This document shows positions 1-43,299 of a DNA stretch of 43,299 nucleotides, in pieces (the stretch's first letter is position 1; the number at the start of each line of letters is the position of its first letter). The position numbers and the translations under genes were made by a program. A model generated the notes under the pieces. That model was not told the origin of the DNA, searched no databases, and worked only from the letters and a program-made list of their open reading frames with translations. Origin of the DNA: a virus (taxonomy: Duplodnaviria; Heunggongvirae; Uroviricota; Caudoviricetes); the IMG/VR virus record IMGVR_UViG_2703718838_000011. One strand, given 5' to 3'.

Positions 1-9365: not shown

Positions 9366-10868
9366 TTAAGCTCCTGTTGATTCAGCCCGAGTGCGGAACT
9401 GATTGAGCAGCGCGAAAATGCGCAACTGGTTCATGAGGGTTCCCGGCCACAGCACATCGACGCGGTTCGGATTTTTGGCGTTCTGCTCGACGATGATATT
9501 TTTTGCGAATGCCTCCGCATCCTGCGCATAACCGTTCCATACCAGAGTCTGGTACTCGGCAATCTGATCGGCCTTGATAATGTTTGGCGTGACGATCGCC
9601 GCGCCAGGTGCAAATCGGGTTCCATCCGCAGCAAGCTTCATACGGCCAAACTTGCTGGTCACCGCTGTGCGCAGGTAGCGGGTCACAAACATCAGGCTGA
9701 ACAGCGTCTCCACTTCCAGATAACTGTCATCTGCATCGCCATAGCTGTTTTTCTGGTAGGTGGTGATCAGGTTTTCAATGCGCACCGTGCCATCGTCATC
9801 GACCGTAAATGTCGAAATGCCGCTGTACAGCAGATTGTTACGCTCGGTCAGCTCAAAGCGATCCTGCAGTTCTGGCGCAAGTACCCCCTGAACGGCGAGC
9901 GACTGTAGCGGGCGGCCCGGATCATTACGCAGACTCACCGCCGCTGCGCCGGTGTAAGCTGCAGACCATGCCCAGGAAGGGGACGGCGATTTATTTACGC
10001 CCAGCAGGGTCTCATGCTGGTTATTGCGCAGCTCACCTTTGGTACCGAGCTGGGCGTAAGTCCCGGTTGTGGTACCAAAGGAATGGCCATAAAGCTGCTT
10101 GTCCCATGCCCAGCGACCGCCAGTGTCTGACAGGAACGCCTTCATCACATTCAACGAGGTTGTATCGTCGTAAGGGTTGATGATGAAATCGAATGTCCGA
10201 TCCTGCAGGTTAGCCAGCGCGCCGGTAATATCCGGAGCCCCGGCTCCGTTAGACATAGCAGTAATCGTCAGTTCCAGGCCTGCAGGTGTCGACTCGCCTC
10301 CCGGTAAGCCGAGGAAGTTCAGGCGAATGTCGATTCCGTTACCCGTAGCACCAAGGTTCTTCGCGGTCAGGGTTACGGTATCCGTAGCCGCGCTGGCGGT
10401 TACAGGTAGCGTGGTTTTTGCGTTAATCGCCGCGGCCAGAGAGGTGGCGATCGCTGCCACCGTATCTGTTGCCACAACGGTCAACTGAATGCGTTCACCA
10501 GCAATATAAAGGGAGATCACTCCGGTTGCCGTCGGTGCGCTGCTCACTTTAATGGTGCCGGTTGCAGCCACCATGGAATCGGAGTCTTCCTCCAGCGGCA
10601 GGATCCAGACTTCGGCTGCGGTATCATTTTTCTGATACGCCGCCATCATAGCCTGCAGAATTCCCCCTTTTCCTGTCAGCTCACCGACGGTATCCGAAGA
10701 GGAAACTCGCTGCGGAATACCTGGGGGGGTTGAGCCGGTACTGAGCATCCCACCGATAAGCAGGGTGCGCTGCGTGGCAGTGGCGTTATTCGCCATTGAG
10801 TTATCAAACTCAACGAAGAAAAGCCCTACCCGCAGGTTATCGGGAACACGAGCGAAAGGTACGGTCAT
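9366..10868 (-). CDS. contractile tail sheath protein
   Basis: 500-aa ORF, ATG at 10868; size and position typical of Mu/P2-type sheath. Confidence 0.85.
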   Translation of the reverse strand: MTVPFARVPDNLRVGLFFVEFDNSMANNATATQRTLLIGGMLSTGSTPPGIPQRVSSSDTVGELTGKGGILQAMMAAYQKNDTAAEVWILPLEEDSDSMVAATGTIKVSSAPTATGVISLYIAGERIQLTVVATDTVAAIATSLAAAINAKTTLPVTASAATDTVTLTAKNLGATGNGIDIRLNFLGLPGGESTPAGLELTITAMSNGAGAPDITGALANLQDRTFDFIINPYDDTTSLNVMKAFLSDTGGRWAWDKQLYGHSFGTTTGTYAQLGTKGELRNNQHETLLGVNKSPSPSWAWSAAYTGAAAVSLRNDPGRPLQSLAVQGVLAPELQDRFELTERNNLLYSGISTFTVDDDGTVRIENLITTYQKNSYGDADDSYLEVETLFSLMFVTRYLRTAVTSKFGRMKLAADGTRFAPGAAIVTPNIIKADQIAEYQTLVWNGYAQDAEAFAKNIIVEQNAKNPNRVDVLWPGTLMNQLRIFALLNQFRTRAESTGA

Positions 10869-11062
10869 TCATTTTCTCCCGCTTTTTTAGGTAAGGATTG
10901 TTTCTCTGGCGCGCCCTCATCCTTTTTAGAGAGGATCACGTCCCCATCGCTCAGACGGCGACGCCAGAAAATATTGTCAGGTACTTCAGCACCCTCTTTA
11001 GGCAATGGGATGCCCTTGACGGGGCAGCGAACGCTGAGCCCGTTGTTCGGCTTAACAAACAT
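10865..11062 (-). CDS. small tail-module protein (DUF2635-like)
   Basis: 65-aa ORF overlapping sheath start; conserved position upstream of sheath in Mu-like tails. Confidence 0.45.
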   Translation of the reverse strand: MFVKPNNGLSVRCPVKGIPLPKEGAEVPDNIFWRRRLSDGDVILSKKDEGAPEKQSLPKKAGENE

Positions 11063-11065
11063 GGA

Positions 11066-11611
11066 TTACTCCTGAAGATTGAGGCTGATACCCGGTTTAA
11101 CTGTGCCGTCTGGCATGTCGACCGCAATATCCATGCCCTCAAGGGGAACCGACTGGACAGGATAAAAATCTTCCGGCCCCTGGTAATGCTCTATGTCGAT
11201 CTCGAAAAGAAGCTGCCCCATATGGGCCTCTCCTTCTGAATCAACATTGATGGTTGAACGAACTTCCGCGTATTTCTGAATATTCCGCGTCAGTTCGTAG
11301 CTGTTGATCACCGCGCGCTCCACCTGCTCGCGAAGGCTTTCAAGCGCCAGCTCTGCCCGCATGGCTCCATCATCCACTGTATCGCCGTCATACTCCTGAA
11401 CGCGCCCGGTGATCCTGACAGTGGTGAGGGTGGTAAAAGCAGGGGTATTACGCCCCTGTGATTTTTTCTGTTCAAAAGGCGTCTGAACCAACAACACAGG
11501 ATACATATCTGGTGAAGTTGACCAGTCGCGTGGAGAGAATACGCGGTCGCCCGCGCTGGTTGTCCCGGTTAGTGCAGTGACAACCATTTGCCGAATCGCT
11601 GCTGAATTCAT
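11066..11611 (-). CDS. tail completion/terminator-like protein (Mu gp37-like)
   Basis: 181-aa ORF, ATG at 11611; position between head and tail modules. Confidence 0.45.
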   Translation of the reverse strand: MNSAAIRQMVVTALTGTTSAGDRVFSPRDWSTSPDMYPVLLVQTPFEQKKSQGRNTPAFTTLTTVRITGRVQEYDGDTVDDGAMRAELALESLREQVERAVINSYELTRNIQKYAEVRSTINVDSEGEAHMGQLLFEIDIEHYQGPEDFYPVQSVPLEGMDIAVDMPDGTVKPGISLNLQE

Positions 11612-11967
11612 CGCGGTTTTACCACATTGAGGACAAGACGAGATCCGCCATGACTGTCGGGTTCGACGTTTGACACAACAAATAACTGATTGATGATGTG
11701 ACCACCGACCGTCTTTATAAATACCCGGTCAGATACAGCAGGTTGCGATTTACCCAGCTTGCGAAATTCAGCATCGCGCACACCCAACATCGGGCTGGAG
11801 GTGTTAATTTCTGAATCGCCATCAAGGTTTTCAGCAACCTGCGCATAACCACGGTCAAAAATCCCGTTAATTGTAAAAGGAGTACCGTTACGTGGACGGT
11901 ACTCGTGCTCATCGCCAAAGACATCATGCAGCGGACTCAGAAGATGAGAATCCCAGTCCACGCCCAT
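11608..11967 (-). CDS. head-tail joining / virion morphogenesis protein (Mu gp36-like)
   Basis: ATG at 11967 (track start 12072 is an upstream extension); 119 aa. Confidence 0.4.
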   Translation of the reverse strand: MGVDWDSHLLSPLHDVFGDEHEYRPRNGTPFTINGIFDRGYAQVAENLDGDSEINTSSPMLGVRDAEFRKLGKSQPAVSDRVFIKTVGGHIINQLFVVSNVEPDSHGGSRLVLNVVKPR

Positions 11968-11971
11968 GTCA

Positions 11972-12352
11972 TTACCCTGTCGTAACTGAAACTGATGGCT
12001 GAGAAGCAAGAACTCGCTTACGAAGCACATCAACATCAGCAATAACGCCGGACTGCAGAAGACGCTCAGCATCTTTGCCGGTTACAGGGATGCGCATATT
12101 TTCGCGGTACATCTCCCCGTCATGACGAATGCAATTCCCTTTCAACACCACATACTCCTGCGATTCAGTGTCTCCGGATTTTTCGTCACCACCATCGTCA
12201 TCAACAGACAATTCGGCATCATCTGTTTTGCTCAAAGGCTGTTTTTCCTGGGTGTTATCGCCAGCATTCAGGTCGTCAACGCTCAGGCCGTCTTTGGCAG
12301 ATCCTTCTGCATTCAGATCATCAGCCAGCCCGGTATTAGGTTGTTTTGCCAT
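11972..12352 (-). CDS. hypothetical acidic protein, head-completion position
   Basis: ATG at 12352 two nt after capsid stop, SD GGTGG; 126 aa with an Asp/Glu-rich N-terminal half. Confidence 0.4.
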   Translation of the reverse strand: MAKQPNTGLADDLNAEGSAKDGLSVDDLNAGDNTQEKQPLSKTDDAELSVDDDGGDEKSGDTESQEYVVLKGNCIRHDGEMYRENMRIPVTGKDAERLLQSGVIADVDVLRKRVLASQPSVSVTTG

Positions 12353-12353
12353 A

Positions 12354-13403
12354 TCAGACCACCGTTGCGCAGAGGGATGCATTTACCCGGCTCGGAATAA
12401 CCAGCGGGGAGGATTGCATCAGGATAAGACGCTGGGCTGGATCTTCTTTCACCCAGGATTTTGGCGCATAAGCCAGCGGACCGTAGTTGAAAGCCGGGTC
12501 CAGGATAACGCCAAAGGCGCGGGTACCCATCAGATCGGCACCACTCATAATGACAGCGCCATCGGGGATCATAGGCTTCTCGACGTTGTCCAGCGGGTCA
12601 ATAAACCAGTCGTTATATAACCAGAGGTCAAAGTTACCCCAGCGCCCTTTATAAATTGCGCCCTTCATTACCTGTGGGCCGGCGTTAATCTGGTTACCAA
12701 ACGGGCTCAGCGCCGGGAATGTAATGGCGTTATCCTTGATGGTGGTATCCAGTCGGAATGCACGCCATGACTTATTCGTAAAGACCAGATCCGTGGCGAC
12801 AGAGCCGGACTCTTTCAGGAAAGTAGTCTGCCAGATTTCAATGTCATCTGATGGCTGGGTATTGGTAGCGCCAGCTGCAACGGTCAGAGGCCATTTATCC
12901 GAGCCGCTAAGAGTGATGGTCAGATCCGAAGCACGACCGAAATCCACCACCTTAGTTTCATAGCCCTCCCCGGCGACGGTTACGGTCCCGGACACCAGCG
13001 CACTGGCCGCCATCCATTCCAGACGACGGTTGATCATGTCAATCTGGTCAGCCATTTCAAACTGAAGGTTCAGCATTTCGCGCTCGGCAGCGGTATATTC
13101 CCCGCCAATACGCTCACCAATCTGGCGACGGATAGGTTTGCGCAGGTCCGGCGCGCGCTTATCTTTGATGTATGCCGGTTTAAAGGTATTGGTCTGGTAT
13201 TTACGGGATTCGACCAGCTTACCTTCCACCAGCGGGGAGACGAACGGCGCCATACGACGCAGGCCGACATCAACATCAATCGCCACTTCTTCAGTCTCGT
13301 AAGTCACGATATTCGGGAAGAAGCGATCGAGCAGCCAGTTCTGACTGGTTTTCAGGTTAGGAACAACCTGCGCCAGCACGCTGGTATCAAAAATATTTTC
13401 CAT
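12354..13403 (-). CDS. major capsid protein (lambda gpE family)
   Basis: 349 aa from ATG 13403; C-terminal region ...GPLAYAPKSWVKEDPAQRLILMQSSPL resembles lambda gpE C-terminus (YPKNWV..DPA..MIQSAPL). Confidence 0.85.
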   Translation of the reverse strand: MENIFDTSVLAQVVPNLKTSQNWLLDRFFPNIVTYETEEVAIDVDVGLRRMAPFVSPLVEGKLVESRKYQTNTFKPAYIKDKRAPDLRKPIRRQIGERIGGEYTAAEREMLNLQFEMADQIDMINRRLEWMAASALVSGTVTVAGEGYETKVVDFGRASDLTITLSGSDKWPLTVAAGATNTQPSDDIEIWQTTFLKESGSVATDLVFTNKSWRAFRLDTTIKDNAITFPALSPFGNQINAGPQVMKGAIYKGRWGNFDLWLYNDWFIDPLDNVEKPMIPDGAVIMSGADLMGTRAFGVILDPAFNYGPLAYAPKSWVKEDPAQRLILMQSSPLVIPSRVNASLCATVV

Positions 13404-13500
13404 ATTCAGTCTCTTGATAGTGCCAGCCGCAGCTGGCAAAAAATTTAAACGAGCCAGCCCCTGCCGGTTAAAGCATTCGTCAGGAGAGCCGTGGGGGAAA

Positions 13501-13905
13501 TCAGGAGGTGGTTACAGGTGCCTGGTCACTGTCTTTCAGGAAGATAGCCAGCGGTCGGAGCGCTTTTTTCAGGTCAGCGGTCGTCCAGGAGTTATCAAAA
13601 ATAATTCGGTGCTGGTTGAATTCCCCCATCAGATACAGGCCGCCGTTCTGATCGGAAGACGATGCATCAACATCATCAACCAGAATAGCAACGGGTAACT
13701 GACTGCCATCTTCAGCCGTTTTCACACATTGCGTGTATTTCCCGCTGGCAGCCACCAGGCCCAGGACAGTACCACGCTTAAAGGCACCGCCCGTAATGAT
13801 CCCGGTGTCAGTCACCAGCTGGAGCGTGCCAGCGACAAGCTGATCCGGAACAAACAGCGCGCTCTTCATGCCAGGCGCAAACGCATTCTGACCAAACTGA
13901 TCCAT
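13501..13905 (-). CDS. head decoration protein (gpD-like)
   Basis: 134-aa ORF between scaffold and capsid genes, SD AGGAGA. Confidence 0.65.
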   Translation of the reverse strand: MDQFGQNAFAPGMKSALFVPDQLVAGTLQLVTDTGIITGGAFKRGTVLGLVAASGKYTQCVKTAEDGSQLPVAILVDDVDASSSDQNGGLYLMGEFNQHRIIFDNSWTTADLKKALRPLAIFLKDSDQAPVTTS

Positions 13906-14495
13906 TATTTCTCTCCTCTTGTGGAGTTGTAGAGGCCGGTCATTTTACTTACCAGCGCAGACTTTCCGGTCTCTTTCTGTCCGCTATCCGGATTAAGCCG
14001 GACCTGGTGGCTTTCCTGCATACGCTGATCGAGAGAGCGTTTACGGGATGGCTGAGATGCGGCTGCGGCCGGAGCCGAAGAGGCCAGGACATTAATTGCT
14101 GCCGCAGAACTCATCCCGGTATTGAAAGCCAGTGACGCGGCCAGTGAAGGATTCGCAGCTGCATGCTTACTGCCGAAAATACGGGCGCAGCGTTTACGCT
14201 CAGCAGCGCGTGCATTTTTTACCGCCTTACTCTCTTTGCGATCGTCGTCGCCGTCGTCTTCAGAATCATCATCTTCTGACGCATCCGGATCATCTCCGTC
14301 ATCTTCAGCATCATCGTCGCGTTCGTCTTCTTCCGCGTCGTCGTCGCGCTCATCATCATCGGCATCATCTTCGCGCTCGTCCTCTTCCGCGCGACGGGCT
14401 TTCGCTTTTTTGGCTTTTTTATCCTCTTCTTCCTCAGAAGCGGAAGGGCCAAGACCAATGAGGTGAGCAAAACTAAACGTCTTTTTCTTTGCCAT
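13905..14495 (-). CDS. scaffold protein (Nu3-like) with acidic low-complexity repeats
   Basis: ATG at 14495 with SD AGGAG directly after protease stop; long Asp/Glu-rich region. Confidence 0.55.
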   Translation of the reverse strand: MAKKKTFSFAHLIGLGPSASEEEEDKKAKKAKARRAEEDEREDDADDDERDDDAEEDERDDDAEDDGDDPDASEDDDSEDDGDDDRKESKAVKNARAAERKRCARIFGSKHAAANPSLAASLAFNTGMSSAAAINVLASSAPAAAASQPSRKRSLDQRMQESHQVRLNPDSGQKETGKSALVSKMTGLYNSTRGEK

Positions 14496-14496
14496 T

Positions 14497-15363
14497 TCAG
14501 GCTCCTGTTTTTTCAAGTAAGTTTTTGAACGCAGCGTCAGGAGGACACACCTCATCAGCCAGTCCAATTTCAACGCCATCAGCAGCCATAAAACAGGCGG
14601 CCTGGGTACTTTTTATAACCTTTGCGCTAATCCCCCGGTTTCTGGCAACAGTGTTCACAAACAATTCGCCCATGGTGTTAATGTCCTGCTGGATGGCGGC
14701 CAGCGCTTCATCTGACAACTCTCTCAGCGGCGAACCTTCAGCCTTGCGGGATCCATAGGTGATGATCGTAACTTTAAGACCGTCATCTTTAATCCGCTGC
14801 GTCCAGTCAAGGTGCATGGTGATCACACCCACAGAACCCACTCCGCCGGTGCGCGGAACAGAAATCCGGTCCGCTGCACTGGCAATGGCATACGCAGCGG
14901 AATAAGCGCTTTCCGTCAGAATGGCATGGATAGGCTTTTTCCCCCGGGAGCCGTAAATGACATCAACCAGATCGAAGCATCCAGCGACCTCGCCGCCAGG
15001 TGAGTCGATATCCAGGCAAATGCCCGAAATGTCGGGATCCTCCATCGCAGTAAGAAACGCCTGACGAATGCCGTCATACCCTGTCATTCCACTGTACGGA
15101 CGCAGACTGCCCAGTTTTTGCACCAGCGTTCCGCATATCGGGATGACGGCGACACCCAGCACATTGTCATAACCCGGATCACTACGGGATTCACGTCCCC
15201 GGTTATCGTCATATCCGTACCAGTCATCCTCCATGGCAAGAGAAGATTCGATTTTACTGATACCAAATCGGTCCATTACGGATGCCATGATGACTTCGGC
15301 TTTACTCGGGTGCAGCGCCAGCGGGGTGTTAAATAATCGCTGGGCCAGATGGGGTAGATTCAC
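14497..15363 (-). CDS. head maturation protease, S49 peptidase family (gpC-like)
   Basis: 288-aa ORF downstream of portal; ClpP/SppA-like sequence features. Confidence 0.8.
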   Translation of the reverse strand: MNLPHLAQRLFNTPLALHPSKAEVIMASVMDRFGISKIESSLAMEDDWYGYDDNRGRESRSDPGYDNVLGVAVIPICGTLVQKLGSLRPYSGMTGYDGIRQAFLTAMEDPDISGICLDIDSPGGEVAGCFDLVDVIYGSRGKKPIHAILTESAYSAAYAIASAADRISVPRTGGVGSVGVITMHLDWTQRIKDDGLKVTIITYGSRKAEGSPLRELSDEALAAIQQDINTMGELFVNTVARNRGISAKVIKSTQAACFMAADGVEIGLADEVCPPDAAFKNLLEKTGA

Positions 15364-16997
15364 TTTTCCTCCGGATCGGTAATGGTCTGGCTCGCAAACT
15401 GGTCAGCCTGTGCCCAGCTCGGAAGCGGTAATCCGCGTTTAAGACATGACTCAATTTCTCTCTGGCGCTGATCAAGCACTTCTTCCCAGTCTTCACCGAC
15501 GTTTTCACCCACCTCAATCTCGAGGGTGGAAAGTCCGGCATCCAGACCAAGAATGGCGCCTTTTTTCTCTGCAACCGGATCCACCCAGCCGCGCCCTGGC
15601 CCCATCCAGCGCGCGCGAGAATACGCGGCTCTGGCGTCAACAAAATCAGGTGCGCCTGCGGGCAGGGGTAAATCCTCATTGTCGTGAACTTCTTCAACAA
15701 AGGCGGTGAGAATGGGCTGAGCGAAGCCGGTAGAAAAATCGTCCCGGCGGCGAGTCAGTGTTTTCCATGCCTCCAGCAACGAGGAGCGTGCAGAACTGTA
15801 ATTAACGTCAGACCAGTCCTGGGTGACCTGCTGTGGGGACAACCCTGTTCCTGAAGAAAAATTACGGAGAACAGCAGATTCGAAGACTTCAAAATTGCTG
15901 TAGGGCCGCGCCGCGTTAACCGTCGTGATTTTCTCACCAGGATAAAGAATGGGCATTCGGGCACCATTCTGAAGTGTCAGACGCCGATCGTTATGGAACT
16001 CAACACGCCCGTCCTGATAAGTGCCTAACTCCGACTCGTCATAGGTCTCGCCCAGGGCAGACTGAACCATCGCAGGGTCATAGGGTGACTCAATGTAAGC
16101 GGCGAATATGGCATTAAGAATTGCTGCCTCAAGCTCACTCTGGTCATACTTCACCAGCATTTTCAGACGCTGAATAACCGGAGTCAGGATGCCGTTACCG
16201 CGGTGCTGCGCGCCACGCTCATGATCAAAATCGTGAACCACATGCGGGCGGCCCCAGTCAGTTTCACGCGGGATACGCTGCCACGTCATGGTTTTAGCCC
16301 CGCTCCACCAGTCACCGATATGGGCCTCCCTGATGTGGTAAGCAACCGGCGCACCGTCCGCATCAATTTCAACGCCACCACGGACATTTGGCATATCGAA
16401 ATTCTGCTGAGGATTACTGAGGCGGTCAGGATCGACAATCTGTACCGTGGTGGCGTAACGCCCTCTTCCGGGACCAAGCCTGTCAGTTCTGTACTGGAGA
16501 ATGGCCAGAGCATCCCCGTCAATAAGCTTGTGACGAAATCCCAGGCGTAACATCTGCGACACGGTGAGTTTTCGTTCAACATCACAATACCGGCCAGGAT
16601 CGTTACTCCAGGTCCGCCAGTGCCCGTCCAGTGCTTTTCCGTACTCTTCCGCCCAGGACGCATCAAACGCCTTGTTTCCGGTGATCATTCTGAGAACACG
16701 GTAATCGGGTTTCATGATGGGGCGGAAGTTGGCACCAACCGCATTATCCAGCAGACGTGTGACCGCACCGTTTGCCCAGCCGTCATTACGGACCAGATCG
16801 CGTGCGCGGGACACGATGCGATCCCGGTAAATGTTAATTTCATTGTCCGGGGACCACAGCGCGGGTTGCCAGTTCGCCAGTTGATCGCTGAAAGAGTCAG
16901 CTGCGTCATAAGGTACGCGGCTCCCCCCCACCAGCATAGAGGGACGCTGCTGTCGCAACGGCTGCCCATCAGAGCCCAGTATCTGTACTTTATTCAT
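15360..16997 (-). CDS. portal protein (lambda gpB family)
   Basis: 545-aa ORF following gpW, ATG at 16997 overlapping gpW stop. Confidence 0.85.
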   Translation of the reverse strand: MNKVQILGSDGQPLRQQRPSMLVGGSRVPYDAADSFSDQLANWQPALWSPDNEINIYRDRIVSRARDLVRNDGWANGAVTRLLDNAVGANFRPIMKPDYRVLRMITGNKAFDASWAEEYGKALDGHWRTWSNDPGRYCDVERKLTVSQMLRLGFRHKLIDGDALAILQYRTDRLGPGRGRYATTVQIVDPDRLSNPQQNFDMPNVRGGVEIDADGAPVAYHIREAHIGDWWSGAKTMTWQRIPRETDWGRPHVVHDFDHERGAQHRGNGILTPVIQRLKMLVKYDQSELEAAILNAIFAAYIESPYDPAMVQSALGETYDESELGTYQDGRVEFHNDRRLTLQNGARMPILYPGEKITTVNAARPYSNFEVFESAVLRNFSSGTGLSPQQVTQDWSDVNYSSARSSLLEAWKTLTRRRDDFSTGFAQPILTAFVEEVHDNEDLPLPAGAPDFVDARAAYSRARWMGPGRGWVDPVAEKKGAILGLDAGLSTLEIEVGENVGEDWEEVLDQRQREIESCLKRGLPLPSWAQADQFASQTITDPEEK

Positions 16998-17260
16998 CAG
17001 AATCTAAACCTCGCTGGTTTCCGGGGACGAGAGATAATCCCCAGTTGCGCCTGCAGAAGTTGAATCAGGGCCAGCAGATCAGCCAGGGTGCTTTGCTGAT
17101 AGGACACTGATCGCGTCCCGTCTCCCTGCGTATAGGAAAACGAAACACCGTGGCTCCCGGTTGCTAAATCAATGTACGCCTGCTGAGCTTTCGCAAGCGC
17201 ATCCCTGAGCTGATCGTCAGTCATTGCGCCGGCAAGCAGGCTGGTGTTCCGGTTGAACAT
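16997..17260 (-). CDS. head-tail joining protein gpW
   Basis: 87-aa ORF between terminase large subunit and portal, as in lambda. Confidence 0.7.
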   Translation of the reverse strand: MFNRNTSLLAGAMTDDQLRDALAKAQQAYIDLATGSHGVSFSYTQGDGTRSVSYQQSTLADLLALIQLLQAQLGIISRPRKPARFRF

Positions 17261-17268
17261 GATTTTCC

Positions 17269-19392
17269 TTATTTCGGCAGGAGTTGCGATATTCGCTTAC
17301 GTTTGACCGGCGCTGGTTCTTCAATAACCGCACCCGGCAGCTCGTAATTGATTTTTTCTTCCTGTCCAACTGGCGCTGGCAGGAACTTATCCGGATCGGC
17401 TTCGAGGTTGGCGGCCCGGACGTTGAGTTTTAACCCCATATGTTTGAGACCGCACAGCGCGGCATAGCTGTAAACGAGGCAGTCAAGCGCTTCGTTAGCT
17501 CGTCCTGGTATTGCTTCCCAGATACTGTACCGCTGCCCGGAAATGACTTTGTAAACCAGTCGCTCCGCCAGCAGCTGATTGAAGTACCCGAGATCGCGAT
17601 CGTCAGGAAAATGCATATAACCCGCAGCGGCGGCGCCAGGTTTGGGTGGCTCAAGATGCAGGCGACCGCGTATCACGTCTTTCGCTGAGTTAACCCCCAG
17701 AATGACAGGGCGGAAACTGGCTTTGCTTTTCGATGATGGTCGTTTGGTCGGCCAGACAGGATTGCGTTTACCTCCCTGTGCAGACTCCCCCTTAATTGCC
17801 CAGACACGACGGCCAAGACGCTCTTTGGCGAATTCGTATACCTTCTGCGTATGGTGGCCACCGGAGTCCATGCACGTTGCCATGATATTCAGGCCGCGCC
17901 CGTCACCACGTCGCCAGATCTGTTTCAGGTATGCATCCAGTCGCTTCCAGGGTTCTTCCGTCTCAAGGTCACCATAAATAACGTCATGCGCGACCGACCA
18001 CGATTCTTCATCTCTCCCCCAGCCGGTGATCGTAATTTCGAAGCGATCGTCCTGGGTATCAACTCCAGCTGTTAACAATGCCACCCCGTCCGGAACGACG
18101 GCCGGAAATATTTCCCGGCGCGCCAGCAGAACATCAACAGGGAGCTGTTTCCCATGATTAGGTCGGTGCGGAAGCCCCATCTGGGTATTCCACCACGCCT
18201 GTTCCTTATCCGGATCGCCCTTCGCATCGATATATTTTTTCGCAATATCCGACGGCTTATCTTTTTGCCAGGGGCTGAAAAGCTTGGATGCCTGGTACCC
18301 CGCGTGGTGGTTATCGACTGCCTCCTTTCCACAGGAGGGGCAGATTGCGCGATAGACCGCATGCCGTTCCGACTCTGACCATTGCCAGACCTTTTCAACG
18401 CTGCCCTCGTCTGCCGCCCGCCAGGCAAGGTCATAATCCATCAGCGGTGAGTGCCGCTCCCCGCAGCACTCAAATGGGCGCGTCTGATGCCATCGAATAG
18501 TGTGCAGAGCTCTGAGGCGCTGTCCTTCGGACCAGCCACTACCACAGCATTCGCAATAGAGCATCGCCGATTTAGTCAGGTGTTTATCTCCCTCTTTCGG
18601 CCACTGAACGTGTTTGAAAAAGTCGGGGAACTGGCGGTGGCCACAGTGCGGGCAAACCACAGATGCCCGGCGCTGATCGGAGTCGGCGTAGCTGTCAGCA
18701 ATGCGGCTCTCATCCTCCACCGTCGGCGAACAGGCGCGTACAGACAGCCAGGTCAGGCCAAATGTCGCTGTACGCTCTTCGGCCAGCGCAATTGGATCGC
18801 CTTCGCGGGTTATCGGGTACTTGTCCACTTCATCCGCCAGCAGGACACGAATCGGACGACGCGCAAGGTTATCAGGGCTACCAGCACCCGCCAGCGCCAG
18901 AAATCCGCCAGTGAATGCCTTGTAAAGAATGGTTTCTTTCGAGCTTTTCTGTTTCGAATCACCGATGATTTTACGCAGTACCGGCGTCACCCTTACCAGC
19001 GGGCTAATACGCTCTTTCGAAAACTGTTCAGCGGCTTCTTCTTTCGGCTGCAGCAGCAGTATCGGACAAGGATCGAGGTGGGCAAAATAGCCAAAAAGGT
19101 TTTCCAGCAGTGCTGTCTTCATCAACTGGGTACAGCACATTACAGTGATGATATGAACCCCGGACTCCGTCGCGGCAAGCATCGGTCCGCGGGCAATTTC
19201 TACCGTCGATGTTTCCCAGTTTCCCGAAGTGCTCCCAGCCTCTTTTGCCAGCTTACGATAGTCATCTGCCCACTGCGGCACACTGATACGCGGCGGGGGT
19301 GTCCAGCCTTTGCGGACGCTTAATTCAAGACGCTCAATCTTCTGCCGGGTTAAACTCTGGCTCTCCGAGGACTGAGATGTGTTTGTGGACAT
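17269..19392 (-). CDS. terminase large subunit (lambda gpA family)
   Basis: 707 aa from ATG 19392 (track start 19398 is TTG); C-terminal NEALDC motif region as in lambda gpA. Confidence 0.9.
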   Translation of the reverse strand: MSTNTSQSSESQSLTRQKIERLELSVRKGWTPPPRISVPQWADDYRKLAKEAGSTSGNWETSTVEIARGPMLAATESGVHIITVMCCTQLMKTALLENLFGYFAHLDPCPILLLQPKEEAAEQFSKERISPLVRVTPVLRKIIGDSKQKSSKETILYKAFTGGFLALAGAGSPDNLARRPIRVLLADEVDKYPITREGDPIALAEERTATFGLTWLSVRACSPTVEDESRIADSYADSDQRRASVVCPHCGHRQFPDFFKHVQWPKEGDKHLTKSAMLYCECCGSGWSEGQRLRALHTIRWHQTRPFECCGERHSPLMDYDLAWRAADEGSVEKVWQWSESERHAVYRAICPSCGKEAVDNHHAGYQASKLFSPWQKDKPSDIAKKYIDAKGDPDKEQAWWNTQMGLPHRPNHGKQLPVDVLLARREIFPAVVPDGVALLTAGVDTQDDRFEITITGWGRDEESWSVAHDVIYGDLETEEPWKRLDAYLKQIWRRGDGRGLNIMATCMDSGGHHTQKVYEFAKERLGRRVWAIKGESAQGGKRNPVWPTKRPSSKSKASFRPVILGVNSAKDVIRGRLHLEPPKPGAAAAGYMHFPDDRDLGYFNQLLAERLVYKVISGQRYSIWEAIPGRANEALDCLVYSYAALCGLKHMGLKLNVRAANLEADPDKFLPAPVGQEEKINYELPGAVIEEPAPVKRKRISQLLPK

Positions 19393-19903
19393 GTTCAATC
19401 AGCACCTCTGTCATCCTGTCCGCCGGTACATCCAGATCAGCAGCCATTAGCGGCGCCACCCTGGACGGCCAGTTAAGCCAGGCATCACGCTGTTGGCGAA
19501 AGGCGTTGAATAAAACCTCCTCGGCTGCTGTCAGCTCAATAAGCTGGCCGCTGTCTTTTTCATACTGCAGCTTTGCCTGCAGGGCCATGTAATTCTCGCG
19601 GATACGTCCCGCTTCCTCTCTCGAAAGATCTGCCCCTTCAGTGAGCATTATCTGGCGGACAGTTTTATTGATTTCATCACCGTCATCATCGTTATCGCTA
19701 ACGACGGGAGTTTTCTTTTTCTTCGCGTTCGAGGCGCGCGGGTCTTTGCCATCGCGGTTTTTCTTCAATGCCGCATCGCTGGCCTCTACGTCAATCAGGT
19801 CTCCGTCCATCACAATGAAGCGCCCGGCTTTAATCCACCGACTAATTGTTTTGCGATCCACACCTGAATGTTGTGCGTACTGACTCTGGTTCATCGTGGT
19901 CAT
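19334..19903 (-). CDS. terminase small subunit (Nu1-like)
   Basis: 189-aa ORF immediately upstream of terminase large subunit and downstream of the cos-like repeat array. Confidence 0.6.
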   Translation of the reverse strand: MTTMNQSQYAQHSGVDRKTISRWIKAGRFIVMDGDLIDVEASDAALKKNRDGKDPRASNAKKKKTPVVSDNDDDGDEINKTVRQIMLTEGADLSREEAGRIRENYMALQAKLQYEKDSGQLIELTAAEEVLFNAFRQQRDAWLNWPSRVAPLMAADLDVPADRMTEVLIEHVHKHISVLGEPEFNPAED

Positions 19904-20051
19904 GGGACATCACCTGGGACATTTTCTGGGGTGGGACATTCGCCTGGGACATTTTTGCCATGTCCCACCAGAATGTCCCACTGGAATAAACTGGAATAGC
20001 CAGAGCTGGCGAGGTGTCCGTAATGATCGCCAGAGGTGGGACATGGGACAC
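19903..20051. repeat. cos-region repeat array: six direct and two inverted copies of TGGGACA(T/C)
   Basis: Direct copies at 19903-19910, 19915-19922, 19932-19939, 19945-19952, 20037-20044, 20044-20051; inverted ATGTCCCA at 19960-19967 and 19973-19980; first copy abuts the Nu1 start codon. Confidence 0.5.
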
Positions 20052-20193
20052 AAATCTGAAAGTTGTAGCTAGGAAAACACCGCGGCGCGCAATGCCCGTA
20101 CCTTACAAAAGTCTCAGGAAGGACCCATTTTTTTATTGGCTTCGACCATTCGCTCCGACTATGATTATTCCTATTCAATACAAGGAGAATGTA

Positions 20194-20697
20194 ATGGGTA
20201 ACAATATAATCAAAATAACTTTCGTAGCCGCAGTGCTGGCATCACCAATTGCTCATGCCCAGTGGGTAACTAATACTGAAGATGACCTTTTCTCTGGTGG
20301 TAAGAAAGCAATGATGCTTGGCGAGGTTTCATCCGACAATGGCGCCATTGTGTTTGACTGCACTAAAGAAAAGCTATCGGCGGCATACGTTGAAATGGAT
20401 AAAAGCACCGAATCACTATCAGAGGTACCAATGGACCTGATAATGAAGGTCGACGGGAATACCGCAGTGAAGCTCGATGCTACCCTTTCAAGACGTAATG
20501 TTCAGAGCCTCCAGATTCAATCGGATGACGCGGACCAACTAAAAACAGTGCTTAAGCAGCTTCAGGGGGCGAAATCCAAAGTGTTAGTTGGTGTGCAAAC
20601 AAAGGATGGCGGAAACCAGCATTCCATGTCAGCCAATGTTTCTGGATCGACAACTGCAGTAAACAGCTTCATAAAAGCTTGCGAAATTAACTTATAA
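20194..20697 (+). CDS. secreted/periplasmic protein of unknown function (moron)
   Basis: ATG 20194 with SD AAGGAG at 20182-20187; N-terminal signal peptide MGNNIIKITFVAAVLASPIAHA; candidate promoter TTGGCT-N18-TATGAT at 20136-20165; opposite strand to flanking phage genes. Confidence 0.55.
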   Translation: MGNNIIKITFVAAVLASPIAHAQWVTNTEDDLFSGGKKAMMLGEVSSDNGAIVFDCTKEKLSAAYVEMDKSTESLSEVPMDLIMKVDGNTAVKLDATLSRRNVQSLQIQSDDADQLKTVLKQLQGAKSKVLVGVQTKDGGNQHSMSANVSGSTTAVNSFIKACEINL

Positions 20698-20707
20698 GTT
20701 ACTGCTT

Positions 20708-21346
20708 TTATTTTGCCGTCCTGATGGCTTCTGCTATCGCCTGATTTAAAGCAGACGGTAGCAGTGCGTTCGCCATGGTACGGGCCCTATCCATATACCC
20801 CAGCACTGGAGTCACAGGTAGCGCATCACCAAACCGGATCAAAAGCTTTGGAGAACGCTGTTTGCGTTTCGGTCTTCGCGTCCCGTTAGCGGAACGTTTG
20901 GCCCGTCGCTTCTTAGCTTTCATCGGCTTCTTACGCTGCCAGACAGCGTTAACGCCATCAACCTCACCTACGAATACATTTTCCTTTGCTTTAAGCTGTG
21001 AGAGCTTATTACGCGGCATGTTGCCGTATTTGTTTAGCTTGACGTTCTTGGGGTTCAATAGCGCTTGGCTATTGAGCTTATGCTCTCCACCTAACTCGAA
21101 TGGTTCCAGATAACCAGCCGCGGTATCGCGGACAAAAACCTTTGCAGTCAGGTTGTTCTTCCTTGCCGCCACCGAACCAACTGATTTAACGGTAAACGGT
21201 GTCGGGCTCTCCAGATGTCGTTCGAACGCTGTTTTCTGTGCCGTTTCTATTTGACGAACAACTTTTGTCATAGCTAGTGCTGTAGCATATGGCACCTGCT
21301 TTTGTACCTTCTTTAATTGCTGAGAAAGGTCTTTGAGTGTTGCCAT
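20708..21346 (-). CDS. hypothetical protein with Lys/Arg-rich segment
   Basis: ATG 21346 with SD GGAG; 212 aa; basic stretch KKPMKAKKRRAKRSANGTRRPKRKQRSPK. Confidence 0.45.
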   Translation of the reverse strand: MATLKDLSQQLKKVQKQVPYATALAMTKVVRQIETAQKTAFERHLESPTPFTVKSVGSVAARKNNLTAKVFVRDTAAGYLEPFELGGEHKLNSQALLNPKNVKLNKYGNMPRNKLSQLKAKENVFVGEVDGVNAVWQRKKPMKAKKRRAKRSANGTRRPKRKQRSPKLLIRFGDALPVTPVLGYMDRARTMANALLPSALNQAIAEAIRTAK

Positions 21347-21367
21347 AAACGCTCCAGTGTACTGACA

Positions 21368-21390
21368 TAAAAAAACCGCCCGGAGGCGGT
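21368..21390 (-). terminator. rho-independent terminator (minus strand)
   Basis: Stem ACCGCC/GGCGGT (21375-21380/21385-21390) followed on the minus strand by a 7-nt U-run. Confidence 0.6.
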
Positions 21391-21407
21391 GCATTATGCT
21401 TATCGTT

Positions 21408-21650
21408 CTATTCTTGCTCCGAATCCGGGTCATCAAAAACATTAATAGATAAGTAAACACACTCACCTATTTCCCATCCTTTCTTGCTAAGAATATCTTC
21501 AGGGGTAGTATCGGGAACATAGAAATAGTACTCATATACCATATCGCCTGAATGCCCTGTATTCTCCTCAAGGTCTTCAGGTGATAGAGGTATGGAATCC
21601 AACTCATCGTCAGTGAGTTCTAATTCAGTAGCAAGCGCTGATTGTGACAT
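21408..21650 (-). CDS. hypothetical acidic small protein
   Basis: ATG 21650 with SD AGGAGG; 80 aa; followed by terminator. Confidence 0.45.
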   Translation of the reverse strand: MSQSALATELELTDDELDSIPLSPEDLEENTGHSGDMVYEYYFYVPDTTPEDILSKKGWEIGECVYLSINVFDDPDSEQE

Positions 21651-21858
21651 ATGACCTCCTGTGTGAACTAACCTCAAGCTAACCCACGCAACAATTTAAT
21701 TCAACATCATGTTTTGTAAAGGATTTCTGACGAGTCCGTCAATTTGCATTATCGCAGGCACTCAGTGAATGCTTTCTGTAATGCAGTTAGTCGAGTAGCA
21801 ATACAGCATGCCTCTCAACCACGGGATTGGATATAACCCAGTGAATGTATTATCGATG

Positions 21859-21886
21859 AAAAAAGGCCGCCTAAGCGACCTTTTGC
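21859..21886 (-). terminator. rho-independent terminator (minus strand)
   Basis: Stem GGTCGC/GCGGCC with one G-U pair, followed on the minus strand by UUUUUU, just downstream of the 83-aa gene stop. Confidence 0.4.
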
Positions 21887-21888
21887 TT

Positions 21889-22140
21889 TTATCTTGACCT
21901 GATGATTTTTTCTATAGCTAAATGGACACGTTGATAATCATCAGTCCCAACGGGATATGAAGGGCTTCTTCTTCCGGCCACTTCGCCGTTGTAAACCATC
22001 TGAACTTTGATTACCTCAACATTTTCACCATCCCAGATTTCAGTTCCACGAGAAACTTTGTAATGCGTGTTACTTGGGTGTGGTTTAGATGCTGTCACTA
22101 ACTCTACAGAGTCTTCGATGGGGAAATATGTTTTTGCCAT
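21889..22140 (-). CDS. hypothetical protein
   Basis: 83-aa ORF with ATG at 22140; own terminator downstream. Confidence 0.45.
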   Translation of the reverse strand: MAKTYFPIEDSVELVTASKPHPSNTHYKVSRGTEIWDGENVEVIKVQMVYNGEVAGRRSPSYPVGTDDYQRVHLAIEKIIRSR

Positions 22141-22202
22141 AATGTTACCTTTGGTTTCCTATGGTATTCCTTTGGAATCCTATAGAAAGGATAACGGGTA
22201 CT

Positions 22203-22454
22203 TCATGGCTTGTCCACAAATTTTAGAGTGCTCGTCTTTACCTTTTTGGGATTACAGTTCACCTTCCATGCTTTGTTATGCACTAGGATGTCGCGCTTCG
22301 TCTGCTTATCCATAACGGCAATATCGTGGTCAGTAAGATAGATGGGCTTTACCCAATCACAGGCGGTATCAACGACTACCGGGGCGGGTCCAGTTGTTGC
22401 GCAGCTCACGATCAACATCGTCGCCAAGCATATGGTTAACACTCTGCTGTACAT
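22203..22454 (-). CDS. o-spanin (Rz1-like outer membrane lipoprotein)
   Basis: Signal peptide ending in lipobox IVSC; start lies inside the 3' part of the i-spanin gene in another frame. Confidence 0.5.
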   Translation of the reverse strand: MYSRVLTICLATMLIVSCATTGPAPVVVDTACDWVKPIYLTDHDIAVMDKQTKRDILVHNKAWKVNCNPKKVKTSTLKFVDKP

Positions 22455-22644
22455 TGCTGGCCTCTTTCGTTGTTTCTACCCGGCGTTCAGCAACAGCTTC
22501 AGTAGCTGTTGCACGTTCTTCAGTGCGTTGCTGGTCCGCTTTTGTCTCAGCGATGTTAGTACCGCGCGATTTACCCAGACCAAAAGCACCTGCAATTGCA
22601 GCCAGCACAGCAACAGCCAGGCCGATAATCATTTCAAGTCCCAT
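22369..22644 (-). CDS. i-spanin (Rz-like)
   Basis: ATG 22644 with SD GAGG, 7 nt after endolysin stop; N-terminal TM helix MGLEMIIGLAVAVLAAIAGAFGL followed by charged helical region. Confidence 0.5.
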   Translation of the reverse strand: MGLEMIIGLAVAVLAAIAGAFGLGKSRGTNIAETKADQQRTEERATATEAVAERRVETTKEASNVQQSVNHMLGDDVDRELRNNWTRPGSR

Positions 22645-22651
22645 AGCGACC

Positions 22652-23269
22652 TCATACCAGTGCGGCTTTTGCTTTGGCGTAGCGTGCACGACGGTCGTTA
22701 ATGCCGTTCTGTCCACCATTGATGATCTGGGTGATGCGAACCAGATCGCCGGAATAGCTCAGGCATCCGCTGGTGGCGTAGAACCATGCAGCTGAACGTG
22801 CCGCGTTGATATCCTTTTCCAGCAACTCAGGATTACTGACTAAATCCAGTTTTAATCCCGTTCCGCAGCGGCGGTAATTATCAAGACCGGTAATCTGAAT
22901 CAGCCCACGGCCACGATATTTCCACCCATCGCCTGATGCTTTGTTACCGAGGCGATTGCTGTACACCAGATTTGCAATGGCTGGCTGATTGGCTACGTGC
23001 CCTTTTTCTTTGTCACGCCCAAGCATATATGCCTGATAGTTCGTAATGCGGCGTCCAAATGTGGTCAGCAGAGCGGCTGGGGTGTAGTTGAAGCTCTCCA
23101 CCAGCGCAGAGAATCCCGCTGATTCATGTCCTGACTGAGCAATAAACATTGCCTGGTCTTCAGGCTTAACAATGCCGAACTCTTTCATTGCCGCGTCAAT
23201 GTGCGGAAACCAGCGCGTAGCTAACCCGGCGCTTACACCAGCCGCCTGTTGAAATTGTGATTGGTTCAT
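22652..23269 (-). CDS. endolysin, glycoside hydrolase family 19 (chitinase-like lysozyme)
   Basis: 205-aa ORF downstream of holin genes; GH19-type sequence features. Confidence 0.8.
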   Translation of the reverse strand: MNQSQFQQAAGVSAGLATRWFPHIDAAMKEFGIVKPEDQAMFIAQSGHESAGFSALVESFNYTPAALLTTFGRRITNYQAYMLGRDKEKGHVANQPAIANLVYSNRLGNKASGDGWKYRGRGLIQITGLDNYRRCGTGLKLDLVSNPELLEKDINAARSAAWFYATSGCLSYSGDLVRITQIINGGQNGINDRRARYAKAKAALV

Positions 23270-23550
23270 TAATGCCTCAGCGTATCAACGAGACGCGCCA
23301 CATTCCCACGAGCCCATAACACGGCAGCGCAAATAAGAAGGTTTACGATGACCACCATCCAGTGTGACTCCTGGTAGAGGCCGAACAGATATCGGAATGG
23401 AACGCTGGCATAAACCAGCACAACGAAGTACGCCAGCAATGATATAGCGGGGCGATGTCTTGCCCCTTCACGCTGGTAGAACATCAGGACAAGGACGATG
23501 ACCGCACAAATACCTGCATTCACCATCGCTGACGGATCACTTGTTACCAT
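23269..23550 (-). CDS. holin-like membrane protein (second holin/antiholin candidate)
   Basis: ATG 23550 with SD GGAGG; 93 aa with about three hydrophobic helices. Confidence 0.5.
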   Translation of the reverse strand: MVTSDPSAMVNAGICAVIVLVLMFYQREGARHRPAISLLAYFVVLVYASVPFRYLFGLYQESHWMVVIVNLLICAAVLWARGNVARLVDTLRH

Positions 23551-23932
23551 TGCTGGCCCCTCCTCCACGGAATCGCGAAAGAATACTGAACAGGCTTCCC
23601 AAATCCTGACTGTTGAAAAATGTGAGCACTTTGATTGTCATCGCCGCCACTACAACAGCACCAAGTGCGTCTAATGGTCTGTCACTATACCCGGTAGCCT
23701 GTGACAGCTTTGAACCCACCAGTCCAGCGGCAAGAACGCCAACAATGAATGACGTCATGAAGTAAGCAATCAATCGTACTCGTGTGATATTTGCCGCTGT
23801 CGCTACATAAAATACTGCACCAGCGAATGCGCCAAATACCACGCCATAATCAATACCGGTTGCAAGACCAAATACGCTGGCTCCCATCAGGCCACCAGCC
23901 GCGACCGTAGTGCCAGAAACAGGATCGGACAT
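23537..23932 (-). CDS. holin
   Basis: 131 aa, several TM helices, first gene of lysis cassette, SD GAGGGGG. Confidence 0.6.
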   Translation of the reverse strand: MSDPVSGTTVAAGGLMGASVFGLATGIDYGVVFGAFAGAVFYVATAANITRVRLIAYFMTSFIVGVLAAGLVGSKLSQATGYSDRPLDALGAVVVAAMTIKVLTFFNSQDLGSLFSILSRFRGGGASNGNK

Positions 23933-23976
23933 TAAGCCCCCTCTTATTGCTGTGAGTCCTCTCAGGAATGAGGGGA

Positions 23977-24002
23977 ATAAAAAAGGCCACCCGAAGGTGG
24001 CC
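23977..24002 (-). terminator. rho-independent terminator (minus strand) between protease cassette and lysis genes
   Basis: Stem GGCCACC/GGTGGCC (23985-23991/23996-24002), loop CGAA, followed on the minus strand by UUUUUUAUU. Confidence 0.7.
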
Positions 24003-24026
24003 TTATGTGATTCGAGGATATATCGT

Positions 24027-24926
24027 TTAGCGAATATTCCACATCATCGTGCTGCCATTATGATTTTCAATAATTTTCGCAGCAGGACTCGTACCAAATG
24101 AATGCATGTAGCAATGATGTATAGTCAGCACAAGATCCTGCAGAGTTTGGTCGCTCTCCAGCTCCATAATGTTCAAACCAATGCTTTGCGCTTTATCCAG
24201 ATGAATATGTCTAGCATGCGCATAGGTTGTATGATGATTGTTTAGCTCATCACAAATTCGCTTAGCCTTATCTTGAGCGTTAGCATGACCTGCAAACATA
24301 CCAGTACACAGCCATTTTTGTACTATTTCATTAGCCCAAACAATAGCCTTTTCACATTCACCAATGAGAGTCGGGTTTAGCTTTTGAAGAGTAAATTGCC
24401 ACCATTGGATCGCTGCAGCATTTTCAGAAATCTCTTTCTTAGCTCGCTCATACTCTTCTATGATCGCATGAGATGATAAACCACCAAGCTGCGGATCAAT
24501 TGGCCCCAAATTTGACTGTTTGCCCAATACAATCTGTTCGGCACAGCAAGCCAACATGGTCCCACAACTCATTGAGATCATAGGAACAATTGCCCGGATA
24601 TTGGTCCCAAATTTTGAACGAAGATAATGACCAATAGATTCCAATGCTGCAATATCTCCCCCTGGGGTATGAAGCAAGATATCCAGCCCTAATGACGTGT
24701 CTAAGCCGTTAATGGCTGACATAAGACCATTTTTATCGTCATCTGACATTTGTATTAAATGCTGCAACCCAGGCCCCCCCTTCTGGAGGAAGCCTGAGTA
24801 ATATGAAATTACGTTTCGGCCTGTATGCTTCGACAACTCTCGTAAGTACTTGTGGCGAACCTCATCCGCTGGTGTACGTTGAGCAATAGTACCCATCTCG
24901 CCCAACACGTCTATCCAATTTGGCAT
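24027..24926 (-). CDS. SDH-family Clp-fold serine protease (ClpP/SppA-like)
   Basis: 299-aa ORF; segment LLHTPGGDIAALESIGHYLRSKFG...PMISMSCGTMLACCAEQ resembles the serine dehydrogenase proteinase family; family assignment from memory. Confidence 0.55.
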   Translation of the reverse strand: MPNWIDVLGEMGTIAQRTPADEVRHKYLRELSKHTGRNVISYYSGFLQKGGPGLQHLIQMSDDDKNGLMSAINGLDTSLGLDILLHTPGGDIAALESIGHYLRSKFGTNIRAIVPMISMSCGTMLACCAEQIVLGKQSNLGPIDPQLGGLSSHAIIEEYERAKKEISENAAAIQWWQFTLQKLNPTLIGECEKAIVWANEIVQKWLCTGMFAGHANAQDKAKRICDELNNHHTTYAHARHIHLDKAQSIGLNIMELESDQTLQDLVLTIHHCYMHSFGTSPAAKIIENHNGSTMMWNIR

Positions 24927-24938
24927 GTTCTTCTTTTA

Positions 24939-25139
24939 TCAATATGAGTACAGTTGATGAGATTGTTGCTCTACAGCTTCAACTGAACTTACAGTGCTGT
25001 AGGAGTATAGAACACCACTACGTATAGCCTGGTCGTCTTGCTGAGCAAGAACGCGCATAGCATAGTGTTGTACAGATTCACCTTTATGGAGTTCCTCTGA
25101 TTTAATACCTACTTTTTCGTAAAATTCTGCAGCGCCCAT
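24939..25139 (-). CDS. hypothetical small protein, first gene of late-operon cargo cassette
   Basis: 66-aa ORF, ATG 25139 with SD GAGGGA; stop 12 nt before protease start. Confidence 0.45.
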   Translation of the reverse strand: MGAAEFYEKVGIKSEELHKGESVQHYAMRVLAQQDDQAIRSGVLYSYSTVSSVEAVEQQSHQLYSY

Positions 25140-25227
25140 GATTTTGTCCCTCGTTATAGCTACATCTAGCTCAAAAACAAAACAACAAACACAAGATGTA
25201 GTGATTTACGGTCTTTAAATACACGAA

Positions 25228-25246
25228 AAGCCTCAAAACGAGGCTT
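25228..25246 (-). terminator. candidate tR'-like terminator downstream of late promoter
   Basis: Stem AAGCCTC/GAGGCTT with 5-nt loop; minus-strand downstream sequence UUCGUGUAUUU is only moderately U-rich. Confidence 0.35.
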
Positions 25247-25278
25247 TAAAAGAGTCTTTTTGATAAAGAACTAAACAG

Positions 25279-25308
25279 ACTATAGCGAGTCAATTACAGA
25301 TTTGACAA
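25279..25308 (-). promoter_or_regulatory. candidate Q-dependent late promoter (PR'-like)
   Basis: Minus-strand TTGTCA (25308-25303), 18-nt spacer, TATAGT (25284-25279), between Q and the first late gene. Confidence 0.35.
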
Positions 25309-25412
25309 GTAAAAAAGGGATTAAAAGCTCATAAAAACGGCTTTTTTGGATTATTCATCATCTTTTTTGATGCACGTAACAATCCAAATATAAAAACAAA
25401 GTTTCGACAAAA

Positions 25413-25432
25413 AACCCGCTCGATGGCGGGTT
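25413..25432 (-). terminator. hairpin terminator immediately downstream of Q
   Basis: Stem AACCCGC/GCGGGTT with 6-nt loop, flanked by A-run on plus and U-run on minus transcript. Confidence 0.4.
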
Positions 25433-25497
25433 CTTAATTCTTTGTCGACCTACGAAGCTATGGCGACGATATCAGATTTACATGAAATATATGCGTT

Positions 25498-26187
25498 TCA
25501 ATCCAGTTTTGCAAGACTTGAGTCTAAATTTGTCGCCTTTTGTTGTGAACGTGATCGCGTAACCTGCAATAAAGCCCCGCTATCCAGTCGCAGGAAGATG
25601 CTGCGCATCTCAACCCAGCGGTCAGTAAAGGTCTCTGACCAGTTTTTTGGCGTTACGCCAACCAGCGACGCCAGCGCCTGATATTCGTACATCTCACGCC
25701 CTGCCAGCTCTGCTTTCACGTCCTGAGCCGCGAGCCAGACAAGCTTCTTCAGGCGCTCCATCGTTTTGCCGGCCACCTTCTTCGCGCCGAGCTGCTCCCG
25801 GAACTCTGCCCACGCCCATTGAGTGATTTCCACCTGATAGCACCAGCGCACGTTCTCGCTATAGTTCCATAGCAGCCACGCTTTCTGGTGTTCTTCGAGT
25901 GACATCAGTGCGCGGCGCCACGATGCGCTGGAGTATTCAACCGGCTGCACCAGGGGAATATGCGAACCCTTGGCATGCGACTGCTTGCCCGGTATTGGCG
26001 GGTTATCCAGCGTAATCATTTCCCCGGTCACTTCATCCAGCACTCGAGGCTTTTTACGTTTAAACGTTCCCGTATCGAACTGCGCGTTTTCAAGCCACGC
26101 CATCAACTGCCCTTTCGTCGCACCACTTAAATCGGCGGTGGCCACCATCAACTGCTGGCGCACGTATTCGAGAAATTGAGTATTCAT
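25498..26187 (-). CDS. late-gene antiterminator Q
   Basis: 229-aa ORF between nin genes and the late/lysis region; start overlaps ylcG-like stop (ATGA). Confidence 0.65.
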   Translation of the reverse strand: MNTQFLEYVRQQLMVATADLSGATKGQLMAWLENAQFDTGTFKRKKPRVLDEVTGEMITLDNPPIPGKQSHAKGSHIPLVQPVEYSSASWRRALMSLEEHQKAWLLWNYSENVRWCYQVEITQWAWAEFREQLGAKKVAGKTMERLKKLVWLAAQDVKAELAGREMYEYQALASLVGVTPKNWSETFTDRWVEMRSIFLRLDSGALLQVTRSRSQQKATNLDSSLAKLD

Positions 26188-26321
26188 ACTGCACCGCCTA
26201 TGGTTTTGATGTAGTTCTTCAGTATCCGGTAGTCCGTTAGCACAGAGCCGGGAAAGTGGTATAAGCGAAGCCGCTGCCAGCGAACGCGGAGGTGATCGGA
26301 AAAACAGGATTCAAATGTCAT
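26184..26321 (-). CDS. YlcG-like small protein
   Basis: 45-codon ORF ([45 protein letters not shown]), ATGA overlaps with rusA stop and Q start; below ORF-track size cutoff. Confidence 0.45.
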
Positions 26322-26680
26322 ACGGCCTCCAGCCCGGTGATTGTCAGTTCCAGCTTTCCACCTTTGGTAACGGGCATCTTCACAACGCGATAATCAACGA
26401 CCTGAGCATCGTCCAGCCAGAAACCTGCTTTGGTGAGTGCGTCAAAAGCGGCCTTTTGCAGATTATCCAGGTCACGGCGACGGCGATCCGGCATGTGGCA
26501 CTCAATGCGGATTTTCACAGGCATAGCCAGACCGATATCCAGCATTGCGTTTTTAATGATTCGGGCGACGTTATCGCGGTATGCCTGCCCTTCTGCGCTG
26601 ATGTGCGTGCGCCCGCGATTATGGCGGTAGTAGCGGTTATTGCTCGGCGGCCAGGGCAATGTGATGTTGTAAGTATTCAC
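26318..26680 (-). CDS. rusA: Holliday junction resolvase RusA
   Basis: GTG start at 26680 with SD GGGGG; [40 protein letters not shown]... close to E. coli RusA as recalled. Confidence 0.9.
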
Positions 26681-26967
26681 GCCTTGATTACCCCCTCTTT
26701 CAGCCAGATAACCTGCGTTCTCGCCATACCTTCCAGCGCGCATTCTTTAGCATACTCAGCATCGACAAAATGTGTACGGCGGTCGATCTCGTCGTGACAG
26801 GCAGAGCATGCAATGGTGGCAATCAGATCAGGCGGTTTGATTCCGGTGCCACATAACCCGGCCAGGCGAATGTGCGCCAGTACAGACGTTTCCGGGTTAC
26901 CGTTGCAGACGCCGGGAATTCGAACCTGACAATCACGACCACGAGCCTCTTTGCGTAAATTTGCCAT
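26677..26967 (-). CDS. YbcO-like protein (DUF1364, putative nuclease)
   Basis: ATG 26967; [32 protein letters not shown]...[11 protein letters not shown]; GTGA overlap with rusA. Confidence 0.75.
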
Positions 26968-26969
26968 GC

Positions 26970-27176
26970 TCACCCCCACGCCTTGCTTTGCCATACCCGG
27001 CTCGGGCGAGGCGCGTTATCGCCTTCCGGCAATTGCGCGCTGACGGTCCAGGTGATGTTGTCGCGATTCAGGCTGCGCTCTGTCTTTACACCGCGCGCCC
27101 GGTATTTCTCCACCAGCTCGTCGGCCTGATCGGTTGTGCATTCGTGATGGTGGAACCAGGAATATTTCATCGCCAT
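26970..27176 (-). CDS. hypothetical protein (NinE-slot)
   Basis: 68-aa ORF MAMKYSWFHHHEC..., start overlaps ybcN-like stop (TGATG). Confidence 0.4.
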   Translation of the reverse strand: MAMKYSWFHHHECTTDQADELVEKYRARGVKTERSLNRDNITWTVSAQLPEGDNAPRPSRVWQSKAWG

Positions 27177-27778
27177 CACCCCGCAAAGCTCATGAGCTGC
27201 GATGCGGCGTTTTCCGCTTCTCGCTGAGTCTTGAATGCCCGGGACAATACCCAGCGCCACAGAACATCGAGCGCGGCTTTGTACAGTTGCTGGAACTCGG
27301 TTTCGTCCATGTTAGCGAAGGCAATACTGCGGGGATGTTTGCGAAGTGTTCCGTCAGGAAGCTGAATAGCGTCATAGTGACCAGACTCGACAATTACCCA
27401 GGCACGGTACGCGTCAAAGGATTTACACAGGCTGATCCCATTGGTAATTCGGCGACTGGCTACCTGCTCCAGATACCGCTCGGCAGCATCCAGAAGTGCA
27501 CCTTCGTTTCCACCAAATGCCGCGAGGAATTTAGCGTACCCGGTCACCAATTTTCGTTCGTTGGAAGAGATCGCCCCTCCAGTGGGTTCCCAATATTCAA
27601 ACCCGAGATTCAGGAGCGCAAAGAAACGGCGATGGAATGCGGGATTCCTCACCTGCCGGAACTCGGCCACCAGCACGGCGCCGAGTTTGATTTTTGATTG
27701 CAGAATATCGCTGGTCTCCGGCGTCGCGGGGATCAGGATTCCTGAGGACTGCTTGATGAGTTGTAGTTCGTGCGCCAT
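27176..27778 (-). CDS. YbcN-like protein (DUF1367)
   Basis: ATG 27778; MAHELQLIKQSSGILIPATPETSDILQSKIK... resembles E. coli DLP12 YbcN as recalled. Confidence 0.7.
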   Translation of the reverse strand: MAHELQLIKQSSGILIPATPETSDILQSKIKLGAVLVAEFRQVRNPAFHRRFFALLNLGFEYWEPTGGAISSNERKLVTGYAKFLAAFGGNEGALLDAAERYLEQVASRRITNGISLCKSFDAYRAWVIVESGHYDAIQLPDGTLRKHPRSIAFANMDETEFQQLYKAALDVLWRWVLSRAFKTQREAENAASQLMSFAG

Positions 27779-27878
27779 GGTTCCCCCGTGGCGCATCAAG
27801 TTGTCAGTTGTTCAGGCTGACACTGACATTATGTACAGCTGATAATGGAAAATCAAATGTTGCTTTTAGCTGAACTGA

Positions 27879-28130
27879 TTAATATTTGTAGCGGTTTTCA
27901 GGAAGAAATGCGTATTCGTAAGTGAAGTTGAACGCCTCACTTTCAGTGTTAAATCGGCGCTCGGTGATATCACTCCAGTGTCCCCTGAAATACTTCTGAG
28001 CCCCCCACTTTCCCTCGAATGGGAATACAGCATACGCACCGACATACCGGTTATCAGCATGCGGATCTGGATATGACTCGCGTTCTGCCAGAACGTAAAA
28101 CTTGATGCCGCTTACAATGAGGCAGCCCAT
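27879..28130 (-). CDS. hypothetical aromatic-rich protein (P3)
   Basis: 83-aa ORF, ATG 28130 overlapping the stop of the upstream gene (ATGA). Confidence 0.4.
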   Translation of the reverse strand: MGCLIVSGIKFYVLAERESYPDPHADNRYVGAYAVFPFEGKWGAQKYFRGHWSDITERRFNTESEAFNFTYEYAFLPENRYKY

Positions 28131-28387
28131 CACTTCTTCTCGTTCTGCGCGGCCATATCCAGGTATCGCGGGTCGGATGATTTCGGTAGAGTCAGGCTTT
28201 GCTCTCGGTAGTAACGAACTCGCTCCATGAAGTATTCACGCAGATGATCTGGCTGCTCACGAGCTACCTGCTCAGCGATAACCGGCATGTTCAGGCGCTC
28301 TTTGTACGCTACGCCACTGGCAGCCAGGTCCACGTTAGCCTTGTCCTGCTCTTCTTTCGATTTTGCTGCGATATTAAAATGTGACAT
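28130..28387 (-). CDS. hypothetical charged protein (P2)
   Basis: 85-aa ORF, ATG 28387; translationally coupled to P3. Confidence 0.4.
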
Positions 28388-28569
28388 TAATCTGCTGTTC
28401 TCCCTCTTTTTTTCCTCGTTTCGTAAGGAGACCTGTAACCATCTACAGGGGCCACATCATCAGCCTCAAAGCGCTTAGCGTTTGCTATATCGGATTGAAG
28501 CCAGTGTTTTTTATATCGCTTCCTCGCCGCTTTGTATTTTTCGGCAGGTGTCATTTCTTCGTTTGACAT
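28387..28569 (-). CDS. hypothetical basic small protein (P1)
   Basis: ATG 28569 (track start 28632 is an upstream extension); 60 aa; its SD lies in the 3' arm of a hairpin at 28574-28599. Confidence 0.4.
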
Positions 28570-28724
28570 AAAAAATCCCCTTGAGTTATGGAGGGGATTA
28601 TAGGTCAGGCCGCGATTTGTTTCGACTGGCATAGTTCCGGCAGGTTAGCCCTCACCAGTGCTACAGCGAACGGGGGCACAGCCAAAAATAAAAACCGCCT
28701 AACCTGGTTGAAATTCGTTCAATT

Positions 28725-29066
28725 TTATTTGCAGGTAAATTGCACTACATCACCCTGAGACATTTGAAAGAATCGGTAATCACCATCTCCACGTCTTTGT
28801 ATAATATTGCCCTCTTTAGTCGCACCAGATGGGTATGTCTTTCCTTCCGGTTTTTCTGGCCTAATCTTGCTTGTGGTGTAAGAAATGGTCCCAAAGTTAA
28901 CTGTTATTGAATTTCCGATGTCAGTTATATTTGCCTTTACTTCGCCGGATTTTACTTCATTTGAGGTCATACTCCTTGCTATTCCAGAGCATACATATTC
29001 CTTTGCTTCAACGGCATGGGGCATAAGAAAGCCAATTCCTAACAACGTGATCGCCAAATATTTCAC
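28725..29066 (-). CDS. secreted protein of unknown function (moron)
   Basis: GTG 29066 with SD AAGGAG; signal peptide VKYLAITLLGIGFLMPHAVEA; extended -10 promoter TGTATAAT on minus strand at 29110-29117; Cys near both ends of mature part. Confidence 0.5.
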   Translation of the reverse strand: MKYLAITLLGIGFLMPHAVEAKEYVCSGIARSMTSNEVKSGEVKANITDIGNSITVNFGTISYTTSKIRPEKPEGKTYPSGATKEGNIIQRRGDGDYRFFQMSQGDVVQFTCK

Positions 29067-29228
29067 TTTATCTTCTCCTTGATGAGTCCCCCTCGATACT
29101 TTGGGAGGGATTATACAAAAGAAAAGTGTGGTCATGGCTATTTTTGGTAATGTTATTCGATGATAATTCACTTTATTTTTTAAATCATAATGCTATATTT
29201 CTTTCACCCCTTGCTTGCAAGGTACAAC

Positions 29229-29320
29229 GGAGGGTTGGCCGAGTGGTTGATGGCACCTCACTGATAATGAGGCGTACGGGCTATAAACCCGTACCGCGGG
29301 TTCGAACCCCGCACCCTATT
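29229..29320 (+). tRNA. tRNA-like gene with class II (long variable arm) fold; anticodon loop CUGAUAA gives anticodon GAU if folded canonically; acceptor stem imperfect
   Basis: Hand fold: acceptor GGAGGGT/ACCCTAT (one mismatch, one G-U), D-arm GCC-GAGTGGTTGAT-GGC, anticodon stem CCTCA/TGAGG, variable arm with 7-bp stem GTACGGG/CCCGTAC, T-arm GCGGG-TTCGAAC-CCCGC; no encoded CCA. Confidence 0.45.
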
Positions 29321-29321
29321 T

Positions 29322-29359
29322 AAGGGGTCGACAAATGTCGGCCCCTTCTTCGTTTTATA
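29322..29359 (+). terminator. rho-independent terminator following the tRNA-like gene
   Basis: 9-bp stem GGGGTCGAC/GTCGGCCCC (one G-U) with 4-nt loop, followed by TTCTTCGTTTT. Confidence 0.65.
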
Positions 29360-29408
29360 CATCAAATTTGGCTCTACCCGCACCGCATTCCTACCTGCTA
29401 AAACTTCA

Positions 29409-29540
29409 TCAATCACCTGCCATTGCGTAGCCGAGATTACCGCCGTCGCTTTGTGCTGCTGCTTTTATGAGTATTTCCTGTATCTCGTGCAGACGATCGA
29501 GTGATACAGGACCGTTCACCGGGTGGTTGTTAATTGTCAT
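29409..29540 (-). CDS. possible small ORF (43 aa)
   Basis: ATG 29540 with SD AAGGA 5 nt upstream; MTINNHPVNGPVSLDRLHEIQEILIKAAAQSDGGNLGYAMAGD; below track cutoff. Confidence 0.3.
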   Translation of the reverse strand: MTINNHPVNGPVSLDRLHEIQEILIKAAAQSDGGNLGYAMAGD

Positions 29541-29542
29541 GG

Positions 29543-30020
29543 TTAGTCCTTCACAAAGATAATCCAATGGGTTTTGTCGTTCTTCCCAGTACGCTGACCA
29601 ATTGCAGGTTTCACGTCAGTAAGAGCTAAAATCTGGCTAACCGGGATCTGCGTTTCGTTCCATTTGAAAATAAGCACGCCGCGCGGCCACAGCACCCGAA
29701 ACGCTTCTTTGAAACCGGCGCGTAAGTCAGAGCGCCACGTTTTTTTTGTTCAGTCGCCCGTATTTTTTACCCATCCAGGCAGACTGGCCCACGCGCTCGA
29801 GGTGCGGCGGGTCAAACACCACAACCGGAAAAGAAGAATCAGCGAACGGCAGTGAACGAAAGTCTGAAATCAGGTCTGGACTGATAACCAGGCGGCGACC
29901 GTCGCACAGTTCGTGCTCTTCGGCGCGAATATCAGTGAACACGGCGCGGGTGTCCTGCTTGTTGAACCAGAACATGCGGGAGCCGCAGCACATATCAAGA
30001 ATCGTCGTGTTGTCGGTCAT
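29543..30020 (-). pseudogene. small DNA methyltransferase-like gene split by a frameshift in a homopolymer (A8 on coding strand, T8 at 29740-29747)
   Basis: N-part from ATG 30020 has MTase-like motifs (ILDMCCGS, VVVFDPPH) and stops at 29727; the +1 frame continues through ...FKEAFRVLWPRGVLIFKWNE... to TAA at 29543. Confidence 0.5.
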
Positions 30021-30328
30021 ACTGATGCTCTCCCGTAAAACGCCAGTACACGCTGCATAGCCGGACTTGTGCGGCATACGGATGTGACCATGTTTTTTCT
30101 CACTTTCGATTTGAGTTGCTTGATATTCTGCTCGCCACCGGGCTGAAGCGAATAGACCGGGCGATGCGGCTCGCCAGTGCGGATTACTACCGTTTTGCGT
30201 ACTAGGTGAAGCAGCAGGTTGTGTGCCTTCTTGCAGTCGCATCCCAGCAGGCTCTGAACCTGACGAGGGGTTATGGTCTGGTTAACCCGAAGGAAATCGA
30301 CGATTGCCCACAGTGATTTGCTTGCCAT
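30017..30328 (-). CDS. hypothetical protein, possible winged-helix DNA-binding protein
   Basis: 103-aa ORF, ATG 30328; stop overlaps methyltransferase start (ATGA). Confidence 0.4.
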   Translation of the reverse strand: MASKSLWAIVDFLRVNQTITPRQVQSLLGCDCKKAHNLLLHLVRKTVVIRTGEPHRPVYSLQPGGEQNIKQLKSKVRKNMVTSVCRTSPAMQRVLAFYGRASV

Positions 30329-30346
30329 AGTGATTTGCCCTCGAAG

Positions 30347-31096
30347 TTATTTAACGATCCGGAGATGGCTAACGTTCTTGCGATAGCTGCCCCAGTCAAA
30401 GTTCACCCACATTCCGCCATCCATCTGGAGACGGTCGATAACCCGCGCACCCAACGCCACGAGAAGCTCGTCGTGGTTCAGGTTTGTCAGGATCCCCACC
30501 GGACGCATCGACGACAGGCGACGGTCGATAACCTGATTCAGAATGACTTTCTCGCCGTTACTTCCACGCTGAATACCGACTTCATCCAGCACCAGCAGAT
30601 CGACTTTGCAGAGGTCATCCAGCAATGCGGCCTCTGACTGACCACCGTCGTAGCACTCGCGAACGCGTAGCATCAGGTCAGGGATAGTGACGACCAGCAC
30701 GCTATGCCCGCCAGAAAGCAAATGATTTCCGATTGCTGCAGCGAGATGGTTTTTCCCGGTACCAGGGCCACCGCTAAACACGAAGCTCGCGAACCCAGCA
30801 CCGAAATTCTGTGCGTAGCTCTTTGCCATCGTGAAGGCTTTGCGCTGCCCTTCCCCGGATACATGGTAATTCTCGAAAGTGCAGCTGCGGTGCAGGCTTT
30901 GAATTCCTGAGCGACCGAAAATTTTCTCTGTCCGGGCTTTCTGATTCAGCCTGTCCAGTTCTTCACACCGCTTCAGGCCTTCTTCCCTCTGCCATGCCAG
31001 CAGCTCTTCCGCGCTGGTGAACTTCGGCTGAACTCCTGGCGGAATGAGTTTCTTCAGGCGCTCAAGAGCGCTGCCAGAATTAACAATGTTTTTCAC
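30347..31096 (-). CDS. replicative helicase loader DnaC-like (IstB-type AAA+ ATPase)
   Basis: Walker A GGPGTGKNHLAAAIG, Walker B LLVLDEVG; GTG start 31096 with SD GGGGG; directly downstream of replisome organizer gene. Confidence 0.85.
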   Translation of the reverse strand: MKNIVNSGSALERLKKLIPPGVQPKFTSAEELLAWQREEGLKRCEELDRLNQKARTEKIFGRSGIQSLHRSCTFENYHVSGEGQRKAFTMAKSYAQNFGAGFASFVFSGGPGTGKNHLAAAIGNHLLSGGHSVLVVTIPDLMLRVRECYDGGQSEAALLDDLCKVDLLVLDEVGIQRGSNGEKVILNQVIDRRLSSMRPVGILTNLNHDELLVALGARVIDRLQMDGGMWVNFDWGSYRKNVSHLRIVK

Positions 31097-31098
31097 CG

Positions 31099-32046
31099 TT
31101 ACCCCCTGAACCCGGTCGGGATGGTTTTATCTGGCTCAGAAATTCGGTTGGGATCTCGCTGTCCAACATGGACGGTCCTTTGGCCGTGACCACGCGATTG
31201 CAACAGACTGTTGGCAAAGGTCTGCTCCCAAGCCAACTGGTGTTTAACCTTGCCGTCAGGTATCCAGTAATCACGGAATTGCTGAAGTTCTTCAGCGGTG
31301 TAACCCGGCTCAGTGCCGACGTTCTTACCCCAGAGCGCAGCCTGACGCACGAAGTCTGGAGACGGGGTCCATGAGTCAGTGATCGGAAATTTACCCAATG
31401 GGCCAAAATCCAGACCGGGCCCAAAATCCTCGTTCTGAGGTTTGGGAGGGATAGCTGGCAGAGGTGGGTGATTTCCAGAAATATCATCCCCAGAATGACT
31501 TCCGCCCGCGCGTTCTCTCTCTGGGTTTAGATCTTCTCTTCTCTTCTCTTCTCTGTGGTTACGCGTTACGTTATTAGTAACGTAACGAGTAACGTTACTT
31601 TCCTGGAGTTTTTTCCGCTCACGAAACTCCTTCTGGCGCTGCGCATTTGTCTTGGCCGTAGCTGAGCGCATATCACCTGACGTATTGTATTCATTGAAGT
31701 TTGGAAGAATGACGCAGTTATTCTCCGCATCATAAATGGCCCAGCCTACGGTTGATAATGCAGCCCCAAAACCGGGTACTCCGACAATATCATCAATATC
31801 AGACAGGTCTGCATTTTCAAATACACCGTTACGCGAGTGTTCATTTGCCGCAGACCAAAACGTTACTAGTAACGACACCGTAACGTTACGGGTTACGTTA
31901 CGCGTTACAACGTCTGATAACGTGGTGTTATGCGAAAGTGTGAACATTTTTCCCACCTCCGGTGAACGCTCCAGTATTCGCGCAATTCCGTTCACCTTCG
32001 GGCTGGTGACCAGTGATGTACGCATCTTTATCCAGTCCCCGGCCAT
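31099..32046 (-). CDS. replication initiation protein / replisome organizer (lambda O-like role)
   Basis: ATG 32046 with SD AGGAGG (track start 32100 is a GTG extension); N-terminus MAGDWIKMRTSLVTSPKV typical of replisome organizer N-domains as recalled; contains iteron clusters. Confidence 0.7.
   Translation of the reverse strand: MAGDWIKMRTSLVTSPKVNGIARILERSPEVGKMFTLSHNTTLSDVVTRNVTRNVTVSLLVTFWSAANEHSRNGVFENADLSDIDDIVGVPGFGAALSTVGWAIYDAENNCVILPNFNEYNTSGDMRSATAKTNAQRQKEFRERKKLQESNVTRYVTNNVTRNHREEKRREDLNPERERAGGSHSGDDISGNHPPLPAIPPKPQNEDFGPGLDFGPLGKFPITDSWTPSPDFVRQAALWGKNVGTEPGYTAEELQQFRDYWIPDGKVKHQLAWEQTFANSLLQSRGHGQRTVHVGQRDPNRISEPDKTIPTGFRG
31558..31598. repeat. iteron cluster 1 (GTTACG/CGTAAC repeats), candidate origin element
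   Basis: Direct and inverted copies of GTTACG/GTAACG arranged around TTATTA; preceded by (TCTCT)n at 31533-31555. Confidence 0.5.
31861..31908. repeat. iteron cluster 2 (GTTACG/CGTAAC repeats), candidate origin element
   Basis: CGTTAC-TAG-GTAACG...GTAACGTTACGGGTTACGTTACGCGTTAC; encodes VTRNVTRNVT in the replisome organizer. Confidence 0.5.
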
Positions 32047-32213
32047 TAAGTCCTCCTGAAGAATAATTAAGGGAAGATTTATCCAGTCGCGGTCCGACAC
32101 GCTGGCAAAACAATTTGTGGTTAGGCATACTTACCCCGCAATGATTTCGCAATGAATTGCACCAGAAAGCCGTTGGTGTTCGCGCACCGCGGCTTTCGCC
32201 ATTTTTGAACCGG

Positions 32214-32753
32214 TCATATAGCCCCCAGCATCATCTGCACCATCTCCATCAGTGGACCGGTTAACCCAGGGTCAACGCGATACATCTCCACGATCCCCTC
32301 GCTCAACTCTTTCAGCTTTTGATGGCGTGGCGCATCCATTGCGACGGCAATCTTCGCTTCGCTGGTTTCTTTCTCCAGCCGAGCCAGGCGGGCCATAACG
32401 TTGTCTTCTGGTAGCAGACGGTTGCGGTATTCAATCGGCAGGACCGCCAGGATTGCCGGAGTCAGCTGGCGAACGTTCTCACGGTACCGTTCGCTGTTGA
32501 AATGGTTATCCAGGAAGCGGAAAAGCTTCTGCCGCTTTCGGCAGAGATCGTCAGGGAAAGTGATGTCATAACCACCCTGCGCCCGGTACTCTTCGACGAT
32601 CAGAGCAGAAACGACATCCTGACCATCTACACCCGCCCATGAACGAACGGCATTTCGAATATCTTCGTGACACGGCCCCTTATAGGTTTGAGCGCGATTT
32701 ATCACCGCTTGTTGCGGTACTCCTGTATCCTGGTAAAACGTAAGTAATTGCAT
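32214..32753 (-). CDS. YdaT-like protein (CII-position regulator/toxin YdaT family)
   Basis: 179-aa ORF directly downstream of cro-like gene, ATG 32753 with SD AAGGGA; same arrangement as Rac ydaS-ydaT. Confidence 0.5.
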   Translation of the reverse strand: MQLLTFYQDTGVPQQAVINRAQTYKGPCHEDIRNAVRSWAGVDGQDVVSALIVEEYRAQGGYDITFPDDLCRKRQKLFRFLDNHFNSERYRENVRQLTPAILAVLPIEYRNRLLPEDNVMARLARLEKETSEAKIAVAMDAPRHQKLKELSEGIVEMYRVDPGLTGPLMEMVQMMLGAI

Positions 32754-32784
32754 AGTGCTTTCCCTTGATGGTTAGCGCCGCCGG

Positions 32785-33015
32785 TCAGGCGGCTGAATGT
32801 GGATGCGGAAACAATTCAGGAAGGTCGGGACGGAATTCATGAGCTTGAATCTGTCCTTCGCTTGCCTTTACCAAAACAGGAACATGGATCGGGGAGATTT
32901 GTTTTTTCCCATTTAACCAGTCACAGACCGTGGATTGGGCCTTACCACATCGCTTCGCTAGCTCTTTCTGACTACCGGCGATTGCAATCGCTTTTTCTAC
33001 AGCAGGGTTTTTCAT
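32785..33015 (-). CDS. Cro-like HTH repressor (YdaS-like)
   Basis: ATG 33015 with SD AGGAG; 76 aa; divergent from cI across the operator region. Confidence 0.7.
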   Translation of the reverse strand: MKNPAVEKAIAIAGSQKELAKRCGKAQSTVCDWLNGKKQISPIHVPVLVKASEGQIQAHEFRPDLPELFPHPHSAA

Positions 33016-33042
33016 AATCGCTCCTTCTATCAATTTAGGTTG

Positions 33043-33071
33043 ATTATGTTTATCGCTTTAACGAATGTCAA
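33043..33071 (-). promoter_or_regulatory. candidate PR (cro promoter)
   Basis: Minus-strand TTGACA (33071-33066), 17-nt spacer, CATAAT (33048-33043); overlapped by operator sites. Confidence 0.5.
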
Positions 33072-33112
33072 TCGCCTATGCGATTTTTTGCTTATTAATC
33101 GCTGTGGCGATA
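33051..33112. promoter_or_regulatory. OR operator cluster: AATCGC-N4-GCGATT palindromes
   Basis: AATCGCCTATGCGATT at 33070-33085 (perfect arms), AATCGCTGTGGCGATA at 33097-33112, degenerate TATCGCTTTAACGAAT at 33051-33066. Confidence 0.55.
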
Positions 33113-33116
33113 ATAT
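33088..33116 (+). promoter_or_regulatory. candidate PRM (cI promoter)
   Basis: TTGCTT (33088-33093), 17-nt spacer, TAATAT (33111-33116), overlapping the third operator; weak -35 as expected for an activated promoter. Confidence 0.35.
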
Positions 33117-33144
33117 TTATGAAGGTTATTAGGGGGTATCTTTA

Positions 33145-33828
33145 ATGAGTTTTTCTGAGCGATTAGATCGCGCAATGAATGAGGCGGGTTATACACAGGG
33201 CAAGCTAGCTAAGGCAGTTGGCATGGCACAGTCAAGTGTTAACAAGCTGCTAAATGGTGCATCAAGCTCAAGAAAAACGGTCGAGATAGCTTCTGTTCTC
33301 AATGTTCGCCCTGAATGGCTTTCCACGGGATCCGGACCGATGCGTAACGATGGCCAGCTACCGCCTCCCATTACCGCGACAAAAAAAGACTCAAACATAT
33401 TCAGAGTTGACGTACTTGACCTGACATTTAGCGCGGGGCCAGGTTCTTTCATGATTTCTGAGTTTGTTGAGGTTCTACACGCCATTGAGTTCACAACCGA
33501 ACACGCTCGTTCACTCTTCGGAAATCGTTCTCAGGAAGACGTAAAAGTAATGACGGTCGATGGCGACAGCATGTGTCCAACTATACAGTCTGGTGACAGA
33601 TTGTTTTTCGATATTTCTGTAAGAAACTTCAAGGTCGACGGTGTTTATGCGTTCGTTTTCGGACAACATTTCCATGTGAAGCGCTTGCAGATGCAGGGCG
33701 ATAGGTTGGCAGTTTTGTCTGATAACTCAGCTTATGAGAAGTGGTACATTAACGAAGGTAATCAGGATCAACTCTACGTAATGGGTAAGGCATTGATTCA
33801 TGAATCAATAAAGTATAACCGATTGTAA
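33145..33828 (+). CDS. cI: CI-like prophage repressor (HTH domain plus S24 LexA-like autopeptidase domain)
   Basis: N-terminal HTH (QGKLAKAVGMAQSSVNKLLNG), C-terminal peptidase motifs (DGDSM serine, downstream VKRL lysine); SD AGGGGG. Confidence 0.85.
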   Translation: MSFSERLDRAMNEAGYTQGKLAKAVGMAQSSVNKLLNGASSSRKTVEIASVLNVRPEWLSTGSGPMRNDGQLPPPITATKKDSNIFRVDVLDLTFSAGPGSFMISEFVEVLHAIEFTTEHARSLFGNRSQEDVKVMTVDGDSMCPTIQSGDRLFFDISVRNFKVDGVYAFVFGQHFHVKRLQMQGDRLAVLSDNSAYEKWYINEGNQDQLYVMGKALIHESIKYNRL

Positions 33829-33872
33829 AACTGTACTTTTTATCTACTTTGGCCCAGAAAAGGATCATAATT

Positions 33873-34235
33873 ATGAAATCGGAATTATTTCATAGTGAAG
33901 CAAACTCCGAGATTATCACAGCGGATGAGTTCATTGATTTCATAAATTCATTCAAAAAACCAATAACTTGCCAAATCTGCGGGAACCAGTCATGGTCTGT
34001 AGTTGGTGCCTTTGATCTTGATGTAGAAGAAAATCAGCCAAAACATCATGTGATCGAAACACTTAGTTATGCACAATACAAACCTGATACTGATAGTGCT
34101 GTGACATATCCTGGCGGTATGCCACTATTTCGAATCACGTGTGATCACTGCGCACATGTACTGCTTTTTTCTTATAAAAAAGCCAGGACACTGATTAATA
34201 AAAGAAAAGAAGATCAAGGAGAGGATGGGAAGTGA
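33873..34235 (+). CDS. zinc-ribbon-like protein of unknown function (cassette gene A)
   Basis: ATG 33873 with SD AAGGA; 120 aa; two C-x2-C pairs (CQIC and CDHC); 45 nt after cI stop. Confidence 0.5.
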   Translation: MKSELFHSEANSEIITADEFIDFINSFKKPITCQICGNQSWSVVGAFDLDVEENQPKHHVIETLSYAQYKPDTDSAVTYPGGMPLFRITCDHCAHVLLFSYKKARTLINKRKEDQGEDGK

Positions 34236-34864
34236 TGGGCCCATTTCTCAAAGCTGTCCCAGACTGCGGTTCTGGCATTGATAAAGATGACCTGTACCCC
34301 AATGTTCAAAACAGACTACGCGTCGATAAAGAAGAAATGTATACTAACTTTATCAAATCAACAGATGAAGCTAATGAAACTGATGGGGGAAATGAAATGT
34401 CATCAGTTAGCCGTGAAGAAATGCAAGCACTTCTAGCTGCCAATAAGGCGGAGATGGAGTCCATTGCATCTTCGATTAGAGCTGAAATGGCTTTGTCACG
34501 CGAGAATATGAACGTTCAGCTGGCATCGCTCAATTCATCTATTAGCTCTATTTCTTCTAAAATTGAAGGGAAAATGGATAGCGTTGATGGGGATGTAAAA
34601 GCCATCAATGGCAAATTCGAAGGTATACAAGGGCAAATTACAGGAATAAACACTGCGATTGGCGGTATTCAATCAGGTATTTCCACTAGGCTTGCTATTT
34701 TTGGCGTTATCATTGCGGTTGTCGTTGCATTACCTAGTCTTGTTTCTGCCTTGAAGAGTGATCCGCCCGTAGTTCAACCAGTAGCGCAGCAACCTGTTAT
34801 CATCCAATTACCTCAAGAACCAACTACTCCACGAGTACTTCACCAACAGGAAAAATCAAAGTAA
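34235..34864 (+). CDS. coiled-coil membrane protein of unknown function (cassette gene B)
   Basis: ATG 34235 overlaps stop of gene A (TGATG), SD GGAGAGGA; 209 aa; one TM helix LAIFGVIIAVVVALPSLVSAL; Pro/Gln-rich C-terminal tail. Confidence 0.5.
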   Translation: MGPFLKAVPDCGSGIDKDDLYPNVQNRLRVDKEEMYTNFIKSTDEANETDGGNEMSSVSREEMQALLAANKAEMESIASSIRAEMALSRENMNVQLASLNSSISSISSKIEGKMDSVDGDVKAINGKFEGIQGQITGINTAIGGIQSGISTRLAIFGVIIAVVVALPSLVSALKSDPPVVQPVAQQPVIIQLPQEPTTPRVLHQQEKSK

Positions 34865-34890
34865 ACCGGCATTATGCCGGTTTTCATATT
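34864..34890 (+). terminator. rho-independent terminator ending the cI operon
   Basis: Stem AACCGGC/GCCGGTT (34864-34870/34876-34882) followed by TTTCATATTCCTTTT. Confidence 0.7.
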
Positions 34891-35207
34891 CCTTTTCTCA
34901 CCATAGCAGTGACATCCCACAACACTCCTTTGTGAATCACATTTCCAACCGCGCGACGCTTAGTCTCCAAGCTATCTACTATCGCATCTCGACTTATCAC
35001 CACACCGTTGATTATCTACTCGACAACTGCACCGCCAATCTCGCCAGCCATGAAAGCAGCGCGATCTTCCAGCAGCTCATCACGTGACATATCCATTCCT
35101 AAACCCATATCAATATCCCCGCCTGGTGTTTTTTTGAGCATATCACGCATCTCATACAAAAATAAATCACTTTATAAATCAAATAATAATCGGCAAAATC
35201 ACAATAT

Positions 35208-35250
35208 TATCGTTTAAGCGATTGATAAAATAAATCGCCTTAGCTATCAT
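35208..35250 (+). promoter_or_regulatory. candidate OL/PL: promoter TTGATA-N17-TATCAT with AATCGC-type operator half-sites
   Basis: -35 TTGATA 35222-35227, -10 TATCAT 35245-35250; TATCGTTTAAGCGATT at 35208-35223 and AATCGC at 35233-35238. Confidence 0.4.
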
Positions 35251-35329
35251 CACCCCATCGAGAAACACTAAGCGCATCAAGTTCAAACGTTCCGCTGGCC
35301 TGGCGACAAGGGCAAACGAGGGGATTGAG

Positions 35330-35599
35330 ATGAAAGGTAATACGAAGAAAACAGGCATGATCGGCTTTGGAGCATGCTGGGCACGTAAATTCTATTCACG
35401 CCAAAAGCCAATGCAACTCCCAAGTTCTCGATCGAATGGCGGGAAAGGTTCAAACAGCCCTGAAGCAAAACACCATCGCCGCGCCCAGCAGAGATTCAAC
35501 AAAACAGGCGGCATTCCTCGCGGCAAAGCCTACGTGAAAATGTACCGCCTGGGATATCGCAGCGAGAGCCGAAAAGACCTTATGCGAGCGACTCAATAG
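35330..35599 (+). CDS. small basic protein, possible N-like antiterminator (first gene after PL)
   Basis: ATG 35330 with SD GAGGGGA; 89 aa, Lys/Arg/Gly-rich, low complexity; assignment by position only. Confidence 0.3.
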   Translation: MKGNTKKTGMIGFGACWARKFYSRQKPMQLPSSRSNGGKGSNSPEAKHHRRAQQRFNKTGGIPRGKAYVKMYRLGYRSESRKDLMRATQ

Positions 35600-35873
35600 G
35601 TTTCAGGGCTAACGGCTGATCCTGTTCCGGCACATATCGCTCTTTGACAATAACAGCCAGTTTTTGCTTAGCCGCAGGGTCGTCATTAGATGTGACGAGT
35701 CTGTTTATCTGTTCTGAAAGTGAAAACCATCCGTGAGTATCGCAAACGTAAACCACTGATGGAACTTCACGAATAGTTGGTGGTTTTACTTTGATGTTAA
35801 CCAACTGATTTGTCTGGTTAAAAGACAAAGAATCTTCACCACAAATAGGACATGGCTTAGTTACTGATTTCAT
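35580..35873 (-). CDS. zinc-ribbon protein of unknown function, antisense to the early-left operon
   Basis: ATG 35873 with SD AAGGA; CPICG...C.THG motif; 97 aa. Confidence 0.4.
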   Translation of the reverse strand: MKSVTKPCPICGEDSLSFNQTNQLVNIKVKPPTIREVPSVVYVCDTHGWFSLSEQINRLVTSNDDPAAKQKLAVIVKERYVPEQDQPLALKPIESLA

Positions 35874-35893
35874 AGTTATTCCTTGCTGGCTGT

Positions 35894-36259
35894 GTGAGAA
35901 CTACCAGCATACCACCGAGCCTGAAGTGGATAAAAGACAGGCACATAAGAGTGGGTTTCGCGGTGGTGAACTGCAGAGTTAAAACGCTCAACTGTGAAGA
36001 TCAGCACCACGGCACCACCAGCGAAGTTCACTCAGCAATAGTGGAGAACATCATGGTTCATCAGCACTACGGTACACAGACAGTAAACCGCGGCGCAGTT
36101 CAGCCTGGAATGCTCGTCAAACACAAGGATTCAACCTGGACGGCATCAGCTAATGCTCGTGGTCGTTTGTATCTGCATCGCGGCGTTGAGATGACTTACA
36201 CCAGGGATTTGCTGGTTGAAGTTTACCTGAACGGTCTGGGGCATGGACTCAGCCACTAG
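35894..36259 (+). CDS. hypothetical protein (start uncertain: GTG 35894 or ATG 36053 with SD GGAGAA)
   Basis: 121-aa ORF in track; internal ATG at 36053 has a better RBS. Confidence 0.35.
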   Translation: MRTTSIPPSLKWIKDRHIRVGFAVVNCRVKTLNCEDQHHGTTSEVHSAIVENIMVHQHYGTQTVNRGAVQPGMLVKHKDSTWTASANARGRLYLHRGVEMTYTRDLLVEVYLNGLGHGLSH

Positions 36260-36270
36260 CGGAGGATGTC

Positions 36271-36432
36271 ATGTTAGACAAGAAATGCGGATATTGCGGC
36301 AAGCCGGTTAAACCGGAAGAAGTAATCAAAAGCACCCTTCTCTATCGCAACGGCTCACAGCTGGCGCGTAAAGAGAAAGAGTATTGCTCCAGACGTTGCG
36401 CTTCGCACGACCAGATGGCTCACGAAGGCTAA
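36271..36432 (+). CDS. small zinc-binding protein (53 aa, YdaE-like position)
   Basis: ATG 36271 with SD GGAGGA; MLDKKCGYCGKPVKPEE...CSRRCASHDQMAHEG; below track cutoff. Confidence 0.4.
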   Translation: MLDKKCGYCGKPVKPEEVIKSTLLYRNGSQLARKEKEYCSRRCASHDQMAHEG

Positions 36433-36571
36433 CGTAAAACCCGCGCAAGGCGGGATCTACGTCCGGTGCCACCGACCAAAGTTACACCGGAAACAACATT
36501 AAAACCAAAGTTAACCCAATGGGCGCTATCAATGGTCCGGGAATTCTAGCACCCAAAAAAGAGGATCTCAC

Positions 36572-39500
36572 ATGGAATTTCCATATGTAGTTAAAGCCAC
36601 GCAAAAGTCGGGAAAGCCTGATGCTTTTGTCTGGTTCACTGCAAAAACAGAGGCTCGCGCCAACCTGATGCTGGATGTTGCGCTGGAAGATGCTGGCATC
36701 GAAACGGGCCGTGGCAAGGACTACGCCAAACCGATTCGCACTGATTTCCCGGTTGTTGACGACCTGCCAGAAGAAGGTGAGATTGATTTCACCTGGTGTG
36801 ATCGCTACGAACTTCAGGACGATGGGCGCACCTGGCTGCCAAAAGCCGCTGGTGAGTCTACTGGCACCGTTGACGCCTCCTCCACACCTACTCCGACCGT
36901 AATCGTTGAAGACGCGACTGCGTCCGAAATTGTCCCGGTTGAAAACCGTACTCCAGCAGTCCGCTATGCCGTCCATCTGATGATTGATAAATACCAGACT
37001 CATATCACTAAAGAGCAGCAACTGGCTGCCAGCGAAATGTCAATGGATGAAGGAAATACATATCTCCAGAGCATGCTTGTGGCAAGGAACGATGTGCCCG
37101 CGACCGCCAAACTCAGCCTGAATGCTGAGTGGAAAATGATTCGGGCGGTTAAGGACATTTTCACACCAGACGAAGAGCACGAACCAAGATTGATCGCTGC
37201 ATTCATGTCTGACTGGGTGAACACCGATGCCGGTGACCGCAATCAACTGGTAGAAGACTGGCGCAGTGGTAAGTTGCAGTTGCTCAAAACTGAAACCAGC
37301 AACGCTGCTGACGTTACAACGGGTCAAGATCTCACTGTTGAGGACGGTATCCAGGCCGACGAGCACGGCCGGGCAGAAGGTGGCGTCGTTGATAGTGAAG
37401 TCGATACCGAAGAGCAATCCCAGCAGATACAGCAACCGAACCTGATCGTTGTTGCCACCCTGCCTTTCCGCCAGCGCGTACTGGCTCAGTTCATCGGTGA
37501 TGGTGAATATCTCTATCACGTCGATGCCGGGCAGAAAAACGATATTGTCCGTCTTGAGATGGACACTGATGACGCGTACGTCCAGAACCTCCTGCTGGCT
37601 GCTGAGAATGTAGAAGCATTCAAAAAAGCTATTGATCTCGACATCCATAGAGTCGTGAAAGCCGTTAAGCAAGTATTCTCTGTCGACGGGAAAAAACCTG
37701 ATCTGGCAACAGTTATCCAGTTCCTGACGGTGTGGTTCAAAACTGATTACATTGACCGCGGCATCCTGGCACGCGAATGGGCCGCCGGTAACCGCATCAG
37801 TAATGTTCAGCGCACCGATTCTGGTACCAACGCTGATGGCGGATATGTCACTGACCGTGGACCTGACGCACACCACACCCTGGACACTCTCGATTTAGAG
37901 ATTGCCTGTGCCCTTCTGCCTATGGACTTCAACCACTTCGAGATCCCAGGCAGCATTCTTCGTCGCGCCAAAGAAATCGTGACCAAAAAAGAAGAACCGT
38001 GGAAATCATGGAGCAGCATTCTGCGCAATCAGCCTGGCGCTCTTGGCGTTAACCGCACGGCTATTTTTAACCTGGTACGTATCGCGCCGGAAAATATTCA
38101 TCTAACCCCTGTCGCTCACCTGGAATTTGTTAACCAGACCATGACTGCTGAATTCAACTCTGCGGTTGAGTTATTGCCGTTGCATGAAGCTGAAGTAGCA
38201 ACTCAGGAAATTCACCAACCTGAAAGTAAGGAGTCTCCGCGCAAATCCTTCTGCACTCACGAAGAGAACCTGCAACGCGTGCGTGAAGAAGGAGCACGCC
38301 GCCGCGCAGAGGAAGCTGCGGCACAACCGCAGAAAGTCGAACAAGAACTGGTTAAAAATGTCGGCAACGGAATATTCGACGTTACGGCTTTGCTGCAGAA
38401 CTCAGCTACTCATGGCACGAAAAAGGCTACGGAGACCACCAGCAATGTGCAGGTTCAAGAAACTGTCAGTGATGAAAAACAGGCTGGTACTGAAGTGCAG
38501 TCAGGCAAAAGCAGTATGGAAACTGGTGAAGAATCAGATACCAGCCAGCAAGCCGATGTAAACCAGAATACGGATTCTGTCGCCCAAAATAGCGATTCTG
38601 TAAACCAGACTGAACCAGTTTTGGCACAAACCGAGCCAGATGCCCAATCTGACGAACCAGCTGTTGTTTACCCCGCTTACTTCGAGCCAGGTCGCTATGA
38701 AGGTCTGCCGAACGAGGTTTATCACGCAGCGAACGGGATCAGCAGCACGCAGGTAAAAGATGCCCGCGTTAGCCTGATGTACTTCAACGCGCGCCACGTT
38801 GCCAAAACGATCACCAAAGAGCGTTCTCCGGTGCTGGACATGGGTAACCTGGTTCATGCACTGGCGTTGCAGCCAGAGCAGCTCGATGAGGAATTCAGCG
38901 TTGAACCGGTAATTCCGGAAGGCGCATTCACCACGACGGCAACGATCCGCGCGTTTATCGATGATTACAACGCAGGTCTGCAAGCGCTGCTGAGTGCAGA
39001 TGAGATCAAAGCCTTGCTCGAAGAATACAACGCCACTCTGCCAGCACAGGTGCCGCTGGGTGGTTCAGTCGAGGAAACTGGTCAGAGCTATATGTCGCTT
39101 CCTGAAGAGTATCAGCGTATCGAAGCGGACCAGAAGCAGACCGCAGCGGCGATGAAAGCCTGCATCAAGGAATACAACGCCACTCTGCCAGCACAGGTGA
39201 AAACCAGCGGTAGCCGTGATGCGTTACTCGAGCAGCTGGCAATCATCAATCCTGACCTGGTGGCCCAGGAAGCGCAGAAGCCGCAACCGCTGAAAGTGTC
39301 CGGTACCAAATCAGACCTGATACAGGCCGTGAAGTCTGTTAATCCGGACGCCGTCTTCGCCGACGAATTGCTGGATGCCTGGCGTGAGAATCCGCAAGGA
39401 AAAGTTCTGGTCACCCGCCAGCAACTGTGCACCGCACTGGCCATTCAGAAAGCCCTGCTCCAGCACCCAACCGCCGGGATGCTACTCCAGCACCCGAGCC

Positions 39501-39961
39501 GCGCCGTGGAGGTCAGCTACTTTGGTTTTGACGACGAAACTGGGCTTGAAGTCCGCGTTCGTCCAGACCTTGAGATCGATCTGGACGGAGTGCGCATCGG
39601 TGCCGACCTGAAAACCATCAGCATGTGGAACATTAAGCAGGAAGGCCTGCGCGCCAAACTGCACCGCGAAATCATCGACCGTGACTACCACCTGAGCGCG
39701 GCTATGTATTGCGAGACCGCAGCACTGGATCAGTTCTTCTGGATTTTCGTCAACAAAGACGAGAACTACCACTGGATCGCCATCATTGAGGCATCAACCG
39801 AACTGCTGGAACTGGGCATGCTCGAGTACCGCAAGGCGATGCGCGCTATCGCTACCGGTTTTGACACTGGCGAGTGGCCAGCGCCGATCACCGCAGACTA
39901 CACCGACGAACTGAACGACTTCGACCTGCGCCGCCTTGAAGCGCTGCGTACTCAGGCATAA
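36572..39961 (+). CDS. recE: RecE-like exonuclease VIII (large N-terminal extension plus C-terminal PD-(D/E)XK nuclease domain)
   Basis: 1129 aa; C-terminal region ...VRPDLEIDLDG..IGADLKTISM... with nuclease-type motifs; immediately followed by SSAP gene as in Rac recE-recT. Confidence 0.75.
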   Translation: MEFPYVVKATQKSGKPDAFVWFTAKTEARANLMLDVALEDAGIETGRGKDYAKPIRTDFPVVDDLPEEGEIDFTWCDRYELQDDGRTWLPKAAGESTGTVDASSTPTPTVIVEDATASEIVPVENRTPAVRYAVHLMIDKYQTHITKEQQLAASEMSMDEGNTYLQSMLVARNDVPATAKLSLNAEWKMIRAVKDIFTPDEEHEPRLIAAFMSDWVNTDAGDRNQLVEDWRSGKLQLLKTETSNAADVTTGQDLTVEDGIQADEHGRAEGGVVDSEVDTEEQSQQIQQPNLIVVATLPFRQRVLAQFIGDGEYLYHVDAGQKNDIVRLEMDTDDAYVQNLLLAAENVEAFKKAIDLDIHRVVKAVKQVFSVDGKKPDLATVIQFLTVWFKTDYIDRGILAREWAAGNRISNVQRTDSGTNADGGYVTDRGPDAHHTLDTLDLEIACALLPMDFNHFEIPGSILRRAKEIVTKKEEPWKSWSSILRNQPGALGVNRTAIFNLVRIAPENIHLTPVAHLEFVNQTMTAEFNSAVELLPLHEAEVATQEIHQPESKESPRKSFCTHEENLQRVREEGARRRAEEAAAQPQKVEQELVKNVGNGIFDVTALLQNSATHGTKKATETTSNVQVQETVSDEKQAGTEVQSGKSSMETGEESDTSQQADVNQNTDSVAQNSDSVNQTEPVLAQTEPDAQSDEPAVVYPAYFEPGRYEGLPNEVYHAANGISSTQVKDARVSLMYFNARHVAKTITKERSPVLDMGNLVHALALQPEQLDEEFSVEPVIPEGAFTTTATIRAFIDDYNAGLQALLSADEIKALLEEYNATLPAQVPLGGSVEETGQSYMSLPEEYQRIEADQKQTAAAMKACIKEYNATLPAQVKTSGSRDALLEQLAIINPDLVAQEAQKPQPLKVSGTKSDLIQAVKSVNPDAVFADELLDAWRENPQGKVLVTRQQLCTALAIQKALLQHPTAGMLLQHPSRAVEVSYFGFDDETGLEVRVRPDLEIDLDGVRIGADLKTISMWNIKQEGLRAKLHREIIDRDYHLSAAMYCETAALDQFFWIFVNKDENYHWIAIIEASTELLELGMLEYRKAMRAIATGFDTGEWPAPITADYTDELNDFDLRRLEALRTQA

Positions 39962-39973
39962 GGGGAAAAGAAC

Positions 39974-41065
39974 ATGTCTACTGCAATTACTACCAACGAA
40001 AACAAGACGCAAATGATCGATAACATCTCAATTTTGACTAATGGGGAACTTTTCGACCGCCTACGCACCTTGTCGACAGTGATGGCAAATAGTGGCGCTT
40101 TTGTACCTGACCACTTCCGCGGAAAACCAGATGCCTGCATGGCTGTGGTCATGCAGGCCGCACGATGGGGTATGGACCCCTTTGCCGTAGCTCAGAAGAC
40201 CCACATCGTCGGTAATAGCGGAGTGTTGGGTTACGAAGCTCAACTGGTTAATGCGGTTGTTACCAACATGTCGCCTACAAAAGATCGCCTTCATTACGAT
40301 TGGTTTGGCCCATGGGAAAACATCATTGGTCGATTTGTAGAGAGAACCAGTTCTAAAGGCAATAAGTACATCGCGCCCGGTTGGGATTTAAAGGATGAGG
40401 CCGGTGTAGGAATTCGTGTGTGGGCAACGATGAAAGGCGAGGATGAGCCACGCGAACTGGTACTCATGCTTTCTCAGGCTCAGGTTCGTAATTCGACACT
40501 ATGGGCAAGTGATCCGCGTCAGCAGCTCGCTTATCTCGCGGTAAAGCGCTGGGCTCGCTTGTACTGCCCTGATGTGATTCTTGGTGTTTACAGTGCCGAT
40601 GAAGTCGAAGAACGAGAAGAAAAAGTTATTAACCCTGGCTCAGCCCAACGAATGAGCGTTGCTGAAATCGCAGGTGACACCGTCACAACTACGCAAAGCG
40701 CACACGAATCGTCGGTAAATATCGACGCTCTTGCCGATGATTTCCGCGAGCGCATCGAGGCAGCACAGGATGTTGATAGCGCCAAAGCACTGCGTGCTGA
40801 TATCGAAAGCGCGAAGGCCACGCTCGGATCTGCCCTGTTCACCGAGCTGAAGAATAAGGCAGTGAAGCGCTACTACCTGGTTGATTCACGTAACAAGGTT
40901 GAAGCCGCGATAAACTCCCTGCCGTCTCCGGATGATCCGGATGCAGCTGAACGGTTTGGGGAAGTTGAGCGAGTTCTTGCAACGGCGAAACGTCATCTGG
41001 GCGACGAACTGCACGATCAGTTCAGCATCACCTTGGCGGATATGAAACCGGAATACGTGGCCTAA
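39974..41065 (+). CDS. recT: single-strand annealing protein, RecT/Redbeta-like recombinase
   Basis: 363-aa ORF directly downstream of recE-like gene; family by position and loose motif similarity. Confidence 0.6.
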   Translation: MSTAITTNENKTQMIDNISILTNGELFDRLRTLSTVMANSGAFVPDHFRGKPDACMAVVMQAARWGMDPFAVAQKTHIVGNSGVLGYEAQLVNAVVTNMSPTKDRLHYDWFGPWENIIGRFVERTSSKGNKYIAPGWDLKDEAGVGIRVWATMKGEDEPRELVLMLSQAQVRNSTLWASDPRQQLAYLAVKRWARLYCPDVILGVYSADEVEEREEKVINPGSAQRMSVAEIAGDTVTTTQSAHESSVNIDALADDFRERIEAAQDVDSAKALRADIESAKATLGSALFTELKNKAVKRYYLVDSRNKVEAAINSLPSPDDPDAAERFGEVERVLATAKRHLGDELHDQFSITLADMKPEYVA

Positions 41066-41099
41066 GGGAGGCGGGAGGGCGAACCCTCCCGGTAACGAG

Positions 41100-41444
41100 A
41101 TGAGTAAATCTTTAAACGCACGCTGCATCCGCCGCTGGGAAATTGAGTTCAAAGGACGTTGCGATTCGAAAGTAAGTCCTTGGTGGCGCAAACACCACCT
41201 TCGCGGTTACATCCGGGAATGCGCCCTGACAACTGCCGACTGCATGGTTGAGCGTATGGCTGAGGACAACGCTCTGGTTGATTTTCAAGGTAATGGTCGC
41301 GGCTGGTCACCGGAGTTCTCTGCTTGGTACCACGAACGCCGAGAACAGTATCTCAAAGAGGCGCGCGACTATCTAAACGAAGACGCCACCAATGACGAGA
41401 TCGACGAGGAAATTCAGAACGAGCTGGAGGCCTGGAATGACTGA
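41100..41444 (+). CDS. hypothetical protein
   Basis: 114-aa ORF; stop overlaps next start. Confidence 0.4.
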   Translation: MSKSLNARCIRRWEIEFKGRCDSKVSPWWRKHHLRGYIRECALTTADCMVERMAEDNALVDFQGNGRGWSPEFSAWYHERREQYLKEARDYLNEDATNDEIDEEIQNELEAWND

Positions 41445-41631
41445 GCTGAATTATAACCCGGCAGACCCCGACAAAATGAAACTCCCGAAGGGTAAGACTT
41501 GCGGCGACTGCGCCCATATCCGCCGCTGTAAGACAATTTTCGGGCATACCGAAACTGATACATATTGCGATTGGTCGCCGTCTCGAGCAATTTTCCGTCA
41601 ATCATCCAACCCAGATGGCGGTGAAGCATGA
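41437..41631 (+). CDS. small zinc-ribbon-like protein
   Basis: ATG 41437 with SD GGAGG; MTELNYNPADPDKMKLPKGKTCGDCAHIRRC...YCDW; 64 aa. Confidence 0.4.
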   Translation: MTELNYNPADPDKMKLPKGKTCGDCAHIRRCKTIFGHTETDTYCDWSPSRAIFRQSSNPDGGEA

Positions 41632-41870
41632 AACTGATTAACCGCGGCAATCAGCAATCCCCGATAGCGCGTCAGGCATGCGACATCGCGCTGGCCACTC
41701 ATCACGAACGCTACGGCGACTACGGACGCAGCAAGATGAAGGAAACGTACACGGTGAGAGTTGAAGGTGTGAAGGTCTGGGTGGAGGTAGTGAACCGCAA
41801 GGCGAGCTACGTGGCCACGGCGATGACAGGCATGCGCCGTCTCCGCTCCCTGCCCGGGCAGGTTGGTTGA
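41628..41870 (+). CDS. hypothetical protein
   Basis: 80-aa ORF, ATGA overlap with upstream gene. Confidence 0.4.
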   Translation: MKLINRGNQQSPIARQACDIALATHHERYGDYGRSKMKETYTVRVEGVKVWVEVVNRKASYVATAMTGMRRLRSLPGQVG

Positions 41871-41911
41871 AAAAGATTTTGAATGGCCCGAACGGGCAAC
41901 TGGAGAGAGCT

Positions 41912-42109
41912 ATGGATGATATTTTGGTAACGTCAGACCTGACCAGTCGCTACAAAATTTCACGCAAAACCCTTTGGTCATGGCAAAGTGCAGACACAAT
42001 GCCTCGGGGCTTCGTATGCCCGTTCCCACCCCCTGACTGGCCCGGCAACCCTAACCGCTGGCGCTCTGAGTCAATCAAAGAGTGGGAGGATAAAAAGAAG
42101 ATAAATTAA
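41912..42109 (+). CDS. xis: excisionase / AlpA-family DNA-binding protein
   Basis: ATG 41912 with SD GGAGAGAG; 65 aa; ...[14 protein letters not shown] resembles AlpA/Xis C-terminus; 3' end overlaps integrase 3' end. Confidence 0.6.
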
Positions 42110-43299
42110 CTGAAGGGCTCTCCGATGATCTCTTCAAGATGGCTCTGCCAAACGCGGAGCCAGTGTTTCTGATCATCGATATAGTCATGAAGGTTGTAAT
42201 GCGCCATAACCCCCACCATCTGATGCCCGAGCAGCTTTTCAATTACGTGCGGCGGGCAACCTAACTCAGAGAGATTTGTGGCTATCGTCCGCCTCATATC
42301 ATGAAGCGACCACTCTGCCATACCTGTTCCATTCCAAATAGAACGGGCGTAATTGGATGCCACAGGTGAATGAACGGGCGAATCTTTGATCCCGCCATCA
42401 ATTTTACGTTGTGAAGTCACCAGGTGATTGGTGTTTATTTTCTTGAGGTGATTTCTGACCAGGTTAACGGCGGCGTCTGAGAGTCCCCTTCTAATATGTA
42501 CCCGAGTTTTATAACTGCCCGCAGGCACGACCCACTCATTATCATCCAATCGAAACCATGATCTCTCACTAAGTCGAATCTCAGCCGTACGGCATCCGGT
42601 AAGCATAATAAATTTCACCAGGAAAACGGACTCTATCGACATATGGCTTTTCAACCACTGATAGATTTTGCGCAGATCGTCATCGTCCATCCTGCGAGTT
42701 CTCTTTTTAGGCTTTTGCCCGACATCAGATGGCAGTAATCCCTCGAGTGGGTTTGAGGCGATCACACTTCTGTTAACGCAGAACCTAAACGCCCGTTTGC
42801 ACAGCGAAAGCATGTAATGAGCCATCACCCTGCTTTCTATAGAATCGAAGACGTTGATCCAGTGCATTTTCGCTGTGTTATCGACTTTGACATTCTTCAT
42901 CGGTTCGGCGATATGTTTCTCAAACACCTGGCGATAGTAATCGACTTTAACTAGCCCGTTAGCGATACAGTGCCTTTCAATCCAGTAATTGAACGCTTCG
43001 GCAACGGACATCGCTTCCTGTCGGGTCTGCTTATCCAGCTTCACCTGCTCTCGCGGATCCAGTCCCTCAGTTAACCAGTTTCTGAATTGTTGGCGACGCT
43101 CTCTTGCCTGGGTGATACTCATTGCAGGATAATCACCAACATTGAGTTTTACCGCTTTACCGGCCCAGCGATACCGATAGAAAAATGATATTTTTCCGGC
43201 CTGGCTGATTCTGGCGTTGAGCCCGTGCGAATCAGAAATAATCTCGATATCATCTCTTTTCTTGCCGAGCGCCTTCCTGAGCTTTGTGTCGGTGATCAT
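42106..43299 (-). CDS. int: tyrosine recombinase / phage integrase (P4-type)
   Basis: 397 aa, ATG is the last three bases of the window; C-terminal catalytic region HDMRRT...LGH...HY consistent with R-H-R-Y integrase motifs. Confidence 0.9.

Follow-up and report, generated by a model that had tools for sequence, protein, structure and literature searches.

Is the small methyltransferase gene that breaks at an 8-nt homopolymer in this prophage misread, switched, rescued, split in two or simply dead? The window, i.e., the whole 43,299-nt stretch of DNA that was analysed, carries the gene on its minus strand. The original prediction described it as one methyltransferase-like gene interrupted at the run, and offered slipped-strand phase variation, a decaying gene and a homopolymer sequencing error as possible reasons. 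The features needed to follow the argument are these:

29727..30020, minus strand: N-terminal frame of the methyltransferase (MTase) pseudogene, 97 aa, from translation
30002-29979, minus strand: motif I, ILDMCCGS, in the 97-aa frame
29813-29802, minus strand: motif IV, DPPH, in the 97-aa frame
29740..29747, minus strand: A8 homopolymer (T8 on the plus strand), site of the +1 insertion
29543..29739, minus strand: rest of the coding sequence in the +1 frame (residues 94-158 of the intact enzyme) and the TAA stop
30017..30328, minus strand: 103-aa gene that precedes the MTase in the same early operon, with a stop that overlaps the MTase start (ATGA)
29409..29540, minus strand: downstream 43-aa gene, its ATG 3 nt after the MTase TAA

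Translation confirmed the predicted frame, with both ILDMCCGS and VVVFDPPH, from the ATG at 30020-30018 to the frame-0 stop TGA at 29729-29727. The 97-aa product (MTDNTTILDMCCGS...VVVFDPPH...RLNKKNVAL) reads MTDNTTILDMCCGS...FPVVVFDPPHLERVGQSAWMGKKYGRLNKKNVAL and then TGA, ending in a four-residue out-of-frame tail, NVAL. The continuation was also where it had been placed, in the +1 frame with the 8-nt run as the junction, and reads ...KKTWRSDLRAGFKEAFRVLWPRGVLIFKWNE...HWIIFVKD to the TAA at 29545-29543. In the in-frame A7 state, the tract is AAA AAA ACG and encodes Lys92-Lys93-Thr94; a version with the tract interrupted would read AAGAAAAA. The prediction that gain or loss of one base would restore the ORF was half right: by direct translation, a clean 158-aa ORF results when one A is lost (A7), but gain of one A (A9) leaves the MTase out of frame, and two extra bases (A10) are required to give an ORF of 159 aa.

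The A8/T8 run is the sole homopolymer of at least 8 nt in the window. Dinucleotide shuffles of the window contained a mean of 3.1 A8/T8 runs, and at least one in 91 of 100 shuffles, so the run is not above chance and was ruled out as a statistically unusual feature in itself. What is beyond chance is that the frame breaks exactly on an A run at which orthologues are in frame with A7. A second run, A6 at 29763-29768 on the minus strand (Lys85-Lys86; GGT AAA AAA TAC), lies 16 nt upstream of A8. It is often interrupted in relatives (28 of 86 have AAG at codon 86), and among these relatives it was never the site of a frameshift.

One explanation is a sequencing or assembly error at the homopolymer, with A7 as the true sequence, and it is at homopolymers that 454, Ion Torrent and nanopore reads typically go wrong. 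The A8 allele is real, however, and reproducible across assemblies. Four complete E. coli genomes match an 801-nt stretch that includes A8 at 100% identity; two of them may be one strain, given their equal length and near-identical strain names. At least seven other assemblies, drawn from different projects, were fetched and checked and also have A8, and an exact look-up found the truncated 97-aa product on 148 contigs (233 index blocks), from E. coli where a host is named. Sibling prophages from comparable assembly pipelines give A7. An error is thus extremely improbable, and with an identical allele in so many assemblies this part of the original prediction was refuted. At the identical locus, RefSeq annotates a 'class I SAM-dependent methyltransferase, frameshifted' pseudogene, so public annotation already flags the lesion, and it looks like an ordinary slippage product.

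The repaired 158-aa protein is WP_159137328.1, 'MULTISPECIES [Citrobacter]', found by exact look-up on 14 contigs (26 blocks). In an alignment of orthologues, Salmonella phage ST-35 and Klebsiella phage ST13-OXA48phi12.4 are intact and carry AAY AAA AAA ACR (A7); A7 is the in-frame length, compared with A8 in the window and A6 in Salmonella phage vB_SosS_Oslo. Because intact orthologues carry A7, the window allele is a +1 insertion. More distant orthologues in the alignment encode K-E/D-T, and their run is interrupted (AAAGAAAC, AAAGACAC).

Two phage records show related damage. In vB_SosS_Oslo (JQ806764.1; L002, about 2774-2779), the A6 tract causes a frameshift at the same spot in the opposite direction, and the record annotates a truncated 126-aa 'putative DNA methyltransferase' that terminates out of frame. 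In Klebsiella phage ST16-OXA48phi5.1 (L005, 301-783), an in-frame stop splits the MTase into two annotated CDS.

Such annotations raise the question of whether the two frames could be separate functional genes or a two-piece enzyme. Some annotators call a 50-aa ORF from GTG 29695, and the PHROGs database has separate N- and C-terminal fragment families: the repaired protein matches PHROG 954 'DNA methyltransferase' (1e-84) and also PHROGs 11564 and 6151, which are apparent collections of N-terminal (residues 2-94) and C-terminal fragments. The single-chain form of about 155-170 aa is the norm in thousands of clusters, however, and the fragment PHROGs are most simply explained as collections of broken genes. 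Furthermore, in our structural model the two parts together make up a single Rossmann domain, one half each, and the 50-aa ORF lacks helix residues 94-108. A split arrangement is therefore scarcely credible. The orthologues, single ORFs with A7 in frame, bear out the original view that this is one gene split at the run and not two unrelated genes.

Database searches place the protein only broadly. Pfam and NCBIfam gave only generic or sub-threshold class I MTase matches, and sequence searches of the PDB matched no solved structure, with generic or sub-threshold MTase matches only. An AF2 model reached a pLDDT of 88.6 when Firmicute homologues were added to the alignment (the shallow Enterobacterial alignment alone gave 55). 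It has the Rossmann-like seven-stranded fold and motif I of a class I SAM-dependent MTase, and the catalytic domain is the entire 158-aa model. Motif I (residues 7-14) follows beta1 and aligns to motif I of PH0226; in 87 sequences, its D9, C11 and C12 never vary, and conservation of G13 and S14 is 90% or more. Motif IV follows beta4, and its residues D70, P71, P72 and H73 show no variation among the Enterobacterial and Firmicute homologues.

Motif IV has the form (D/N/S)PP(Y/F/W/H) of nucleic-acid amino-methyltransferases (N6A/N4C/N2G type), and the enzyme is in this respect like the (D/N)PP(Y/F/H) amino-methyltransferases M.TaqI, Trm11, TrmN, RsmC and N6AMT1/KMT9. A fold search did not separate DNA from RNA substrates; annotation and genomic context point to DNA as the putative substrate. 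The model contains no target-recognition domain or DNA-binding module, no Pfam DNA-MTase family reaches threshold, and PF01555 is a precomputed match in 1 of about 240 homologues listed.

With A8, translation would leave the frame after Lys93 and stop four codons later. In the model, this break falls just before helix 95-109. The 97-aa product keeps beta1-beta4, including the SAM-binding motif and DPPH, and is without helix 95-109 and strands 110-121, 140-143 and 150-156. Lacking that helix and the last three strands, it has very likely lost its enzymatic activity, judging from the model. Beyond the frameshift, the C-terminal part shows no additional damage, and its out-of-frame sequence still encodes exactly the residues of the intact Citrobacter protein, which fits a recent event; occasional use of the ON state would fit too.

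The break may also reach beyond the MTase. The 43-aa gene is present in all sibling loci, and the order around the 103-aa gene is the same in L095-L109. In the A8 allele, about 185 nt separate the premature stop from the start of the 43-aa gene, and any translational coupling from the MTase to this gene may thereby be lost.

Sibling prophages at loci L095-L102 have A7 and an intact MTase, and come from Citrobacter where a host is named. They share 98-99.9% DNA identity with the window over 3-5.8 kb and the same gene order: YdaT-like, DnaT-like, DnaC-like, 103-aa gene, MTase, 43-aa gene, theta, DUF1367, NinG and Q. The nearest comparison is L102, which over 3.1 kb differs by one mismatch plus the tract. 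A8 was present in nine of nine near-identical A8 sequences compared (the window, L001 and L103-L109).

Together, the 17 near-identical sequences have only 7 variable positions in 2851 aligned columns around the tract. A central haplotype is found both with A7 (L096, L102) and with A8 (L105, L106), and the other A8 and A7 haplotypes radiate from it star-like by single changes, so one A7-to-A8 change suffices. Tract states separate by host among the 17 loci: A8 is E. coli-named, and A7 is Citrobacter where named. Interleaved A7 and A8 among very close relatives was not seen in these 17 loci, and the four complete E. coli genomes are all A8. The A8 allele also occurs in mosaic prophage variants with different flanks. 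This haplotype pattern suggests a single origin for A8.

We consider it highly probable that the locus is a real, inherited pseudogene, in which the frame of a small prophage class I SAM-dependent MTase was broken by one A7-to-A8 slippage event. Its ORF is broken relative to intact orthologues, and the same lesion recurs in independent assemblies. Among the options first raised for the gene, decay through slippage inactivation is the best fit. A single replication-slippage event would have added one A to A7 (AAA AAA ACG, Lys-Lys-Thr) in a prophage haplotype whose intact form survives in Citrobacter, and A8 would since have been inherited or spread in E. coli. A general incompatibility of the MTase with E. 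coli was also considered; that idea is weakened by intact MTase homologues, at about 83% identity, which are common in that species.

The same run has broken in relatives. Pattern scans for Lys-Lys-Thr-type alleles, with A6-A10 allowed, gave 86 related alleles, of which 80 (93%) have A7, four A8 and two A6. By source, these are:

Viral contigs: A7 62, A8 3, A6 2
Genome contigs: A7 3, A8 0, A6 0
Metagenome contigs: A7 15, A8 1, A6 0

A distance analysis gave six independent tract frameshifts including that of the window, each with an A7 allele as its nearest relative; some of those known from a single assembly (e.g., the A6 of Oslo) could be sequencing errors. Four are +1 events (the window, L014, L026 and L053, with L088 the same allele) and two are -1 events (Oslo and L073). 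Elsewhere in the gene there were about three disruptions, namely a nonsense mutation in L017, a frameshift in L058/L090 and the nonsense mutation in ST16-OXA48phi5.1. The tract is 1.5% of the gene yet accounts for six of the nine disruption events, far beyond chance. Indel rates in E. coli climb exponentially with homopolymer length (PMC8510543), and the share of events at the tract fits this dependence. Breakage at the A7 tract is recurrent, and the run is an ordinary mutational hot spot. On several independent occasions, and in both directions, related phages have lost the frame at this run.

An A7 run follows from a Lys-Lys-Thr peptide and a preference for AAA. The other Lys codons of the gene are about 31% AAG, and 69% are AAA overall; at 69%, Lys-Lys-Thr gives A7 about half the time by codon choice. 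At the two tract codons, AAG occurs in 0 of 53 distinct in-frame alleles, and a scan with AAR AAR allowed recovered the same 62 in-frame alleles with no AAG in the tract. Lys codons 104, 119, 137 and 85 are likewise AAG in 0-2 of 53 alleles. The lack of AAG hints that the tract is conserved, but with four other Lys codons nearly as uniform, we do not claim selection keeping the tract.

Recurrent breakage could also be read as slipped-strand phase variation, in which the A tract would switch the MTase ON (A7) and OFF (A6/A8) and so vary phage or host DNA methylation. The repeat does lie inside the ORF and its length does set the frame, relatives have +1 and -1 states from six independent events at one tract, AAG never interrupts it, and the OFF allele is free of secondary decay. 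However, the tract is only 7-8 nt, the lengths seen were 6, 7 and 8 even though A10 was allowed, and 93% of alleles are A7. A8 (E. coli-named, on 148 contigs) and A7 (Citrobacter where named) separate cleanly, as a single event would leave them, and every complete E. coli genome with the allele (four of four) is A8. The uniformity of four other Lys codons (at most 2 of 53 AAG) means that the 'conservation' of the tract is not significant, and the tract is absent from more distant orthologues. Moreover, in mismatch-repair-proficient E. coli, A7-A8 runs change at a rate far below the switching rate of classical contingency loci. Phase variation is unlikely on this evidence; with a short tract, a uniform A8 and one event sufficing, the original suggestion of it is not supported, and functional switching appears to be absent.

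It is distinctly unlikely that the tract serves as a low-rate contingency switch in one branch of the family, with the A8 OFF state selected when the prophage moved from Citrobacter to E. coli and rare reversion re-arming methylation. We are just as doubtful of the reason that would go with it, i.e., that OFF was selected because, for example, the modification is costly or restricted in E. coli. If true, this reading would make the locus a phage-borne MTase ON/OFF switch in Enterobacteria.

Another way to keep the gene functional would be recoding, where full-length enzyme is made from A8 by RNA polymerase dropping one A or by a +1 ribosome shift on AAA AAA A. A/T runs are known slippage sites and rescued disrupted genes exist (PMC1088944, PMC4256274), and tRNA-Lys could re-pair in the +1 frame here. 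However, relatives do not share the out-of-frame layout (80 of 86 have the gene in frame), AAC, which follows the run, is neither a slow codon nor a stop and gives no stimulus for a +1 shift, and A8 is below the typical bacterial slippery length of at least 9 A/T. In bacteria, selection against slippage generally shows at run lengths of 9 nt (PMC1088944). In GFP reporters, no deletion-type rescue by E. coli RNA polymerase was detected on the poly(A) runs examined, and there was no slippage activity at all below 8 A (PMC6260861). The A8 allele needs a one-base deletion in the mRNA, which those reporters did not detect, so transcriptional rescue was set aside. Taken over both routes, recoding is very unlikely.

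The favoured frameshift pseudogene has close parallels. Prophage accessory-gene pseudogenes that arise at mononucleotide runs, the class to which RefSeq gives the label 'frameshifted', likewise have a one-base insertion, an intact orthologue one base shorter and a truncated product, and many isolates inherit the same lesion. Nothing essential differs here; the extra element is that the same A7 run has been broken repeatedly and in both directions.

The phasevarion Mod proteins of Haemophilus, Neisseria and Moraxella are similar in that a simple repeat lies in an MTase ORF and its length decides between ON and OFF. Phasevarion loci have long variable tracts (tetranucleotide repeats or long homopolymers), high-frequency switching and within-strain heterogeneity. 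Here, by contrast, the tract is A7 plus or minus one, with OFF uniform in the E. coli lineage and ON uniform in Citrobacter, and unlike a Type III Mod protein, the product is a 158-aa orphan enzyme without a target-recognition domain.

Slippage-rescued genes (Shigella mxiE, Thermus dnaX and IS elements; PMC1088944) also have an A/T run that joins two frames, as does Citrobacter rodentium tssM, where an A/T run sits at the junction (PMC4256274). The cases cited from PMC1088944 have runs of 9 (8 in some IS elements), and the out-of-frame layout is conserved among homologous IS elements. The present run, unlike these, is A8, and most of its relatives are in frame.

For annotation, we recommend treating the MTase in this prophage as a pseudogene that should not be 'corrected' as an assembly error. 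No methylation motif is expected from this gene in E. coli strains with A8. The recurrent breaks at the A7 run also account for the separate N- and C-fragment 'families' in phage databases (PHROGs 11564 and 6151) and for truncated or split MTases in phage records such as Oslo and ST16-OXA48phi5.1.

The MTase family itself is a more interesting object than the frameshift. Homologues fall into thousands of 90% clusters, mostly single ORFs of 155-170 aa, and an N-terminal extension brings some members to 248 aa. The phages that carry homologues include those of Salmonella, Klebsiella, Acinetobacter, Vibrio, Gordonia, Streptococcus, Listeria and Porphyromonas, and homologues are also present in Halorubrum and Haloarcula viruses (haloarchaeal tailed viruses). 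This DPPH family thus extends over temperate phages of Proteobacteria, Firmicutes, Actinobacteria and Bacteroidota, plus haloarchaeal viruses, and the E. coli prophage protein shares 64% identity with its Gordonia phage counterpart. The gene usually lies in the early/replication region, and in other phages it is often beside MT-A70, Dcm-type or adenine MTases. Literature searches on the family or its accession numbers found no paper.

Some features elsewhere in the prophage are worth recording. RefSeq annotation of the identical locus, transferred to the window, gives a homologue of the DNA polymerase III theta subunit downstream of the MTase at about 28130-28387 (minus strand), and at about 32200-33100 a YdaS/YdaT-like pair that adjoins a LexA-family repressor. 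The replication genes are of DnaT-like and DnaC/IstB-like type rather than lambda O/P.

A 92-nt tRNA gene at 29229-29320 (plus strand), on the strand opposite to the early operon, is tRNA-Ile(GAT) according to ARAGORN, RefSeq and Rfam (46.4 bits). In the Rfam alignment its long variable arm, about 20 nt, is self-complementary, and the D-arm (GGCCGAGUGGUUGAUGGC) presumably resembles that of class II tRNA-Ser/Leu. A class II body is thus combined with an Ile anticodon. A G1:U72 pair is followed by a G2:A71 mismatch, and the gene does not encode CCA. The tRNA may be degenerate or mis-decoding.

Finally, Rfam places two Salmonella-named Hfq-binding sRNA families in the window at gathering level: STnc490 at 6176-6299 (minus strand, 146 bits) and isrJ at 25410-25482 (minus strand, 58.7 bits).

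Follow-up and report, generated by a model that had tools for sequence, protein, structure and literature searches.

In lambdoid phages, exclusion has traditionally been located in the interval between cI and N, where rexAB, nun, hex, stk and bstA reside. In phage lambda, rexA and rexB are two adjacent genes on the cI strand between cI and OL/PL, and their products are one soluble cytoplasmic protein (RexA, 279 aa, DNA-binding) and one inner-membrane protein (RexB, with four TM helices). Together they exclude T4 rII and other phages by depolarizing the membrane. Inner-membrane, lysogen-expressed proteins that block DNA entry form a known class, with P22 SieA and HK97 gp15 as members. The initial annotation of the locus described here regarded the cI-distal region as a site of exclusion systems, in good agreement with published work, in which the cI-N interval is a mosaic hotspot that harbors lambda rexAB and BTP1 bstA (PMC8585504).

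Here we analyze a two-gene cassette, A-B, in an E. coli lambdoid prophage (tailed phage record IMGVR_UViG_2703718838_000011; the whole stretch of 43,299 nt is called the window below). The cassette resembles rexAB in its slot between cI and OL/PL, in its strand and in its two adjacent genes, and like RexA and RexB its products would be one soluble cytoplasmic and one inner-membrane protein, presumably expressed in the lysogen. The proteins themselves are different: A is a predicted Cys4 zinc ribbon of only 120 aa, and B is a predicted long coiled coil with a single C-terminal TM helix. Neither protein has a Pfam match at E ≤ 1 to RexA (PF15968), RexB (PF15969) or SieB (PF14163), which bears out the earlier impression that the pair is unlike all three. 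With SieB, SieA and HK97 gp15, which act on superinfecting phages, B shares the character of a small prophage-made inner-membrane protein, and its possible internal start is similar to SieB/Esc; in contrast to these single proteins, however, A-B is an obligate pair. One related locus (L017) has SieB as a gene of its own in addition to the B-like one, so B does not stand in for SieB.

Results

Upstream of the cassette lies a divergent OR-like control region (33034..33144, no strand assigned) with two perfect operator-like palindromes of the form ATCGC-N4-GCGAT (33071-33084 and 33098-33111) and a PR-like promoter on the minus strand (33071 to 33043, 11/12 match). The operator pattern occurs six times in the window against 1.9 matches expected, and none of 100 shuffles reached at least six. 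The control region is followed on the plus strand by a cI-type repressor of 227 aa (33145..33828), annotated as a LexA family regulator, with HTH_3 and Peptidase_S24 domains (PF01381, 8e-8; PF00717, 5e-17; phrog_4, 1e-57). Gene A (33873..34235, plus strand; phrog_4293, 2.5e-33), which encodes what we call a Z-type partner, runs from the ATG at 33873 to the TGA at 34233-34235. Gene B (34235..34864, plus strand; phrog_5820, 1.3e-70) encodes a protein of 209 aa with a coiled coil and a C-terminal membrane anchor and runs from the ATG at 34235-34237 to the stop codon at 34862-34864, with GTG at 34232 as an alternative start. The start codon of B overlaps the stop codon of A (TGATG, 34233-34237), AAGGA is found 8 nt 5' of the A ATG and AAGGAG 13 nt 5' of the B ATG, and the identical two ORFs are annotated in five E. 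coli genomes in RefSeq. Both ORFs and the coupling at TGATG are thus confirmed as first described.

In the terminator scan both the cI-A and the A-B junction were free of terminator-like sites, and together with the coordinates this agrees with the earlier description of two genes that follow cI on the same strand with no terminator in between. Within the cI coding region the scan gave a single terminator-like match (33585-33604), apparently by chance. The unit cI-A-B is closed by a terminator-like hairpin, AAACCGGCA-UUA-UGCCGGUUU, with a U-tract (34863..34890, no strand assigned). Its 9-bp stem-loop occupies 34863-34883, and the surrounding 51 nt fold at -14.4 kcal/mol (z = -5.0 vs shuffles). 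The hairpin of the initial annotation therefore stands, but the attribute "strong" was slightly generous given that the U-tract is modest (UUUUCAUAUU) and that the minus strand was also scored, which makes the site terminator-like in both directions. Beyond it lies an OL/PL-like site (35209..35250, plus strand), in which two operator-like half-palindromes with one mismatch each (35209-35222 and 35234-35247) overlap a sigma-70-like promoter (35222-35250, TTGATA-17-TATCAT) that is directed away from cI. The cassette occupies the equivalent of the lambda rexAB slot, between OR/PRM-cI and the OL/PL-like site, as had been proposed. Judged by this position, transcription of A and B probably reads through from the cI promoter.

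Protein A carries two C-x2-C pairs, C33-x2-C36 and C90-x2-C93, which are flanked by helices 17-25 and 101-117. The four cysteines noticed at the outset are invariant in 14 homologues with identities down to 23%, as are W41 and Y101. In the AF2 model (pLDDT 84, pTM 0.71) strands flank both knuckles, and the combination of two conserved CxxC knuckles with a beta-hairpin scaffold identifies A as a zinc ribbon with a predicted metal site, according to model and alignment. No named zinc-ribbon family or solved fold could be assigned to A. The protein has no hydrophobic segment, which together with the Cys4 site fits a cytoplasmic location. Searches of 50,697 phage records by megablast (cassette) and tblastn (A) gave no match, and phage relatives were reached with B only.

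Protein B consists of four parts. Its N-terminus (residues 1-55; 34235..34399, plus strand) is partner-type-specific, with a mean identity of 18%. Its last residue is Met55 (34397-34399), whose codon could serve as a start and is retained family-wide. The core (residues 56-150; 34400..34684, plus strand; 62-78% identity) contains VSREEMQALLAANKAEMESIASSIRAEM, after which it continues in heptads with a periodicity of 3.5. Its consensus is (S/T)REELxAxLxxNKAE, and the invariant positions of the family alignment include E62, A65, L67, K71, A72 and E73. The heptads follow the pattern xxIxGxx (SKIEGKM, DSVDGDV, KAINGKF, EGIQGQI, TGINTAI, GGIQSGI), and six homologues (P0016, P0022, P0025, P0026, P0027 and P0028) have indels of exactly 7 residues. 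The single TM helix (residues 153-173, LAIFGVIIAVVVALPSLVSAL; 34691..34753, plus strand) is the Kyte-Doolittle maximum of the protein, lies in heptad register with the coiled coil, and includes the invariant residues L153, F156, V164 and A165. At 73% identity it matches the coiled coil in conservation, and it ranks with the juxtamembrane heptads (78%) as the best conserved part of B, against 18% in the N-terminus; the helix should therefore be more than a passive anchor. Of the 36 residues of the tail (174-209; 34754..34861, plus strand), which is presumed periplasmic, 7 are Pro and 7 are Gln, and it carries a conserved QP(I/V)IIQ(V/L)PQ motif that is also found in HK97 gp48. To this conserved motif a block of injection would be as well suited as a pore. 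The AF2 model of the B monomer shows one long helix (60-142) and a second one (145-173); its confidence is low (pLDDT 58), with the variable N-terminus predicted disordered, and the model is too poor for fold searching. The hydrophobic periodicity of the sequence peaks at 3.5 residues. The heptad-like helix, the single TM segment near residue 165 and the Pro/Gln-rich tail were all correctly recognized in the first reading.

Stalk and anchor of B recall the DUF1640/CCDC90-like proteins (PF07798; mitochondrial MCUR1, CCDC90B and prokaryotic relatives), which likewise combine a coiled-coil stalk with a C-terminal membrane anchor. In both groups a motif caps the N-terminal end of the stalk, and (V/I)(S/T)REE(L/I) in B resembles the DUF1640 beta-layer consensus [aliphatic]-A-T-K-x-[DE] (PMC4786415). 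B of the window has no match to PF07798 at E ≤ 1. A B-like protein of another locus (L014) scores 25.1 bits against a gathering threshold of 33.5, and all 15 members of subfamily A5 match at E ≤ 0.01, with P0079 at 31.1 bits, still under the gathering score of 33.5. Hhalign joins the B family profile (A2) to A5 with a probability of 99.9 (E = 3e-35), where A5 is itself sub-threshold and coiled-coil bias is possible, and a search with the B family profile reaches proteins named DUF1640 that are sub-threshold as well. The matches span only profile positions 75-171; the DUF1640 head domain (profile ~1-70) is absent and in B is replaced by the partner-specific N-terminus. Coiled-coil matches can be convergent, and composition bias is a known pitfall (PMC3695513). 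We regard B as a putative, distant and sub-threshold relative of the DUF1640/CCDC90-like proteins. Further matches of B (Baculo_PEP_C, P10, MakE, reovirus sigma-1 and haemagglutinin) were below cut-offs and were discarded as coiled-coil composition.

The pair belongs to a large family (PHROG 4293 + 5820), whose B proteins form >100 clusters across Enterobacterales, including HK97 gp49/gp48 and the HK542/HK244 immunity region. The suggestion of an undescribed system needs the correction that the cassette is not a one-off. All database names of family members are "hypothetical", and the literature searched contained no functional work on HK97 gp48/gp49 or the HK542 genes, nor any on a part of DUF1640 in phage defence. 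In 17 of the 18 loci read, repressor, small gene and B-like gene follow each other in this order on one strand, the small gene directly upstream of B; one of the loci (L010) has an extra 124-aa ORF between repressor and partner. In the 18th locus, from Xenorhabdus (L003), the pair of partner and B instead follows tail genes. In 14 loci the junction of partner and B is either an overlap of 1 to 23 nt or a spacer of 1 to 36 nt. In HK97 and L013, cI and the partner gene lie ~380-425 nt apart, so transcription together with cI cannot be taken for granted at every locus. The accompanying repressors include two types, S24-containing (window, HK97, HK542, L005, L007, L008, L010, L013 and L017) and short HTH-only without S24 (L011, L012, L016, L018, L020 and L022). 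HK97 and HK542 use the rex slot in the same way, HK542 with annotated PRM, PL and N, and the HK97 and HK542/HK244 pairs lie between cI and N with the small gene directly 5' of the B homologue. HK97 gp48 aligns with B over core, TM helix and PxIIQxP tail (29% over 146 aa, E = 8e-13), the HK542 protein is 77% identical over residues 54-156, and identity across loci drops to ~29% (gp48) and 28% (the L014 protein).

Whereas B is retained, the partner differs. Three partner families occur upstream of B: the zinc ribbon, a ~145-aa type (HK542, 144 aa; phrog_5893) and a ~90-aa S type (HK97 gp49). Neither gp49 nor the HK542 partner has Cys pairs or detectable homology to A, and hhalign probabilities are ~0 for all three pairs of families. 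A shared SW(S/Y)V(V/M)G motif had made the S-type and 145-aa partners candidates for zinc-less relatives of A; the hhalign values rule this out. By these comparisons B is the conserved component and the zinc ribbon only one of three interchangeable partner families. The N-terminus of B co-varies with the partner type. The B proteins of the window and of L020, both with zinc-ribbon partners, match in their N-termini (E = 9e-10) while their C-terminal halves differ. Defence systems typically combine a conserved effector with a sensor that can be exchanged.

Three near-identical variants of the module were counted in 5, 52 and 51 of 5426 complete E. coli genomes, all chromosomal, which gives a combined prevalence of ~2%. 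Among 185,579 species-representative genomes only 2 loci turned up, and one of these, in Lachnospiraceae, is probably a spurious coiled-coil match. The distribution of the module is patchy and phage-borne.

Comparisons with defence and toxin databases were negative. In PADLOC-DB v2.0.0 A has no match and B only PbeC at E = 0.019, and ten partner and B variants gave no significant match; the PADLOC check that had been recommended for this locus hence returned no defence-model match. A/B proteins are absent from the DefensePredictor supplements, no solved structure matches A or B, and neither Pfam nor NCBIfam links the proteins to a known toxin-antitoxin family.

Discussion

Our preferred reading, to which we assign a rough probability of 35%, is that A and B form a lysogen-expressed pair of sensor (or regulator) and membrane effector for exclusion or abortive infection. 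In this two-component accessory module, expressed by the prophage, several copies of B (probably three) would assemble into a coiled-coil stalk that the C-terminal helix holds in the inner membrane, with the large N-terminal part in the cytoplasm and the short Pro/Gln tail in the periplasm. A, as a soluble cytoplasmic zinc ribbon, would dock on the variable N-terminus of B and act as specificity, sensor or inhibitor subunit. An infecting phage that perturbs A may release the stalk and TM part of B, and released B may damage or depolarize the membrane, or block a membrane step, such that the superinfecting phage is excluded. The logic would be RexA/RexB-like or antitoxin/toxin-like, built from unrelated proteins.

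A wider version of this proposal, which we put forward tentatively and with a little less confidence, sees the cassette as one variant of a widespread, unrecognized anti-phage system of lambdoid prophages that includes HK97 gp49/gp48. Its effector would be DUF1640-like, tail-anchored and probably trimeric, with heptads continuing straight into the conserved TM helix, and its cytoplasmic sensors would come from three unrelated families that sit on matching N-terminal adaptors. The internal start at Met55 may in addition give a short B isoform without adaptor, which could regulate the full-length protein in the manner of Esc/SieB. The initial interpretation as a whole is partly supported: the slot, the coupling and the lack of resemblance to RexA/B and SieB are borne out, and shared transcription with cI and a defence role are deduced from the position.

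Membrane perturbation also has a parallel in architecture. Two loci (L015/L016) pair a homologue of A with a 96-aa protein made of a coiled coil and a C-terminal TM helix, which has a weak XhlA match (E = 0.003, below the Pfam threshold). The XhlA-type architecture is that of a membrane-perturbing protein, whereas B of the window has no XhlA match. In contrast to XhlA and holin-associated proteins the module sits in the immunity region; holin and endolysin genes of the window lie elsewhere, and a holin or spanin (lysis) role was rejected on location.

Rather unlikely, in our estimate, is a purely envelope-based superinfection exclusion, in which the TM helix and the periplasmic QPIIIQVPQ tail of B hinder injection of incoming DNA, e.g. 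by engaging inner-membrane or periplasmic entry machinery, while A only aids assembly or stability of B; the cell would survive without abortive infection. B of the window and HK97 gp48 have the conserved TM helix and the short, strand-like motif in a Pro/Gln spacer in common, the position beside cI implies expression in the lysogen, and P22 SieA and HK97 gp15 are precedents. However, a periplasmic tail is almost lacking in the DUF1640-type subfamily (L020, P0127-P0132), in which core and zinc-ribbon partner are retained, and a varying cytoplasmic partner with a co-varying cytoplasmic N-terminus is hard to explain by a block that is periplasmic only.

Improbable is a lysogenic conversion function without direct anti-phage role. 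Here B would serve as a tail-anchored scaffold of the DUF1640/CCDC90-like kind and modify membrane or stress physiology of the host (candidates are ion homeostasis, respiration, envelope stress, and ribosome or membrane tethering as in ElaB/YqjD). What speaks for it is the profile link to DUF1640-annotated proteins, yet the Pfam match is sub-threshold and covers stalk and anchor only. The module keeps strictly to the immunity slot of phages and is missing from the core genomes of hosts (the two loci in the species-representative scan), and rapid partner swapping is unusual for housekeeping scaffolds.

Quite improbable, too, is that the module tunes the switch of its own phage (lysogen stability, induction, passage from lysogenic to lytic growth) instead of acting on other phages. 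A small zinc ribbon such as A could bind DNA or protein, and RexA and RexB reportedly help the transition from lysogeny to lytic growth (a bioRxiv study of 2021). A non-defence passenger of the cI operon is exemplified by Hex of phage 434, which is translated from PRM mRNA and blocks RecA-stimulated repressor cleavage (PMC3564112). Against this, the module accompanies unrelated repressors, both S24-cleavable and HTH-only; with S24-less repressors among its loci, a role tied to a single repressor or to RecA cleavage is unlikely, and a Hex-like role was judged accordingly. The Xenorhabdus module moreover lies outside the immunity region, and a role in the switch does not readily explain why the protein is anchored in the membrane by a TM helix that is conserved.

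Selfish addiction, with B as a membrane toxin and the upstream partner as a labile antidote that together stabilize prophage or immunity region without phage sensing, is very doubtful: a small translationally coupled pair with the putative neutralizer upstream and matched to the N-terminus of B is compatible in gene order and overlap with a type II toxin-antitoxin layout, but similarity to toxin-antitoxin families is lacking in Pfam and NCBIfam, the partners have no DNA-binding domains typical of type II antitoxins, and, as phage defence is a task of many toxin-antitoxin systems in any case, this explanation overlaps with the main one.

Conclusion

No function has been assigned to the module, although ~2% of complete E. 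coli genomes and the model phage HK97 carry it. Its design, in which a membrane-anchored coiled coil is conserved while the small partners can be exchanged and an adaptor region matches them, yields clear hypotheses that are cheap to test by E. coli/HK97 genetics. Should a defence role fail, a prime lysogen-expressed slot would also carry non-defence cargo. If it is confirmed, a new defence or exclusion system would be added, and the bacterial branch of the DUF1640/CCDC90 architecture would become accessible to functional work for the first time. If the wider proposal is true, it would provide the first function for bacterial and phage DUF1640-like proteins and a new class of sensor-swapping membrane effectors in the classic rex slot.

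Results

Position and transcription of the cassette

The prophage in the window is lambdoid and Rac-like. Its YdaS/Cro-like (32785-33033) and YdaT/CII-like (32214-32753) genes, followed by the replication, Q, lysis and head genes, lie on the minus strand, and the cI repressor (227 aa, HTH plus S24; 33145-33828) lies on the plus strand. Gene A (120 aa, ATG at 33873 to TGA at 34233-34235) begins 44 nt after cI on the same strand and overlaps the start of gene B (209 aa, ATG at 34235 to 34864) as TGATG (34233-34237), so that the order and the coupling proposed in the initial annotation both hold. A terminator scan confirmed that no terminator-like site separates cI from A or A from B; a terminator-like hairpin followed by TTTTCGATAT within the cI coding sequence, 5' of both genes (33585-33604, plus strand), is probably a chance match. 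The cI-A-B unit is closed, as had been claimed, by a 9-bp hairpin with a modest U-tract (34863-34883); the surrounding 51 nt fold at -14.4 kcal/mol (z = -5.0), a value reached by 0 of 200 shuffles.

The next regulatory element is OL/PL-like (35209-35250). Its two operator-like sites share the ATCGC-N4-GCGAT type with those between cro and cI (33071, 33098), and a TTGATA-17-TATCAT promoter directed away from cI overlaps them. The cassette is located between OR/PRM-cI and OL/PL and therefore occupies the rexAB slot, in agreement with the initial annotation. We infer that A and B are transcribed from the cI promoter.

Between terminator and OL/PL, a minus-strand ORF remnant (34884-35160), which in the compared locus L001 is a RefSeq pseudogene interrupted by an internal stop, converges on the cassette hairpin; this hairpin has a terminator score on the minus strand too. 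Further downstream, a 631-bp segment (35317-35947) is replaced by 4 bp in the otherwise 94-98% identical prophage of E. coli 2018-10-1CC. The segment carries an 89-aa basic ORF just 3' of the PL-like promoter (35330-35599, plus strand), which has no Pfam match and possibly encodes an N-like protein, and, convergent with it, a 97-aa ORF bearing a CPxC...C motif (35580-35873, minus strand), whose sole match is weak and Lar-like (E = 0.03).

Proteins A and B

Protein A has no match in Pfam, NCBIfam or PADLOC, and in PHROG it matches phrog_4293 (2.5e-33; labelled function unknown). A HMMER search run exhaustively against 1.8 billion representative proteins retrieved only 13 relatives. Across the 14 aligned A sequences (identity down to 23%) C33, C36, C90, C93 and Y101 do not vary and W41 hardly does, which bears out the two C-x2-C pairs noted before. 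The AF2 model is confident (pLDDT 84, pTM 0.71) and shows a helix (17-25), a beta-sheet bearing both CxxC knuckles (41-100) and a second helix (101-117). A is a genuine protein, a small Cys4 zinc ribbon whose family has not been described before; no hydrophobic segment was found in it, and it is presumably cytoplasmic.

Protein B gave nothing but sub-threshold coiled-coil matches in Pfam and matches phrog_5820 in PHROG (1.3e-70; labelled function unknown). An alignment of 27 homologues defines five zones (mean identities in brackets): a variable N-terminus, residues 1-55 (18%); a core, 56-100 (62%), with VSREEMQALLAANKAEMESIASSIRAEM; heptad repeats of xxIxGxx units, 101-150 (78%), where some homologues have gained or lost exactly 7 residues; a TM helix, 153-173 (73%), which is the Kyte-Doolittle maximum of the protein and stands in heptad register with the repeats; and a Pro/Gln-rich tail, 174-209 (31%), with a conserved QP(I/V)IIQ(V/L)PQ motif. 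The hydrophobic periodicity peaks at 3.5 residues. In the AF2 model (pLDDT 58) a long helix (60-142) is followed by a kink and a helix (145-173), the remainder being disordered. The heptad region, single TM helix and tail of the initial annotation are thus all recovered. B probably oligomerises, and an N-in topology is predicted: the large N-terminal part lacks a signal peptide, its partner is cytoplasmic, and in some subfamilies the protein all but ends at the TM helix.

All 15 B-family loci compared (the window, L002, L005, L007, L008, L010-L014, L017, L018 and L020-L022) have a start-capable codon 1-5 codons 5' of the invariant (S/T)REE(L/I) motif, although their N-termini cannot otherwise be aligned. 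The codon is ATG in 10 loci and a Val codon, always GTG, in the other 5; in the window it is Met55 (34397-34399), preceded by GGGGGA. This codon may be an internal start producing a short B isoform without the partner-specific N-terminus (cf. SieB/Esc and S107/S105); alternatively, the position may just be conserved as hydrophobic.

A module with interchangeable partners

Eighteen loci with a B-like gene were read, window included. The order repressor, one small gene, B-like gene was found in 17 of them, always on the strand opposite cro, and is kept for B relatives down to 28-29% identity. The repressors vary (S24-containing or HTH-only), and between partner and B there is either an overlap of 1-23 nt or a gap of 1-36 nt. 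Some of the loci belong to phages sequenced in full. HK542/HK244, with a lambda-type cI and annotated PRM and PL, have the order cI, 144-aa gene, 206-aa B homologue, PL, N, and HK97 has cI (gp50), gp49 (88 aa), gp48 (216 aa), N (gp47). HK97 gp48 aligns with B of the window over core, TM helix and tail motif (E = 8e-13); the HK225 match is identical to that of HK97. Klebsiella phage ST15-VIM1phi2.1 also shows the repressor-partner-B order, and in L017 a SieB gene lies close by as a separate gene. One locus departs from this order, a Xenorhabdus anantnagensis contig (L003, 1946-5438) with no repressor ahead of the pair: a 172-aa partner and a B homologue come after a tape-measure-like ORF of 656 aa and a small lipoprotein, so the module can take a moron position among tail genes.

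The distance from repressor to partner ranges from 44 nt in the window to ~380 nt in L013 (3161-3541) and ~425 nt in HK97 (L021, 1564-1988), and in L010, one of the 17, an additional 124-aa ORF whose product has a hydrophobic segment at its N-terminal end lies in between (3214-3588). It may therefore be that some versions are transcribed from a promoter of their own or include further small genes.

Three families account for the gene upstream of B: the zinc ribbon (Z type: window, L020, L014, L015/L016), a ~145-170-aa type (phrog_5893: HK542, L005, L008, L013, L017, Xenorhabdus, perhaps L012) and an S type of ~85-100 aa (HK97 gp49, L022, L007, L011, L018, perhaps L010). Profile-profile comparison found no relationship among the three (probability ~0). 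Partner type is tracked by the B N-terminus. The B proteins of the window and L020 both begin ...FL(K/R)AV.DCG..IDK.DLYP (E = 9e-10) and their Z partners are 50% identical, although the C-terminal halves of the two B proteins represent different subfamilies; B N-termini are likewise shared within each of the other two types. Of the evidence available, this co-variation argues most strongly, if indirectly, that the partner acts on the cytoplasmic N-terminus of B, and A and B would accordingly be in contact.

Distant A homologues also follow a repressor. In L014 the A homologue precedes a 173-aa B-like protein, and in L015 (755-1045) and L016 (1930-2220) a 96-aa protein with a short coiled coil and a C-terminal TM helix (MEARVAKLEADVEHIK...LLFGAIIAATLGLAGIMAKGFHWF), which matches XhlA weakly (E = 0.003) and also phrog_3556. 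The 96-aa protein is without the NKAE core; the zinc-ribbon partner is therefore not confined to the B family.

Near-identical copies of three variants occur in 5 (window variant), 52 (HK97 type) and 51 (HK542 type) of 5426 complete E. coli genomes, all chromosomal. The five genomic copies of the window variant are 99.9% identical to the window cassette, with both ORFs named 'hypothetical protein' in RefSeq, and every source name of a module gene reads the same. A profile search extends the B family to 116 clusters from Escherichia, Salmonella, Klebsiella, Enterobacter, Citrobacter, Kosakonia, Cedecea, Leclercia, Yersinia, Serratia, Xenorhabdus, Proteus, Providencia, Morganella, Pantoea and others. 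Two Providencia stuartii conjugative plasmids carry a segment 43% identical to B 53-136 (NZ_OY979224.1, 153295-153546; NZ_OY979118.1, 197260-197511).

Discussion

Our analysis identifies A-B as a conserved module of two coupled genes in the rex slot. One encodes a soluble Cys4 protein and the other a coiled-coil protein whose C-terminal TM helix is conserved, and partners are interchangeable together with a matching adaptor region in B. Mosaic diversity is concentrated in the cI-N interval, which carries rexAB and bstA (PMC8585504). Known defence models (PADLOC) gave no match for the module proteins, and a search of the available literature found nothing on these genes. The most likely function, at a probability of roughly one in three, is exclusion by a system resembling RexAB or a toxin-antitoxin pair: the stalk-plus-TM part of B would act as membrane effector, with the small partner as its specificity, sensor or inhibitor subunit. 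A block of injection through a periplasmic tail of B is the next candidate, and an unlikely one.

Some of the 116 clusters are annotated 'DUF1640 domain-containing', and the B family profile aligns with this subfamily at an hhalign probability of 99.9 (E = 3e-35). All 15 members of the subfamily match PF07798 (CCDC90-like) below the gathering score, limited to stalk and anchor (profile positions 75-171). In DUF1640 proteins a beta-layer motif caps the stalk, and the invariant (V/I)(S/T)REE(L/I) of B resembles it (PMC4786415). B itself, however, falls short of the threshold and lacks the DUF1640 head domain, and coiled-coil matches can arise by convergence (PMC3695513). We therefore treat B as a likely distant relative and do not claim membership; by analogy, a trimeric B is suggested.

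A DUF1640-like scaffold serving lysogenic conversion of host physiology is still more doubtful than an injection block. A role in regulating the switch of the phage itself, like that of RexA or 434 Hex (PMC3564112), has slightly poorer prospects, since the module is indifferent to repressor type, and a pure addiction module is the least probable reading.

The feature is real and its initial description accurate; the defence reading is plausible but unproven. A-B belongs, as one variant, to a common but uncharacterised module of which B is the conserved part, and it would be lysogen-expressed cargo of the immunity region, with a cytoplasmic and a membrane subunit. The best experimental entry point to the module is HK97 gp49/gp48.
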